A DNA stretch of 64,000 bases from Novosphingobium sp. (GCA_031366845.1 JANLOZ010000257.1:728-64727); one strand, 5' to 3'. Numbered from the stretch's first letter, positions 1 through 64,000 are shown. Numbers and translations are program-made. The notes: generated by a model not told the origin, from the letters alone.

Positions 1-248
1 TCTGATTGCGAGGGGTCTGATAGCGCGGGGCCGGGCTGCGCGGCAGGGTCGGCCGGTTCAGGGGAATTCTGGCTGGGGGTTGAGCCGTATAGAAAGTCCG
101 GGCCAACGGTCTGCGCAGCGGCTGCGACTTGCGACATATGGGGCGCGCTGGCCTTGGCGGCAGCGGGGGAACCTTGGGTCGAGAAAAGTGTTAGTGACAA
201 TGTGGCTGCCAGGGCGATGGTCCCGGCGATATCAAGTTTGCGGCTCAT
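1..248 (-). CDS. 5' part of a secreted protein, possibly a SleB-family cell wall hydrolase (runs off the window edge)
   Basis: ATG at 248 opens a frame MSRKLDIAGTIALAATLSLTLFSTQGSPAAAKA... with no stop to position 1. It has a signal-peptide-like N-terminus and an Ala/Pro-rich linker. The product guess rests only on recalled synteny with DUF1491 genes; the catalytic domain is outside the window. Confidence 0.45.
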   Translation of the reverse strand, partial: MSRKLDIAGTIALAATLSLTLFSTQGSPAAAKASAPHMSQVAAAAQTVGPDFLYGSTPSQNSPEPADPAAQPGPALSDPSQS

Positions 249-448
249 TATTCATCATTTCGAGTGCGGTGAGCGCGTCCGCACGGGGCTTGGTGTTTAC
301 GATTACGGGCCGGTTGCCCCACAATCGCAGATACCGGAAAAACCCGCCGACTGCCCCCCGTCTGCGTGCAGGTCCCAAAGCCTAAGTGCTTTGAATGGCC
401 TGCCTGCGCATCAAGTTGGCGGCCAATTGGTTGTGCAGCGCGGCAAAG

Positions 449-793
449 TCAACCCGTAGAACCTGTCAATCCGATGAACCGTTCCGCCTCCGGGACGTCC
501 AGTTCGACTATCCACAAGTCAGAATCCTGGCTCTGGCGGCGCGCCAGCCAATCGCGCCACTGGTCTGATCGGCCATCTTCGCAACCGCGCACAGGCTCCC
601 ATTGCCGCTCGCCATTGGCCTGCGGCATGCGCTCATAGGCGTGAAAATTCGCGCCTTTGGAAGAGGTTATGACCATTATTGTACCGGCGTCTGCCTCGCC
701 CTTGGCGAGCACCGTGGCGAATCCGCCTTGCGCATTTACCCGGCGGACGAGGCCTGAAACCTCAATGTGGGCGGGCAGCCGCGCTTCGCTCAT
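449..793 (-). CDS. DUF1491 family protein
   Basis: MSEARLPAHIEVSGLVRRVNAQGGFATVLAKGEADAG...DSDLWIVELD is typical of DUF1491. Start trimmed to the ATG at 793. Confidence 0.85.
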   Translation of the reverse strand: MSEARLPAHIEVSGLVRRVNAQGGFATVLAKGEADAGTIMVITSSKGANFHAYERMPQANGERQWEPVRGCEDGRSDQWRDWLARRQSQDSDLWIVELDVPEAERFIGLTGSTG

Positions 794-1287
794 ACCGCAC
801 GGTAGCCAGCGAGGCCCGACAGCGCGATGCGTGAGCGCATGAAAGTGCCGGTGCCGCGGCCGATTTCCTCGCCATCGGCATCGATCAACCGGCTTTCCGC
901 CACCAGCACCCGGCGGCGGCCAGAGACCCATTTGCCTTCAGCCGTGATCCGCCCCTTCTTTACCGGGCGGACGAAATGCATGTTGAACGAAGTGGTCAGC
1001 AGGAACTTGTCCGTCACCAGGGTGTTCGCCGCATAAAACGCGGCATCGTCGAGCATCTTGAAATAGATCGTTCCATGCGCCGCACCGGCGGCGTGATAGT
1101 GGCGCGGATCAACATCGAAGGCGATCCGCGCGTGGCCCTCGTCAATAATTGTCAGCTGCGAGGAGAAAAGCGCGTTGATCGGCGCCGACTTGTAAAGCGA
1201 TTCAAGCGCGCGCCAGTGCAGCGACGCACCGGCATCGCCATTGGCCCCGCCAGCCAGCGCTTCAGGCAGCGTCGCGATCAATGACAT
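790..1287 (-). CDS. PaaI family (hotdog-fold) thioesterase
   Basis: HAAGAAHGTIYFKMLDDAAFYAA and LLTTSFN motifs. Start uncertain because it overlaps the ptsN end. Confidence 0.85.
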   Translation of the reverse strand: MSLIATLPEALAGGANGDAGASLHWRALESLYKSAPINALFSSQLTIIDEGHARIAFDVDPRHYHAAGAAHGTIYFKMLDDAAFYAANTLVTDKFLLTTSFNMHFVRPVKKGRITAEGKWVSGRRRVLVAESRLIDADGEEIGRGTGTFMRSRIALSGLAGYRAV

Positions 1288-1723
1288 TGCTGAGCAGGCC
1301 GAAAATTGCCTCGCTTCCGGGAGCCTGGCGCAGCGACTGCTGCATCGCCTCATCACGCATCAGCCGCGATATTGCCGCCAGTGCCTGCAAATGCGCCGCG
1401 CCAGCCGATTCAGGCGAAAGCAGGCCAAACACCAGATCAACCGGCATGCCGTCTGCCGAATCGAAAGCGACTGGCGCATCGAGCCGCAGAATTGCTGCGA
1501 CCGGCCGCGAAAGACCTTCGATGCGCGCATGCGGAATGGCAACACCGCGGCCAAACCCGGTGCTGCCCAGCCGCTCACGTTCCTCAATCCGTTCCAGAAC
1601 ATGCGCCGCGTCGAGCCCATAGGCACCGCTGAACCGCTCGGCGAGCAGATCAAGGATCGCCGCCTTGGAGGTGACCGCACCGATCCCGACCGCTTCGGGC
1701 AAAAGGACAAAATTGGGGTTCAT
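1262..1723 (-). CDS. ptsN: PTS EIIA-Ntr nitrogen regulatory protein
   Basis: ERERLGSTGFGRGVAIPHAR phospho-His motif, DGMPVDLVFGLLSP, and position downstream of hpf. Confidence 0.93.
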   Translation of the reverse strand: MNPNFVLLPEAVGIGAVTSKAAILDLLAERFSGAYGLDAAHVLERIEERERLGSTGFGRGVAIPHARIEGLSRPVAAILRLDAPVAFDSADGMPVDLVFGLLSPESAGAAHLQALAAISRLMRDEAMQQSLRQAPGSEAIFGLLSNVIDRDAA

Positions 1724-1840
1724 GGTATCGACTATTGCCCGCCCTTTAATTCCGCGGCCCGGCCAACAACCCAAGCCCGCAGCGAATCACGCCTTAACCC
1801 AATGCCTCCAACATTTTGGAAAAGCGCAATATTTTGCACA

Positions 1841-2407
1841 TCAGGATGGTTCGACCCAGCCGATCGATCCATCGCCGCGGCGGTAAACCATATTATGTTT
1901 CCCAGTGCCAGCGTTTTTGAACAGCAAGGCATTGGTGTTGCGCAGATCGAGCATCATCACGGCATCGGAAACCGTCGCGGTGGGCACATCGACCCGGGTT
2001 TCGGCGATCACCAGCGGCGCGTCGGCGGCGATCTCATCGGCTTCGGGCTCGGGCTCGGCAAAGACGACATAGGCTGCGTCTTCCTCTTGCCGGGCGTGCG
2101 CCGAGGCTTCCTTGCGATCTTTCAGCCGGCGCTTGTAACGGCGCAGCTGCTTGTCGATTTTTTCCGAAGCCTGATCGAGCGCGATGTGGGCATCGCTGGC
2201 ACTTGCCGCGCCTTTGAGGATAAGTCCGTGCATCACATGGGTGACGATATCGCAGCTGAAGGCGCCGGCAGGCGCTTTGCCAAAGGTCACGTGGCTGGAG
2301 AGGGCGTTGCTGAAATATTTTCCGACAATGCCGCTGAGTCGCTCGTTAGCATGGGTCTGAAGGGCTTCGCCGGTTGCCATCTGATGACCTGAGACGCGGA
2401 TATCCAT
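1841..2407 (-). CDS. hpf: ribosome hibernation promoting factor (long HPF)
   Basis: MDIRVSGHQ...KIDKQLRRYKRRLKD plus the C-terminal AVMMLDL...MVYRRGDGSIGWVEP dimerisation domain. Confidence 0.93.
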   Translation of the reverse strand: MDIRVSGHQMATGEALQTHANERLSGIVGKYFSNALSSHVTFGKAPAGAFSCDIVTHVMHGLILKGAASASDAHIALDQASEKIDKQLRRYKRRLKDRKEASAHARQEEDAAYVVFAEPEPEADEIAADAPLVIAETRVDVPTATVSDAVMMLDLRNTNALLFKNAGTGKHNMVYRRGDGSIGWVEPS

Positions 2408-2438
2408 GCAGTACTTCTCCTGTGCTAGGCGCTTGCCT

Positions 2439-3125
2439 TCAGGTGTTACCCCATAGCGGCGAAGCGATTTTGCCCACAAATTCGGCGTGGGCGGCCAGTT
2501 CTTCCGCGCTCGCCCTGTGCGGACGAGCGGGACGCAATGGGCGAGTGCGGATCAGGGTTGAAACGACTGAGATCACACTTTCGTTCCGGTTAGCTGCAAG
2601 TTCGAGGCCGATCTGGCGGCCGCCGGTGAGCTCGACGTAAACCTGCGCGAGCAATTCGGCATCGAGCAGCGCCCCATGTTTGGTTCGGTGGCTGCGATCA
2701 ATCCCGTAACGCGTGCACAGCGCATCGAGCGAATTCTTGGCCCCCGGGTGCCGCATTCGCGCCATTGCCACAGTATCAATCGTGCGCTCGCGCGGCAGCG
2801 CATCGAGCCCGCAATTGCCGAGCTCCATGTTGAGGAAGCCGAGATCAAACCCGGCATTGTGCGCCACCAAAGGCGAATCGCCGATGAATTCGAGGAATTG
2901 ATCGACCAGTTCAACAAACTTCGGTTTGTCCGACAGGAACGTTGCCGAAAGCCCGTGCACCGCCTCCGCCTGCGGCGGCATATCGCGTTCGGGGTTGAAA
3001 TAGGCGTGAAAAGTTTCGCCGGTCGAAACCCGGTTGACCATCTCGATACAGCCAATTTCAACCATCCGATCACCGCTGTTCGGATCGAGTCCGGTGGTTT
3101 CGGTGTCGAAGATAATTTCGCGCAT
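2439..3125 (-). CDS. dnaQ: DNA polymerase III epsilon subunit
   Basis: IIFDTETTG (ExoI), VAHNAGFD (ExoII) and HGALLDA (ExoIII) motifs. Confidence 0.96.
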   Translation of the reverse strand: MREIIFDTETTGLDPNSGDRMVEIGCIEMVNRVSTGETFHAYFNPERDMPPQAEAVHGLSATFLSDKPKFVELVDQFLEFIGDSPLVAHNAGFDLGFLNMELGNCGLDALPRERTIDTVAMARMRHPGAKNSLDALCTRYGIDRSHRTKHGALLDAELLAQVYVELTGGRQIGLELAANRNESVISVVSTLIRTRPLRPARPHRASAEELAAHAEFVGKIASPLWGNT

Positions 3126-3176
3126 TGTCCCGATGATATCTGCCTCTCACCGCCGCCGCGCAAGGGGGTTCGCGGT

Positions 3177-3773
3177 TTATTTGTTTTGGGCAATCTCGCG
3201 CACAAGGCGCGCCACTGCCTGGGCGGTTTCAGCGAGCGCGCTGCCGGTATCGATCACGTGGTCGGCGCGCGCGCGTTTCTCGGCGTCGGGAACCTGCAGC
3301 GCGAGGATCTGCGCGAATTTTTCCGCGCTCATGCCGGGCCGCGCGAGCACCCGCGCGCGCTGTGCCTCGGCGCCCGCCGAGACCACGACAACCGCATCAA
3401 CCCCGGCTTGGCCGCCCTTTTCGAACAGCAGCGGGATGTCAAAAACGACAAGCGGTGCGCCTGAATTGTCGGCGAGGAATTGCTTGCGCATCGCTGCGAC
3501 TGCGGGATGAACAATCGCTTCGAGCTTGGCGAGCTTGGCCTTGTCGCCAAACACCGCCGCTCCCAGCCTGGGCCGATCAACACCTTTTTTGCTGGTGGTG
3601 CCGGGAAACACCGCTTCGATTTCACGCAGCAGTGCACCGCCCGGACCCTGCAAAACATGCACCGCAGCATCGGCATCGAACACCGGCACGCCGAGATCGC
3701 CAAACATCGCCGCGACTGCCGATTTTCCCATGCCGATCGAGCCGGTTAACCCCAGGATGAAGGGCTTGGTCAT
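3177..3773 (-). CDS. coaE: dephospho-CoA kinase
   Basis: [13 protein letters not shown]-loop, LEAIVHP and DIPLLFE motifs. Confidence 0.95.
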
Positions 3774-4651
3774 GGGTTAAGCAGCGCGCGCAGTTCGGCG
3801 TCGTGCTGGCGCGGCGCAGGTGCGCCAAAGAATTTCGCGAACGCCTTTGCTGCCTGGCCGACCAGCATGGCGTATCCGTCTATGACTGCAAAGCCGCGGC
3901 GGCGGGCTTCTGCCAGCATCGGCGTTTCGGCTGGGTGGGTGACAATGTCATAAAAAACACTGCCTGGAGGAACGTGGCTGAAATCGAGTGCCAGCGGCGG
4001 CTGCCCCGCCATTCCGAGCGGGCTGGCGTTGACGATCAGGTCAATTATGCCTTGACGATCATCAAACACGAAGTCGGTGGCGCTGGCAAAATGGGCGAGC
4101 GATATTGCATGATCCTCTCGCCCCGGCACCAGTTCATCAAGCAGCGCCTGCGCCTTGGTGGGATCCCTTGCTGCCAGCACCAGGGTAAACCCGGCATCCG
4201 CCAGCGCCACGACGATGGCCCGCGCCGCGCCGCCAGCCCCGAATATGCGCGCCATGCGATAGAGGCTGGGCTGGCCGAGCACGTCTGACAGCGGTTCGAT
4301 AAACCCGCCAGCGTCGGTATTATGCCCCGCAAGCAATCCCGCTTCGCCGCACACCACCGTATTTACCGCAGCAATCCGCAATGCGAGCGGATCGGTTGCA
4401 TCGAGCAGCGGCATCACCGCTTGTTTGTGCGGCATGGTGACATTGCACCCCCGCCACTGCGCATCTGTGCGTCGCTGCGCGAAATAATCGGCCAGTTCCT
4501 CCGGGCGAATGTGGGTGGCGCGGTATTCGGCATCAATCCCGAGCTTGCCCAGCCAGAAATTGTGGATCAGCGGCGATTTCGACTGGGCAATGGGATCGCC
4601 GATTACTTCTGCATAGGCTTTTCCTGAGCCTTGCCGCAGGGGTCTGCTCAT
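3770..4651 (-). CDS. aroE: shikimate dehydrogenase
   Basis: [29 protein letters not shown] and GAGGAARA motifs. Start trimmed to the ATG at 4651, which overlaps the maf stop. Confidence 0.95.
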
Positions 4652-5232
4652 TGCGGCAATCCTCCAAGTTCGCGCAGCGCGGCGAGCACAGACAGCAAGG
4701 GCATTCCCAGTACGGTGAATTGGTCGCCATCGATCGCTTCGAACAATTGCACCCCGCGCGCCTCGATCCGGAAAACCCCGACGCAAGCCCCCACGGCAGG
4801 CCATTCGTGCGCGAGGTAATCGGCAAGGAAAGTCTCGCTCAAGCTGCGCACCCGCAACGCCGCCAAATCGCCTTGCTGCCACAGCACCGCGCCATCACGC
4901 GCCAGCGCCGCCGCTGAATGAAGGTGCATCGTCTTGCCCGAAAAGAACCGCAGGTGGTCGGCGGCGTCGTCGCGGCTGGCGGGCTTGTCAAAGCGGCGGC
5001 CATCAACCTCAACCACACTGTCGCTCCCCAGCACCAGCGAACCGGGACTTTGCGCGCTCACCGCAAGCGCCTTTGCCGCCGCCAAGGCCAGGGCAATTTC
5101 CCCAGCAGCAGCACCATTCATCGCCGCCTCGATCGCGCGCTCATCAACCTTGGCAGGCCGCGCAACAAACGCCACCCCCGCCGCCTCGAGCATCGCCTTG
5201 CGCGAAGCGCTCTGCGAGGCGAGCACCAGCAT
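4648..5232 (-). CDS. maf: Maf family nucleoside-triphosphate pyrophosphatase
   Basis: [27 protein letters not shown] and TVLGMPL motifs. Confidence 0.92.
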
Positions 5233-6062
5233 CAGCCCGCTTCCCCCCCCGATGTCCCGCGCGCCTCGTTATACAAATTTATCACCGCCGCCGCCGTCTC
5301 TTCGATCGAGCGGCGGGTGACGTCGATCACCGGCCAGTCATTATCGGCGAACATGCGGCGGGCATATTGCAGTTCCTGCGCCACCTCGCCCGAATCGACA
5401 TAGGCGGTCTCAGGCGCCTGATTGAGTGACAGCAGCCGGTTGCGCCGCACCTGAATCAGCCGGTCGGCAGCCGTTGTCAGCCCAACGATAAACGGTTGCT
5501 TGAGTCCAAACAGCAGGGGCGGCGGCGGGCTTAGGGGGACGATCGGAATGTTCGCCACCTTGTACCCACGGTTGGCGAGATAGATCGAGGTCGGGGTTTT
5601 TGACGTGCGCGAGACCCCGGCAAGCACGATGTCCGCCTCCTCCCAATCTTCCCAGGCTACGCCATCATCGTGCGCAATGGTGAAGTGAATCGCATCGACG
5701 CGCTTGAAATAGGCCTCGTCCATCATGTGCTGGCGGCCGGGGCGAGCCTTTGCCGTCACCCCGAGCAGATCCTCGAGCACCACGGTCACCGCATCGAGCG
5801 CATCGACCATCGGCAGCGCCAGAGCGCGGCAACGTTCCTCGAGCCGCGTGCGGATATCGGCGTTGACCAGCGTGAACAGCACCAGCCCCGGATGCGCGGC
5901 GATTTCGCCCAGCACCCGGTCGAGGTGTTGCTGCGATCGCACCATTGGCCAAAAATGGCGGTGGACATCTGCGCCTTCGAACTGGGCAAGCGCAGCCTTG
6001 GCGATCATCTCGAGCGTCTCGCCGGTCGAATCCGACAGCATGTGGAGGTGAAGGCGGGTCAT
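5232..6062 (-). CDS. pyruvate phosphate dikinase / PEP synthase regulatory protein (PSRP, DUF299)
   Basis: [20 protein letters not shown] and [18 protein letters not shown] motifs. Start set at the ATG at 6062. Confidence 0.93.
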
Positions 6063-6379
6063 GAGCGGGGCGGGTCGATCCTGTGGATAGGCATCCGCAT
6101 AAACCACGGGACAAGCCCGGTGACAACTTTGGCCGCCGATTCCACCCCCGCTGCCAGTATAATGCTGCAAGCCTTGTCGACATGGGGACAACGATTTCCA
6201 CAGGCCCGAGGTTGCGGGGATAAGTCTTGCTTGACGCGCAGCCCCACGGAGTCGGGCACCGCGCCCCCCTGTTCATCGCGGGACAATTCAGGCAAGGGCG
6301 CGTCATCCCCGCTATCCACAGACCAACAACTATCAACATCCTTATATAAATCTTTTTATTTATTAGCTTGAGAGGCGCG
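6063..6379. other. chromosomal replication origin (oriC) candidate
   Basis: Intergenic PSRP/hemE position, as for Caulobacter Cori. Inverted DnaA boxes TGTGGATAG (6082-6090) and CTATCCACA (6312-6320); weaker boxes ATTTCCACA (6194-6202), CGGGGATAA (6215-6223) and TCATCCCCG (6303-6311); AT-rich tract 6341-6366; GANTC at 6138 and 6249. Flanking genes point away on both sides and parS sites lie 6.5-9 kb away. Confidence 0.88.
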
Positions 6380-7408
6380 ATGCCCGGACTTCTTCTCGAT
6401 ACCTTGCGCGGTTCCAATGGCGGCCAGCGGCCAATCTGGCTCATGCGCCAGGCGGGGCGATATCTACCCGAATACAGAGCCTTACGCGCAGAAAAAGGCG
6501 GTTTTCTGGCGCTGGTTTACGATAGTGAAGCCGCGGCTGAGATTACCCTGCAACCGATCCGGCGGTTCGGGTTTGATGGTGCGATCCTGTTTTCGGACAT
6601 CCTGATCGTGCCGCACGCGATGGGGCAGGATCTCGAGTTTCTGGCGGGCGAAGGTCCGCGGCTTTCACCCCGGCTGATCGATGCCACGCTGGCCTCGCTC
6701 GCGCGGGTGCCATCGCGGCTCGATCCGATCTATGAAACGGTGAAGCGGGTGCGCGCCGGGCTGGGGCCTGATCGCACGCTGCTCGGCTTTGCTGGCAGCC
6801 CGTGGACCGTGGCGACCTACATGGTGGCCGGCGAAGGCAGCCGCGATCAGCACGAGACGCGCGCTTTTGCCTATCGCGATCCGGGAGCGTTTCAGGCGAT
6901 CATTGATGCCATTGTCGAGGCGACCGTCGATTACCTCGCCCGGCAGGCAGCGGCAGGGGCCGAGGCGGTGCAGTTATTCGATTCGTGGTCAGGCAGTCTG
7001 GCTCCGGCTGAGTTCGAGCGCTGGGTGATCGCGCCCAATGCGGGAATCGTTGCGGCGCTGCGGCAGCGCTGCCCCGGGCTGACGGTGATCGGCTTCCCCA
7101 AGGGCGCTGGTGCGAAATTGCCGGCCTATGTGCGCGAGACCGGGGTGCATGCCGTGGCGCTCGATGAGACCGTCGATCCGCTGTGGGCGGCCGCTGCCTT
7201 GCCAGCGGGTCTGCCCGTGCAGGGGAACCTCGACCCCTTACTGCTTGAGGCGGGCACCGACGCGCTCGAAAAGCAGACGCTGCGCATTCTCGATGCCTTC
7301 GCTGCGCGTCCGCATGTGTTCAATCTTGGCCATGGTATCGGCCAGTTCACGCCCGTAGAACATGTCGAACGGTTGTTGGCTGTGGTCAGAGGCTGGCACA
7401 AAGGTTAG
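6380..7408 (+). CDS. hemE: uroporphyrinogen decarboxylase
   Basis: PIWLMRQAGRYLPEYR, AILFSDIL, LLGFAGSPWT and FNLGHGI motifs. Confidence 0.97.
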   Translation: MPGLLLDTLRGSNGGQRPIWLMRQAGRYLPEYRALRAEKGGFLALVYDSEAAAEITLQPIRRFGFDGAILFSDILIVPHAMGQDLEFLAGEGPRLSPRLIDATLASLARVPSRLDPIYETVKRVRAGLGPDRTLLGFAGSPWTVATYMVAGEGSRDQHETRAFAYRDPGAFQAIIDAIVEATVDYLARQAAAGAEAVQLFDSWSGSLAPAEFERWVIAPNAGIVAALRQRCPGLTVIGFPKGAGAKLPAYVRETGVHAVALDETVDPLWAAAALPAGLPVQGNLDPLLLEAGTDALEKQTLRILDAFAARPHVFNLGHGIGQFTPVEHVERLLAVVRGWHKG

Positions 7409-7430
7409 AAATGCGGCTGGAAATGCGGCT
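7408..7430 (+). repeat. short tandem duplication GAAATGCGGCT x2 (12-bp period)
   Basis: GAAATGCGGCT at 7408-7418 and 7420-7430, between hemE and hemJ. Confidence 0.8.
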
Positions 7431-7452
7431 AGTGACCGCCTAGATCAGACCG

Positions 7453-7896
7453 ATGCAGTGGATACTTTCGATGACCTATTACTGGCTGAAAGCCGGACAC
7501 ATCGTTTTCGTCATCTTCTGGATGGCCGGGCTGTTCATGCTGCCGCGCTATTTTGTTTATCATCAGGAATCCGAGCCCGGATCGCCTGAAAACGCGCGCT
7601 GGATTGCGCGGGAGGCCAAGCTGCTCAAGATCATCCTGTGGCCATCAATGGTCATGGTATGGGTTCTCGGGCTGGCCCTGGCGTTAAGCATTGGCGCGTT
7701 CAGCCAGGGCTGGTTCCATGCCAAGCTGGCACTGGTTCTGGCGCTGAGCGGTTATCACGTGTGGCTGGCGGGCTATGCCAGAGCCCTCGCGAGTGGTGAG
7801 CGGCGACTGACCGGCCGGAACTTGCGCCTGCTTAACGAGGTTCCGGGCGTTGCGGCGGCGCTGATTGTGGTGCTGGTGGTGATCAAGCCGTTTTGA
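7453..7896 (+). CDS. hemJ: protoporphyrinogen oxidase HemJ (CopD-like family)
   Basis: WLKAGHIVFVIFWMAGLFMLPR, WFHAKL and RLLNEVP motifs; follows hemE. Confidence 0.9.
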   Translation: MQWILSMTYYWLKAGHIVFVIFWMAGLFMLPRYFVYHQESEPGSPENARWIAREAKLLKIILWPSMVMVWVLGLALALSIGAFSQGWFHAKLALVLALSGYHVWLAGYARALASGERRLTGRNLRLLNEVPGVAAALIVVLVVIKPF

Positions 7897-7899
7897 ATT

Positions 7900-7992
7900 G
7901 CGTCATCGCTGGCTTGACCCGGGATCGATGGCCTCTCAGCTCAAGGTCAGGGTAGTACAGCCAGCGATCCGCGCATTTTGCGGCGATGACGC
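7900..7992. repeat. degenerate CGTC-type REP / miniature palindromic element
   Basis: 10-bp terminal inverted repeats GCGTCATCGC (7900-7909) and GCGATGACGC (7983-7992). The left end resembles the alphaproteobacterial CGTCATNGCCGGGCTTGACCCGG repeat. Confidence 0.55.
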
Positions 7993-7995
7993 TTG

Positions 7996-8024
7996 TTGAC
8001 TTCCCCAACCCCCGCGCATATTCT
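7996..8024 (+). promoter_or_regulatory. sigma70-type promoter of rho
   Basis: TTGACT (7996-8001) - 17 bp - TATTCT (8019-8024), about 95 nt upstream of the rho ATG. Confidence 0.65.
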
Positions 8025-8124
8025 GCGGCCCGTCGGGTATCTGGTCGCTTTGCGCGACCCGGTCTGCTTTCTCCAAGCCCTTTAGACCCACCGGCCAGCC
8101 AAAAATCATAACGGAAATACCAAA

Positions 8125-9381
8125 ATGCATTTGAAAGAACTGAAGAAAAAGAAACCTGCCGAGCTGGTCGCGATGGCCGAAGAGCTGGGTGTTGAGGGCG
8201 CGTCAACCATGCTGCGGCAGGATCTGATGTTCGCCATCCTCAAGGAAGAGGCCGAAGATGGCGAAGAGATTATGGGGCTCGGCACGATCGAGGTGATGCA
8301 GGACGGCTTCGGCTTTCTGCGCAGCCCGGAATCGAACTACCTTGCCGGCCCCGATGATATTTATGTCTCGCCGAACCAGGTCCGCAAATGGGGCCTGCGC
8401 ACCGGCGACACGGTTGAAGGCGAAATCCGCGCGCCCAAAGATGGCGAGCGATATTTTGCGATCAACAAGCTGACCTCGGTCAATTTTGATGATCCCGAAG
8501 CCGTGCGCCACCGGGTCAATTTCGATAACCTGACCCCGCTCTATCCCGATCAGCGGCTCAATCTTGATTCGAGCGACCCGACGGTCAAGGACAAGTCCGC
8601 GCGCGTGATCGATCTGATCTCACCGCAAGGCAAAGGCCAGCGCGCGCTCATCGTCGCGCCGCCGCGTACCGGCAAAACCGTGCTGCTGCAGAACATCGCC
8701 AAGGCCATTACCGACAACCATCCCGAAGTGTTCCTGATCGTCCTGCTGGTTGATGAGCGGCCCGAGGAAGTCACCGACATGCAGCGCTCGGTGCGCGGCG
8801 AGGTGATCTCGTCCACCTTTGACGAGCCCGCCACGCGCCACGTCCAGGTTGCTGAAATGGTGATTGAAAAAGCCAAACGTCTGGTTGAGCACAAGAAGGA
8901 TGTCGTCATCCTGCTCGATTCGATCACGCGTCTCGGCCGTGCCTATAACACGGTGGTACCAAGCTCGGGCAAGGTGCTCACCGGCGGCGTCGATGCCAAT
9001 GCGCTGCAACGCCCGAAGCGCTTTTTCGGTGCGGCGCGAAACATCGAAGAGGGTGGATCGCTATCCATCATTGCCACCGCGCTGATCGATACCGGCAGCC
9101 GCATGGACGAGGTGATTTTCGAAGAATTCAAGGGCACCGGCAACTCTGAAATCGTGCTCGATCGCAAGGTTTCCGACAAGCGCATCTTCCCCGCTCTCGA
9201 CGTCGGCAAGTCCGGCACCCGCAAGGAAGAGCTGCTGGTTCCCAAGGATCAGCTGGCAAAAATGTGGGTCCTTCGCCGCATCCTGATGCAGATGGGCACG
9301 ATCGACGCGATGGAATTCCTGCTCGACAAGATGAAGGATTCCAAGAGCAACGAAGACTTCTTCGCAACGATGAATCAGTAG
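8125..9381 (+). CDS. rho: transcription termination factor Rho
   Basis: [24 protein letters not shown]-loop and [12 protein letters not shown] motifs. Confidence 0.99.
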
Positions 9382-9392
9382 GGCGAGGGGGC

Positions 9393-10526
9393 GTGGCGGC
9401 TCCATCCGATCCCGGCGGAATCGTCGCGAAGGGGCTCGCCGCGCTTCAGGCGCGCAACCATGCGCAAGCGGCGCAATTGCTTCGAGAGGCAGCCTCGGCC
9501 CTCCCCACGCACGAAATGCCCTGGCTCGCGCTCGGTAACGCCGAGCTTGCCCTGGGGCACCTGGACGCGGCAGAGGCGGCGATTGATCGGCAGTTGCAGC
9601 TCACCAGCCGTGATGTCGGGGCCCTGCTGCTCAAGGGTCACTTGCGCGAACGGCAGGGCGATTCGCGCGGGGGCACGAGTTTTTATCAGATGGCTGTGGG
9701 GCAGGCTGCTGTTAACGGAGCGGTGCCGCCGGGGCTGACTGATCTGCTCGCCCACGCCCGGCGCTTCATCGCCAGTGCGCAGGGCGATTATGCGGCGCAC
9801 CTGCGCGAAGTTGTTGGCAATGACCTTTCGCCGACAATGCGTGAGGCGATTGACCTGCTCACCGGGCAGAGTCAGGTCTACCTGCAGGAGCCCACGGCGT
9901 TTTACTATCCCGGCCTGCCGCAGAAGTGGTTCTACGATAGCGGCGATTTTCCCTGGCTCGCGCCGATGCTGGCGCTGGCACCGCGCATGGCTGAGGAACT
10001 GCGCGCTGGCGGCGCGAGCGGCTTTGCGCCCTATGTTACCGCGCGGCCAGATCGGCCCGCGCCGAACAATCCGCTGCTCGGCGATATGGCGTGGTCGGCG
10101 CTATATTTCTGGCAGGAGGGCGAGGTTGTGGAAGCCAATGCCGCTGCCATGCCAGCTGTGATGGCGGCGCTGGGCCATGCGCCGATGCCGCGTATTCCAG
10201 GCCGCGCGCCCAACGCGCTGTTCTCACGGCTGCTCCCCGGCGCGCACATCACCCCGCACAATGGCCTGCTCAACACCCGGCTGATTTGCCATGTGCCGAT
10301 TGTCACTGCGCCAAATTGCTCGCTGCGTGTCGGCAACGAAACGCGCGGCTGGGAGGCCTCCAAAGCACTGGTATTCGACGATTCGGTCGAGCACGAAGCG
10401 CGTAACGGCGGAACCGAAGAACGCGTCATCCTGCTTTTTGAAATCTGGCGTCCCGAAATCCCACCTGAAGATCGTGCAGCAATTTCGCGGATATTTCAGG
10501 CGATTGAAAGCTTTGGGCTGGATTGA
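9393..10526 (+). CDS. TPR-containing aspartyl/asparaginyl beta-hydroxylase-domain protein (Fe(II)/2OG dioxygenase)
   Basis: N-terminal Ala/Leu helical repeats. C-terminal FSRLLPGAHITPHNG, RLICHVP and LVFDDSVEHEARN match the AspH domain. GTG start after GAGGGG. Confidence 0.85.
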   Translation: MAAPSDPGGIVAKGLAALQARNHAQAAQLLREAASALPTHEMPWLALGNAELALGHLDAAEAAIDRQLQLTSRDVGALLLKGHLRERQGDSRGGTSFYQMAVGQAAVNGAVPPGLTDLLAHARRFIASAQGDYAAHLREVVGNDLSPTMREAIDLLTGQSQVYLQEPTAFYYPGLPQKWFYDSGDFPWLAPMLALAPRMAEELRAGGASGFAPYVTARPDRPAPNNPLLGDMAWSALYFWQEGEVVEANAAAMPAVMAALGHAPMPRIPGRAPNALFSRLLPGAHITPHNGLLNTRLICHVPIVTAPNCSLRVGNETRGWEASKALVFDDSVEHEARNGGTEERVILLFEIWRPEIPPEDRAAISRIFQAIESFGLD

Positions 10527-10536
10527 GCGCCTGATC

Positions 10537-11235
10537 TCAACCCAGGTTCGCGGCGAAAAACGCTTCGGTCCGTCCGTCTGCCAGGTCCGCCGCCACCGCA
10601 TCACGCCGCAAGCCATGTTCCGCCGCAAAGCCGTGATCGAGGCCGTCGTAATCGTGAATCGTCACGTGGGCATTGCCATCAAGCCCGGCATGAATCGCCG
10701 CTTGCGCTTCGGCCCCGACAAAGTGATCGGCGGTGGGGATGTGGAGCATCAGCGGGCGGGCAATGGCGCGCGATTCGCCCAGCATCTGGTCGATGCCAAC
10801 GCCGTAATAACCAACCGAAGCATCGATATCGGTGCGCGTTGCCGCCTGATAGGCAACCTTGCCGCCCATGCAGTAGCCGACGATGCCAACCTTGGGCACA
10901 GCCGCTTCACGGCGGATCCAGTGGATCGTCGCCTCGATATCCTGAATGCCAAGATCAAAATCGTGCGCCATCATGTGCGTGATAGCCTGCTGAAATTGTT
11001 CAGGAATATCCGCATCGAGATCGATACCGAGACCCTGCCGCCAGAACACTTCGGGCGCCACCGCGAGATAACCGAGCGCGGCCCAGTGCTCGGCCTTCTT
11101 GCGGATGCCGGGGTTCACGCCGAAAACTTCCTGCACCACGATCACCGCCCCCTTTGGCGATTGCGCAGGTTCGACTACATAGGCGGGAAACGACCCGCTG
11201 CCATCGTAGGTGGTAATGCTGACGGTCCTGGCCAC
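10537..11235 (-). CDS. dienelactone hydrolase family protein
   Basis: IVVQEVFGVN, VGYCMGG nucleophile elbow and HGFA. GTG start at 11235. Confidence 0.92.
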   Translation of the reverse strand: MARTVSITTYDGSGSFPAYVVEPAQSPKGAVIVVQEVFGVNPGIRKKAEHWAALGYLAVAPEVFWRQGLGIDLDADIPEQFQQAITHMMAHDFDLGIQDIEATIHWIRREAAVPKVGIVGYCMGGKVAYQAATRTDIDASVGYYGVGIDQMLGESRAIARPLMLHIPTADHFVGAEAQAAIHAGLDGNAHVTIHDYDGLDHGFAAEHGLRRDAVAADLADGRTEAFFAANLG

Positions 11236-11351
11236 GGTCTTTCTCCTCGGAACTGTGCGTTCGTACCGTCTTTGCCGCGCTGCATGGACATTGCAAGGGG
11301 GCTGTGCCAGCACCATATCTATTGCCTAACCCGCCTGCGAGGTGCCTGCGC

Positions 11352-11594
11352 ATGAAAGTTAATGTCGAGATCGATTGCAGCCCCGAAGAGGCCCGCCGCT
11401 TCCTCGGCCTGCCCGATGTTTCCAAGGCTAACGATGTCTATGTCGATGCGGTGGCCAAAGCGATGAAGGGGGTGGGTTCGATCGACCAGCTTCAGGTCCT
11501 GGCCAAACAGGTCGCGCCGATGGGCGAGATCGGGTTGAAAATGTTCCAGCAGTTCATTGAGGGCGGGCTGGCCAAGTCCAAGAAGGCGGAATAG
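11352..11594 (+). CDS. DUF6489 family small protein
   Basis: MKVNVEIDCSPEEARRFLGLPDV N-terminal signature. Confidence 0.8.
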   Translation: MKVNVEIDCSPEEARRFLGLPDVSKANDVYVDAVAKAMKGVGSIDQLQVLAKQVAPMGEIGLKMFQQFIEGGLAKSKKAE

Positions 11595-11610
11595 GGCGCA
11601 ATCCCGTTTG

Positions 11611-12888
11611 ATGACCGACACCATTTTCGCCCTGTCAAGCGGCTCACCACCCGCCGCGATAGCCGTGGTGCGCGTAAGCGGGCCGCACGCTGGCGATGTG
11701 ATGCGGATTCTTGCGGGCCATCTGCCTGAGCCCCGCCGCGCCGGCACTTGCGATTTGATCGACACCGATGGCGAAGTGATTGACCGCGCACTGGTGCTGT
11801 GGCTGCCGGGTCCGCGAACAGTTACGGGGGAAGATGTCGCCGAATTCCATCTCCACGGCGGCCGGGCTGTCGTAAGCGGGCTGGAACAGGTTCTGGAGAC
11901 AATGCCCGGCCTGCGCCGCGCTGATCCCGGCGAGTTCACTCGCCGCGCCTTTGCCAACGGCCGGATCGATCTGGCCGAAGCCGAGGGCCTCGCCGATCTG
12001 CTGAACGCAGAAACCGAGCTGCAGCGCCGCTCTGCGCAGGCGATGGCGGGCGGGGCGTTCTCGCGGCAGGTTGAAGCGTGGCGGGGGAGCCTGCTCGACC
12101 TGTCCGCCGGTCTTGAGGCGGCGCTCGATTTCGCCGACGAGGATGATGTCGCGCTGCTGCCAGCCAATTTCGCACAAAAGCGCGATGGCCTGCACAGGGA
12201 GATCGCCGGATGGCTTGCCCGACCACGCGCCGAAAAACTGCGCGAGGGTTACCGCGTGGTCATCGCTGGCCCACCGAATACGGGAAAGAGCACCCTTTTC
12301 AATGCTTTGATTGAAGATGACGCGGCGATTGCAACGCCGATCCCCGGCACCACCCGCGATGTCCTGACCCGCCCTGTGGCGCTTGAAGGGATTCCCTTCC
12401 TTTTCGCCGACACCGCAGGCTTGCACGATTTTGTCGACGATGAAGTCGAGGCCATCGGCATCGAACGCGCGCTCGAAGCGCTTGACCGGGCTGATCTGGT
12501 GCTGTGGCTCGGGCCGCAAGGGCAGGGCCCGCAGGGATCATGGGACATCGCTTCGCAGATCGACCGCGCAGGCATAGAACCCAAGCCGAACGCGCGGCAC
12601 AATGTTTCAGCGGTGACGTTTGCGGGCATGGACGCGCTTCGCCAGGACCTCGTCACCGCCGCGCGCGGCTCCATGCCGCGGCCGGGAGACGTGGCGCTGA
12701 ACGAGCGGCAGCACCAGTTACTCACGCGCGCGGCGCACGTGTTGGGTGAGGCGGGGCACGAACGCGATCCGCTGCTGATCGGCGAGAACCTGCGCGTGGG
12801 CCGGGTGGCCTTTGATGCGCTGCTGGGGCGAACCACGACCGAGGATATGCTCGATGCGCTGTTTGGGCGATTTTGTATCGGGAAGTGA
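11611..12888 (+). CDS. mnmE: tRNA modification GTPase MnmE
   Basis: DTIFALSSG, TGEDVAEFHLHGG, GPPNTGKS, GTTRD, DTAG and the FGRFCIGK C-terminus. Confidence 0.97.
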   Translation: MTDTIFALSSGSPPAAIAVVRVSGPHAGDVMRILAGHLPEPRRAGTCDLIDTDGEVIDRALVLWLPGPRTVTGEDVAEFHLHGGRAVVSGLEQVLETMPGLRRADPGEFTRRAFANGRIDLAEAEGLADLLNAETELQRRSAQAMAGGAFSRQVEAWRGSLLDLSAGLEAALDFADEDDVALLPANFAQKRDGLHREIAGWLARPRAEKLREGYRVVIAGPPNTGKSTLFNALIEDDAAIATPIPGTTRDVLTRPVALEGIPFLFADTAGLHDFVDDEVEAIGIERALEALDRADLVLWLGPQGQGPQGSWDIASQIDRAGIEPKPNARHNVSAVTFAGMDALRQDLVTAARGSMPRPGDVALNERQHQLLTRAAHVLGEAGHERDPLLIGENLRVGRVAFDALLGRTTTEDMLDALFGRFCIGK

Positions 12889-12891
12889 GGT

Positions 12892-12919
12892 CTGGGTCCC
12901 GGCCTGCGGCGGGATGACG
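12892..12919. repeat. single CGTC-type REP-like palindrome
   Basis: CTGGGTCCCGGCCTGCGGCGGGATGACG: an imperfect stem CCCGGC/GGCGGG ending in GATGACG, the same terminal motif as the 7900-7992 element. Confidence 0.55.
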
Positions 12920-12949
12920 GTGCAGGTTTTTCGCAAAGTCGCTCTGAAA

Positions 12950-12965
12950 CGTTCCACGTGAAACA
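12950..12965. promoter_or_regulatory. parS centromere site 1
   Basis: CGTTCCACGTGAAACA versus consensus TGTTTCACGTGAAACA; intergenic, upstream of mnmG. Confidence 0.88.
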
Positions 12966-12973
12966 TCCACGCT

Positions 12974-13002
12974 TTGACCCGGCCTTGCAGCGCGGCTAAA
13001 GG
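12974..13002 (+). promoter_or_regulatory. sigma70-type promoter of the mnmG-rsmG-parA-parB operon (probably leaderless)
   Basis: TTGACC (12974-12979) - 17 bp - TAAAGG (12997-13002); the predicted +1 falls at about the ATG at 13010. Confidence 0.5.
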
Positions 13003-13009
13003 CCCCCCT

Positions 13010-14860
13010 ATGCGCGCATTTGATGTCATCGTTGTCGGCGGAGGCCACGCAGGGGTGGAGGCCGCCGCCGTCGCCGCGCGCATGGGCGCGCGGGTGGCGC
13101 TGGTGACCTTTGACCTTGCCACCATTGGGGCGATGAGCTGCAATCCGGCGATCGGCGGGCTCGGCAAGGGTCATCTGGTGCGCGAGGTCGATGCGCTCGA
13201 TGGGGTTATTGCCCGCGCGGCGGATGCGGGGGCGATTCACTATCGGATGCTCAACCGTTCAAAGGGGTCAGCGGTTCAGGGGCCGCGGGTGCAGGCAGAC
13301 CGCAAGCGGTTCAAGGCGGCGGTGCAGGCAATCCTGGCGCAGCAAGGCGACCTGACGCTGATCGCCGGGGAAGCGGCGGCGCTGCGGCTGACCGGCGGGC
13401 GGGTGACCGGAATGGATCTTGCCGATGGCACCGCGCTGGGCGCTCCCGCCGTGGTGCTCTGCACCGGCACATTCCTCGGCGGCACACTGTTTCGCGGCGA
13501 GGAACGATTGACCGGCGGGCGGATTGGCGAGGCTTCGGCCAAAGTACTCGCCGAGCAAATGCGCGGGGCAGGGCTGCCGATGGCACGGCTCAAGACCGGG
13601 ACGCCACCACGACTTGATGGCCGGACGATTGATTGGGCGCAGCTCGATGAGCAGGCATCTGACACCGAGCTGTGGTCGATGTCGGCAATGGGCGGCGGCA
13701 AGCGAATCCTTCCGCAAGTGGCCTGCGCAATCACCCGCACCAACGCCGCGAGCCACGATGTCATCCGCGCCAACCTTTACCGCTCGCCGCTGTTTTCCGG
13801 CGCGATCGGTGCGGCAGGCCCGCGCTATTGCCCGTCGATTGAGGACAAGATCCACCGCTTTGCCGACCGCGATGGCCATCAGGTTTTCCTCGAGCCTGAG
13901 GGGCTTGATACCCATCTGGTCTACCCCAATGGCATCTCCACTTCGCTCCCCACCGATGTCCAGCAAACCATGCTGCGAACCATGGCAGGGCTGCGCGAGG
14001 TCAAGATGGTGGTGCCTGGCTATGCAGTGGAGTACGACCACATCGATCCGCGCGCGTTGCGGCCCAGTTTGGAACTGCGCGACATTCCGGGGCTCTATTG
14101 CGCAGGGCAGATCAACGGCACCACCGGTTATGAGGAAGCCGCCGCGCAAGGGCTGGTTGCGGGAATGAACGCCGCCGCTGCCGTGCTCGGACGCGAGGTG
14201 GCGCCGCTCGACCGGGCGAACAGCTATATGGCGGTGATGATCGACGATCTGACGCTGCACGGGGTTTCCGAACCCTACCGCATGCTCACCGCCCGCGCCG
14301 AATATCGGCTGCGGCTGCGGGCGAACAATGCCGCGACCCGGCTGACACCCTTGGGGATTACGGCGGGCATGGTCGGGCAAGCGCGGCAGGAATGGTTCAA
14401 ACTGCGTGAAGGCGAGCGGGCACGCGTCGATGCAGCGCTGGAAACCGAGATTGGCGCGGCTGACCTTGCCCGTGCCGGCCTTCCGGTTCGCACCGACACA
14501 GGCCGTCTATCGATGCGCGAATGGCTGCGGTTTGGCGGGATTGATCTGGAGGCGCTGGCACCGTGGCTGGGCGAACAGATGCCCGACAGTGCTGATCTGG
14601 CCGCCGAAGTCGCCGAGGATGCCGTCTATGCGCCTTACGTCGCGCGGCAGGAAAGCGAACTGCGGGACCTTCGCGCGAGTGAGGCGCTTTCGCTTGGCGA
14701 TCACTTTCCTTACATCGACACGCCAGGACTTTCGCGCGAGATGGTTGAACGGCTGAACCGCGCGCGACCGGCGACGCTGGCGGCAGCAGGGCGGATTCCC
14801 GGCATTACCCCCGCCGCGCTCGCTGCGCTGCTAGTCCATGCCCGGCGGCGCGCGGCGTGA
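13010..14860 (+). CDS. mnmG: tRNA uridine-5-carboxymethylaminomethyl synthesis enzyme MnmG (GidA)
   Basis: [35 protein letters not shown] and [17 protein letters not shown] motifs. Confidence 0.98.
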
Positions 14861-15510
14861 TCACCAGTGAGGCTGAAGCGCGGACCTGGGTGGCGGCGCT
14901 GCCGCAGGCCGACGACGCGGCGATGGACCGGCTTGACCAGCTTGCGGCGATGCTGGTCGAGGAAAACAGCCAGCAGAACCTCGTTTCGGCGGCGAGCCTT
15001 GAAGCAGTTTGGCAACGGCATATCGCCGATTCCGCGCAACTACTCCTCCATGTTCCACGTGAAACACGTGACGCGGCGTGGCTCGATCTCGGGACCGGGG
15101 CCGGCTTCCCCGGTCTGGTGATCGCCTGCATCGCTCCGGCAAAGCCAGTGCAACTCGTCGAATCGCGGGCAAAACGAATCACCTGGCTGCGACGCGCAGC
15201 GGAATTTCTCGATCTCGCGCAAGTTGAGGTGGTGGGATCGCGCCTTGAGCTGGTTCCCACGCGCCAATTCAGCGTCATTTCGGCACGCGCCTTCGCACCT
15301 CTGGGCAAATTACTCGATCTATCCGCACGTTTCTCCACAAGTGCGACGACATGGCTGTTGCCGAAGGGGCGGTCGGCACGGCACGAACTGGCTGAACTTG
15401 CCGGTTGGCATCACGCGTTTCACGTGGAACAATCGCTCACCGATCCCGAAGGCGGAATTATCGTCGGTTCGGTATCGGGCAAAGCAGCCAAAAGGGGGCG
15501 AAAGCCGTGA
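14857..15510 (+). CDS. rsmG: 16S rRNA m7G527 methyltransferase RsmG (GidB)
   Basis: [20 protein letters not shown] and ISARAFA motifs. Confidence 0.95.
15051..15066. promoter_or_regulatory. parS centromere site 2 (inside rsmG)
   Basis: TGTTCCACGTGAAACA, one mismatch to consensus; encodes part of HVPRET. Confidence 0.9.
15416..15431. promoter_or_regulatory. parS centromere site 3 (inside rsmG)
   Basis: CGTTTCACGTGGAACA; encodes part of AFHVEQ. Confidence 0.88.
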
Positions 15511-16283
15511 TTACAGTAGCGGTTGCCAATCAAAAGGGCGGAGTGGGCAAGACCACTACGGCGATCAACATTGCTACGGCAATGGCGGCAACTGGGTGGA
15601 AAACCTTGCTTATTGACCTTGATCCGCAGGGCAATGCCTCGACCGGCCTCGGTCTCGCCGCACCCGATCGCAGAGCTTCGACTTATGATGTGCTGGTTGA
15701 AGAAACGCCGCTGTCAAAATGTGTTACAGCCACGCGAATCCCCGGCCTCGATCTGGTTCCCGCAACGGTTGACCTGTCGGGGGCTGAAGTTGAACTCGTC
15801 GCGGTGGAACAGCGCACCTACCGGCTGTCGCAAGCCTTGGCACAGCACAAAGGGCATGACATCGCCTTTATCGACTGTCCGCCGTCACTCGGACTGCTGA
15901 CGCTCAATGCACTGGTCGCGGCCGATACGCTGCTGGTGCCGCTGCAGTGCGAATTTTTTGCGCTCGAGGGGCTGAGCCAGCTGCTCAAGACGGTTGAATT
16001 GGTTCAGCAGCGTTTCAATGCCGATCTGTCGATTCTTGGCGTGGCTTTGACGATGTTTGACCGGCGCAACCGGCTGACGGATCAGGTTTCCGACGATGTC
16101 CGCTCGTGCCTTGGCGGGCTGGTGTTCGATACGGTGATTCCGCGCAATGTGCGTCTGTCCGAGGCGCCGAGCCATGGGCTGCCGGCGCTGGTCTATGATC
16201 AGAACTGCTCGGGCAGCCGCGCCTATATGGCGCTTGCGCGCGAGTTGATCGGCCGCCTGCCGAGGGAGAGGAAAGCCGCATGA
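15507..16283 (+). CDS. parA: chromosome partitioning ATPase ParA
   Basis: NQKGGVGKTTT deviant Walker A, DLDPQGNAST, IDCPPSLG and PLQCEFFALEG. GTG start overlaps the rsmG stop. Confidence 0.97.
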   Translation: MITVAVANQKGGVGKTTTAINIATAMAATGWKTLLIDLDPQGNASTGLGLAAPDRRASTYDVLVEETPLSKCVTATRIPGLDLVPATVDLSGAEVELVAVEQRTYRLSQALAQHKGHDIAFIDCPPSLGLLTLNALVAADTLLVPLQCEFFALEGLSQLLKTVELVQQRFNADLSILGVALTMFDRRNRLTDQVSDDVRSCLGGLVFDTVIPRNVRLSEAPSHGLPALVYDQNCSGSRAYMALARELIGRLPRERKAA

Positions 16284-17239
16284 GCGACGATACCATAGCG
16301 CGGATTTCGGTGAACCCACCAGAGACTGCGGCGCAGCCCAGGCGCAAAATCCCGGCGCTCGGGCGCGGGCTCGGCGCGTTGATGGGTGAAAGCCGCCGCG
16401 AGGAGCCGCTTGTGGCGAGCGCTTCGGGCAGTGCAGTCGCTTCAGGCCTCGCGCAACTGGCAGTGGCCGCGATCGAGGCCCACCCCGATCAACCGCGTCG
16501 TCGCTTTGACGAGGCGGCGCTCGAGGAACTGGCGGCATCGATTGCCACGCGCGGGGTGATCCAGCCGATCATCGTCCGTCCGCTGGGGCAGGGGCGCTAT
16601 CAGCTGGTTGCCGGAGAACGCCGCTGGCGGGCCGCCCAACGCGCCCAACTCCATGAAATTCCTGCACTAATCCGCGACCTTTCGGAAGCCGATGTCACAG
16701 CATTGGCGCTGATTGAAAACCTTCAGCGCGAAGATCTCAACCCGGTTGAGGAAGCCCGTGCCTATCAGCGACTCGCCGAGGTGCAAGGGCTGACGCAGAC
16801 CGAGATCGGCAGGCTGGTCGATAAGTCACGCAGTCATGTCGCCAACCTTCAGCGCTTGCTGGCCTTGCCTGGTGAGGTGCTCGATCTGGTCGAAGAGGGC
16901 AAGTTGGCGATGGGCCACGCGCGGGCCTTGATCGGCGCGGACGATGCGGTGTTGATTGCCCGCGCGGCGATTGAGCGTCGGATGTCGGTGCGCGAAGTGG
17001 AGAATGTCGTGCGGATGCGCGCGCGCGGCGATGCCACACCGCGCCGCGCGCGCGAATCGCGCAAAGGGCCAGAAGACGCCGATATCAGCGCGGTTCAGGC
17101 GCACCTTGAGGAATTTCTCGGGCTTGCCGTGCGGATAAAGGCCGATGCAGATCCGCGATCCGGTTCGGTGACGATCCGCTACACAACGCTCGATCAGCTC
17201 GATCTGGTGTGCCAGCGGCTGACCGGCGGCGGGATCTGA
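16280..17239 (+). CDS. parB: chromosome partitioning protein ParB
   Basis: LGRGLGAL, GVIQPI, VAGERRWRAA CTP-binding box, ENLQREDL and the KSRSHVAN HTH. Confidence 0.97.
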   Translation: MSDDTIARISVNPPETAAQPRRKIPALGRGLGALMGESRREEPLVASASGSAVASGLAQLAVAAIEAHPDQPRRRFDEAALEELAASIATRGVIQPIIVRPLGQGRYQLVAGERRWRAAQRAQLHEIPALIRDLSEADVTALALIENLQREDLNPVEEARAYQRLAEVQGLTQTEIGRLVDKSRSHVANLQRLLALPGEVLDLVEEGKLAMGHARALIGADDAVLIARAAIERRMSVREVENVVRMRARGDATPRRARESRKGPEDADISAVQAHLEEFLGLAVRIKADADPRSGSVTIRYTTLDQLDLVCQRLTGGGI

Positions 17240-17247
17240 AACGACGA

Positions 17248-17278
17248 GCCGGAAAGTTGCGCGATGCAACTTCCCGGC
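17248..17278. terminator. probable bidirectional terminator hairpin after parB
   Basis: GCCGGAAAGTTGC-GCGAT-GCAACTTCCCGGC between convergent genes, followed by a T-rich tract. Confidence 0.65.
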
Positions 17279-17314
17279 CCTGTTTATTGTTGAATTAAAA
17301 GACTAAATGCGCGA

Positions 17315-18040
17315 TCAGCTACCCATGATCCGCTTGTCTGGAACCGTGCGTATGCGCTTTTCGGGAACATAGACCGGAACGCGCTTGTAATGGGTCACGG
17401 GCCGGCGCACCATCACCCGGCGGCGGACGGTTTCATAAGTCGTGACATATTCGGTGGTCACCACTTCCTTGCAGTCGCGGCTCGACGCTGGTTGCGCCAT
17501 TGCCGGAACCATCATCACCGGAACCATCATCATGGGCACCGCATAGGCCTGAGCATAGCCGTAGCCCTGATTGCCATAGCCCTGATTGCCGTAGCCGCCG
17601 CCCTGATACCCATAATTCTGCTGGCCGTAACCCTGAAGCATGGCCTCGCAGCGATCATTGGCGCGGCCACGATCGCCGGCCTTTTCAATCGCCCGGCCAG
17701 CAACTGCGCCGATCACGCCGCCGGCGACGGTGCCGAGCAGGCGGTCGTCCCGCCCGGCGATCTCGTGCCCGGCCAGGCCGCCGAGAACTCCGCCGATGAC
17801 CGCGCCGGTCACGCCGTTGCTGCTCATCCGGTGGCGGCATTCCGCCAGCCACATATCGCGCTGCTGGTCGTAATCGCCCTGGTTCTGGTAGCCGCCCTGG
17901 TACGATCCTTGATGCTCGCCGTGCCAGCCGCCGGGACCGTCACCAGGCGGCATGGAACCGCGCCCATCATGAGCGAATGCGGGAGCAGATGCCGCCATGA
18001 CGGCGGCGGCGGCGATACTGGCTATGGCACGATGGCGCAT
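17315..18040 (-). CDS. secreted glycine-zipper 2TM domain protein with GYQ/GYGNQ low-complexity repeats
   Basis: Signal peptide ending APAFA, glycine zipper GAVIGGVLGGLAG...GTVAGGVIGAVAG, and two Cys pairs. Confidence 0.75.
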   Translation of the reverse strand: MRHRAIASIAAAAVMAASAPAFAHDGRGSMPPGDGPGGWHGEHQGSYQGGYQNQGDYDQQRDMWLAECRHRMSSNGVTGAVIGGVLGGLAGHEIAGRDDRLLGTVAGGVIGAVAGRAIEKAGDRGRANDRCEAMLQGYGQQNYGYQGGGYGNQGYGNQGYGYAQAYAVPMMMVPVMMVPAMAQPASSRDCKEVVTTEYVTTYETVRRRVMVRRPVTHYKRVPVYVPEKRIRTVPDKRIMGS

Positions 18041-18177
18041 GGCAAACCCCTCAAATGGTCAGGCAGAACGCCGAGTCCCGCCTGTTAACCTGGAATTTAG
18101 CATCGTAACGCGCGGAAAACCAAGACCTCGCCCGAACAGACTGCCGTGCTGTCCCGAAACGGAGCAATGCGGAAAGG

Positions 18178-18660
18178 TCAGATTGCCGAAGCAATCAGCA
18201 GGGCAAGCGCAGAAATCCCCGCTGCATCCTCTGCATCGAATCGTGCGGCGCGCGGGCTGTCGAGGTCAATCACTGCGATAACCGCGCCGCCGCGCAGCAC
18301 CGGCACCACCAGTTCAGACTTGCTCGCAGCATCGCAGGCGATGTGGCCGGGAAAAGCATGGACATCAGCCACCAACTGCACTTCGCCGCTTGCTGCCGCT
18401 GCGCCGCAGACGCCCTCACCCAGGGCAATGCGGATGCAAGCGGGCTTGCCGATGAACGGTCCGAGCACCAGCCCGCGATCCACCATCCGGTAAAATCCTG
18501 CCCAGTTGAGATCGGGGACAAATTGCCAGATCAGCGCCGCGACATTGGCCATGTTGGCTACCGCGTCGCTTTCACCGTCGATCAAGGCGGCAGCGGCGGC
18601 GCTGAGCTCACGATACAATTCAGGCTTTGGCGCAGAGGAGCTGGGGGCAAATTCGTACAT
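18178..18660 (-). CDS. GAF domain protein (free Met-R-sulfoxide reductase MsrC-like)
   Basis: LNWAGFY, LGPFIGKPACIRI, GVCG and HIACDAASKSELVVP motifs. Confidence 0.88.
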   Translation of the reverse strand: MYEFAPSSSAPKPELYRELSAAAAALIDGESDAVANMANVAALIWQFVPDLNWAGFYRMVDRGLVLGPFIGKPACIRIALGEGVCGAAAASGEVQLVADVHAFPGHIACDAASKSELVVPVLRGGAVIAVIDLDSPRAARFDAEDAAGISALALLIASAI

Positions 18661-18724
18661 GGCGCGCCCGGTCTAGCCGATAGGACCATTGCCGCAAGCG
18701 CCGACAACGCTTATCTCTCGCCCC

Positions 18725-20185
18725 ATGAAATTGCTCCGCAAGCTCCTCGTAGCGCTCGTCTGTTTCGTCCTCGTGGTGATGGGCTTCTGGCTTTACGCCA
18801 AATATGGCCACAGCAGCGACAAGTCGATCAGCGCGACCGAGGGCAAAGACATCACTCTGGTCGATCCGGACGTGCAGAAGATACCTTCTGTGGTGATCCC
18901 CGACATCATCGGCTGGGGCCAGACTGAAGCGCCGCAGGGCGCGCCGGGAATGCAAGTCAGCCGCTTCGCTGCAGGACTCGACCATCCGCGCGTGATGTTG
19001 ACCTTGCCCAATGGTGATGTTCTGGTGGCCGAGGCCGATCATCCCTCGGAAAAGCCCAACGGGCTGAAGGACCGGGTTGCCAAGCAGCTTTACAAGCAAG
19101 CCGGCGCCAACCTAGGCTCGCCCAATGCGATCATTCTGCTGCGCGATGCTGATGGCAACGGCAGCGCTGAACAACGCTTTACCCTTCGCACTGACGGGCT
19201 CGATTCGCCCTCTGGGATGGCCTGGGGCAATGGCAAACTCTATGTTGCCAACCATAACGCAGTGCTCGCCTTTGATTACACCCCCGGTGCGACTACGCTC
19301 ACCGGCGCACCAACCAAGCTGATGGATCTACCCGGCGGCGGCAATCACTGGATGCGAAACCTGTTGTTGAGCCCCGATGGCAAGAAGCTCTATGTCGCCG
19401 TGGGATCATCGAGCAATATCGCCGAAAACGGCATGGACGTGGAAAAGGGACGCGCGGCGATCTGGGAGATCGATCTCGCCTCTGGCCGCCCGCGCCAGTT
19501 CGCCAGCGGCATGCGCAATCCCAACGGGATGGACTGGAACCCGGCGAGCGGCGAGCTTTGGGCAACGGTGCTCGAGCGCGATCAGCTGGGGCCTGATCTG
19601 GTGCCTGATTATCTCAGCAATGTGCCGATCGGCGCACAATATGGCTGGCCGTGGTATTACTGGAAGGACAAGCTGGACGAACGGGTCGATGTGCCGATGC
19701 CGATTTACCTCAACGAATATATCCGCAAGCCTGAATTCGCTCTCGGCGCACATACCGCGACGCTAGGCATGCGATTTGCCCAAGCAGGGCTGCGGCTGGG
19801 GCCTGACTTTGGCAGTGGCGCGTTCATTGCCCGCCACGGATCATGGAATCGCAACCCGATTTCGGGTTATGATGTGGTGTTTGTGAAGTTTGACGATCAC
19901 GGCAATCCGCTCGGCATGCCGATTCCCGTGCTGACGGGCTTTATCAAGGACCAGACCCACGTCCGCGGGCGGCCCACATGGGTGGGCTTTGACCGCACCG
20001 GCGGTCTGCTCATCAGCGACGACACTGCCGGGATTATCTGGCGGGTAATCGTTCCCGGTGCGCCGCCGTCGCCGGGCGTGAAGCCGGTGGTTACCGATCA
20101 CATGCCGATCCGCACTGAAATCAACGGCGCCACCGAAGCCGACTTCCGCCGAAAGTTTGAGGAAATGATGCAGAAGGGGAAGTAG
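18725..20185 (+). CDS. PQQ-dependent sugar / L-sorbosone dehydrogenase family protein
   Basis: N-terminal membrane anchor, GLDHPR, GGGNHWMR, ASGMRNPNG, ERDQLGPDLVPDY, HGSWNR and GRP...SDD motifs. Confidence 0.88.
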   Translation: MKLLRKLLVALVCFVLVVMGFWLYAKYGHSSDKSISATEGKDITLVDPDVQKIPSVVIPDIIGWGQTEAPQGAPGMQVSRFAAGLDHPRVMLTLPNGDVLVAEADHPSEKPNGLKDRVAKQLYKQAGANLGSPNAIILLRDADGNGSAEQRFTLRTDGLDSPSGMAWGNGKLYVANHNAVLAFDYTPGATTLTGAPTKLMDLPGGGNHWMRNLLLSPDGKKLYVAVGSSSNIAENGMDVEKGRAAIWEIDLASGRPRQFASGMRNPNGMDWNPASGELWATVLERDQLGPDLVPDYLSNVPIGAQYGWPWYYWKDKLDERVDVPMPIYLNEYIRKPEFALGAHTATLGMRFAQAGLRLGPDFGSGAFIARHGSWNRNPISGYDVVFVKFDDHGNPLGMPIPVLTGFIKDQTHVRGRPTWVGFDRTGGLLISDDTAGIIWRVIVPGAPPSPGVKPVVTDHMPIRTEINGATEADFRRKFEEMMQKGK

Positions 20186-20191
20186 GGGCCG

Positions 20192-21022
20192 CTACAACTT
20201 CCGCCCGGCTCGCCCAGCGAGTTCAGTTACATAATGCCAGGCAACGCGTCCGGATCGCGCGCCACGGCGGCGAGACCATTCCAATGCGTCGGTCTGCTCG
20301 AAATGCAGGCCGAGATCGCCGGCATAGCCCGCGATAATCGCCAGATAATCATCCTGATCACAGGCGTGGAAGCCCACTGAAAGTCCGAACCGGTCTGCCA
20401 GCGCCAACCGATCATCGACGACATCGCGCAGATTGATCGGATCATCCTGCTCGCTCATGTGCCGCGAGACAATGGCACGGCGATTGGCGGTGACGGCAAG
20501 ACGGACATTGGCGGGGCGCGCCTCGATCCCGCCTTCGAGCCACGATCGCAGCTGGCGCGGGCCGGTGCTGTCACCGTCCTCAAAGCCCAGGTCGTCAATA
20601 TAGACGAGAAACTGGCGCCCGGCTTCGCCAAGCGCGGCGAACAATGCGGCAATCCCGGATAGCGCTTCGGGTGCGACCTGCACCATGGCGATGGCATCGG
20701 GGCGCGCCTGCTGCGCGGCAATAACTGCCGAACGCAGTAGCGCCGATTTGCCCATCCCGCGCGCGCCCCATAGCAGCATATCGTGCGCAGCATGGCCCTC
20801 AGCGTGACGCTGGACATTGCCAACCACCACGGCCTTCTGCTGGTCAATACCGCGCAGCAGATCGAGCCTGGGGGCGTGGAGCGCGGGAACCGCGCGCGCT
20901 GAATCGCCCTGCCAGAGATAGGCGGGATGTGCCTGCCAGTCGGCTTGCACGGCTAGGGCAGGAGCGAGCCGATCAAGCGCATCGGCAATCCGCAATAGCG
21001 GTGATTCGTCGCCAGTGCTCAC
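20192..21022 (-). CDS. DUF815 family ATP-binding protein
   Basis: LLWGARGMGKSAL Walker A, YIDDL, ANRRAIV, DRFGLSVGF and RSGRVAW. GTG start overlaps the upstream stop. Confidence 0.85.
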   Translation of the reverse strand: MSTGDESPLLRIADALDRLAPALAVQADWQAHPAYLWQGDSARAVPALHAPRLDLLRGIDQQKAVVVGNVQRHAEGHAAHDMLLWGARGMGKSALLRSAVIAAQQARPDAIAMVQVAPEALSGIAALFAALGEAGRQFLVYIDDLGFEDGDSTGPRQLRSWLEGGIEARPANVRLAVTANRRAIVSRHMSEQDDPINLRDVVDDRLALADRFGLSVGFHACDQDDYLAIIAGYAGDLGLHFEQTDALEWSRRRGARSGRVAWHYVTELAGRAGRKL

Positions 21023-22758
21023 CCTGCCAGCGCCTCGGCATCGAGTGCATAGAGCAGCCCAGCCCCCGCCATGGCTGCGGCCTTCAATCCGGCGGCCTCG
21101 GGCACCAGCGAATCGATGAAAAATCGCGCCACAACCGGTTTGCTTTTGGCAATCAGCCCATCTTCGGCCGCCGCCGCCGCGCGTGCTTGCCGCAGCAGTT
21201 GCCAGCCCGCTACCGCCGCCGCACACATGGTGAGGAAAGGCACCGAGCCTGCAAGCCTGTCATCAAGGCTGGCGTCGCGCGCCATCCATTCACCGATCCC
21301 GGCGCAGTCTTTTGCCAGCGCTAACAGCGCCGGCTCGTCGACAGCTTCACGGGCAATATCAGCCATCAGCGCCGCCAGAACCTTGCCCCCGTCGAGCCCC
21401 AGCTTGCGCGTGACGAGATCCGCCGCCTGAATGCCGTTGGTGCCTTCGTAAATTGGCGCAATCCTGGCATCGCGATAGAACTGCGCCGCGCCGGTTTCTT
21501 CGATAAACCCCATGCCGCCGTGGATTTGAAGCCCCAGACTGGCGACTTCACAGCCAATGTCAGTGCCCCAGGCCTTGACCAGTGGCACCAGCAGGTCACC
21601 GCGCATTTCGGCGGCATCATCGCCCAGCGCGCCGCGATCAACCTGCCCGCAGGCATAATAGACCAGCGCTCGCGCCGCTTCGGTCAGCGCCCGCATGCGC
21701 AGCAGCATGCGCCGCACGTCAGGATGTTCGATGATCGCCACCGGCGTCTTGTCCGCCGATCCGGCCCGCGACGATTGCACCCGTTCGCGGGCGAACCTGG
21801 CGGCTTTTTGCAGCGCCGCTTCGGCGACTTGCACGCCTTGCGCGCCGACATTGATCCGCGCCGAGTTCATCATCGTGAACATGCATTTGATGCCGTTGTT
21901 CTCGCCGCCGATCAGCTCGCCGATGCACTGATCGTTGTCCCCATAGCTCATCACACAGGTGGGCGATGCGTGGATTCCCAGCTTGTGTTCAAGGCTGACT
22001 GCGCGGCAATCATTGTGCGCGCCAGGGGTGCCATCGGCACTGACGTGAAAACGCGGCACGATGAACAGAGAAATCCCGCGGGTTCCCGCTGGCGCGCCCG
22101 GCGTCCGCGCCAGAACGAGGTGGACGATATTGTCCGCCAGTTCGTGCTCGCCCCAGGTAATGAAGATTTTGGTGCCCTTGATCAGATATTTGCCAGCGTT
22201 TTCGCCTGCGGTGATCGGCGTGGCGCTGGTGCGCAAAGCCCCGACATCAGACCCCGCCTGGGGCTCGGTAAGATTCATCGTCCCCGGCCATTCGCCGCTG
22301 ATCAGCTTGGCGAGATAGGTCGCCTTCTGGTCCTCGCTGCCATGCTGCTCGATCGCCTCGATCGCCCCGACAGTCAGCATCGGCAGCAGCGAAAAACCCA
22401 TGTTTGCCGCGCCGAGGTTCTCGAGCACACAGACGGCGAGGCTGAACGGCAGGCCCTGCCCACCGAAGTGCTCGGGGCCCGAAATCGCATTCCAGCCTTG
22501 CTCGACATAGGCGCGATAGGCTTCGGCGTATCCCTCGGGAAGCTGCACTTTTCCGTCGATCAGCCGCGCACCCTGGCTATCGCCGATGCGTGACAAGGGC
22601 GCCCATTTGCCCGCAGCAAACTGCCCCACGCCATCGACAATCGCCTCGACCATGTCGGGGCTGGCGGCGGCAAACCGCGCATGCGTGGCAAGCTCGTCGA
22701 TCCCGGCGCTGACCCGGAGGGCGAAGACCTGTTCGGCGGTGGGCGGGGTGTAGGTCAT
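21019..22758 (-). CDS. acyl-CoA dehydrogenase
   Basis: GTMNLTEPQAGSD, GTKIFIT, EHKLGIHASPT, LQIHGGMGFIEE and IYEGTNGIQA motifs. Confidence 0.93.
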   Translation of the reverse strand: MTYTPPTAEQVFALRVSAGIDELATHARFAAASPDMVEAIVDGVGQFAAGKWAPLSRIGDSQGARLIDGKVQLPEGYAEAYRAYVEQGWNAISGPEHFGGQGLPFSLAVCVLENLGAANMGFSLLPMLTVGAIEAIEQHGSEDQKATYLAKLISGEWPGTMNLTEPQAGSDVGALRTSATPITAGENAGKYLIKGTKIFITWGEHELADNIVHLVLARTPGAPAGTRGISLFIVPRFHVSADGTPGAHNDCRAVSLEHKLGIHASPTCVMSYGDNDQCIGELIGGENNGIKCMFTMMNSARINVGAQGVQVAEAALQKAARFARERVQSSRAGSADKTPVAIIEHPDVRRMLLRMRALTEAARALVYYACGQVDRGALGDDAAEMRGDLLVPLVKAWGTDIGCEVASLGLQIHGGMGFIEETGAAQFYRDARIAPIYEGTNGIQAADLVTRKLGLDGGKVLAALMADIAREAVDEPALLALAKDCAGIGEWMARDASLDDRLAGSVPFLTMCAAAVAGWQLLRQARAAAAAEDGLIAKSKPVVARFFIDSLVPEAAGLKAAAMAGAGLLYALDAEALAG

Positions 22759-22815
22759 GCGTGGGCTCGGCTCTTTTTCTTGGCAACTGCGCGCGCCTGC
22801 CTATAGCGCAGCGGC

Positions 22816-23769
22816 ATGAGCGGCAAGAGCGCACCCCTGATCCTGATGGCTGACGCTACGGCATGCCGCGCGGCGGCAGCGCGCCTGCGCGCGAACGGGC
22901 TGGTCGCGCTGCCAACCGAGACGGTTTACGGTCTCGCCGCGCGGGCGGACAGCGAATCGGCAGTCGCGGCAATCTACCGCGCCAAAGGCCGCCCGGATTT
23001 CAATCCGCTGATTGTCCACGTTACCTCGCTGGCGCAGGCCGAGGCGCTGGCCGAGTTCGACCACCGCGCACGGGCTTTGGCGGCGCGATTCTGGCCCGGT
23101 GCGCTGACCATGGTTCTCCCGCTGCGCGAGGGCGCGGGCATTGCCCCAGCGGTGACCGCTGGCTTGCCGACAATTGCGCTGCGCTGCCCGGCGCATCGGG
23201 TGATGCAGGCGGTTCTGAAGGCAACGGGCCTGCCGCTCGCAGCGCCATCGGCGAATCGCAGCGGCGGCGTAAGCCCGACCAGCGCAGGCCATGTGGCGGC
23301 GAGTTTGGGCGATGCCGTGGAACTGATCCTCGATGGCGGAGATAGCGAACAGGGGATCGAATCAACCATTGTCGCGCTGCGGCCGCTTGGCTGGGCCTTG
23401 TTGCGTCCCGGGCCGGTTACGCATGATCAACTTGCTGAAATTGTGGGTGATGTCGCTGACGCTGTGACGTCCTCGTCTGGTGCGATTGAGGCACCAGGCC
23501 AACTTGCCAGCCACTATTCACCCGGCAAACCGGTGCGGTTGAATGCGCGCGAGGCCGGGCCCGAGGAATTCCACATCGGCTTTGGCGCAGTATCAGGCGA
23601 TGTCACGCTATCGGCCACGGGCGACTGCGCCGAGGCCGCATCCCGCCTCTACGCCTGCCTGCACCTTGCCGCCGCCGCTCCGCCACCGCGAATCGCCGTT
23701 GCTCGGGTGCCCGAGGTAGGAATTGGCGCGGCGATCAACGACCGTTTGCGCCGCGCCGCCGCGCCCTAG
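22816..23769 (+). CDS. tsaC: L-threonylcarbamoyladenylate synthase (Sua5/TsaC)
   Basis: PTETVYGL, KGRPDFNPLIVH, AAPSANRS, GIESTI and PGQLASHY motifs. Confidence 0.92.
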   Translation: MSGKSAPLILMADATACRAAAARLRANGLVALPTETVYGLAARADSESAVAAIYRAKGRPDFNPLIVHVTSLAQAEALAEFDHRARALAARFWPGALTMVLPLREGAGIAPAVTAGLPTIALRCPAHRVMQAVLKATGLPLAAPSANRSGGVSPTSAGHVAASLGDAVELILDGGDSEQGIESTIVALRPLGWALLRPGPVTHDQLAEIVGDVADAVTSSSGAIEAPGQLASHYSPGKPVRLNAREAGPEEFHIGFGAVSGDVTLSATGDCAEAASRLYACLHLAAAAPPPRIAVARVPEVGIGAAINDRLRRAAAP

Positions 23770-24563
23770 TTGGCGTTACTTTCATCAGCATCGGGCGCAT
23801 CTGGCGCATCGTCCCTGGTGGGTTCGCCGCTTTCGCAAACCAGCTTGCCCGAGCCCATCGAACTCACCTTGCAGGTCGCGCGGCCCTTGACCGTGACCAT
23901 GCCCGAGCCGAAAATCGACGCCGAAACGTCGCCGTCGGAGGTTATCGTGGCATTGCCCGATCCGGCGATCGTCACCTTGGCGTGATCGGCACGCAAGGCG
24001 GCGAGATCGGCGCTGCCCGATCCGGCGATGGTCATATCGAGGTTCTTGATCGCCCCGCCGCCGTGCATCGTTCCCGATCCGGCAACAGTCAGCTTGAACG
24101 AATCGCCTGAAATGGTCCCCGCGTGAACTTCGCCCGAACCGGCGACGGTGACCTTCGCGTCTTTACCCAGTTGCGCGGCGTCGATGGTGCCCGAACCCGC
24201 CAGCGTTACGTCCTGCGGCGCAGGCATCGTGACATTTACAATCACCGCGCCGCCGTTCTTCCATGACTTTGTTCGCAGAATCCCAAGCGTTCCACCCGTG
24301 AGGGTAAAACGCAGCTTGTCAGCGACATTGGCATCGCCTTCGACAGTGATCGCCAGCTTCGCGCCTTCGGTGATTTTAACGTGATCGGGCCCGGCGAGCA
24401 CCAGCTTGGTCGGCGCTTCGCCTGTCAGATCAAGCTCGGAAAGTTTCTTCCCCTCTGTGCCGTCAACCGTAATCGTTGAATCGCAGCCTGACAGTGAGGC
24501 GGTCATGGCGAGAGCGGCGAGCGGGGCGAAGGCCTTGCAGATTGATCCGACATCGATGCGCAT
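23766..24563 (-). CDS. head GIN domain (DUF2807) lipoprotein
   Basis: Lipobox-like ASLSGC and repeated xxGSG beta-helix motifs (LAGSG, VAGSG, IAGSG, IFGSG). Confidence 0.82.
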   Translation of the reverse strand: MRIDVGSICKAFAPLAALAMTASLSGCDSTITVDGTEGKKLSELDLTGEAPTKLVLAGPDHVKITEGAKLAITVEGDANVADKLRFTLTGGTLGILRTKSWKNGGAVIVNVTMPAPQDVTLAGSGTIDAAQLGKDAKVTVAGSGEVHAGTISGDSFKLTVAGSGTMHGGGAIKNLDMTIAGSGSADLAALRADHAKVTIAGSGNATITSDGDVSASIFGSGMVTVKGRATCKVSSMGSGKLVCESGEPTRDDAPDAPDADESNAN

Positions 24564-24582
24564 GGGGAATATCCTCGGCGTT

Positions 24583-24604
24583 GTGTATTGTTATATTAAT
24601 ACAC
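24583..24604. promoter_or_regulatory. inverted-repeat operator upstream of the GIN-domain gene (YtrA/GntR-like)
   Basis: GTGTATT-gttatatt-AATACAC, 20 bp upstream of the start codon, in an AT-rich patch. Confidence 0.5.
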
Positions 24605-24635
24605 CTCAAATCGAGGGATTCAAGAGCCTCTGCGC

Positions 24636-24677
24636 AAAAAAACAAAAAGGCCGCGTCCTTGCGGGAGGCGGCCTTTT
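24636..24677 (-). terminator. Rho-independent terminator of carD
   Basis: Minus strand AAAAGGCCGC...GCGGCCTTTTTGTTTTTT, about 25 nt after the carD stop. Confidence 0.8.
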
Positions 24678-24702
24678 CGAAAACAGGCTGAAAAACCCGG
24701 GG

Positions 24703-25239
24703 TTAAACCGCCGCAGCGGCAACTTCATAATACTTCGGCGCATGCTCGTTGAGGATCGCGAGGATCTTCTTGAGCGCGGTCGGCTCGTCGGTCTTTTCCA
24801 TCGCTGCCAATTCGCGCGCGAGGCGCGAGGAAGCGGCTTCGAAGATTTGCCGTTCTGAATAGGACTGCTCGGGCTGATCGTCAGCGCGGAACAGGTCGCG
24901 GGTCACTTCGGCAATCGAAACCAGATCGCCCGAATTGATTTTCGCTTCATATTCCTGCGCGCGGCGTGACCACATCGTGCGCTTGACCTTGGGCTTGCCG
25001 GTCAGCGTGTCGAGTGCCTCACGCAAGGTCTTGTCCGAAGACAGCTTGCGCATGCCGATGGCTTCGACCTTGTTCATCGGCACGCGGAGTGTCATCCGCT
25101 CTTTCTCGAAGCGGAGAACATAGAGTTCCAGCTTCATCCCGGCAATTTCAGTATCTTGCAGTTCGATCACCCGGCCGACCCCGTGCTTGGGATAAACGAC
25201 GTAGTCACCGACAACAAAAGCGTTCGCGTTTGCGGACAT
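24703..25239 (-). CDS. carD: CarD/CdnL family transcription factor
   Basis: GDYVVYPKHGVG, TMWSRRAQEYEAKINSG, RDL and EQSYSERQIFE motifs. Confidence 0.95.
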   Translation of the reverse strand: MSANANAFVVGDYVVYPKHGVGRVIELQDTEIAGMKLELYVLRFEKERMTLRVPMNKVEAIGMRKLSSDKTLREALDTLTGKPKVKRTMWSRRAQEYEAKINSGDLVSIAEVTRDLFRADDQPEQSYSERQIFEAASSRLARELAAMEKTDEPTALKKILAILNEHAPKYYEVAAAAV

Positions 25240-25554
25240 GCAGAATCCTTTCACCAGCCGGAAACGAGCAGGAATGAAAGACGGATGGCTCCGTCAATGC
25301 ATCGCCAATGGCGTGTCGGACCCCAAGTCCGATCAACCCCGCGCCGCAACCAAGCCTTTCATAAATTGCGAGCCAGACCAGGGCGAATGCCCGGCCACTT
25401 GCAGCATTAAATAGCACGCTTGTAACAAAATTACCATAGGCACGCGCTGCAGTTGCGAACAAAGCGCCACTGCTGGCCGGCTTCACAAAAGAAAATCATG
25501 TTAGCACAGATAGTTACTGGCAACTAACCTTGCCAGTGCACCCCAGGAAAAGCG

Positions 25555-25893
25555 TCAGTCACCCTCACCCGGATCGGCCGAGAAGTACTTATCGAACTTG
25601 CCTTCTTCACCCTTGAACTCGTCGGCATCTTCGGGTGAGTCTTTCTTGGTGGTGATGTTCGGCCATTCGGCGGAAAACTTGGTGTTGAGCTCGAGCCACT
25701 GTTCGAGGCCAGACTCGGTATCGGGCAGAATCGCCTCGGCCGGACACTCGGGCTCGCAAACGCCGCAATCGATGCACTCGCTGGGGTTGATAACCAGCAT
25801 ATTGTCGCCTTCGTAGAAGCAATCTACCGGGCAGACCTCTACGCAGTCCATATACTTGCACTTGATGCAGGCGTCGGTGACGACATAGGTCAT
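25555..25893 (-). CDS. fdxA: ferredoxin (7Fe/8Fe type)
   Basis: [29 protein letters not shown] and [13 protein letters not shown] motifs. Confidence 0.96.
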
Positions 25894-25955
25894 TGTGGTA
25901 CTTCCCCTTGCTCGGACGCGTGGTTTTGTTCGGACGCATGGTTTTGCGGTCCCGG

Positions 25956-26234
25956 TTACCCTCCAGCTATCGGCATTGGCCCGCGCTCGTCAAGCACCCT
26001 GTAGCATGTTTGCGCTTCGCTGGCGGGGCCGCGGCGTTCGGGAAGCATGACAACTTCGATTACCTTGACCCCGGTTCGCAGCGGCAGTGTTATGACGTTG
26101 CCCACGACAAGCTGCGCAGACGGCTTTTCGATGCGGCGTCCGTTGATGCGGATGTGGCCTTCAAAAATCCACTCCTGGGCGAGCCCGCGGCTGGCGGCAA
26201 AGCGCAAGAACCACAGCGCCTTGTCGAGCCGCAT
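25956..26234 (-). CDS. RNA-binding S4 domain protein (Hsp15-like)
   Basis: [12 protein letters not shown]...[11 protein letters not shown]; coupled to the helicase stop (TAATG). Confidence 0.88.
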
Positions 26235-28900
26235 TATTTGCCCTTCAACATCAGCCCGGCCAGCGCAGCAAAGGCACCAGCGGCTCTTGGCGGCGGCGGG
26301 GGCGGCCGGCGGAGCACCTTTGCTGGACCAGCAGAATTCTGCTGTGTTTCCGCATTTGGAACGGGCGGCTCTGCGCTCGCCGACCGAGCGCCCTGCGCTT
26401 GTCTTGCCAGCGGTTGCCAAAGCCAGAGGCACGGGGAGGGTGGCCCCAAAGCCCCTTCGGGCAAAGCCCTTGGTTCCCTCGGGCGAAAACCGGCCAGCCG
26501 CAAAAGCGCGTTGGTGTTTTCGGACGACAGGCCCATTGAAATCGCCATCGCCTCGCCAATAAAAAACGGGCGGTGGCCGTTGGCGACGCGTTTATCGTGG
26601 GCGGCGCGAATCAGGCGTTCGGCAAGATCCACACGGATTGCCTGGCTGCCCGCACCCCGATAGCCGGGCGGCGGCCTGCGGCCTTCGGCAATGACCGACG
26701 GCATGCCCGCAGGGACCATTGGCAGCGCCTGGCCGCGCAGCGCGGCAAGCTCGCGCCACAATTCGCGCGCTATCGGCTTGAGCATTGTCAGTACGAACAA
26801 ATCGAGCGTGCCAATTGTTAAATTCAGTTGCCGCAGCAGCAGGCGCTGTGACGGTTCGAGCGCATCAAGGCCAGAGCCGGCGCGGGCAATCACGCCGCCG
26901 CCCTCAACCAGCCGGATCAGCAGTGCGCGCAGTTCAGGCCCGCCTTCGGGCTCGCGGCTGGCCTGATCGATCTGCACAAGGCGGGCAAGCGCCCCCAGCC
27001 GCGCTTCAAGCCAGGCGTCGAGGTGTTGCGACAAGATGCTGCGCTCGGCCAGCGGGATCGCCTCAAGCGCAGGGTCAAGTTTGATTTGCGGCGCAAGCGG
27101 TGAGCGCCCCGCCTGAAGTTTCGCAAGCACATCGGACCCAAGCATTATCGCGCCACCGCTCAGAACCGGGCGCTTGCCTTCGGCATTCATCAACGTCGCG
27201 AGCGCGTTGGCGCGTTCGGCGAGCAACTGCGGCAAGTGGCGTTCGGCAGCCGCGAGCAGCAATTTGCGATCATCATGGCTTGCCTGCGGATCAACCTTGA
27301 ATCGGAATCCTTCCAGCTTTCCGATCGATTCCCCGTCAACCAAAACGTCTTCCCCCTTTACCGTGACGCTGCGCAAGCCTGCGTCGGCCCCCGTCCGCCT
27401 GATTAACACTGACAGCCGCCGGTTAACGAAGCGTTCGGTGAGCCGTGCATGCAGTGCGTCAGACAACCTTGCTTCGACTGCGCGGGTGCGTGCGGCCATT
27501 TCCTCGCGAGCGGAAACCCAGTCCGGCCGCTGGGCGATGTAGGACCACGAGCGGATCGCCGCGAGCCGCCCTTGCAGTGTATCGATATCGCCCGATGGAT
27601 TATCGAGATGGGCGACCTGCGCCGCGACATAGTCTGTGGGCAGCGATCCGCGTCTAAGGTCTTCCCACAACCGCGCGACGAAGCGCGAATGAACCTCGGC
27701 GCCCTGCTGACGAAAATCGGGGAGCATGCAGCTCTCGCGGAACCGCGAAACAGCGGCGCGCCCCTGAACGGTTGCGGCGATATCGGGATCCTCGGCAAGG
27801 CGCCGCATCACCGCGAGGTCTATCGCTTCGGGTGCGGGGGCGAGCTCGGGGCGATCAGGCGGAGCGGAAAGATCGGCGATAAGCGTTTCGAGGCTATCAA
27901 GCCGCGGTTCGGCATCGCGCCAGAACAGCCGGGTTATCGGCGCAAAACGGTTCTCCTCGATGGCATAGACTTCATCATCGGTGAATTCGGCGTCATGACC
28001 TTTCGAGCCTGCCAGCGTGCCGAAAGTTCCATCGCGGTGATGCCGCCCAGCGCGCCCCGCGATCTGCGCCATTTCAGACGGGGTCAGGCGGCGCTGGCGC
28101 TGGCCATCGTATTTTGACAGGCCGGCAAAGGCGACGTGATTGAGATCGAGATTGAGCCCCATGCCAATGGCATCGGTGGCGACGAGATAGTCAACCTCGC
28201 CCGACTGATAGAGCGCGACCTGCCGGTTGCGTGTTTCGGGTGACATCGCCCCCATCACCACCGCCGCGCCGCCACGAAACCGCCGCAGCAGTTCGGCAAC
28301 AACATAGACCTGCTCGGCGCTGAAGGCGACAATGGCGCTGCGCGGGGGAATGCGCGAAAGTTTCCGCGCGCCCGAATGCGACAGCGTGGAAAAGCGCGGG
28401 CGGCTGTTGATCTCGGCGCGCGGCAGCAACGAACGGACCATCGGCTGCATCGTCGCGGAGCCGAGGATCATTGTCTCTTCTCGGCCGCGCGCGTGGAGCA
28501 GTCGGTCGGTGAAAATATGGCCGCGTTCGCGATCGGCGCAAAGCTGCGCTTCATCGAGCGCAACGAATGCCAGATCCCGCGAGTCCTGGTTGGCGTTTCC
28601 GGCGTGCCGGCTTGACCGCAGCGGCATCGCCTCCGCCGTGCACAGCAGCCAGCGGGCATTGGGCGGTTCGATCCGCTCCTCGCCGGTGATCAATGCAACC
28701 CGGTCCGCACCCTTGATTGCACAAACCCGGTCATAAACTTCGCGCGCCAGCAGCCGCAACGGAAAGCCGATCGCGCCAGAGGAATGCGCGCAGAGTCGCT
28801 CGATAGCAAGGTGCGTCTTGCCGGTATTGGTCGGCCCGAGCACGGCAACCAGCTTGCCGTCCTGATCGGAGCGGGAGGGGAAAGGGGCGGGCTTGGCCAT
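26234..28900 (-). CDS. SUV3/MgpS-like superfamily-2 helicase
   Basis: LGPTNTGKT, LDEAQ, VATDAIGMGLN, QIAGRAGR and LSDALHARLTERFV motifs. Confidence 0.9.
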   Translation of the reverse strand: MAKPAPFPSRSDQDGKLVAVLGPTNTGKTHLAIERLCAHSSGAIGFPLRLLAREVYDRVCAIKGADRVALITGEERIEPPNARWLLCTAEAMPLRSSRHAGNANQDSRDLAFVALDEAQLCADRERGHIFTDRLLHARGREETMILGSATMQPMVRSLLPRAEINSRPRFSTLSHSGARKLSRIPPRSAIVAFSAEQVYVVAELLRRFRGGAAVVMGAMSPETRNRQVALYQSGEVDYLVATDAIGMGLNLDLNHVAFAGLSKYDGQRQRRLTPSEMAQIAGRAGRHHRDGTFGTLAGSKGHDAEFTDDEVYAIEENRFAPITRLFWRDAEPRLDSLETLIADLSAPPDRPELAPAPEAIDLAVMRRLAEDPDIAATVQGRAAVSRFRESCMLPDFRQQGAEVHSRFVARLWEDLRRGSLPTDYVAAQVAHLDNPSGDIDTLQGRLAAIRSWSYIAQRPDWVSAREEMAARTRAVEARLSDALHARLTERFVNRRLSVLIRRTGADAGLRSVTVKGEDVLVDGESIGKLEGFRFKVDPQASHDDRKLLLAAAERHLPQLLAERANALATLMNAEGKRPVLSGGAIMLGSDVLAKLQAGRSPLAPQIKLDPALEAIPLAERSILSQHLDAWLEARLGALARLVQIDQASREPEGGPELRALLIRLVEGGGVIARAGSGLDALEPSQRLLLRQLNLTIGTLDLFVLTMLKPIARELWRELAALRGQALPMVPAGMPSVIAEGRRPPPGYRGAGSQAIRVDLAERLIRAAHDKRVANGHRPFFIGEAMAISMGLSSENTNALLRLAGFRPREPRALPEGALGPPSPCLWLWQPLARQAQGARSASAEPPVPNAETQQNSAGPAKVLRRPPPPPPRAAGAFAALAGLMLKGK

Positions 28901-28984
28901 CGCGTGGCCCAATGTGGCAGCGCGTCAGCAGCCCGGCAAGCGGGCATGGCAGATTTCCCCCAGCGCTGCCGAAATCCACCGGGA

Positions 28985-29000
28985 TTAGGCGAAGATTAAC
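28985..29000 (+). promoter_or_regulatory. probable CtrA box upstream of the M23 peptidase
   Basis: TTAG-GCGAAGA-TTAAC, one mismatch to TTAA-N7-TTAAC, 24 bp before the ATG. Confidence 0.5.
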
Positions 29001-29023
29001 CCTTATCGTGCAGGACTTGCCCC

Positions 29024-30586
29024 ATGTTCGAGGGGCAGATCTGCGGCGTTGCCGAGTTCGAAACACTGGAGGCTGATGCGGCTTTTCCAGCGGCCTGCGC
29101 TGTTGTGCCCGAACCAGCCAAGCCCGCCCCGTCATGGCGTCAGCCAATCGCGGCGATTCAATGGCACCTTGCTGACTGGGCCCCCGACCTTGCTGAGGAC
29201 ATTGGCAGCCGCCGCTGGCTGCGGGGGTTGGCTACGCTCGCTGCCCTGATGCTTACTGCCTTTGCCTTCTGGCCGAACTTTGAATTGCAGGCGGCTAATG
29301 GCATTCATGGCGACGGCGCGGTGCGCGACGAATTCCGCAGCCAGATGATCATGCCGCTGAGCCTTGGCGGCGAAAGCGGGCGGCATATGGGCGCGGGCCT
29401 GGCTGTCGCCACGCTGACATCTGCGCCCGAACGCTCGCGCGTCACCCTCACCGCCTTCGTTGCCGCCGGGGACAGCTTCATGCGGCTGCTCGAACGCGCC
29501 GGGGTTTCGAGCGACGATGCCGCGCGCGCTGCCGGAATGATCGCCAGCAAAGTCCCGCTCGGCCAGATCGCGCCGGGAACGCGGGTTGATATTGTGCTGG
29601 GTGACCGGCCTTCGGGCGGTGCACCACGCGCCTTGCAACGCGTCGATCTGCGCGCAAGTTTTGACATGAACCTTTCGCTCGCCCGGCGCGGACAGGATTT
29701 CGCGCTTTCGACCAGTGCCATTGCCATCGACAACACCCCTTTGCGCATTCGCGGCATTGTCGGCCCCAGCCTCTACCGCTCGGCGCGTGCGGCAGGAGCA
29801 TCGGTTGGTGCGATCCAGCAATATCTGCAGGCGCTCGACGGCCATCTCAGCCTGGAAGGCGATATTCAGCCCGGCGATTCGTTTGACATGATCATGAATT
29901 ACAAGCGCGCAGGTTCAGGCGAAGGCCAGTCGGGCGATGTGCTCTACGCAGGTCTGGTCCGTGCAGGCAGCCCGGTAACCGAACTGATGCGCTGGGGCAT
30001 TGGCAAGGACTTTTACGCCGCCGATGCGCTGACCAAACCGGTTGTCACCACCCAGACCAGCGGCATGATGATGCCGGTGCTTGGCCACATCACCTCGAAC
30101 TTCGGCATGCGGTTCCATCCGGTGCTCGGATATACGCGGATGCATGCCGGGGTGGATATCGGCGCTACATGGGGATCACCGATTCATGCCAGCGCTGATG
30201 GCGTGGTGACTTTCGCCGGGCGGCACGGCGGCCACGGCAACTATGTCCGGCTTGAACACGGCGGCGGGCTGGGCACGGGTTATGGCCATATGAGCACCAT
30301 TGTGGCGTGGAACGGCGAGCATGTCCGTGAAGGCCAGGTGATCGGCTATGTCGGATCAACAGGGCTCTCGACCGGGCCGCATCTGCACTACGAAATGTAT
30401 GATCACGGGAGGACTATCAACCCGCTGGGATCGCACATGGCGATGAGCTCGACTGTGACGCAGAAGGTCGATCCCGCGCAGGTTGCTGCCTTCAAGGCAA
30501 AGCTTGAACAATTGAAGAAGATCCGCCCCGGCGCGGCGCCCGGCACCGTTGCCATGGCGCGCGGGCCAAGCGCGGTTTTGCGCTGA
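29024..30586 (+). CDS. M23 family metallopeptidase (membrane-anchored)
   Basis: TM segment, RMHAGVD (HxxxD) and GLSTGPHLHYE (HxH) motifs. Confidence 0.92.
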   Translation: MFEGQICGVAEFETLEADAAFPAACAVVPEPAKPAPSWRQPIAAIQWHLADWAPDLAEDIGSRRWLRGLATLAALMLTAFAFWPNFELQAANGIHGDGAVRDEFRSQMIMPLSLGGESGRHMGAGLAVATLTSAPERSRVTLTAFVAAGDSFMRLLERAGVSSDDAARAAGMIASKVPLGQIAPGTRVDIVLGDRPSGGAPRALQRVDLRASFDMNLSLARRGQDFALSTSAIAIDNTPLRIRGIVGPSLYRSARAAGASVGAIQQYLQALDGHLSLEGDIQPGDSFDMIMNYKRAGSGEGQSGDVLYAGLVRAGSPVTELMRWGIGKDFYAADALTKPVVTTQTSGMMMPVLGHITSNFGMRFHPVLGYTRMHAGVDIGATWGSPIHASADGVVTFAGRHGGHGNYVRLEHGGGLGTGYGHMSTIVAWNGEHVREGQVIGYVGSTGLSTGPHLHYEMYDHGRTINPLGSHMAMSSTVTQKVDPAQVAAFKAKLEQLKKIRPGAAPGTVAMARGPSAVLR

Positions 30587-30627
30587 ACGATTGATGCGCG
30601 CGCCGCTTTGCGGCAGGAGGGCGCACG

Positions 30628-31626
30628 ATGACCACGCCCAGCTATCCCGCCACGCGCCTGCGCCGCGCGCGCGCCGCGCCATGGAGCCGCGCGCTCCACC
30701 GTGAAACCGTGCTCACCCCGGCAGACCTGATCTGGCCGCTGTTCGTCACTGATGGCAGCGGGGTTGAAGAACCGATCACCTCGCTACCCGGCATCTCGCG
30801 CTGGTCGGCTGATCTGATCGCCATGCACGCCAGGGAGGCAATGGCGCTGGGCATTCCTTGCATCGCGCTGTTTCCCAATACCCAGGCAGGCCTGCGCGAT
30901 GCCACCGGCAAAGAAGCCCTCAACCCCGATAACCTGATGTGCCGCGCAATCCGGGCGATCCGCGATGTCTGCGGCGATGGCATCGGCGTGCTGACCGACG
31001 TGGCGCTCGATCCTTATACCAGCCACGGGCAAGATGGCCTGATCGATGATGCAGGCTATGTGCTCAACGATGCCACGGTTGCTGTGCTTACGGGACAGAG
31101 CCTTAATCAGGCCGCAGCCGGCGCGGATATCATCGCGCCGTCCGACATGATGGATGGCCGCATCGGCGTGATCCGCGCGGCGCTTGAAGCGGGCGGCCAC
31201 CACAACGTCCAGATCATGAGCTATGCCGCCAAATACGCCTCGGCGTTCTATGGGCCATTCCGCGATGCTGTGGGCAGCGCGGGGCTCCTTAAAGGCGACA
31301 AGAAAACCTACCAGATGGACCCGGCCAACGGCGACGAAGCCTTGCGCGAAGTTGCCATGGACATTGCCGAGGGCGCGGACAGCGTGATGGTCAAGCCCGG
31401 CCTGCCCTATCTAGACATCGTCCGCCGGGTAAAGGAACGTTTCGAAATCCCGGTCTTCGCCTATCAGGTGAGCGGCGAATACGCGATGATCGAAGCGGCT
31501 GTTGCAGCGGGTGCGGGCGAACGAGACGCACTGGTGCTCGAAACGCTGATGGCCTTCAAACGCGCGGGCTGTTCGGGGGTGCTGACCTACCACGCAGCGC
31601 ATGCGGCGCGGTTACTTGACGCGTGA
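30628..31626 (+). CDS. hemB: porphobilinogen synthase
   Basis: TDVALDPYTSHGQDG, APSDMMDGR, MSYAAKYASAFYGPFRDA, MVKPG and YQVSGEY motifs. Confidence 0.97.
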   Translation: MTTPSYPATRLRRARAAPWSRALHRETVLTPADLIWPLFVTDGSGVEEPITSLPGISRWSADLIAMHAREAMALGIPCIALFPNTQAGLRDATGKEALNPDNLMCRAIRAIRDVCGDGIGVLTDVALDPYTSHGQDGLIDDAGYVLNDATVAVLTGQSLNQAAAGADIIAPSDMMDGRIGVIRAALEAGGHHNVQIMSYAAKYASAFYGPFRDAVGSAGLLKGDKKTYQMDPANGDEALREVAMDIAEGADSVMVKPGLPYLDIVRRVKERFEIPVFAYQVSGEYAMIEAAVAAGAGERDALVLETLMAFKRAGCSGVLTYHAAHAARLLDA

Positions 31627-32177
31627 TTGAAAGCGCGCGCCTGATTTTGCGCCTACCCGAAGCGGCAGACCTCGGTTGGAACCTATCCCATTGCAACACA
31701 CAAGCCGTCATGCGCCATCTTGGCGGGCCGCGCAGCGAAGCCTCGGTTACCGCGAGTTTTGAAAGCAACCGCGTTGCACTGATCCGGGGCGAACTCGGGT
31801 TCTGGACGGTGATAGAGCGTGAGACCGGCGCACAAGTTGGCAAATGCGGACTTGGCAAAATCGATTCACCTGCCGCCCCTGCTGAAATGCAGGGCGCTGC
31901 GCAAATTGGCTGGACCTTTGCCGAACCTTTCTGGGGCCAGGGTTTCGCCAGCGAAGCTGCGCGGGCGGTGATCGGTTACGCCTTTGGCGCTCTCGGCCTG
32001 CCGGTTATCTGGTCGCAAACCAGCGCATCGAACGATGCTTCCACCCGGATGATGACCCGCCTTGGATTTGAACAGTGCGCGACGCTGGATTACGTTGATT
32101 CGGATTATCCGCCCGAAGACAACCCGACAACAGTCTACCGGATCGTCCGCAACGCAGAAGCTTTCGCGAATGGCTAG
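31623..32177 (+). CDS. GNAT family N-acetyltransferase (RimJ/RimL-like)
   Basis: IESARLILR, QIGWTFAEPFWGQGFASEAA and NDASTRMMTRLG motifs. Confidence 0.85.
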   Translation: MIESARLILRLPEAADLGWNLSHCNTQAVMRHLGGPRSEASVTASFESNRVALIRGELGFWTVIERETGAQVGKCGLGKIDSPAAPAEMQGAAQIGWTFAEPFWGQGFASEAARAVIGYAFGALGLPVIWSQTSASNDASTRMMTRLGFEQCATLDYVDSDYPPEDNPTTVYRIVRNAEAFANG

Positions 32178-32724
32178 CACGCGAATCGAGACCGATCGGC
32201 TGGTGTTGCGCGATTGGCGCGAGGAAGATTGGGCCCCGTTTTTTGAGGGCACCAACACGCCTGAAGGCATGCGCTGGCTCGGCGGGGTGCTGGATGCCGA
32301 GGGCAAGGCGCGCCAGCGCGCGCGGCTGGAAGGCTATGCAGCCGATTACGGGCACACGTTCTGGCCGGTCGAGCGCAAGCATGACGGCGCAATCATCGGC
32401 TTTTGCGGGCTCAAGCGGTCAAACCAGCCTGGCGGGCCGCAGGACGATTTCGAAGTGGGCTGGCGGCTTCGACAGGATGTCTGGGGTCAGGGCTATGCCA
32501 GGGACGTAGCGCTTGCCACGCTCGATCACGCATTCGGCGCGTTTGATGCGCCGCATGTTCTGGCGCTGACGGTTGCAGGAAACGCGCCAAGCTGGGGCCT
32601 GATGGAACGCCTAGGTATGGTGCGACGTGCCGATCTCGATTTCGATAATGCCGAATTCGATCCGGAAACCGGGCGTATCATTGTTTATGCAATTACTCGG
32701 CAGATGTGGATCGCGCGCCAGTGA
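32170..32724 (+). CDS. GNAT family N-acetyltransferase (RimJ/RimL-like)
   Basis: IETDRLVLR, EVGWRL...WGQGYA and NAPSWGLMERLGM motifs; tandem paralog of the previous gene. Confidence 0.87.
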   Translation: MASTRIETDRLVLRDWREEDWAPFFEGTNTPEGMRWLGGVLDAEGKARQRARLEGYAADYGHTFWPVERKHDGAIIGFCGLKRSNQPGGPQDDFEVGWRLRQDVWGQGYARDVALATLDHAFGAFDAPHVLALTVAGNAPSWGLMERLGMVRRADLDFDNAEFDPETGRIIVYAITRQMWIARQ

Positions 32725-34940
32725 TTACCCGCCCACCGGCAAGTCGCGCGCTGTTTTTAGCAACAATCCTCACCGGATCGTTTCTGTTGTTCCTCGTCCA
32801 GCCGATGGTTGCACGCATGGCACTGCCGCGGCTGGGCGGGGCCTCGGCGGTGTGGAACAGCGCGATGCTGGTCTATCAGGCGCTGCTGCTCGGCGGCTAT
32901 GCCTATGCCCACGCGCTGTCACGGCTGACGATACGGTCGCAGGCGGCGGTGCATATCGGGCTGTTGCTGCTTGCGGGGCTGACGCTTCCGGTTGGGCTGG
33001 CTGCCCTGCCGCCACCGCGCCCCGGAACCGAGGTTATCTGGGTCCCGTTGCTGCTGACACTGTCAATCGGGCCCACGTTTTTCGCAGTGTCAGCCCAAGC
33101 CCCGCTGATGCAGCGCTGGTTCGCAGCCGATGCCACAGCGGGCGCGCCGTGGGCGCTCTATGCGGCATCGAATATCGGCAGCTTTTCCGGGTTGATCGCC
33201 TATCCGTTGATCGCCGAACCGCTGCTGTCGCTGCGCCAGCAAGGCTGGGCATGGACGCTGGGTTATGCTGTGTTGATTGGGCTTGTGGCGTTGTGCGCTT
33301 GGGCGCGCTGGCGGGGGCCGGATCAGCCAGCTGCCGATCTGCCGCAAACCAAAACACCGATCGCCACCAGGACGATCCTGCTCTGGCTCGCGCTGGCTGC
33401 GGTTCCCTCGGGGCTGATGCTCTCTACCACCACGCACCTGACAACCGACCTGTTCGCCATGCCGATGCTCTGGGTGCTGCCGCTGGGGCTCTATCTGCTG
33501 AGCTTTGTCGCCGCCTTTGCCGAGCATCGCGGGGCGGCGAATGTGCTGTCGGTTCTGGCTTGGGTGGCGATGCTGACCGCTGGCGGCATGGCGATGATAT
33601 CGCGCGGATCGAGCGGGCTTGCCCCGGTTCTGGCATCGCTGCTGCTGCTGTTCCTTATCTGCACCGCGCTCCACGCCCGGCTCTATGATCTGCGGCCCGA
33701 GCCTGGGCGGCTGACGCTGTACTATCTGGTTATGGCAGCGGGCGGTGCGCTTGGCGGCATGTTCACCGCGCTCGTCGCACCTGCGCTGTTCGACTGGGTC
33801 TGGGAGCACCCGCTGCTGGTCCTCGTTGCCGCGCTGCTACTCCCGCGCGCGAAGCTGCTCGATTGGCGGGCGATGCCCGGGCTGGAGCCGGAAATGGCGC
33901 GCGTAGGGATGGTCACGCTCACTTTGACCGCCACTTTCTGCCTGTGGCGGCTTTACGACACCAACGCTTATGTCGATGCCGGAATCTACCGCTGGACCTG
34001 GGCCGGCTGCGCCGGTCTGATCGGACTGGCCTTGGTGCCATGGCGGGGCCTTTGTACCGCGGTTGTGCTCGCTTTGATGCTGGTTCAGGGCGGGTTCGAG
34101 ACGATTGGCAATTCGCTCGATCACATCCGCACGCGGTCTTACTACGGCGTTTACACCGTGCGCGATTACCCCACCTTGCATGTCCGCTCGCTCGCGCATG
34201 GTACGACGATCCACGGCGAACAGTCGACCGATCCGGCGTCGATGCAAATACCGCTCACTTATTACGGACCCGGCGCAGGTGCGGGCATTGTCTTCGGCAA
34301 TGGTTCTGTGCTGTTTCCGGGCGGCCCCCGCGTCGGCGTGCTCGGGCTGGGCGTCGGAACGCTCGCCTGCTTCAACCGGCCGGGCTGGGCGATGACATTC
34401 TACGAGATCGATCCGCTGGTTCTGCGCCTGTCGCGCGACGGCACCTTCAGTTATCTTCGCCACTGCGCAGCTCACGCACCCGTTAGGATCGGTGATGCAC
34501 GGCTGGCAATTGCCTCGGCCGCGCCGGGCAGCTTCGATCTGCTGGCGATTGACGCTTTTTCGTCGGATTCGGTGCCGCTCCACCTGTTCACGCACGAGGC
34601 TTTCGGCACCTATCTGCGCGCGCTTTCGCCGCACGGCGTCATGATGGTCAACATATCGAACCGTTTTATCGAGCTCGAACCGCCGCTTGCTGCCGAACTG
34701 CGCGCGCGGCACCTGTTTGCGCAGGTGCGTGACGATACGCCCGAGGGCGATACCGAATTGACCGCCTCAACATGGGTGGCGGTCTCGCGTGATCCGGCGC
34801 AGTTGCAACGGATCGCCGCGCTCGCCCCCGCCAAAGCATGGCGCGATCTCGCCCCGTCTGCCGCGCGCATCTGGACTGATGACCACGCCTCGATCCTGCC
34901 CTATGTCCGCTGGCACAACTTTTTCGGAACCAGACAATGA
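32706..34940 (+). CDS. fused MFS / spermidine-synthase-like methyltransferase membrane protein
   Basis: GSFLLFLVQPM, LYAASNIGS, HGTTIHG, GLGVGTLA, EIDP and IDAFSSDSVPLHL motifs. Confidence 0.88.
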   Translation: MDRAPVITRPPASRALFLATILTGSFLLFLVQPMVARMALPRLGGASAVWNSAMLVYQALLLGGYAYAHALSRLTIRSQAAVHIGLLLLAGLTLPVGLAALPPPRPGTEVIWVPLLLTLSIGPTFFAVSAQAPLMQRWFAADATAGAPWALYAASNIGSFSGLIAYPLIAEPLLSLRQQGWAWTLGYAVLIGLVALCAWARWRGPDQPAADLPQTKTPIATRTILLWLALAAVPSGLMLSTTTHLTTDLFAMPMLWVLPLGLYLLSFVAAFAEHRGAANVLSVLAWVAMLTAGGMAMISRGSSGLAPVLASLLLLFLICTALHARLYDLRPEPGRLTLYYLVMAAGGALGGMFTALVAPALFDWVWEHPLLVLVAALLLPRAKLLDWRAMPGLEPEMARVGMVTLTLTATFCLWRLYDTNAYVDAGIYRWTWAGCAGLIGLALVPWRGLCTAVVLALMLVQGGFETIGNSLDHIRTRSYYGVYTVRDYPTLHVRSLAHGTTIHGEQSTDPASMQIPLTYYGPGAGAGIVFGNGSVLFPGGPRVGVLGLGVGTLACFNRPGWAMTFYEIDPLVLRLSRDGTFSYLRHCAAHAPVRIGDARLAIASAAPGSFDLLAIDAFSSDSVPLHLFTHEAFGTYLRALSPHGVMMVNISNRFIELEPPLAAELRARHLFAQVRDDTPEGDTELTASTWVAVSRDPAQLQRIAALAPAKAWRDLAPSAARIWTDDHASILPYVRWHNFFGTRQ

Positions 34941-35521
34941 GCACGAGTGCATTTGACAAGGGAATTCGGCCGGGCGTGACGATCACCGCCTTCAACGGCA
35001 AGACCCCGCGCATTCACGATTCAGCGTGGATCGCGCCGGGCTGCCACATTATCGGCGATGTCGAGATCGGTGCGGATTCGTCGGTCTGGTACAATTGCGT
35101 GCTGCGCGGCGATGCCAACAGGATTATCATCGGCGCGCGGACCAATATTCAGGATGGCTCGGTGATCCACGCTGACAGCCCCAATCCGAAGCGGCCCGAA
35201 GGCCTGCCGACGATCATAGGGGACGATGTCCTGATCGGCCACATGGTCATGCTCCACGGATCGGTGCTTGAAGACCGCGCGTTCGTGGGCATCGGGACAA
35301 TTGTCCTTGATGGTTGCCATTTCGAGAGCGATTCGATGCTTGCGGCAGGCGCGATGATGACCCCGGGCAAGCGCATCCCCTCGCGCCAGCTTTGGGGCGG
35401 GCGACCCGCCGTGTTCATGCGCGAACTGAACGATATGCAACTGGCAGAAATGCAAGCGGGGGTGCGCAGCTATGTGATCAACGCGCAGATGCACCGCGCC
35501 GCTCTGGCTGACCAAGGCTAG
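34937..35521 (+). CDS. gamma carbonic anhydrase family protein
   Basis: IIGDVEIG, IGARTNIQDGSVIH and IGHMVMLHG hexapeptide repeats. Confidence 0.92.
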   Translation: MSTSAFDKGIRPGVTITAFNGKTPRIHDSAWIAPGCHIIGDVEIGADSSVWYNCVLRGDANRIIIGARTNIQDGSVIHADSPNPKRPEGLPTIIGDDVLIGHMVMLHGSVLEDRAFVGIGTIVLDGCHFESDSMLAAGAMMTPGKRIPSRQLWGGRPAVFMRELNDMQLAEMQAGVRSYVINAQMHRAALADQG

Positions 35522-35569
35522 CGACAGAGTCGCGCAGCGCAACGTATTTGTCTCCGATTTGCACCCCGC

Positions 35570-37948
<2,379 letters not shown>

Positions 37949-38081
37949 CAGGCTTGGCTTTCAAAAGCCCGCTTGGAGCGGGAGGGTAGAACGATGAGAC
38001 TGCCGGAGAGTGCATATCCAGCCGATGAACAGGAACAGTTAAGCAGGCATAAGCGCAAATGTATTGGCGCGCGCACGATTA

Positions 38082-38282
38082 TCAACTCTTCGGCTTGAAA
38101 AAGGCATCGGCGGCAAGGCGGTGCGCCTCGGCCTTGCCCTTATGCGCGCGCACCCTGGCGATCTCGTTCTCGAGCTGTTCGATCCGCGCATAAAGCTCGG
38201 CGCGCGAATAGGAATCGAGGCTTTCCTTTGCCAGAAGGCTCGCGGCGTCACCCTTGCGGGCGGGAAGATCGTCATCATCCAT
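38082..38282 (-). CDS. DUF1192 domain small coiled-coil protein
   Basis: LDSYSRAELYARIEQLENEIAR...AADAFFK. The ATG at 38282 is preferred because a TTGACT-N17-GATTCT promoter would start at about 38284. Confidence 0.8.
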   Translation of the reverse strand: MDDDDLPARKGDAASLLAKESLDSYSRAELYARIEQLENEIARVRAHKGKAEAHRLAADAFFKPKS

Positions 38283-38378
38283 CAGCATGCAGAATCGAAC
38301 GCGTTGCGCTGCAAGTCAACCACCCGCTACAAGACGCTGTAACGCGTTGCCGGAATGCCACAAGGGGGTGCCGAATCG

Positions 38379-39398
38379 ATGAGCCTGCCTGAAACTATGC
38401 CAGACACCATGCCCGATACCATGACCGCGATTGGCTTTGATGCTCCCGGCGAACCAGCGGTGCTAAAGCCACAGATTCTCCCCGTTCCGCAGCCGGGTCC
38501 GGGCGAAGTTCTGATCAAGGTTGCCTATGCCGGGGTCAATCGCCCGGATGTGGCGCAGCGGCAGGGATCCTATCCGCCACCCAAGGGTGCATCACCGATT
38601 CCGGGGCTGGAGATTGCCGGGGAAGTCGTGGCGCTGGGCGCGGGCGTCGAAAACGACAAGATTGGCCGCCGCGTCTGCGCGCTGGTTTCGGGCGGCGGTT
38701 ATGCCGAATATTGCCTGGCCCAGGCCGCGCACTGCCTGCCGGTGCCGCCGGGCCTGCCGCTCGATCAGGCGGCCGCGTTGCCCGAGACTTTGCTCACCGT
38801 CTGGCACAACATCTTTGAGCGCGCCTATGCCCGCGACGGCGAAACGATCCTTGTCCACGGCGGAACCAGCGGCATCGGTTCTATGGCGATCATGCTGGGC
38901 AAGCTGTTTGGCCTCACGGTTATCGTCACTTGCGGGACCCCGCAAAAATGCGCCGCCGCGCTGGAAATCGGCGCGGCGCACGCGATTGATTACAAGGCGC
39001 AGGACTACGTTGCAGAGGTGCAGCGCATCACCGACGGCGTGGGGGTGCAGGTGGTGCTCGATATGGTTTCGGGCGAATATGTCGCCCGCAATATGCGCTG
39101 CCTTGCCGAAGACGGCCGCCACGTCACCATCGCGGTGCAGGGCGGGATGAAGGCTGAGATCAACATGGCGGTGGTCATGGTCCGGCGGCTGACGCTCAGC
39201 GGATCAACGCTGCGCCCGCGTTCGAACGAATTCAAGGCTCTGCTGGTGAATGAGGTGCTCGATAATGCCTGGCCGATGGTCGCTGAAGGCGCGTTGCGTC
39301 CGGTGATGGACATGACATTTCCGCTCGCTGAGGCCGCAGCGGCGCACACGCGGATGGAGGCTGGGGCGCATATCGGCAAGATTGTCTTGAAGGTTTGA
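38379..39398 (+). CDS. NAD(P)H-quinone oxidoreductase (PIG3 family)
   Basis: GVNRPDVAQRQG, PGLEIAG, HGGTSGIG, GSTLRPR and HIGKIVL motifs. Confidence 0.92.
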   Translation: MSLPETMPDTMPDTMTAIGFDAPGEPAVLKPQILPVPQPGPGEVLIKVAYAGVNRPDVAQRQGSYPPPKGASPIPGLEIAGEVVALGAGVENDKIGRRVCALVSGGGYAEYCLAQAAHCLPVPPGLPLDQAAALPETLLTVWHNIFERAYARDGETILVHGGTSGIGSMAIMLGKLFGLTVIVTCGTPQKCAAALEIGAAHAIDYKAQDYVAEVQRITDGVGVQVVLDMVSGEYVARNMRCLAEDGRHVTIAVQGGMKAEINMAVVMVRRLTLSGSTLRPRSNEFKALLVNEVLDNAWPMVAEGALRPVMDMTFPLAEAAAAHTRMEAGAHIGKIVLKV

Positions 39399-40030
39399 AA
39401 GTGGAAAAGCTGACCCTCCACGAATACACCGACAGCGGCAATTGCTATAAGATCCGGCTGACCGCCGCCTTGCTCGGCCTGACGCTTGAGCGGCGCGAAT
39501 ATGACATCCTGAAGGGCGAAACCCGAACGGCGGAATTCCTTGCCAATGTTAATGCCAATGGCCGCATCCCGGTGCTGCAAATCGCCGACGGCCAACAAGT
39601 GCGCTTGCTGCCCGAAAGCAACGCCGCCTGCTGGTATCTTGCAGAAGGCTCGGCGCTGATCCCGCAAGATCGTTTCGCCCGCGCCGACATGCTGCGCTGG
39701 ATGTTTTTCGAACAATACAACCACGAGCCAAATGTGGCGACGCTGCGATTCTGGCTGGCTTTTGTTGGCGAGGGCAATTTGAACGCCATGCAGCGCAGCC
39801 AGCTCGCCGGGAAACGTGCGAGCGGCGAGGTGGCGCTCAAGCTGATGGACGAACATCTTGAAAAACAAGACTGGTTCGTCGGAACGTCCGCAAGCCTCGC
39901 TGACATCGCGCTCTACGCCTATACCCACGTGGCGGAGGACGGCGGCTTCCAGCTGGGCGACTATCCGGCTCTTGCCCGGTGGCTCGGGCGCATTGCGGCG
40001 CTGCCGGGCTATATCGCGCTAAGCAATTGA
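39395..40030 (+). CDS. glutathione S-transferase family protein
   Basis: SGNCYKIRL, GRIPVL, LPESNA and SLADIALYAYTH motifs. Confidence 0.92.
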   Translation: MKVEKLTLHEYTDSGNCYKIRLTAALLGLTLERREYDILKGETRTAEFLANVNANGRIPVLQIADGQQVRLLPESNAACWYLAEGSALIPQDRFARADMLRWMFFEQYNHEPNVATLRFWLAFVGEGNLNAMQRSQLAGKRASGEVALKLMDEHLEKQDWFVGTSASLADIALYAYTHVAEDGGFQLGDYPALARWLGRIAALPGYIALSN

Positions 40031-40307
40031 ACTGCGGCATTCATGTCGCACGCATGGCCGAACCGCAAAAAATGGATGCCGCATGCAGCAGACCCCTTGG
40101 TTGGTGCGTATCCTCCTTGGTCTGCTGAAAAATTCGGCAGGCGCTAGCGAAGGATCGCTATCATGAGTGCAAGAACCGCACCGTCCCCGCTGCAGGTCCA
40201 AGGCTTGCGTTTCCCCGCTTGCTCCTTGGACATCATTCGCCTAAACGGCACCGGCAAGGCCGCTCCGGAAAGGGGCGGCCCTACTTATTTTACGCCGGAG
40301 AAAACCC

Positions 40308-41003
40308 GTGACCCAGCCCACCCCGCTGATGCCCCATGCAACGGCATCGTGGCTCGTTGATACCACCGCACTGACCTTTGAACAGATCGCCGAGTTCTGC
40401 GGGCTGCACATTCTTGAAGTGCAGGCGATGGCCGACGATCTCGCCAGTTCGAAATATACCGGGCGTGATCCGGTGCGTTCGGGCGAGCTGACCATGGCCG
40501 AGATCGAAAAAGGTCAGGACGATCCGGCTTACGCGCTCAAAATGCAAAAAGCCCCGGTCAATGTGAGCCGCACCAAGGGCCCGCGTTATACCCCGGTTTC
40601 GAAGCGGCAGGACAAGCCCGATGGCATCGCCTGGATCATCCGCAACCACCCGGAAATTTCCGACGCGCAGATCGGCAAGCTGATCGGCACGACGCGCAAC
40701 ACGATCACCGCGATCCGTGATCGCAGCCACTGGAACATCGCCAATATCATGGCGAAGGATCCGGTAACGCTGGGGCTGTGCTCGCAGCGCGAACTCGATG
40801 CCATTGTCGCCAAGGTCGCCAAGAAGGCCGGGATTGTCGATACCGAGGCCGAAATGCGGCTGGGCAATGATCGCGAGGCGCTGATCGAGGAACTGCGCGC
40901 CGAACGCGATGCCGCGACCAAGGTTGCCAGCCAAGCCGCGCAGGAAGCGGAAGCTGCGGCGTGGCTCGAAGCAAAGCGCGCTGCTGAGGCGGCCGGGGAA
41001 TAG
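40308..41003 (+). CDS. trcR: cell cycle transcriptional regulator TrcR (DUF1013)
   Basis: PLMPHATASWLVD, RYTPVSKRQDKPDGIAW and DPVTLGLCSQRELD motifs. Confidence 0.88.
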   Translation: MTQPTPLMPHATASWLVDTTALTFEQIAEFCGLHILEVQAMADDLASSKYTGRDPVRSGELTMAEIEKGQDDPAYALKMQKAPVNVSRTKGPRYTPVSKRQDKPDGIAWIIRNHPEISDAQIGKLIGTTRNTITAIRDRSHWNIANIMAKDPVTLGLCSQRELDAIVAKVAKKAGIVDTEAEMRLGNDREALIEELRAERDAATKVASQAAQEAEAAAWLEAKRAAEAAGE

Positions 41004-41229
41004 GCTGGCTTTTCGGCAACGCACAAGCAGTCAAAGGCACAAAGTTCAAGCGCCTTTGGTTAAGCCGATTTCATCGTGAAGCCTTCGCGCCCGCGCACTG
41101 AAGTGGGTCGCAATGCTGACACCTGACGCAATCCTCGTTGCGTCTTTGCCTCTTTAAGTGATCCAAACTTTCTTCACTTCGCAGGTGCCAGCAGAAACAT
41201 CTTTGCTTGCCCTTTGTCTGCGCCTCGGC

Positions 41230-41245
41230 CATGTTAATTAACATG
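41230..41245. promoter_or_regulatory. perfect 16-bp palindrome at the start of the acyl-CoA ligase gene (probable operator)
   Basis: CATGTTAATTAACATG equals its own reverse complement. Confidence 0.55.
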
Positions 41246-42931
41246 AGTGTCAGTAAATCAACCGAGCCTTGGCTCAACCATTATGGCCACCCCATTCCCT
41301 GGGAAACTCCGTTTCCGCCGCTGTCTTTGCCCGCTATGTTTGCCGCAGCCACCTGCGATCACGGCAAAGCGTCGCTGGTTGATTTTCTCGGGCGGACCTA
41401 CAGCTATTCGGCGCTTTACGCACAGGCTCGCGCTTTCGCCTCCGGTCTGCAGGCGATGGGCATAAACCAGGGTGACCGCGTCGGACTCTACCTGCCCAAT
41501 GTCCCGGTTTACATCCCCGCCTACTTTGGCGCGATGATGATGGGGGCGACAGTGGTCAATTTTTCGCCGCTCTATACCGCTCAGGAGCTCGAGGCGCAGG
41601 TCGCCGATTCGGGAACGCGATTGCTCGTCACGGTAGACCTTGCCCGGCTGCTCCCCACCGCGCTGCAGGTGCTCGGCAATTCCGCGCTCGAAACACTGGT
41701 GGTCGCCCCGTTCACCGCAATGCTGCCAGCGATCAAAGCTCTGGCATTCCGCATAGTCAACCGCAAGGATCTGACGCCTATTCCGGCCTGTAAAGGCGTG
41801 ATGACGTGGCGTTCGGTGCTGCGCTCCACCGAACCCAAGCCGGTAACCATCGATCCCGAACACGATCTCGCCTTGCTGCAATATACCGGCGGCACCACCG
41901 GCACACCCAAAGGCGCGATGCTCACGCATCAGAACCTTTCCGCCAATGCCCGCCAGATCAACGGGCTCGATCCGCACCGGGGCCAGCGCGATATGATCGT
42001 CGGCGCGCTGCCACTGTTTCATGTTTTCGCCAATTCCGCCGTGCTCAACCGCACCGTGCTTAACGGCGGCTGCATCGCGATGCTGCCGCGCTTTGATGCC
42101 GCTCTGGTTTTTGCCGTGATGAAGCGGCTGCGGCCAACCTCGTTCCCTGGCGTGCCGACGATGTTCCAGGCGCTGCTCGAAAGTCCGAAGTTCGAAGGTG
42201 CCGACCTTTCCTCGTTGCGAGTGTGCATCGCCGGCGGCGCACCGCTGCCGGTGCGCATCAAGGAGCGCTGGGAGGCAGCGACCGGCGTGCGGCTGGTCGA
42301 AGGCTATGGTCTCACTGAAAGTTCAGGTGTTGTCACCGCCAACCCCTATGACGGCGATGACCGGATCGGCACCATCGGCCAGCCGCTCGCGGCCACCCGG
42401 CTGATCCTGCTCGATCGCGAAGATCCAACCCGGCTCGCACCGCGCGGGGTGCCCGGCGAGCTGGCCATTTCAGGGCCGCAGGTGATGCAGGGCTATTGGC
42501 GGCGCCCCGAAGAGGCCAAGATCGCCTTTGCCGAGATCGATGGGACACGCTGGCTGCGCACCGGCGACGTCGGCGTGCTCGAAGAAGGCGGCTACTTCAG
42601 CATTGTCGACCGGATCAAGGACATGATCTCTGTCGGCGGCTTCAAGGTTTTCCCGAGCCAGGTCGAGCATGTGATGCAGGACCATCCAGCGGTCAAGGAC
42701 GTGCTCGTCCTCGGCGTGCCCGATGATTACAAGGGCGAAGTGCCGCGTGCCTATGTCACGCTGATTGACGGTGCTGCTGAAACCGGCACCGGGCTGAAGG
42801 CCTGGCTTAATGACCGCGTCGGCAAACACGAACGCGTTGATGCCGTGGTTGTGCGCCAGAGCCTGCCCAGGACGATGATCGGAAAACTGGATCGGAAAGC
42901 CCTGCGCGAAGAGGAAATGGCTGGGGTTTGA
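41243..42931 (+). CDS. long-chain fatty acid--CoA ligase
   Basis: LQYTGGTTGTPKG AMP-binding motif, EGYGLTE, WLRTGDVG and GKLDRKAL. Start may be the ATG at 41231 or 41243. Confidence 0.92.
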   Translation: MSVSKSTEPWLNHYGHPIPWETPFPPLSLPAMFAAATCDHGKASLVDFLGRTYSYSALYAQARAFASGLQAMGINQGDRVGLYLPNVPVYIPAYFGAMMMGATVVNFSPLYTAQELEAQVADSGTRLLVTVDLARLLPTALQVLGNSALETLVVAPFTAMLPAIKALAFRIVNRKDLTPIPACKGVMTWRSVLRSTEPKPVTIDPEHDLALLQYTGGTTGTPKGAMLTHQNLSANARQINGLDPHRGQRDMIVGALPLFHVFANSAVLNRTVLNGGCIAMLPRFDAALVFAVMKRLRPTSFPGVPTMFQALLESPKFEGADLSSLRVCIAGGAPLPVRIKERWEAATGVRLVEGYGLTESSGVVTANPYDGDDRIGTIGQPLAATRLILLDREDPTRLAPRGVPGELAISGPQVMQGYWRRPEEAKIAFAEIDGTRWLRTGDVGVLEEGGYFSIVDRIKDMISVGGFKVFPSQVEHVMQDHPAVKDVLVLGVPDDYKGEVPRAYVTLIDGAAETGTGLKAWLNDRVGKHERVDAVVVRQSLPRTMIGKLDRKALREEEMAGV

Positions 42932-42990
42932 TCTCTTCGGTCCGCGCTTCTTTCCGGTCGGCGGGTATTGGCGAATCGGGAAGGATCGGT

Positions 42991-44328
42991 TCAGCCTGCC
43001 AACCTTAAGCCCATCACCGGGGCCTCAATCGCCTTTGGCTGATCGGGCCATATTCCGCGCGTATCATAGACCACTTTGCCAGCACGTTCGGCCAGAGGCA
43101 CCACGCGGAAGACGTCGTGGTCGACGAGCACGATGAGCAGATTGCAGTCTTCGAGCGCGGTGTCCACGTCGATCAGACTCGCCCCGGTTCCTTCAAATTC
43201 ACGCGGCAGTTCAGCGGCATAGGGCTCGACCACCGAAATCCGTGAACCAAACCTGCGCGCCAAAGTCGCTGCGACCAGCCGTGCCGGGCTTTCGCGGAAA
43301 TCATCGATGTTGGCTTTGAAGGCGAGGCCCAGGCAGGCGACCTTTGCATTCGGATTTGCCTTCACCAAAGCATCGGCCTGCGCAATAACATGGTGGATTT
43401 TGCAATCATTGACCCCGCGCGCAGTGCGGATGAGCGGCGAGTGTTCCGGCGCGGAATGGACGATGAACCACGGATCGACCGCTATGCAGTGTCCGCCGAC
43501 ACCCGGCCCCGGTTGGAGGATGTTGACACGCGGGTGGCGGTTGGCGAGGCGGATCACTTCCCACACATCAAGCCCCAGCGAGTCCGAAATCATCGACAGT
43601 TCGTTGGCGAAGGCGATGTTGACATCGCGGTAAGCGTTTTCGACCAACTTGGTCATTTCCGCCGAGCGCGAATCGGTCGTCACACAGGTGCCGCGCACGA
43701 AAAGCTTGTAGAACGCGAGCGCCTTGCGCGCACATCGCGGCGTGATGCCGCCGATTGAGCGGTCGTTATTGGTCAATTCCTCAAGGATTTTCCCGGGCAG
43801 AACCCGCTCGGGGCAATAGGCGACCGAAACGTCAGGCGTTTCATGGGTCTGGTTCCCTTGTCCTGAAGATTTGGCTTGTCCTGAAGATTTGGGAAATTTG
43901 AGGTCGGGGCGTTCAGCGGCGAACAGATCGCGCAAGGTTTCGGTGGTACCGACCGGCGAGGTCGATTCGAGGATCACCATGTCGCCCGCCTTGAGCACCG
44001 CAGCGACCGAGCGGCCGGCGTTGAGCACATAGGTCAGGTCTGGCGCATGCTGTTTGTCGAACGGTGTCGGCACCGCGATGATGAAGACATCGGCGGGGGC
44101 GACGGTGGTGGCGGCAGTGAGCAGACCGCGCGAAACCACGCCCTGCACCAGCCCATCAAGATCAACTTCTTCGATATGAATTTCGCCGCGGTTGATAGTA
44201 TCGACCACGCTTTCGGCAACATCGACGCCGAACACGCGGCACCCTGAACGGGCCACGATGGCGGCGGTTGGCAGGCCGATATAGCCCAGCCCGATTACCG
44301 AGACGTCAGGCTTCTTTTCCAGTTTCAC
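42991..44328 (-). CDS. wecC: UDP-N-acetyl-D-mannosamine dehydrogenase
   Basis: IGLGYIGLPTA, LESTSPVGTT, YCPERVLPG, GPGVGGHCIAVDP and AFKANIDDFRESP motifs; downstream of wecB. Confidence 0.93.
   Translation of the reverse strand: MKLEKKPDVSVIGLGYIGLPTAAIVARSGCRVFGVDVAESVVDTINRGEIHIEEVDLDGLVQGVVSRGLLTAATTVAPADVFIIAVPTPFDKQHAPDLTYVLNAGRSVAAVLKAGDMVILESTSPVGTTETLRDLFAAERPDLKFPKSSGQAKSSGQGNQTHETPDVSVAYCPERVLPGKILEELTNNDRSIGGITPRCARKALAFYKLFVRGTCVTTDSRSAEMTKLVENAYRDVNIAFANELSMISDSLGLDVWEVIRLANRHPRVNILQPGPGVGGHCIAVDPWFIVHSAPEHSPLIRTARGVNDCKIHHVIAQADALVKANPNAKVACLGLAFKANIDDFRESPARLVAATLARRFGSRISVVEPYAAELPREFEGTGASLIDVDTALEDCNLLIVLVDHDVFRVVPLAERAGKVVYDTRGIWPDQPKAIEAPVMGLRLAG
43857..43892. repeat. perfect 18-bp tandem duplication inside wecC
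   Basis: CTTGTCCTGAAGATTTGG x2, in frame, giving KSSGQAKSSGQG. Confidence 0.9.
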
Positions 44329-45451
44329 TACGCAGCAGCTCCACGATCCGGCGCGCAGTTTGCCCATCCCCAAAGGGATTGTGCGCGCGCGCCATGCTTT
44401 CGTAAGCCGCGTTATCGTCGAGCAAGGTGAAGATTTCGGTAACGATACGCGTGGCATCGGTGCCGACGAGCTTTGCCGTTCCCGCCGTAACGCCTTCGGG
44501 CCGCTCAGTAGTTTCGCGCATTACCAGCACCGGTTTGCCAAGCGCAGGGGCCTCTTCCTGCACGCCGCCGCTGTCGGTCAGCATGATGTGGCTCATGCCG
44601 ATCAGACGGGCGAAGTGCGGGTAATCGAGCGGTTCGATCAGCGCGACGTTATCGAGGCCTTTCAGCGCGGCATCCATCACGGCGCGGACATTGGGGTTGG
44701 GGTGGACCGGGAAGACAATCCCCACGTCACTCCGCCGGGCGATCTGGCGGACGGCTTCGGCTATGTTTTCAAGCCCCCCGCCAAAGTTCTCGCGGCGGTG
44801 GCTGGTCACGCCGATGATGCGCTTGCCGGCAAACCGCGCCGCGATTTCGGCCAGACCTGAGGCGAGCGAAGGATTGGCAGCGATCCGCGCGGTTACCCAG
44901 TGGAGCGCGTCGATCACCGTGTTGCCGGTGACGTGGACGCGCGCGGGATCGACGTTTTCTGCGATCAGCGCGGCGGCGGAAACATCGGTCGGCGCGAAAT
45001 GCAGGCTGGCGATTGAACCGATGATCTTGCGGTTCACCTCCTCGGGCCAGGGGTGGTAGATGTTGCCCGAGCGCAGCCCCGCCTCGACATGATCGACAGG
45101 CACCTTGCGGTAATAGGCCGCGAGCGCGCCGCACATGGCGGTGGCAGTATCGCCCTGAACGATCACCCGGTCGGGCTTTTCTGAGTCCATTACGCCGCCG
45201 AGGCCAGTGAGCAGCGCGGCGGTCAGGGCATCGAGGCTCTGGTCTGGCTTCATCAGATCAAGATCGTGATCGGGCGTGATTCCGGCGATCTCCAGAACCT
45301 GATCGAGCATGCCGCGATGTTGCGCGGTGACGCAGACCTTGCAGTCAAACGCAGCGTCGGCCTTGAGCGCGGCGACAAGCGGAAACAGCTTTATAGCCTC
45401 CGGCCGGGTGCCGAAGATAACGAGGATTTTTGTAGGGGTTTTCGCGACCAT
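44306..45451 (-). CDS. wecB: UDP-N-acetylglucosamine 2-epimerase (non-hydrolysing)
   Basis: IFGTRPEAIK, VQGDTAT, HVEAGLRS, HRREN and TDSGGVQEEAP motifs. Confidence 0.97.
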   Translation of the reverse strand: MVAKTPTKILVIFGTRPEAIKLFPLVAALKADAAFDCKVCVTAQHRGMLDQVLEIAGITPDHDLDLMKPDQSLDALTAALLTGLGGVMDSEKPDRVIVQGDTATAMCGALAAYYRKVPVDHVEAGLRSGNIYHPWPEEVNRKIIGSIASLHFAPTDVSAAALIAENVDPARVHVTGNTVIDALHWVTARIAANPSLASGLAEIAARFAGKRIIGVTSHRRENFGGGLENIAEAVRQIARRSDVGIVFPVHPNPNVRAVMDAALKGLDNVALIEPLDYPHFARLIGMSHIMLTDSGGVQEEAPALGKPVLVMRETTERPEGVTAGTAKLVGTDATRIVTEIFTLLDDNAAYESMARAHNPFGDGQTARRIVELLRSETGKEA

Positions 45452-45531
45452 GGCGGCGCTTATAACATGGAGGTGTTAACTGTGCCTAACGGGCCCAGTC
45501 AGCCAAAAGAAACCAAAATGGTTATTTTCGC

Positions 45532-45561
45532 TTGACCCCGATCAATGTTTTTGTTATGTTC
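45532..45561 (+). promoter_or_regulatory. sigma70-type promoter with an overlapping alphaproteobacterial LexA (SOS) box
   Basis: TTGACC (45532-45537) - 17 bp - TATGTT (45555-45560). GTTT-TTGTTAT-GTTC (45547-45561) is one mismatch from GTTC-N7-GTTC and covers the -10. Confidence 0.65.
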
Positions 45562-45584
45562 TCACGTAAATCGTGGAGATCATT

Positions 45585-46664
45585 ATGCCCGCCAACGTTC
45601 ATATCGAGCGCAAATCCATCAAAATGCAGGTCTTCGAACATTACCTACGCACTGGCAGGCGCATCGATGTCAACGACTTGATTGCGGCAGTCGAGCGCAA
45701 GTTCAATCATAATCATGATCAGATTGGGCGCTTCGCCTTCTCGGCGGGAGCTACTTCGGGCGGCAGCTATATGTCAAGGGTAGCCTTTCAGCCGACAAGC
45801 AAGCCCCAGGCACCCAAGACAGCCCGAGCGGAAGGCGCCCACACAAATGCCAAGCCAGTGACAATTGCGGCAGTTGGGCATGGGTCAAATGCAACCGTCG
45901 GCACGAGCGAGTCTCAAGGCCGCATCTCACTACATTCGACTGTCATTGCACCTGAAGACTTGCAAATGCGGGCAAAGGCAATTCCGCGTGGGCATAACGA
46001 ATTGGTCAGAATGCCAAATATGGATGTTGTTGTGTTCGGTCCCGGCGTCAGCCTTGTTCCCGTGCAGGTCGGTTCTTTTGAGAGTTTCGATACCGCAGCC
46101 CATCTTTCCAGCAGAATCCACAATTTGGATGCTGTGATCACCGGGCCACAGTTTGATTTTAACCTTGCGGGCAGCGAAGCTCTTCACGGGCAGACTGTAA
46201 TTGGCGGGCGCGCCTATGGAAAATCGGCCCCCGGACTTTACTACTTCAGCACGGTGACCGGCCGCGATGGCGTCAAACATCTGACGTTCGGCAAGGGTGA
46301 TCCGCCAAGAATCGGCGGCGAGGTCGGATTCGGCGGTGGCGATCCGCTGCTCATTGCGGGGCAGGACGTGCCCGGCTACAACTTAGTTTGGAAATCTCAC
46401 AATGGGATGCCCGGCAAAGGGAAGAATATCGTTGCCTATAACTCAAGATCGAACGTCACAGCCGTTTTCGTTCAGCATCACGGCAAAACAGGATACGAGC
46501 TCAAGTCAGTCCGAGATTACCTCAGAAAATCTGGATTTGATTATGCATTGATGTATGATGGCTCCCGTTCAGTTTCCTTAAACTACAGAGGTTCTCCGAT
46601 TGTATCTCCGGGAGCAGATCGTCAGATGTTAATTCCCTTGGGAATTGGATTCCGATCAAAGTGA
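45585..46664 (+). CDS. hypothetical modular protein: N-terminal FEHYLRTGR...KFNxxHDxxGRF module plus divergent phosphodiester-glycosidase-like (DUF2233/NAGPA-like) C-terminal domain; candidate polymorphic effector
   Basis: 359-aa ORF with GGAG 6 nt before the ATG and no signal peptide. The C-terminal motifs DAVITGPQF, GGGDPLLIAG, GKNIVAY and GFDYALMYDGSRSVSL occur in the order of the DUF2233 motifs (xxINGxfF, gGPxL, RTaiG, AlNLDGGGS). Confidence 0.6.
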   Translation: MPANVHIERKSIKMQVFEHYLRTGRRIDVNDLIAAVERKFNHNHDQIGRFAFSAGATSGGSYMSRVAFQPTSKPQAPKTARAEGAHTNAKPVTIAAVGHGSNATVGTSESQGRISLHSTVIAPEDLQMRAKAIPRGHNELVRMPNMDVVVFGPGVSLVPVQVGSFESFDTAAHLSSRIHNLDAVITGPQFDFNLAGSEALHGQTVIGGRAYGKSAPGLYYFSTVTGRDGVKHLTFGKGDPPRIGGEVGFGGGDPLLIAGQDVPGYNLVWKSHNGMPGKGKNIVAYNSRSNVTAVFVQHHGKTGYELKSVRDYLRKSGFDYALMYDGSRSVSLNYRGSPIVSPGADRQMLIPLGIGFRSK

Positions 46665-46993
46665 ATCTGAATTTCTGTAATATGTCGACCGAGCTTTGGA
46701 CTGCGATCTCTTTGCTCTCTCTCTTGCTGGGGGCCACTTTGGGCCTTGTCTTGCAACGCCTTTTCTCAAAGGCCGGGAATGACCTTTCTTCGTCTAGCGC
46801 CCACAACTTGGCAGGCTGCCTGATTCCGGTTCTTTTTGCATTTTTTACGGGATTCATTGCGGCCAAATTGCTGCCGGATGATCCATGCGGGGGGGGCTAT
46901 ACAGCCGATTCGATGTTTGTGCCGTTTCAGGTCATCCCGTTGGTAGCAGCTGCCGGGGGTATCTTCTTCTGGTTCAAGGTTTTGCGCAAGTAA
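46661..46993 (+). CDS. small 3-TM membrane protein, candidate immunity protein
   Basis: GTG start overlaps the upstream TGA (alternative ATG at 46682); three hydrophobic segments; lower GC than the flanks. Confidence 0.6.
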   Translation: MNLNFCNMSTELWTAISLLSLLLGATLGLVLQRLFSKAGNDLSSSSAHNLAGCLIPVLFAFFTGFIAAKLLPDDPCGGGYTADSMFVPFQVIPLVAAAGGIFFWFKVLRK

Positions 46994-47000
46994 GATGCAC

Positions 47001-47558
47001 CTATTTGCCGGCAGGCGCCGGATTTGTCAGCGGCGGCAGCGGCTTGCCGTCCTGTTCTGCGCGCTGGCGGGCCTCGGCATCTTTTTCCGCCTGTTCGACG
47101 CGGGACTGGGTGGAAGCGGCATCGCTATCGACCGTGGCGAGGCGCTTGCCGCGTTCTTCTTCGATGATCTTGGCGAACGAGACATCCACCGCGCCGCGCT
47201 TTTCAGCGTAGGCATCATCGATCAGCCGCTGCGAACAGCCGGTCCAGCCGCCGGCGCCGACGGGCGTGCAGCTGAGCGTGCCGGTCTTGCCGACACGTTC
47301 ATAGGCCATCACCCGGCTGTTCCACGATTGGCTGTTGGCGCTGGGCGTTTCGCGCAGGCCCTGCGGGATGCGGTAGCGTTCAGCCTCGGGCTTACGGGCG
47401 CAGACGGTGATTTCATCCCCTGCGGGCTTGGGGCATTCGTCTTTGCCGTAGACGATGATTGCGTTGACTTTTTCACTGGCACCACCGTCCTCGGCAAAGG
47501 CCGGGGCGGGGCCTGCGGCGAGCAGGACGGCGAGCAGCGGGGTTACGGTAAAACGCAT
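47001..47558 (-). CDS. conserved secreted hypothetical protein (sphingomonad type)
   Basis: Signal peptide ending APAFA, IIVYGKDECP...EITVCAR...ERYRIP motif and a second Cys pair. Confidence 0.7.
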   Translation of the reverse strand: MRFTVTPLLAVLLAAGPAPAFAEDGGASEKVNAIIVYGKDECPKPAGDEITVCARKPEAERYRIPQGLRETPSANSQSWNSRVMAYERVGKTGTLSCTPVGAGGWTGCSQRLIDDAYAEKRGAVDVSFAKIIEEERGKRLATVDSDAASTQSRVEQAEKDAEARQRAEQDGKPLPPLTNPAPAGK

Positions 47559-47636
47559 GGGATCGACTCCGGATCGGGCTTGCGGCCCATATAGGCCCTA
47601 TGATGCTTGAACGGTAGATGAAGCCTGAGGTTGCAA

Positions 47637-48164
47637 TCAAATGCGCTCCGACAGCCGAATTGCCATCCGGCAGCCCATCCGGATTGCGCCCGACAGCAGC
47701 GGATAGGCGGGGGCGTTTTCCGCGCCTGCCGCCAAGGCGATGGCCTTGTGCTCGCGCTCGTCGTCGCGGAATTCGGTTATGATTTCAGCCAGTTCGGGAT
47801 CGGAACCATCGGCCAATTGATCGAGCTGCGCCGAATAGTGCCGGTCAATCTCGGTCTCGATCGCCGCAGTGCAGGCCATCGCCGCCTCGGGCCCGATCAT
47901 GGCGGTTGCCGCGCCGAGGGCAAAACCGGCAAGGGACCATAGCGGCTGCAAAAGCGTTGGCCGCACGCCGCGTTCCGCCATCAGGGCATCGAACCGCGCG
48001 CGATGACCGGCCTCTTGTTCGGCCATTGCGGCGATTTCTGCGGCGTGCGGCGCGTGGGTTCCCATTACCGCCATCTGTCCGGCATAGATCCGCGTCGCGC
48101 CATATTCGCCCGCTTGATCAACGCGCAACATGGCATCAAACCGGTCAAGTACCGGCACACTCAT
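47637..48164 (-). CDS. demethoxyubiquinone hydroxylase (Coq7 family di-iron protein)
   Basis: MLRVDQAGEYGA, EAGH, MACTAAIETEIDRHY and DDEREH iron ligands. Confidence 0.92.
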   Translation of the reverse strand: MSVPVLDRFDAMLRVDQAGEYGATRIYAGQMAVMGTHAPHAAEIAAMAEQEAGHRARFDALMAERGVRPTLLQPLWSLAGFALGAATAMIGPEAAMACTAAIETEIDRHYSAQLDQLADGSDPELAEIITEFRDDEREHKAIALAAGAENAPAYPLLSGAIRMGCRMAIRLSERI

Positions 48165-48637
48165 GCTGAAACGGTCCGAGAACGGCGCAGAAGCGCGAAA
48201 ATTGCCAACGCGCCAAGCGTCGAAATCAGGAAATTGTACCCGGCGAGCGATAGGCCAAACAGCGTCCATTGCGCCTCATCGCAGCGAATCGTCGGTGCCG
48301 ACATGATATCCGCCAGCGGATCACCGCTTTGCCCCACCAGACTGGTGCAGCGGGTAAGTCCAATCCACCACTTGTATTCAACCCCGGCGTGATAGAGCCC
48401 GATCAGTCCGGCAAACAGGATCGCCAGGCCCGCCAGTGCGATCGGCCACCGCGCGGGCTTCAAGGCAAAGGCCAGCGCCGCCAGAGCAAGCGCGGCGAAG
48501 TGGGCGTAACGCTGCCACCAGCACATCTCGCAAGGGAAAAGCCCGAAGGCAAATTGCGAAATATAGGCCCCGCCCAGCAGCGCAGCGGGGACCAGAAAAG
48601 CCAGCAATCGTGCGCGATCCTGCGCTGAATTGCTCAT
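48161..48637 (-). CDS. dsbB: disulfide bond formation protein B family
   Basis: PCEMCWWQR (CxxC), TM helices and a second Cys pair (TRC...IRC). Confidence 0.85.
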   Translation of the reverse strand: MSNSAQDRARLLAFLVPAALLGGAYISQFAFGLFPCEMCWWQRYAHFAALALAALAFALKPARWPIALAGLAILFAGLIGLYHAGVEYKWWIGLTRCTSLVGQSGDPLADIMSAPTIRCDEAQWTLFGLSLAGYNFLISTLGALAIFALLRRSRTVSA

Positions 48638-49977
48638 TACTTCGCCCGCGCCAGCTGCGCCCCGCCGGTGCGCTTGATTGTTGCTATCGCATAGGACAGC
48701 TGGAAGTCGGTGATGCCTTGGGCCTTCAGCTGTTCAGGCGTCTGCTTGAAGCGCGGGTCCTGCTTCGTGTCAGCTTCAAGCTTTTTGTCGTCCATCGAAA
48801 CTTCGTTGATCAAGTGCCCGCGCAGATCGCTTTCGCGTAGCGCCAGCTTGGCGCGCTTGGCAGCATCGGGATCAGAAAGCTGCGGCACGCGGATATCGGG
48901 TTCGATCCCGCCTTCCTGCACCGAGCGACCCGAGGGGGTGAAATAGCGCGCGGTGGTGAGCTTCACCGCATGGGTCCGGTCAAGCCGGATCATCGACTGA
49001 ACCGAGCCTTTGCCAAAGCTGCGCTCCCCCATCAGCAGCGCCCGGTGCTGATCCTGCAGCGCGCCGGCAACAATTTCCGAGGCTGATGCGGAGCCTGCAT
49101 CGATCAGCACGATGATCGGCATACCCTTGGCGGCATCGCCCTTGAATATCGATTCGGCGCGGTAGTACTCGTTTTCTGACGCGACCCGTCCGCGCTGCGA
49201 AACGATATCGCCTTGCGACACGAACAGATCGGACAGCGCGACGGCTTCATCGAGCGAGCCGCCGGGGTTCTGGCGAAGATCAAGCACCAGCCCGGTCATC
49301 TTTCCGGCGCTTTCCTTTTTCATATCGGCAATCGCCTGATTGACGAAATTGCCGACGTCCTTGCTGAATTCGTTGACGGTGATCACGCCAACCCCGTCGG
49401 TCAGCTTGTGGGTTACCGGCTCGAGCGAGATCACCGCGCGCGTTACAGTGATGTCGAGCGGCTCATCACGGCCGGGTCGGAAAATCGTCAGGCGGATCTT
49501 GGTGCCAGCCTCACCGCGCATCCGCGCCACGGCTTCATCGAGCGGAATGCCGTAGATCAGCTTGCCATCAAGGTGGGTAATGAAATCACCGGGCTTCACC
49601 CCCGCCGCTGCAGCCGGACTGCCGCGCATCGGCGAGACGACCTTGACCGTGTCCTGATCCTGCACCACCGAGAGCCCGAGCCCCGGATAGGATCCATCGA
49701 TCAGCGTATCGAGCCGCTGCAGGCTTTGCCCTTCGAGGTATTCCGAATGCGGATCAAGGCTGGCAAGCATGCCGTCAATCGCGCCCTTGACCAGCTTGTC
49801 ATCCTCGGTCTTGTCAACATAGTTGGCCTTGACCAGCTGATAGACGGTGAACAGCTTGCCGAAATCCGGCCCTGAACGACCATCGACTGCGGCGAGGCCA
49901 GCGGTTGCAGCCGGGAGCAACGACACCGCACCAACGAGCAGGGCGGCGCGGGTGAAGGCAGAGATTTTTCCAGCCAT
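48637..49977 (-). CDS. S41 family carboxy-terminal processing protease
   Basis: LDPHS, PDZ domain, LDLRQNPGG, SASASEIVAGALQD and SFGKGSVQ motifs. Confidence 0.95.
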   Translation of the reverse strand: MAGKISAFTRAALLVGAVSLLPAATAGLAAVDGRSGPDFGKLFTVYQLVKANYVDKTEDDKLVKGAIDGMLASLDPHSEYLEGQSLQRLDTLIDGSYPGLGLSVVQDQDTVKVVSPMRGSPAAAAGVKPGDFITHLDGKLIYGIPLDEAVARMRGEAGTKIRLTIFRPGRDEPLDITVTRAVISLEPVTHKLTDGVGVITVNEFSKDVGNFVNQAIADMKKESAGKMTGLVLDLRQNPGGSLDEAVALSDLFVSQGDIVSQRGRVASENEYYRAESIFKGDAAKGMPIIVLIDAGSASASEIVAGALQDQHRALLMGERSFGKGSVQSMIRLDRTHAVKLTTARYFTPSGRSVQEGGIEPDIRVPQLSDPDAAKRAKLALRESDLRGHLINEVSMDDKKLEADTKQDPRFKQTPEQLKAQGITDFQLSYAIATIKRTGGAQLARAK

Positions 49978-50061
49978 GGTTCGGTCTTTCGTGTGAATTC
50001 GCATCGATTCTATAGGCAGGCGCAGGTTAACGCCAGATGGCATGCAATGTCGTTGGTAGAA

Positions 50062-51282
50062 TCACTGCAATTTGGCGAAATCGAGCGGGTTCACCGCCTG
50101 GCCATCGTGCCGCAGTTCGAGGCTGACCATGGGGCGGCCCGGCCCGGTTATCCCGATCGGCGAGCCGGAAACCAGTTCATCGCCGACATGGGCATCAAGC
50201 TGTGAGAGACCGGTAATCAGGCTGGTCCAGCCATTGCCGTGATCGATGATGATGATCGCGCCATATCCGCGGTAGGGGCCGGCGAAAGCCACCCGGCCTG
50301 CTGATGGCGCAACAGCCTGTGCGCCAGACCCTGTTGCCAGCGCGATGCCACGCGAGGTGGTTGTACCCGGCGTGGACGCGCCGAAGCCTGCCACCAGGCG
50401 TCCTTGCACCGGGAGAATGAACGCGGGCGCCGATGTTGGCGCGGCCGATGGCGATAGTTCGCCGAAGCCCGGAACCTGCGCCAGCGCGGGATTGTCCGGG
50501 CGAATCACCGGTCCGGGCAGCCGCATCAGTTCGGTGCGCAGCGCGCCTGCGCGGCCAAGATCGGCGGTCAGGGCATCAAGATCGCGCGCCTGTTCGGCAA
50601 GGCTGAGGGCATGTTCGGCCTCGCGGTCAGCATTGCCGCTTGCCGAACGCAGCGACAGGCGCTGCTGGGTTTCGAGCGACACCAGCGTTTGCCGCCGCTG
50701 GCCGAGTTCGGCCTGTTCGGTCCCCAGCGCGACCAGCGCGGCTTGCGCACGGGCTTTAAGCGCTTTGCCCTTGGCAATCTCGCCGCGCAGCGCGGCGGTG
50801 CGCTGCTGCACCTGCGGCAGCATGGTATCGAGCATCGCTCGCATATGCATCGAATCGCGCAAGGATCCCGGGCGCAGCAAGGCAAAGACCATCGGGCGGC
50901 GCGACAGCCGCTCAAGTGCGCCGGTAAGCCGCACGACCGGCACCTGGCGCGCGGCGAGCTTGGCACGAAGCGCCTCACGCTGTTTGTCGATCAGGCGAAT
51001 ATCGGCCTGACGCGCGGCAACTTCGGCCTGGGTTTCCTGAATCCGCGCGGCGGCTGCGGCGGCCTGTTGCCCGGTGCGGTCCGCCGCTGCTCCGGCCTCG
51101 GCCGCCTGCTTTTCGAGGCCCTCGGCGCGGGCACGGGCGGCGGCACTTTGCTGCTGGGCTTCGATCAGCGCGGCGCGCGCCTCGCCTACGTCGGTGATAT
51201 CGGCGCTTTGCTGCGCACCGAGCGATACCGCGAAGACCGCGAGCGCCACACAGGTTGCAGATAGGACAGGAAAGATGCGCAT
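50062..51282 (-). CDS. envC: murein hydrolase activator EnvC family
   Basis: Signal peptide, long coiled coil and a degenerate M23 domain (FAGPYRGYG...IIDHGNG, no Zn ligands). Confidence 0.87.
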   Translation of the reverse strand: MRIFPVLSATCVALAVFAVSLGAQQSADITDVGEARAALIEAQQQSAAARARAEGLEKQAAEAGAAADRTGQQAAAAAARIQETQAEVAARQADIRLIDKQREALRAKLAARQVPVVRLTGALERLSRRPMVFALLRPGSLRDSMHMRAMLDTMLPQVQQRTAALRGEIAKGKALKARAQAALVALGTEQAELGQRRQTLVSLETQQRLSLRSASGNADREAEHALSLAEQARDLDALTADLGRAGALRTELMRLPGPVIRPDNPALAQVPGFGELSPSAAPTSAPAFILPVQGRLVAGFGASTPGTTTSRGIALATGSGAQAVAPSAGRVAFAGPYRGYGAIIIIDHGNGWTSLITGLSQLDAHVGDELVSGSPIGITGPGRPMVSLELRHDGQAVNPLDFAKLQ

Positions 51283-51291
51283 TGGCCGCCC

Positions 51292-51717
51292 TTATCCTGA
51301 ACGGTGATAGGGATGACCAGCCAAAATGCTCGTGGCCCGCCACAATTGTTCGGCGAGCATCGCGCGGGCGAGCATGTGCGGCCAGGTCATGCCGCCAAAA
51401 GCGATCAGCAGATCAGCCGAATCGCGCAAGGGGCCAGCGTGGCCATCCGCCGCGCCGATCATGAACCGCGCTTCGCGCACGCCATCGTCGCGCCAGCGCC
51501 CGAGCAAGGCAGCGAAGGCCTCGGACGACATCTGCTGCCCGCGCTCATCGAGCAGCACATCGCGCGCCGGCGTCATCGCGGGCGGAGGGATAGCCCCGCC
51601 CACATCGGGCAGTTCGGTCAGCTTGAAAGGCCAGGTAATGCGCTTGATGTAACGATCAACCAACTCCCCCTCGGGCGAGCGGCCGATTTTGCCCCGCGCA
51701 ATAATGTGGAGCCTCAC
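51292..51717 (-). CDS. rlmH: 23S rRNA pseudouridine1915 N3-methyltransferase
   Basis: LLDERG, FMIGAADG, TWPHMLARAMLAEQLWRA and GHPYHR motifs. Confidence 0.94.
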   Translation of the reverse strand: MRLHIIARGKIGRSPEGELVDRYIKRITWPFKLTELPDVGGAIPPPAMTPARDVLLDERGQQMSSEAFAALLGRWRDDGVREARFMIGAADGHAGPLRDSADLLIAFGGMTWPHMLARAMLAEQLWRATSILAGHPYHRSG

Positions 51718-52109
51718 GCGGCTCCCGCGTCGCCGAATCCCCACATCCGTTCAAGGTTGTAGAAAGTGCGCACTTCGGGGCGGAACAGGTGGATGACGAC
51801 ATCGCCGGCATCGACGAGCACCCAGTCAGCGGCGGGCAAGCCTTCGATCCGCACATGGCCAAAGCCGCCGTGCTTGATCCGTTCAGCCAGCTTTTGCGCC
51901 AGTGCTGCAACTTGCCGGGTTGAACGACCCGAGGCGATCACCATGTGATCGGCAATCGTCGATTTGCCTTCGAGCGGGATCGAGACGATCTCCTGCGCCT
52001 GATCATCGTCGAGCGAAGCCAGCACGAGGGCGTGAAGCGAACCCGGCTCGGAAGCGGGAAGCGGAGGGGCAGCGCCAGTAGAAACTGGCTCTGATTGAAC
52101 TTGTGTCAT
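51714..52109 (-). CDS. rsfS: ribosome silencing factor
   Basis: SLDDDQAQEI, IASGRSTRQV, WVLVDAGDVVIHLF and YNLERMW motifs. Confidence 0.94.
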   Translation of the reverse strand: MTQVQSEPVSTGAAPPLPASEPGSLHALVLASLDDDQAQEIVSIPLEGKSTIADHMVIASGRSTRQVAALAQKLAERIKHGGFGHVRIEGLPAADWVLVDAGDVVIHLFRPEVRTFYNLERMWGFGDAGAA

Positions 52110-52801
52110 TGCGGGGAAATCGGCTCCTTTGGCCGCGATTGGCTGATAGGTTGGTGGGTGATGTCGTCGCGAAGCGAGCGGACGGAAAGGCGGCTGGCCC
52201 AGCTTGGGTCGGCGCGGCGAATGGCAGTTGCCGAACGCGAATCGGGATCGAATCGCAGGATCACCAGCGCAGGCGCGCTCCATCTAACCGGGCTCTTCAG
52301 ACTGGCAGCAGACCGCCGGTAACGGGTGAGCCAGGCCATGGCGGGGCTCGCCAGTGCAGCGCTATCATAGCCCGGACGCGCGATAACAGCAATCGGAACG
52401 TAACGCGCCAGCTTTCGCCACTGCCGCCAGCGGTGAAACTGCACAAGATTGTCTGCCCCCATCACCCAGATGAAGCGCCGTTTGGGCCAGCGGCGGACGA
52501 TTTTGGCCACGGTATCGACGGTGAACCGGGTGCCGAGATCGCGCTCAATCGTGGTAACCCGAATCGGTGCGCGGCGCGCCTGTGCCAGCGCCGAGGCATA
52601 GCGGGCCGGCAAGGCCGCCATGCCCGGCACCGGCTTGAGCGGATTGCCCGGCGAAACCAGCCACCAGACTTCATCAAGGCCAAGCGCCTCGCGGACGAAA
52701 AGGCTGATCCGCCGATGCCCGCCATGGGCTGGGTTAAAACTGCCCCCGAGGATTCCCGTGACGATCAGGGGCGGACCTGCCCGGTGCCCCGGACCAGCCA
52801 T
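52106..52801 (-). CDS. nadD: nicotinate-nucleotide adenylyltransferase
   Basis: GILGGSFNPAHGGH, WWLVSPGNPLK, WVMGADNL and SATAIR motifs. Start uncertain. Confidence 0.93.
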   Translation of the reverse strand: MAGPGHRAGPPLIVTGILGGSFNPAHGGHRRISLFVREALGLDEVWWLVSPGNPLKPVPGMAALPARYASALAQARRAPIRVTTIERDLGTRFTVDTVAKIVRRWPKRRFIWVMGADNLVQFHRWRQWRKLARYVPIAVIARPGYDSAALASPAMAWLTRYRRSAASLKSPVRWSAPALVILRFDPDSRSATAIRRADPSWASRLSVRSLRDDITHQPISQSRPKEPISPQ

Positions 52802-54048
52802 TTGTATGTCGTCAGCCCTTCAAGCGCCACGGGGCCGCGCGCGTGCAGCCGCCCGGTGGCGATGCCGATCTCTGCGCCCAGACCGAACTGCCCGCCATCG
52901 GCAAATTGCGAACTGGCATTGACCATGACGATTGCCGAATCGACCTCGGCGAGGAAGCGCTCGGCGACCTCGGCATTATCGGTGACGATGGCATCGGTGT
53001 GGTTCGACGAATGGCGGGCGATGTGAACCAGCGCGGCGTCGAGGCCATCGACCACTGCGACCGCGAGAATGGCATCAAGGTATTCGCAGTCCCAGTCATT
53101 GGCGCTGGCCGGGGTAATCCGCGCGTCGAGGGCGCATGCACGGGCATCTCCGCGCAGCGCGCACCCGCTGTCGAGCAAGGCTGTCACGGCGGCCTGTGCG
53201 TCGGGAAACCGGGCATCGATCAGCAGCGTTTCCATCGACCCGCAAACCCCGGTGCGGCGCATCTTGGCGTTGAGCGCGATGGCTTGCGCCATTGCCGGAT
53301 TGGCGGCGGAATGAATGTAGGTATGGCAATTGCCATCGAGATGCGCGAGCACCGGAACCCTTGCGTCGGCCTGAACCCGCGCCACCAGATTTTTGCCGCC
53401 GCGCGGGACGATCATGTCGATCAGGCCAGCGGCGGCGAGCATTGCACCGACAGCGGCGCGGTCCTGCGTCGGCACCAGTTGCACCGCACCTTCGGGCGCG
53501 CCTGCTTGGCTGAGTCCGCGCGTGAATGCGGTATGGATCGCACGATTGGAATTCACTGCCTCGGTGCCTCCGCGCAGCAGCACCGCATTGCCCGAGCGGA
53601 AGCACAGCCCAGCCGCATCGGCGGTGACATTGGGGCGGCTTTCGTAAATGATCCCGATCAGGCCGATCGGCACACGGATCCGGCTAAGCGCGAGGCCGCT
53701 CGGCGGGGTCGACGAATCGATTATCTGACCCACCGGATCGGGCAGTGCGGCGACGGCATCAACCGCCCCCGCCATGTCGGCCAGCCGTTCAGCATCGAGC
53801 CGCAGCCGGTCGAGCATCGCGTCTGAAAGCCCCGCCGCTTCGGCCGCCGCAATATCGCGCGCATTGGCAGCGAGAATCAGGCTTTCATCAGCGCGCAAAG
53901 CTGCGGCCGCACCGCGCAGGGCCGCCGCTTTGGCCGCATCGTTCATCAATCCGAGCTGGCGCTGCGCCGAACGCCCGGCCCGCGCGAGGCCTTCAATCAG
54001 CGCGTCGGGCGAAAGGTCTTGCGGGGCAGGATTGGTGGATGCGGACAT
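52765..54048 (-). CDS. proA: glutamate-5-semialdehyde dehydrogenase
   Basis: IGIIYESRPNVT, VPRGGKNL, GVCGSMETLL and FADGGQFGLGAEIGIAT motifs. Confidence 0.97.
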   Translation of the reverse strand: MSASTNPAPQDLSPDALIEGLARAGRSAQRQLGLMNDAAKAAALRGAAAALRADESLILAANARDIAAAEAAGLSDAMLDRLRLDAERLADMAGAVDAVAALPDPVGQIIDSSTPPSGLALSRIRVPIGLIGIIYESRPNVTADAAGLCFRSGNAVLLRGGTEAVNSNRAIHTAFTRGLSQAGAPEGAVQLVPTQDRAAVGAMLAAAGLIDMIVPRGGKNLVARVQADARVPVLAHLDGNCHTYIHSAANPAMAQAIALNAKMRRTGVCGSMETLLIDARFPDAQAAVTALLDSGCALRGDARACALDARITPASANDWDCEYLDAILAVAVVDGLDAALVHIARHSSNHTDAIVTDNAEVAERFLAEVDSAIVMVNASSQFADGGQFGLGAEIGIATGRLHARGPVALEGLTTYKWLVRGTGQVRP

Positions 54049-54266
54049 GGCCTCGGCCGCCTATCACCTGCCCACGCAATTGTCAGCCGCCGATTCGTTT
54101 TCGCGCGCGAACGCACGAGAATGACACCGGTTGCAAAAGGTTAAAATCCGTTCATCGCAAGACTCGTTCGGTTCGGCGCGAGTCCGCCAAACGCGAGTCG
54201 CCATCGCCCGCTTCACCTGTTAGCGGCGCCCCCGGACAGAAGCATAAGATTATCTGGGGTCGAGTT

Positions 54267-55421
54267 TTGCAGAAAATTGCCGGCGGGACGCTGCAGCAGC
54301 GTCTGCGGACATGGTTTCCTGACCGTGAGTTCTTCATGCGGTCAAATGGACAAGTTCGTTTCATCAAGATCTCGACCAGGTTGCAGGCCACCGCCGCAGC
54401 GATTACCGCTGCGCTGCTGCTGGCATGGGTTGTGACCATGGCGGTAATGGCGGTCAGCTCGTATGTTTCAGCGCGTGACCGGATTTCGCTGCTTGCGCGT
54501 GAAGCGCAGGTCACCAGTGCTGAAAACCGGGTCTCGACCTATCGCGGCAATCTGAAGGGCGTGGCCGACGATCTGCAGCGGCGGCAGGATTTCATCGAGA
54601 AAATGGTCGGCACGCTGCCGCAAGACGTCAAGCAGGGCGAAACTGTTTCCAATTCGGACGGTGAAGCCGCCAAGACCGTCGACAAGGTCAGTCTGTCGAT
54701 CCCCGAAGCAGCCCCGCTCGCGCGGCTCGAAGCGCGCCAGCTTTCGTTCGTTGAAGGCCTGACCCGTCTGGCAGACCGCCGCGCCGCCGCCGCCGAAGCG
54801 GCCATCCGCAAGCTGGGCCTCAATCCCGATACCATGCTGGCGATGGCCAATGACAAGACCGCGATGGGTGGTCCTCTGCTCGGCATGGCAACATCGGCCG
54901 ACGGTTCGATCGACCCGCGCTTTCAGCGCCTCGGTGCCAGCCTCGCGCGGATGGAAGCCCTGCAGCGCGGGATGATCGGCATTCCCAACGTGCTGCCTGC
55001 AAGCCTCGACTATATCTCGTCCGGTTTTGGCTATCGTTCTGATCCGTTCACTGGCGCAGGCGCGTTCCACCCGGGGCTCGATTTCAAGGGACCATTGGGC
55101 GCGCCGATCTATGCTGCGGCGAAGGGCGCTGTCAGCTTTGTCGGTCAGCGTTCGGGTTACGGAAACTGCGTCGAGGTCGATCACGGCAACGGCCTGGTAA
55201 CCCGCTATGCCCACATGTCGGGCTTCCGCACGACGCTCGGCAAGGCAGTTGGTGCGGGTGAGCAGATCGGCGTGATTGGCAGCACCGGGCGCTCGACCGG
55301 GCCGCACCTGCATTTTGAAGTTCGCATCAACGATCAGGCGGTCAATCCGCGCCCGTTTCTGGAGTCTGCTCCCCATGTTCTCGAAGAAGCCCGAAGCGCC
55401 GACGCGGCCTTCCGCAAATAG
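54267..55421 (+). CDS. membrane-anchored M23 endopeptidase (LmdC-like), partner of bactofilin
   Basis: N-terminal WFPDREFFMRSNGQVRF, TM helix, coiled coil, FHPGLD and STGPHLHFE. The TTG start at 54267 is an estimate. Confidence 0.87.
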   Translation: MQKIAGGTLQQRLRTWFPDREFFMRSNGQVRFIKISTRLQATAAAITAALLLAWVVTMAVMAVSSYVSARDRISLLAREAQVTSAENRVSTYRGNLKGVADDLQRRQDFIEKMVGTLPQDVKQGETVSNSDGEAAKTVDKVSLSIPEAAPLARLEARQLSFVEGLTRLADRRAAAAEAAIRKLGLNPDTMLAMANDKTAMGGPLLGMATSADGSIDPRFQRLGASLARMEALQRGMIGIPNVLPASLDYISSGFGYRSDPFTGAGAFHPGLDFKGPLGAPIYAAAKGAVSFVGQRSGYGNCVEVDHGNGLVTRYAHMSGFRTTLGKAVGAGEQIGVIGSTGRSTGPHLHFEVRINDQAVNPRPFLESAPHVLEEARSADAAFRK

Positions 55422-55791
55422 TGCGATGAAGGGCTCGACATTCTCCGTGCTCGGCACCGATGTGGTGATCAAGGGCAACCTTTCGGCCAAGGCCGAACTG
55501 CACGTTGACGGCAAGGTTGAGGGCGATATCGCCTGCGTCAGTCTGGTTCAGGGCGAGGCCAGCGAAATTATCGGCGCGGTAACGGCGCAGACCGCACGCC
55601 TGGCCGGCACGGTCAAAGGCTCAGTGAACGCCGCCGAACTGGTGATCCTCAAATCCGCGCGGATCGAAGGCGATGTATTCTATGACGCGCTGACCATCGA
55701 GCAGGGCGCGCAGGTAGACGGCAAATTCGCCCACCGCGAACCCGAGCGCGAAGCCAAACTGGCGCTCGCCGGCGGCACAGCGGCGATCTGA
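55375..55791 (+). CDS. bactofilin (polymer-forming cytoskeletal protein)
   Basis: MFSKK N-terminus and beta-helix motifs SVLGTDVVIKG, LHVDGKVEGDI, ARIEGDVFY; overlaps the M23 gene by 47 nt. Confidence 0.92.
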   Translation: MFSKKPEAPTRPSANSAMKGSTFSVLGTDVVIKGNLSAKAELHVDGKVEGDIACVSLVQGEASEIIGAVTAQTARLAGTVKGSVNAAELVILKSARIEGDVFYDALTIEQGAQVDGKFAHREPEREAKLALAGGTAAI

Positions 55792-55856
55792 GGCTCGCTT
55801 TTGGGGTTGAATTCCCTTGGTTGCGGCTGGTTATATAATGCCGCACTCACCCAATC

Positions 55857-56852
55857 TTAGGCGTGATAGGCCATATACCACGCGACAAACCGCGGCACGC
55901 CTACTTCGATCATCGTCGCGGGCTTGTAGCCCAGGTCGCCATTGATCGCGTCGATGTCAGCATAGGATTTGGGCACGTCTCCCGCCTGCATCGGCTGGAG
56001 GTCGATGATCGCCTTCTTGCCCAGCTGTTCCTCAAGGATGGCGATCACCTTCATCAGGTGCTCGCTCTGGTTGTTGCCGATGTTGTAGAGCCGGTGCGGG
56101 TTGGTGCTGCCGCCTGCCTTTACCGCGCCGTCATCGGGCGGCGGATTATCCAGGCAGGCAATAACCCCGGCGATGATGTCGTCGACGAAAGTGAAATCGC
56201 GCCACATATCGCCATTGTTGAACACCGGGATTGGCTTTCCTGCGAGGATCTTTTTGGTGAAGATCCACATCATCATGTCAGGCCGACCCCAGGGGCCATA
56301 GACGGTGAAAAAGCGCAGGCCGGTGAGCGGCAGGCGGTAAAGGTTGGCGTAGGTTTCGCTCATCAGTTCGGCGGATTTCTTGGTCGCGGCGTAAAGCGAG
56401 AGCGGCTGGTCGACGCGGTCTTCAACCGAAAACGGCAGCTTGGTATTGCCGCCATAGACCGAGCTCGAGCTGGCATAGACCATGTGCGAAAGCCCGCGGT
56501 GGCGCGAGACTTCGAGCAGGTTGAGGTGCCCTGCAAGGTTTGAATGCAGATAGGCGTGCGGGTTTTCAATCGAGTAGCGAACGCCGGCCTGTGCGCCCAG
56601 GTGCGCAACGCGATCGAACTTCATGCCGTCCAGCGCGGCGACCAATCCGGGATAGTCACCGAAATCCTGCCGCACAAAGGTGAAGCGGTCACCGCCTTCC
56701 TCGCGCAGTTTTGCCACGCGGGCCTCTTTCAGCTTCACATCGTAATAGTCATTGACGACATCGACGCCGATCACCGAATCCCCGCGCGCCAACAGTTTGC
56801 GGGCGAGGCTGAAGCCGACGAATCCGGCTGATCCGGTTACAAGTACGCGCAT
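55857..56852 (-). CDS. NAD-dependent epimerase (UDP-glucuronate 4-epimerase-like)
   Basis: VTGSAGFVG, HLGAQAGVRYS, YAATKK and RFFTVYGPWGRPDM motifs. Confidence 0.92.
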   Translation of the reverse strand: MRVLVTGSAGFVGFSLARKLLARGDSVIGVDVVNDYYDVKLKEARVAKLREEGGDRFTFVRQDFGDYPGLVAALDGMKFDRVAHLGAQAGVRYSIENPHAYLHSNLAGHLNLLEVSRHRGLSHMVYASSSSVYGGNTKLPFSVEDRVDQPLSLYAATKKSAELMSETYANLYRLPLTGLRFFTVYGPWGRPDMMMWIFTKKILAGKPIPVFNNGDMWRDFTFVDDIIAGVIACLDNPPPDDGAVKAGGSTNPHRLYNIGNNQSEHLMKVIAILEEQLGKKAIIDLQPMQAGDVPKSYADIDAINGDLGYKPATMIEVGVPRFVAWYMAYHA

Positions 56853-56875
56853 GGATTTCCCTTATTCCCCGCCGC

Positions 56876-58147
56876 TCACAGCGTCCAGTCAGCGGCGCCG
56901 CCCAGCGCGCCTTTGAGATCGGCGAGCGTTCCGCCGGGTGCGACAAGGGCACGCAAGGCAGGCGCGCCCAACGCCAGATATTCGCGGTGCGGCACGGCGA
57001 GCAGCACCAGGTCGTGGCTGCCCCTCGGCGCGCCGCCTGCCAGATCGAGCCCGTATTCATGGTGCGCCTCAGCCACATCGGCGTGGGGGTCGTGGACTTC
57101 CACCGCGTGGCCATGCGCCTTGAGCGCGGCGATCAAATCAGCCACTTTGCTGTTGCGCAGATCGGGCACGTCTTCCTTGAAGGTCAGCCCCAGCACCAGC
57201 ACTGACCCAGGATTACCGCCGCGCGCGCCGTGCAATTGCCCGCCGACCCATGCCGCCATCGCGTCGTTCACCCCGCGCCCGGCAAGGATCACCTGCGGAT
57301 CGAGCCCCAATTCCTCGGCGCGGTGCGAGAGATAGTAGGGATCGACCCCGATGCAGTGCCCGCCGACGAGTCCGGGGGCGAAAGGCAGGAAGTTCCACTT
57401 GGTCCGCGCTGCGGCCAGAACATCCCACACCGAAAGGTCCATCGCCGAGAAAATCCGGGCGATTTCATTCATGAAGGCGATGTTGATGTCGCGTTGGGCG
57501 TTCTCGATCACCTTGGCGGCTTCGGCGGCCTTGATTGATGCCGCGCGAAATACCCCGCCGCTGGTAATCGCGCCATAGAGCGCCGCCACCCGTTCGAGCA
57601 CCTCGGGCGTCTGCCCGGAAACCACCTTGGTGATCTTGTCGATGGTATGTTCGCGGTCACCCGGATTGATGCGTTCGGGGCTGTAGCCGAGGAAGAAGTC
57701 CTTGCCGCAAACAAGCCCCGAAACCGCCTCCAGAATCGGTGCGCAGATGTCTTCGGTGACGCCGGGATAGACCGTGCTTTCATAGACCACGATGGGCAGA
57801 CGGCCCTCGGCCACGGCGGCGGGCAGCATCGCGCCGACAGTGCGGCTGGCGGCCCTGACAATGCCCAGGTCCGGCCGGTTGGCCGCGTCAATCGGCGTCG
57901 GCACGGTGACGATGATGAAATCGGCTGGCGGGCATTGGGCAGGATCGGCGGTGAGCGTCAGCGCGCTTGCTGCCAGACGATCCGCATCGATCTCGCCGGT
58001 GCGGTCATGACCGGCCATCAGCTCGGAAATCCGCCGCGTATCAACGTCGAGCCCGCAGGTGGCAAACTGCCGGGCGAGCGCCACCGCGAGCGGCAACCCG
58101 ACATAGCCGAGCCCGATCACGGTCACGCGTGGAGAAGCAGCAGTCAT
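56876..58147 (-). CDS. nucleotide sugar dehydrogenase (TviB/WbpO-like UDP-HexNAc 6-dehydrogenase)
   Basis: IGLGYVGLPLA, YESTVYPG, YSPERINPGD, PGLVGGHCIGVDPYY and TFKEDVPDLRNS motifs. Confidence 0.92.
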   Translation of the reverse strand: MTAASPRVTVIGLGYVGLPLAVALARQFATCGLDVDTRRISELMAGHDRTGEIDADRLAASALTLTADPAQCPPADFIIVTVPTPIDAANRPDLGIVRAASRTVGAMLPAAVAEGRLPIVVYESTVYPGVTEDICAPILEAVSGLVCGKDFFLGYSPERINPGDREHTIDKITKVVSGQTPEVLERVAALYGAITSGGVFRAASIKAAEAAKVIENAQRDINIAFMNEIARIFSAMDLSVWDVLAAARTKWNFLPFAPGLVGGHCIGVDPYYLSHRAEELGLDPQVILAGRGVNDAMAAWVGGQLHGARGGNPGSVLVLGLTFKEDVPDLRNSKVADLIAALKAHGHAVEVHDPHADVAEAHHEYGLDLAGGAPRGSHDLVLLAVPHREYLALGAPALRALVAPGGTLADLKGALGGAADWTL

Positions 58148-58172
58148 CGAAATCCCTTATTGTCCCAGCAGC

Positions 58173-59462
58173 TTACTTATGCCCGAAACCGGTTATCATT
58201 GTTTTCACGGTTTTCACCATGATCAGCACGTCGAGCCACAGCGAGAAGTTGCGGATGTAGTAGAAGTCATATTGCAGCTTGGTGCGGATATCGTCGATCT
58301 CGGCAACATGCCCCTGATTGACCTGCGCCCAACCCGATATGCCGGGGCGGACAACGTGGCGATAGCGATAGAACGGGATCTCGCCCTGATACCATTCGGA
58401 AAGCTGCGAAGCTTCGGGGCGCGGCCCGATCCAGCTCATCTGCCCGGCGAGGATATTGAGCACCTGCGGCAGCTCGTCGATCCGGCTGTGGCGCAGAAAC
58501 CGGCCGAGCTTGGTGATGCGGCGGTCATTTTCCTGGGTGATGAACTGCTCGATCGCGCTTTGACCCTCCGCATCGCGGCGCGTCTTGTGATCCTCACGCA
58601 TGGTGCGGAACTTGAACACGGTGAATTCGTGCCCGCGATAGCCCATGCGGCGCTGGCGGAACAGCACCGGGCCGGGACTGTCGATCTTGATGGCCAGCGC
58701 GGTTACGGCAAACAGCGGCAGCAGCATAACCAGCACCGGCAGCGCCACAACCCAGTCAAACGCCTGCTTGAACGATAGCAGCGATCCCATCGGCCCCAGC
58801 GCGCCAAAATTGTTTTCGGACAGGTGCTCAAGATCGGCGCGGCCGGTCAGCGATTCGTAGAGGTCTTTCGAATGGTACACGGGCACGCCCGCGAGGGTGA
58901 AATCGGCGAGCCGCGCTTCCCATGCATCCGCATGATCGAAGCGGAAATCGGCGACCACTGCATCGACCTTGTCGGGCAGGTCGCCATCTTTCAGCGGAAC
59001 CAGCTCGATGCCCGAAAGCGCGTTGAACAGATTGACCCGCCCGCCTTTGACCATGCCGAGCACCAGCCGGGTCTTGCGCTGCGTCAGGGCGTAGACGAGA
59101 AAAAACCACAACACCGCAAGGCCGAAGCCGACGAACATCATAAGCCGCGAATATTCGATACGAAACAGCAGAATAGCCATGAAAGCCAGCGCGAACGAAG
59201 CGAAGAACCCTGGGATGATCCCCGAACTTTCGCGGGTTCCGGGCAGGTTGCTCACCGAGCGCTGGAGCCAGTATCCGGCAACCAGCGCGACGCCGCTGGC
59301 AATCGCGGTGTTGCGCGCGGCAATTTCATGCCAGCCCTCGGGCAGGTTGGCGGTGACCAGCAGATAGGGGGACACAACGCAGATAAACGCGGCGATCAGC
59401 AGTTGCACCACGGGGTGCAGCCACAGAATACGTCTCTGGAATCGCCGTTTTGAGACGTTCAT
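58173..59462 (-). CDS. priming polyprenyl-phosphate sugar-1-phosphate transferase (sugar transferase)
   Basis: N-terminal TM helices and C-terminal FKFRTM, SRIDELPQ, SWIGPRPE, RPGISGWAQV and YDFYYI motifs. Confidence 0.92.
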   Translation of the reverse strand: MNVSKRRFQRRILWLHPVVQLLIAAFICVVSPYLLVTANLPEGWHEIAARNTAIASGVALVAGYWLQRSVSNLPGTRESSGIIPGFFASFALAFMAILLFRIEYSRLMMFVGFGLAVLWFFLVYALTQRKTRLVLGMVKGGRVNLFNALSGIELVPLKDGDLPDKVDAVVADFRFDHADAWEARLADFTLAGVPVYHSKDLYESLTGRADLEHLSENNFGALGPMGSLLSFKQAFDWVVALPVLVMLLPLFAVTALAIKIDSPGPVLFRQRRMGYRGHEFTVFKFRTMREDHKTRRDAEGQSAIEQFITQENDRRITKLGRFLRHSRIDELPQVLNILAGQMSWIGPRPEASQLSEWYQGEIPFYRYRHVVRPGISGWAQVNQGHVAEIDDIRTKLQYDFYYIRNFSLWLDVLIMVKTVKTMITGFGHK

Positions 59463-59721
59463 CGACCAAGCTCTACCTGACAATGCATTGAAGTGAAACC
59501 AAACGCGCATTTGCCGCCCGATCGGTCGAGCGCGGCGCCCTATAGGGCAAAAAGTCCGCGTGCTGCAAACTTCGTGTAGCGCAAATGGCGATTAGGCGCG
59601 GCTGAACTGCATCCTGGGCCTTTGCATCAAAGGCACGCGCTCCTGTCTGGACCTGCGGACATTTAGGCCTTAACGCGGCCTTCGCCGACACAGCTTCACC
59701 TGCCAAAAGGCCGATAGTTCA

Positions 59722-60309
59722 ATGCCGATACCCAGGCTTTTGCTGCCCGCCCGACACGGCGATTCGCGCGGCTGGTTCACGGAAAGCTATAACCGCCGCA
59801 AGCTCGCTGAGCTCGGCATTGGCGAGGATTGGGTTCAGGATAATCATTCTATGTCAGCCGCGCCCGGCACCCTGCGCGGGGTGCATTTTCAAACCCCGCC
59901 GCATGCGCAGGCCAAGGTCGTCCGCTGTCTGGTCGGGGCGATCTGGGATGTCGCGGTTGATCTGCGCGCCGGGTCGCCGACCTATGCCCGCTGGGTCGGG
60001 GCTGAGCTCACGGCGGCGCGCGGCGAGCAGCTTTATGTTCCTGCGGGCTTTGGCCATGGCTTCCTGACGCTCGGCGAAAACACCGAAGTTGCCTACAAGG
60101 CTTCGGACTATTATGCGCCCGAGGCCGATGCCGGATTTGCCTGGGATGATCCCGATATGGCGATTGCATGGCCGTTAGGGAACATAGGGCCGCTGGGCGA
60201 CATGGAGCCGTCGCTGTCTGACCGTGATCGCGGGCTTCCGCATCTTGCCGGGTGGCAAAGCCCTTTCGCCTATGATGGCGAACCACTTGTCGAATTGGTG
60301 AACCCCTGA
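59722..60309 (+). CDS. rfbC: dTDP-4-dehydrorhamnose 3,5-epimerase
   Basis: [33 protein letters not shown] and GFGHGF motifs. Confidence 0.95.
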
Positions 60310-61391
60310 TGCAGCACAAACGCATTCTCGTAACGGGCGGCGCGGGCTTCATCGGTTCTGCGGTGGTGCGCCAGCTGATCGCCGAAACCGAGGCAGAGGT
60401 CTGCAATGTCGACAAGCTGACCTATGCGGGAAATCTTTCCTCGCTGGGGCTGGCGGGCGCATCGCAGCGGCACCATTTCGTCCAGGCGGATATCTGCGAT
60501 GGCGCGGCAATGGCGCAAGTCTTCGCCGATTTCCGCCCGCAAGCGGTGATGCACCTCGCGGCAGAAAGCCACGTTGATCGTTCGATCGATGGCCCGGCGG
60601 ATTTCGTCCGCACCAATCTGGTCGGCACGTTCACCCTGCTCGACGCGGCGACCGCGCACTGGCGCGGGCTTGCGGACGCTGAGCGTTCCGCCTTCCGCTT
60701 CCATCATATTTCCACCGACGAGGTGTTCGGCTCGCTCGGCGATGCCGGGATGTTCACCGAAGACACCAGCTATGATCCCCGCTCGCCCTATTCGGCGACC
60801 AAAGCCGGCAGTGATCATCTGGTGCGTGCCTGGTATCACACGCACGGGCTGCCGGCGGTGCTGACCAATTGTTCGAACAATTACGGGCCCTATCATTTTC
60901 CCGAAAAGCTGATCCCGCTGGTGATCCTCAAGGCGATTTCCGGCGCGCCGCTGCCGGTTTATGGCGATGGCAGCAATGTCCGCGATTGGCTGCACGTTGA
61001 AGACCACGCCCGCGCGCTCCGGCTGGTGGTCAGCGAAGGCGTGCCGGGCGAAACCTATTGCGTTGGCGGCAATTCGGAACGCACCAATCTGCAGGTGGTT
61101 GAGGCGATTTGCGCTGAGCTTGACCTGCTGCGTCCGCGCGCAGACGGCAAGCGTTACGCCAGCCAGATCACATTCGTTGCTGACCGGCCGGGGCACGATT
61201 TCCGCTACGCGATCGACGCCAGCAAGATCGCGCGCGAGCTTGGCTGGACCCCGGCGGAGAGCTTCGAGTCCGGGATCGCCGGGACCCTGCGCTGGTATCT
61301 CGAAAATGAGGCGTGGTGGCGGGCTATCCAGGATGGTTCCTATCGCGGTGAGCGGCTTGGCCTTGCAAGCGACGCTGCAACCGATGGCTGA
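60309..61391 (+). CDS. rfbB: dTDP-glucose 4,6-dehydratase
   Basis: [36 protein letters not shown] and PEKLIP motifs. Confidence 0.97.
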
Positions 61392-62274
61392 AAAATGGCT
61401 ACTAACGGGCGGCACCGGTCAGCTGGGGCTGGCACTGCGCCGCAATCCGCCGCCGGGGGTGGAAATTTCCGCGCCCGGGCGGGATCTGCTCGATCTTGCT
61501 GCGCTGCCCGATCTGGCGCCGCTGCTCGAAGGCGTGCACGCCATCGTAAATTGCGGCGCCTACACGGCGGTCGACAAGGCCGAAAGCGAGCCTGAACTGG
61601 CACAGGTGATCAATGGCGAGGCGCCCGGAAAGCTGGCGCAGGCCGCGGCGCGCGCTGACATTCCCATCATCCACGTTTCAACCGACTATGTCTTTGCCGC
61701 CGATGGCGTTGGCCCATGGAGCGAAGACGCGGCGATCAATCCCGCGTCGGTCTATGGCCGCAGCAAGGCCGATGGCGAGGCTGCCGTGCGCGCATCGGGC
61801 GCGCGCCACGCGATTGTCCGCACGGCTTGGGTGGTGAGTGCCGATGGCCAGAATTTCGTCAGGACCATGCTCCGGCTGGGTGCCGCCCGTGATGAACTTC
61901 GCGTTGTCAATGATCAGCGGGGAACCCCGACTGCCGCCGCCGATTTCGCGCTCGCGCTCGCGGCCATAACCCAGCGCTTCACTGCCGATCCGCAGCGGCA
62001 ATCGGGCACATGGCATTGCACGAACGCGGGTGAAACCACATGGCACGGGCTGGCCGCGCAGATATTCGCCAGCGCCGCAACACAGGGCCTCAAGGTTCCC
62101 ACTGCGCTCGAAGCCATCACCACCGCCGAATATCCCACCCCCGCACGCCGCCCGGCCGATTCGCGGCTTGACTGCACAAAGCTCGCTGGCGACTTTGGCA
62201 TTCGCTTGCAGCCATGGCAGGATGCGGTCGAGGCAATCGTCGGGCAACTGGCGGCAAAGGAACAGGCACGATGA
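61384..62274 (+). CDS. rfbD: dTDP-4-dehydrorhamnose reductase
   Basis: [29 protein letters not shown] and [10 protein letters not shown] motifs. Confidence 0.95.
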
Positions 62275-63158
62275 AAGGCATCATTCTCGCAGGCGGCGCA
62301 GGCTCGCGGCTGCATCCGGCAACGCTGGCGGTGAACAAGCAACTGCTGCCGGTTTATGACAAGCCGATGATCTACTTCCCGCTATCGACGCTGATGCTCG
62401 CAGGCGTGCGCGAGGTGCTGATCATCTCCTCGCCCGAATATATCGACAACTACCGCCGCCTGTTCGGATCGGGCGAGCAATATGGCCTCGCGATCAGTTA
62501 TGCCGAACAGCCGCGCCCTGAGGGCCTTGCCCAGGCATTCCACATCGGCGCGGACTTCATCGATGGCGGCCCGGCGAGCCTGGTTCTGGGCGACAACCTG
62601 TTTTACGGCGCAGGTCTTCCCGAAATGCTCACCCGCGCGCGGGAGCGGGCTTTGGCGGGGGCGGCGACGGTGTTTGGCTACCACGTTGAGGACCCGACGG
62701 CTTACGGCGTGGTCGAGCTCGATGGCCACGGCAAGGCCTTGTCGCTGGAGGAAAAGCCCGCGCAGCCCAAATCAAGCTGGGCGGTGACCGGGCTCTATTT
62801 CTACGATGCGCGCGTTACCGACATCGCGCGCGAGGTGAAGCCATCGGCGCGTGGCGAGCTGGAGATTACCGATCTCAACCGCATCTATATGGAACTTGGC
62901 GCGCTCAACGTTGAACGCATGGGGCGCGGCTATGCCTGGCTCGATACCGGGACGCATGACAGCCTGCTCGAGGCGGGCGAATTCGTCCGCACGCTCCAGC
63001 GGCGGCAGGGCATCCAGCTCGCCTGCCTTGAGGAAATTGCCTGGCAAAACGGCTGGATATCTGACGCGCAGCTGCGCGAACGCGGCGCGTTTTTCGGCAA
63101 GACCAGTTATGGCCAGTTTCTGCTGCGGCTGCTCGATGCTGACCGCGTGACCGGATGA
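62271..63158 (+). CDS. rfbA: glucose-1-phosphate thymidylyltransferase
   Basis: [37 protein letters not shown] and WLDTGTH motifs. Confidence 0.97.
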   Translation: MKGIILAGGAGSRLHPATLAVNKQLLPVYDKPMIYFPLSTLMLAGVREVLIISSPEYIDNYRRLFGSGEQYGLAISYAEQPRPEGLAQAFHIGADFIDGGPASLVLGDNLFYGAGLPEMLTRARERALAGAATVFGYHVEDPTAYGVVELDGHGKALSLEEKPAQPKSSWAVTGLYFYDARVTDIAREVKPSARGELEITDLNRIYMELGALNVERMGRGYAWLDTGTHDSLLEAGEFVRTLQRRQGIQLACLEEIAWQNGWISDAQLRERGAFFGKTSYGQFLLRLLDADRVTG

Positions 63159-64000
63159 GCTTGTCTGCGCCTGCGGCTGGGCCTGCGCCTGCACCTGCGG
63201 CTGGGCCTGTCGGGCGGCCTGCCCCGGCGCGGGCACCGGGGGTGCTCTACATCAGCTATGACGGCATGCTTGAGCCGCTCGGGCAGAGCCAGGTAATCTC
63301 CTATCTTGAACTGCTCGGCGGCGATGCCCGGCTGCATATTCTGAGCTTTGAAAAGCCTGCTGACTGGGCTGATGTGGCGCGCCGTGGGGCGCTGGCCGAG
63401 CGGCTGGCGCGCGCCCATATCACCTGGCATCCGCTGACCTATCACAAGGCGCCAACGCTGCCCGCAACACTGTTCGATATTGCCCAGGGGCTGGCGGTGG
63501 CAACATGGCTGGCGGCGCGGCACGGGCTGCGCATTGTTCATGCACGAAGCTATGTCCCGGCGCTGATCGGCTGGCTCGTCAAGCTGCTCACCGGCGCGCG
63601 GCTGATATTCGATATGCGCGGGTTCTGGGCGGATGAGCGGGTTGATGGCGGCATCTGGCCGGCGGGCGGCGGGCTCTATCGCGGGGTCAAACGGATCGAG
63701 CGCGTTATGCTGCGCGGGGCGGATCATATTGTCACGCTGACCCATGCTTCGGTTGGTGTGATCGCCAAGCTCGGCGGACCGCGCCCGGCACCCATTACCG
63801 TGATCCCCACTTGTGCCGATCTTGATCGGTTCTCTAGTGTGCCGGGCGCGGCCAGGGTGGCGCCGTTCACGCTCGGCTATGTCGGTTCGATCGGCACCTG
63901 GTATCTGTTCGATGAAGTGCTCGCCTGCTTCCGCCTGATCCGCGAGCGGCGGCCCGAGGCGAAGATGCTGGTGGTCAATCGCGGCGAGCAGGCGCTGGTC
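63155..64000 (+). CDS. glycosyltransferase family 4 protein (5' part, runs off the window edge)
   Basis: Not in the ORF track. The ATG overlaps the rfbA stop, and the frame reads MSLSAPAAGPAPAPAAGP...VLYISYDGMLEPLGQSQV...VHARSYVPA...IFDMRGFWADERVDGG. Confidence 0.85.
   Translation, partial: MSLSAPAAGPAPAPAAGPVGRPAPARAPGVLYISYDGMLEPLGQSQVISYLELLGGDARLHILSFEKPADWADVARRGALAERLARAHITWHPLTYHKAPTLPATLFDIAQGLAVATWLAARHGLRIVHARSYVPALIGWLVKLLTGARLIFDMRGFWADERVDGGIWPAGGGLYRGVKRIERVMLRGADHIVTLTHASVGVIAKLGGPRPAPITVIPTCADLDRFSSVPGAARVAPFTLGYVGSIGTWYLFDEVLACFRLIRERRPEAKMLVVNRGEQALV

Follow-up and report, generated by a model that had tools for sequence, protein, structure and literature searches.

A gene pair beside wecBC in Novosphingobium is a probable toxin-immunity cassette of an SOS-linked polymorphic toxin family

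A two-gene unit of Novosphingobium sp., here called X-Y, is probably a toxin-immunity cassette. It would belong to a polymorphic toxin family that has not been described before and is nearly confined to Sphingomonadales. The unit lies in the stretch of 64,000 nucleotides that we analyzed (GCA_031366845.1 JANLOZ010000257.1:728-64727), referred to below as the window. Its features and those of its flanks, numbered from the first letter of the window, are as follows.

44306-45451, minus strand: wecB (UDP-GlcNAc 2-epimerase), left flank of the insertion site, outside the cassette
45511-45523, plus strand: palindrome AACC-AAAAT-GGTT, 8 nt upstream of the -35, putative regulator site
45532-45560, plus strand: sigma-70-type promoter TTGACC-17-TATGTT with an extended -10 TG
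45547-45561, plus strand: LexA-type SOS box with one mismatch (GTTT-N7-GTTC), GTTTTTGTTATGTTC, overlapping the -10
45585-46664, plus strand: gene X, 359 aa, predicted toxin with an N-module, a disordered linker and an NAGPA-like domain
45615-45743, plus strand: N-module, residues 11-53, SIKMQVFEHYLRTGRR…ERKFNHNHDQIGRFAFS, the constant part of the family
45744-45917, plus strand: Ser/Thr/Pro/Ala/Gly-rich linker, about residues 54-111, variable and predicted to be disordered
45918-46661, plus strand: divergent NAGPA/DUF2233-fold phosphodiester-glycosidase-like domain, residues 112-359, predicted warhead
46661-46993, plus strand: gene Y, 110 aa, inner-membrane protein with three transmembrane (TM) segments, predicted cognate immunity protein
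47001-47558, minus strand: conserved 185-aa gene (p185) with a signal-peptide-like N-terminus, right flank, outside the cassette

An earlier note on this locus described a promoter, a 359-aa protein with no signal peptide and a 3-TM gene joined to it by a GTGA overlap, and all of these sequence-level statements were confirmed. The -35 (TTGACC, 45532-45537) and the -10 (TATGTT, 45555-45560) are separated by a 17-nt spacer and form the only sigma-70-like site found in a scan of positions 45300-47300. Gene X starts with ATG and has GGAG 7 nt upstream, with an alternative GTG at 45573; the N-terminus of the protein is hydrophilic and lacks a signal peptide. The GTG start of Y overlaps the stop codon of X, and Y is translationally coupled to X. 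Three further statements of that note also hold: only 7 bp (46994-47000) separate Y from the convergent 185-aa gene, which ends at 47001; no transposase, integrase or lysis gene adjoins X-Y in the window; and the composition is atypical, with a GC content of 0.47-0.55 across 45400-47000 versus ~0.60-0.66 in the flanks. X and Y are the only genes between wecB and the convergent gene. Likewise, the unit had been described as inserted beside wecBC, and this is correct. X-Y is a 1.55-kb insertion between wecB and the conserved 185-aa gene, and a related genome (G007) has an empty wecB|p185 site, with ~120 bp from the wecB start to the p185 stop. In the same-genus genome G100, wecB and p185 are not neighbors. 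The divergent pairing of X with wecB-wecC recurs beyond the window in L002/L003 and in L001, whose X shows 49% identity; X-Y homologues outside the wec site are found in a gene transfer agent (GTA) cluster (L004) and between unrelated genes (L006). The place of X-Y beside wecBC reflects synteny rather than function.

The N-module of X spans ~45 residues with the pattern F.HYLRTG…KFNP.HD..GRFT. It is common to at least 80 proteins with differing C-termini and is nearly confined to Sphingomonadales. Searches of Pfam, NCBIfam, PHROGs and the PDB returned no match to the module, and its motif strings had no match in a literature search. Module and linker together have no similarity to known bacteriocin translocation or receptor-binding domains, no TonB or Tol box was recognizable, and no MuF domain (PF04233/PF06152-type) was matched by X or any of 82 module proteins. 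A word-indexed search with residues 1-60, limited by its index, retrieved only X’s own cluster and one orthologue. AF2 confidence is low for the module, with pLDDT below 50 at residues 32-101, and the linker is unalignable and variable in length across homologues. Phage polyvalent proteins, Alt-like ART proteins and minor-head proteins contain 3-6 repeats of a short motif of the KFNP type. We regard the N-module as a putative trafficking or loading tag. Separately, mimicry by the module of the delta-domain/N-arm junction in the GTA capsid (…F.DGYLR.G…) was not supported, as hhalign aligned only 9 columns with a P of 0.01 and a probability of 4%. A PDB match of the module to the RcGTA capsid at E 1.6 was weak, at noise level, and was discarded as well.

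A search of 1.8 billion representatives shows that the N-module and the C-domain of X match different protein sets. The 82 N-module proteins carry VgrG3-like_C, Phage_lysozyme2, Glucosaminidase, SLT, Amidase_2, M23, M74, Endonuclea_NS_2 and LysM domains, along with a weak C-terminal match to colicin M, and several C-terminal classes have no Pfam match. At least nine Pfam catalytic families are represented, in addition to NAGPA-like, ColM-like and unassigned classes, and at least 10 different C-terminal domains occur overall; 12 C-terminal clusters were distinguished among 56 genome loci. The polymorphic-effector reading of the earlier note is therefore well founded for the wider N-module family, which combines one module with many unrelated C-terminal domains. 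It does not extend to the close homologues of X, whose C-terminus is constant, and polymorphism is visible only across the wider family. The combination of a module, a linker, an enzyme and a coupled small gene, which that note had singled out, goes beyond chance, as it is repeated in dozens of independent loci. Module proteins are small (220-400 aa) and the cassettes mostly solitary, with tandem arrays in 2 of 76 loci. The module was found in 4 of 101 Sphingomonadales genomes and was absent from one same-genus genome; the source genome has four module genes.

Control of the family by LexA is suggested by the promoters. X does have a LexA-like box, as had been claimed, and it lies over the -10, although the window copy has one mismatch: it fits 7 of the 8 specified positions of the alphaproteobacterial GTTC-N7-GTTC, and the mismatch is kept in a 76%-identical orthologue. 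When upstream boxes were tabulated, GTTC-N7-GTTC proved hugely enriched, with perfect copies in 30 of 61 family loci against 0.17 expected. These span at least 10 C-terminal classes and sit at a fixed position over the -10, mostly 84-92 nt ahead of the module. The other three module genes of the source genome, the C86, C207 and C108 paralogues, have perfect copies upstream, and the same box precedes lexA (TIGR00498), radA (TIGR00416) and a PA0069-family radical SAM gene in that genome. Many other cassettes keep this arrangement of -35 and LexA box, as do the orthologues L001 and L002. Full CtrA sites (TTAA-N7-TTAA) were not found upstream of the cassettes. We interpret the boxes as predicted SOS (LexA) operators at the cassette promoters, as in colicins and S-pyocins, and the X-Y family is predicted to be induced by DNA damage.

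The C-terminal domain of X is highly divergent. X scores 13.9 bits against PF09992, under the curated cut-off of 25. However, 18 of 21 homologues match this family at E <= 0.01 (best E 7.8e-8), and four proteins (P0022, P0023, P0027 and P0072) exceed the cut-off. The AF2 model has a pLDDT of 75-95 for most of residues 112-359, falling to ~60 in two short stretches. A Foldseek search with matches at E 3e-9 to 1e-6 overall gives 5h3k, an uncharacterized Synechocystis protein, as the top match. Next are 3ohg (DUF2233) and the vertebrate NAGPA structures 6pku, 6pky, 6pkg and 6u11, with a probability of 1.0, E values of 7.5e-9 to 1e-6, and a TM score (target) of about 0.5-0.56 for 3ohg and the NAGPA structures. 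Sequence identity of X to the solved NAGPA/DUF2233 structures is 12-14%. The DG(S/G)GS-type C-terminal signature region aligns to the PF09992 HMM, and the invariant polar residues in alignment A1 are Q189, Q203, D239, W269, Q297, D325-G-S327 and R346. Judging from the model, the C-domain of X is predicted to have the NAGPA/DUF2233 fold. The same domain forms the C-terminal tip of two RHS proteins (P0047, 4014 aa, and P0082, 960 aa) and a DUF637 protein (P0032), and small multi-TM ORFs directly follow P0082 and P0032, the two of these three loci that were retrieved. The domain thus appears to be one toxin domain carried on other delivery scaffolds, a feature by which polymorphic toxin systems are recognized. 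Hardly anything has been described of the bacterial roles of the NAGPA/DUF2233 fold, and we know of no report of a toxin role. NAGPA domains have been noted in Bacillota, in proteins of the conflict type that join them to the lipid-II phosphatase-like TelC (PMC12419801).

Gene Y and its counterparts behave as immunity genes would. Y has three hydrophobic segments (residues 12-30, 50-68 and 85-103) and a short C-terminal end, KVLRK. Homologues of Y follow homologues of X in L002/L003 (70% identity), L004/L005 (42%) and L001, where the gene is an uncalled ORF; in L006, an 84-aa 3-TM ORF lies behind the X homologue. Nearly every module gene is followed by a coupled ORF of 109-160 aa at a spacing of -4 to +38 bp, and no recurrent third gene was seen among 73 loci; nor is a secretion, lysis or receptor gene linked to the cassettes. 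C-terminal and downstream clusters co-vary (16/21, 5/5, 4/4 and 2/2), with a permutation p <= 2e-4 for loci that are related by descent. A VgrG3-type muramidase has as its partner an LprI lysozyme inhibitor, with a match above the Pfam cut-off, and the other partners in sister cassettes include lipoprotein-like, signal-peptide and cytoplasmic proteins. The suspected coupled small gene is, in short, consistently linked downstream, its family changes with the C-terminal domain, and one such partner is a known lysozyme inhibitor. We therefore predict that the downstream partner is a cognate immunity gene that co-varies with the toxin domain. On the sequence evidence, the constant unit of the family consists of promoter, LexA box, 5'UTR and the ~45-residue N-module, and the variable unit of the C-terminal enzyme and the small gene behind it, which are exchanged together.

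Some of the cassettes also have features in common with GTAs, and in Rhodobacter capsulatus LexA is linked to GTA production. A subset of cassettes, X among them, has an AACC-N5-GGTT/-35 element in common with the promoters of GTA head-tail clusters. A selective composite derived from the GTA promoters, [AT]ACC-N5-GG[TC][TA]-N7-8-TTGAC, was defined post hoc with both promoter sets already seen and occurs five times in the 3.5-Mb genome: at the GTA cluster promoter, the X site, the C86 paralogue and two GC-rich matches that are probably due to chance. A looser composite is present in 11 of 64 cassette upstream regions versus 0.02 in shuffles, and the loose palindrome is unspecific genome-wide (25-34 matches versus 11-39 in random genomes). 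Several cassettes are located in head modules. In L004/L005, the insert between terL and portal is an X-Y homologue, and in L033 a colicin-M-like module gene takes that position. In L082, the portal itself (PF04860, E 7e-88) is fused via …PKFNPHHDDLGRFTF… to a deaminase-like domain, with a small ORF behind it. However, the terL-portal junction also holds unrelated inserts, namely a 182-aa TM ORF in the source genome and a pair in G016 that we read as ParDE-like, so it may be a mere insertion hot spot. GTA clusters are common in Sphingomonadales genomes, whereas cassettes are rare. We used the capsid protein as the GTA marker, as PF13547 (GTA_TIM) was unmatched even in cluster-bearing genomes; no GTA capsid was detected in G079, which has three module genes, and the capsid gene of G067 is interrupted. 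Overall, the promoter element and the head-cluster contexts point to a GTA connection of the cassettes.

We propose that LexA represses the X-Y promoter, so that X and Y would be made after DNA damage. As the AACC-N5-GGTT/-35 element is shared with the GTA promoter, the subset of cassettes that carries it would be expressed in the lysing cells that produce GTA particles. X lacks a signal peptide and so should be harmless in the producer cytoplasm and leave on lysis. For delivery, we tentatively prefer, at slightly under even confidence, a model in which the N-module tags the toxin for loading into HK97-type heads, of a GTA or a phage, and the particle takes it to the recipient envelope. In the target, the NAGPA-like domain probably cuts the sugar-1-phosphate linkage of a membrane-bound envelope precursor, a candidate being an undecaprenyl-PP-linked sugar that is lipid-II-like. 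A membrane-bound target of this kind would account for the membrane-spanning immunity partner that accompanies the domain in every case, and Y would protect kin. For the nuclease classes of the family, periplasmic delivery alone is insufficient.

It is also possible, though we hold this with more doubt, that sphingomonad GTAs or related HK97-type particles are armed with the cassette toxins as a form of kin discrimination. The SOS box and the GTA-type element would bring about expression of the scattered cassettes in particle-producing cells, and the toxin would enter the head at the portal by means of its N-module. The KFNP.HD..GRF motif could then be a hinge or processing site, which would match the phage polyvalent proteins and the L082 portal-deaminase fusion. 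Particles would bring enzymes that attack the cell wall, lipid carriers or DNA into recipients, and only kin with the matching immunity gene would survive and keep the transferred DNA. The NAGPA-like domain would represent a new toxin activity that cleaves lipid-linked precursors.

Somewhat unlikely, but the strongest of the other explanations, is that X is a free bacteriocin of the colicin or S-pyocin kind. SOS-linked lysis would free X, which would enter targets unaided: its N-module and disordered linker would serve for receptor binding and translocation, for instance by way of a TonB-dependent transporter, and the GTA contexts would be incidental. This would agree with a promoter overlapped by a LexA box, a predicted immunity gene directly downstream, and the order of short N-terminal domain, disordered linker and C-terminal catalytic domain. 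It would also agree with a family that includes a colicin-M-like domain, many peptidoglycan hydrolases acting in the periplasm, and secreted or lipoprotein partners. Furthermore, no secretion system is linked to the cassettes, a type VI secretion system (T6SS) is missing in 3 of 4 carrier genomes, and the module is present in a genome without a detectable GTA capsid. However, the cassettes have no lysis or release gene and no recognizable TonB or Tol box, and free uptake accounts neither for the portal-motif-toxin fusion, nor for the way the motif recurs in phage proteins packaged in heads, nor for the promoter element in common with GTA clusters.

We consider it improbable that X-Y is a lysis cassette, with X as an envelope hydrolase resembling endolysins and Y as a holin of the class-I type, together releasing GTA or phage particles after SOS induction. 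The gene order, a cytoplasmic enzyme followed by an overlapping 110-aa 3-TM protein, would fit, as would the similarity of the X promoter to the GTA cluster promoter and the homologous pair within a GTA head module. Sister C-domains are also mostly classic endolysin catalytic domains, some with LysM. However, many sister partners are soluble, secreted or lipoprotein, including the LprI lysozyme inhibitor, rather than holins, and a holin partner beside a muralytic enzyme is not found family-wide. Nuclease and deaminase-like members cannot be endolysins, and the NAGPA-like domain tips RHS and DUF637 toxins that have TM partners. The module is present in only ~4% of Sphingomonadales genomes although GTA clusters are common, four copies occur in this one genome, and Y ends in KVLRK only, without a long charged holin tail.

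Least probable of all is a housekeeping envelope or polysaccharide enzyme tied to wecB and wecC, for example one trimming a ManNAc(A)/GlcNAc-1-phosphate polymer with Y as its membrane partner: NAGPA chemistry does target GlcNAc-1-phosphodiesters and X does recur as the divergent neighbor of wecB-wecC, but functional coupling to wecBC was rejected on the homologous pairs in the GTA cluster or between unrelated genes and on the empty G007 site, wecB is not beside p185 in G100, the distribution is patchy and the GC content low, and X lacks a signal peptide yet has the family N-module, a LexA box and a toxin-type architecture. A T6SS effector was rejected as well. TssC is encoded on contig C23 of the source genome but is missing in the three other carrier genomes, and no vgrG, PAAR or adaptor gene lies beside the cassettes.

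If the reading of X-Y as a toxin-immunity cassette is true, it would add a new clade-specific polymorphic toxin or bacteriocin family with a novel N-module and an SOS operator that travels with it. It would nominate the NAGPA/DUF2233 fold as an antibacterial warhead, and the membrane-embedded antidote would point to a lipid-linked envelope precursor as the target. Shared promoter elements, cassettes in GTA head modules and the portal-toxin fusion would provide a testable link between toxins and GTAs. The selective benefit of GTAs is a long-standing puzzle. If the toxins are co-expressed with GTA particles or carried by them, GTA release would also be kin-selective killing. The family would further serve as a ready catalogue of matched hydrolase-inhibitor pairs.

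Compared with known systems, the family is close to polymorphic toxin systems (PMC3482391), with which it has in common a constant N-part with many interchangeable C-terminal toxin domains, a co-varying immunity gene directly downstream, toxin domains also found on RHS and CdiA-type carriers, and a patchy, horizontally mobile distribution. Unlike those systems, it has an N-module that matches no described trafficking domain, no linked secretion apparatus, small proteins in mostly solitary cassettes, and a LexA box that belongs to its constant unit. Colicins, S- and M-type pyocins and pesticin resemble it in the predicted LexA operator over the promoter and in the order of N-domain, disordered linker, catalytic domain and immunity gene. 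The predicted targets, peptidoglycan or lipid II (colicin-M-like, muramidase) and nucleic acids, are similar, as is the pairing of periplasm-acting toxins with periplasmic or membrane immunity proteins. However, the cassettes studied here are chromosomal and scattered in Sphingomonadales, lack a lysis gene, a recognizable TonB or Tol box and a receptor-binding domain, and have a motif in common with phage head proteins and a promoter element in common with GTA clusters.

MuF toxins, of which ~96% of the muf genes are in prophages (PMC5576092), are alike in having a head-associated N-part and a downstream immunity gene, in the terminase/portal packaging module as the site of L004/L005, L033 and L082, and in the proposed delivery with a particle. 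In contrast, our cassettes have no MuF domain and mostly stand alone in the chromosome, each as an insert that has an SOS promoter of its own; the window copy lies outside the packaging module, between wecB and a housekeeping gene, and the L082 carrier is the portal itself. The accessory loci of RcGTA (head spikes, tail fibers and lysis genes) are dispersed and co-regulated with the head-tail cluster by GafA/CtrA (PMC9638019), and the cassettes are similarly scattered genes with promoter features of the GTA structural cluster. Their products, however, are predicted toxin-immunity pairs rather than particle or lysis parts, and the AACC-N5-GGTT element is uncharacterized and present in a subset of cassettes only. 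With respect to NAGPA/DUF2233 proteins (PF09992; 3ohg, 6pku), X is alike in fold and C-terminal signature region, but it is very divergent, cytoplasmic in the producer and paired with a 3-TM partner, and its domain type appears to be a terminal toxin module on three different carriers.

The cassette consists of X, a predicted toxin gene, and Y, which overlaps it and is predicted to encode the cognate immunity protein, preceded by a promoter:

45532-45560, sigma-70-like promoter TTGACC-17-TATGTT, the sole such site within 45300-47300
45547-45561, LexA-like box GTTTTTGTTATGTTC, overlapping the promoter, with one mismatch to GTTC-N7-GTTC
45585-46664, X, 359 aa, GGAG upstream, hydrophilic N-terminus
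46661-46993, Y, 110 aa, three hydrophobic segments, with its GTG start inside a GTGA overlap with X

Only 7 bp separate Y from the end of the convergent 185-aa gene. This layout had been described in the earlier note, and every element was found in its place. The GC content of the cassette is 0.47-0.55, versus ~0.62 in the flanks.

The only Pfam match of X is a sub-threshold one to NAGPA (PF09992) at its C-terminus, and searches of NCBIfam, PHROGs and PDB sequences gave no match. Full-length homologues number just 21 among 5.8 billion clustered proteins. They share an N-terminal motif block (F.HYLRTG.R … KFNP.HD..GRFT), an unalignable linker rich in Ser, Thr, Pro and Arg, and a well-conserved C-terminal domain of ~235 residues with invariant D239, D325-G-S327 and R346, among others. 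NAGPA is matched by 18 of the 21 (best E 7.8e-8). The AlphaFold2 model of X is confident over residues 112-359 and disordered over 32-101. A Foldseek search indicates the best structural match is 5h3k, an uncharacterised Synechocystis protein, followed by DUF2233 (3ohg), vertebrate NAGPA catalytic domains and, lower down, the uncharacterised bacterial protein 6ozd, all at a probability of 1.0. Together, the homologues' NAGPA matches and these structural matches argue that the enzyme-like domain of X is a divergent phosphodiester-glycosidase fold, as modeled.

When 1.8 billion representatives were searched exhaustively with phmmer, 161 matches were returned, in two disjoint sets. The first matches only the C-terminal domain of X. 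Among its members are two RHS proteins, one of them 4014 aa long with 19 RHS repeat hits, and a DUF637 (haemagglutinin/CdiA-type) protein; in all three, the NAGPA-like domain sits at the extreme C-terminus, the classic toxin position. The second matches only residues ~5-100 of X, and its members are 80-460 aa long and differ widely at the C-terminus. A profile (A2) built on the ~45-residue N-terminal part, the N-module, found 73 loci in species-representative genomes, nearly all Sphingomonadales (Novosphingobium, Sphingobium, Sphingomonas, Blastomonas, Chakrabartia and others), plus a few Caulobacteraceae or Hyphomicrobiaceae MAGs. The modular reading first proposed from the sequence is thus borne out. 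Pfam searches of 82 module proteins identified T6SS_VgrG3-like_C (8), Phage_lysozyme2 (4), Glucosaminidase (2), SLT, Amidase_2, Peptidase_M23, Peptidase_M74, Endonuclea_NS_2 (5) and LysM (11), with a weak colicin-M match in one protein; several large C-terminal classes had no Pfam match.

The window's own genome has four module copies. Two further intact cassettes (contigs C86:8981-10066 and C207:2918-4338) have perfect LexA boxes and each join the module to a lytic-transglycosylase-like domain; behind one lies an 85-aa TM ORF (GC3 0.37), behind the other a lipoprotein-like ORF, and GC3 is 0.37-0.51 throughout versus ~0.75 in neighbouring genes. The fourth gene appears split (C108:9344-10294, minus strand): a 195-aa ORF holds the module and the first part of a domain resembling that of locus L033, the one with the weak colicin-M match; a 103-aa ORF continues the domain, and behind it lies a 132-aa ORF that has a signal peptide. 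This is probably a frameshifted toxin whose immunity gene is kept.

The alphaproteobacterial LexA box is GTTC-N7-GTTC, and the earlier note had proposed looking for it upstream of the module. We scanned 61 loci anchored on the module's first codon and found perfect boxes on the coding strand at 30, against 0.17 expected from shuffles, and one-mismatch boxes at another 14 (4.6 expected). Perfect boxes mostly precede the module by 84-92 nt, covering the -10 downstream of a TTGAC -35, and they span at least 10 C-terminal classes, with half-sites kept and spacers varying. The box noted at the X promoter is present, with one mismatch in the window copy: the first half-site is GTTT there and in a 76%-identical orthologue, and the box is perfect in a 49%-identical one (L001). 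In the window's genome, the motif also lies upstream of lexA (TIGR00498), radA (TIGR00416), the other three module genes, a radical SAM gene of the PA0069 family and, as we read their sequences, putative helicase- and RmuC-like genes. Box position and recurrence across C-terminal classes argue that promoter, predicted LexA box, 5'UTR and module are the constant unit of the system.

A linked small gene had also been anticipated, and an ORF of 109-160 aa does lie -4 to +38 bp behind the module gene at nearly every locus. When C-terminal regions and downstream ORFs were clustered separately, the two co-varied (C1/D1 16/21, C4/D3 5/5, C5/D4 4/4, C6/D6 2/2; permutation p <= 2e-4, with loci related by descent). 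A VgrG3-type muramidase has as its partner an LprI-family lysozyme inhibitor that carries a signal peptide and scores above the Pfam cut-off; other partners resemble lipoproteins, secreted, cytoplasmic (nuclease classes) or multi-TM proteins. Y homologues follow the X orthologues of L002/L003 (70% identity) and L004/L005 (42%), as well as that of L001, where the ORF is uncalled; the X homologue of L006 precedes a 3-TM, 84-aa ORF. Behind the RHS- and DUF637-borne NAGPA-like domains in the fetched loci are overlapping or adjacent small multi-TM ORFs with undetectable homology to Y. That three different carriers share one warhead fold, each time with a membrane partner, is the strongest argument that Y may be an immunity protein and the target may lie at the cytoplasmic membrane. 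We infer that the target could be a lipid-linked sugar-phosphate, which would fit the fusion of NAGPA domains to lipid-II-phosphatase-like TelC in Bacillota conflict proteins (PMC12419801).

No secretion gene recurs near cassettes, and TssC is absent from 3 of 4 carrier genomes. The window's own genome has a T6SS sheath gene (TssC/VipB, 415 bits) at C23:10556-11452, unlinked to the cassette; this gene is absent from five related genomes examined.

Three lines, namely context, motif recurrence and promoter, point to gene transfer agent (GTA) or phage heads as the predicted vehicle. One X-Y homologue, P0008, sits in an RcGTA-type cluster (L004/L005), where it separates the genes for large terminase and portal; the same cluster holds, between protease and capsid, an orphan module ORF of 64 aa. 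In L004:8691-10230, this degenerate ORF, a 153-aa ORF and a ~600-bp very AT-rich stretch look like the decayed remains of a second cassette inserted in the head module. In a Caulobacteraceae MAG (L033), a colicin-M-like module gene and a TM ORF occupy the terL-portal position. In a Hyphomicrobiaceae MAG (L082:169-2091), the portal (PF04860, E 7e-88) has at its C-terminus a deaminase-like domain (sub-threshold to both Deam_C and MafB19-deam), joined to it through …PKFNPHHDDLGRFTFKPDG… (motif KFNPHHDDLGRFTF) and a linker. Behind this fusion lie a 157-aa ORF and a displaced 3' piece of the portal gene. Large phage polyvalent proteins that have ART-PolyVal, LPD1, Zeta-toxin and Alt-like ART domains and match head-protein PHROGs contain 3-6 copies of the short motif.

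[quoted passage not shown]

C46:3971-4035, own genome, outside the window
L004:~3185-3260
L093
L094

The reverse complement of GTAC-N7-GAAC is a one-mismatch LexA box (GTTC-N7-GTAC), which suggests that the SOS response acts directly on GTA expression in Sphingomonadales. The composite of palindrome and -35 also occurs in the X promoter, the C86 paralogue and ~10 more cassettes (11/64 cassettes versus 0.02 in shuffles, for a pattern defined post hoc). It has five hits in the whole 3.5-Mb genome, and the AT-rich three are the GTA promoter, X and C86.

Against an obligate GTA link, genome G079 has three module genes and no detectable GTA capsid, the G067 capsid gene is interrupted, and GTA clusters are far commoner than cassettes. 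The terL-portal junction also holds unrelated inserts, listed here with the X-Y homologue:

C46:5959-6870, own genome, 182-aa ORF whose N-terminus has a TM segment
L094:4192-4979 (genome G016), what reads like a ParD/ParE-type pair, predicted
L004:5181-6758, X-Y homologue

In genome G100, terminase and portal genes are adjacent with no insert; the junction is a predicted insertion hot spot of sphingomonad GTA clusters. Weighing both sides, we favor delivery by particle only tentatively. Free, colicin-like delivery is rather unlikely, and other routes share what is left. Reading X-Y as a holin-endolysin pair conflicts with the kinds of partner found in sister cassettes, and the nuclease and deaminase members of the family contradict it too.

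A housekeeping role with wecBC is contradicted as well. X-Y adjoins wecB in the window, L001 and L002/L003, but in genome G007 wecB and the 185-aa gene lie ~120 bp apart with the cassette absent, as expected for the insertion proposed earlier, and further X-Y homologues lie in unrelated contexts. In G100, of the same genus, wecB is not at this site. The module is in just 4 of 101 sampled Sphingomonadales genomes. From these comparisons, the cassette is best read as an accessory insert and the wecBC neighbourhood as positional. The 185-aa protein (47001-47558, minus strand) has a signal-peptide-like N-terminus, a Lys/Glu/Ala-rich C-terminus and no family match, and its gene keeps synteny with COQ7-like, DsbB and CtpA genes across genera. 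The longest wecC ORF (42991-44457, minus strand) has 488 aa and overlaps wecB by ~150 nt; orthologues have 425-433 aa, and the true start is therefore probably an internal codon.

The N-module had no match in any sequence library or literature searched. MuF toxins carry a MuF domain, which is absent from module proteins, and colicins have a lysis gene and known T/R domains, both lacking here. Functionally, X-Y is predicted to be a polymorphic toxin-immunity system with colicin-like regulation.
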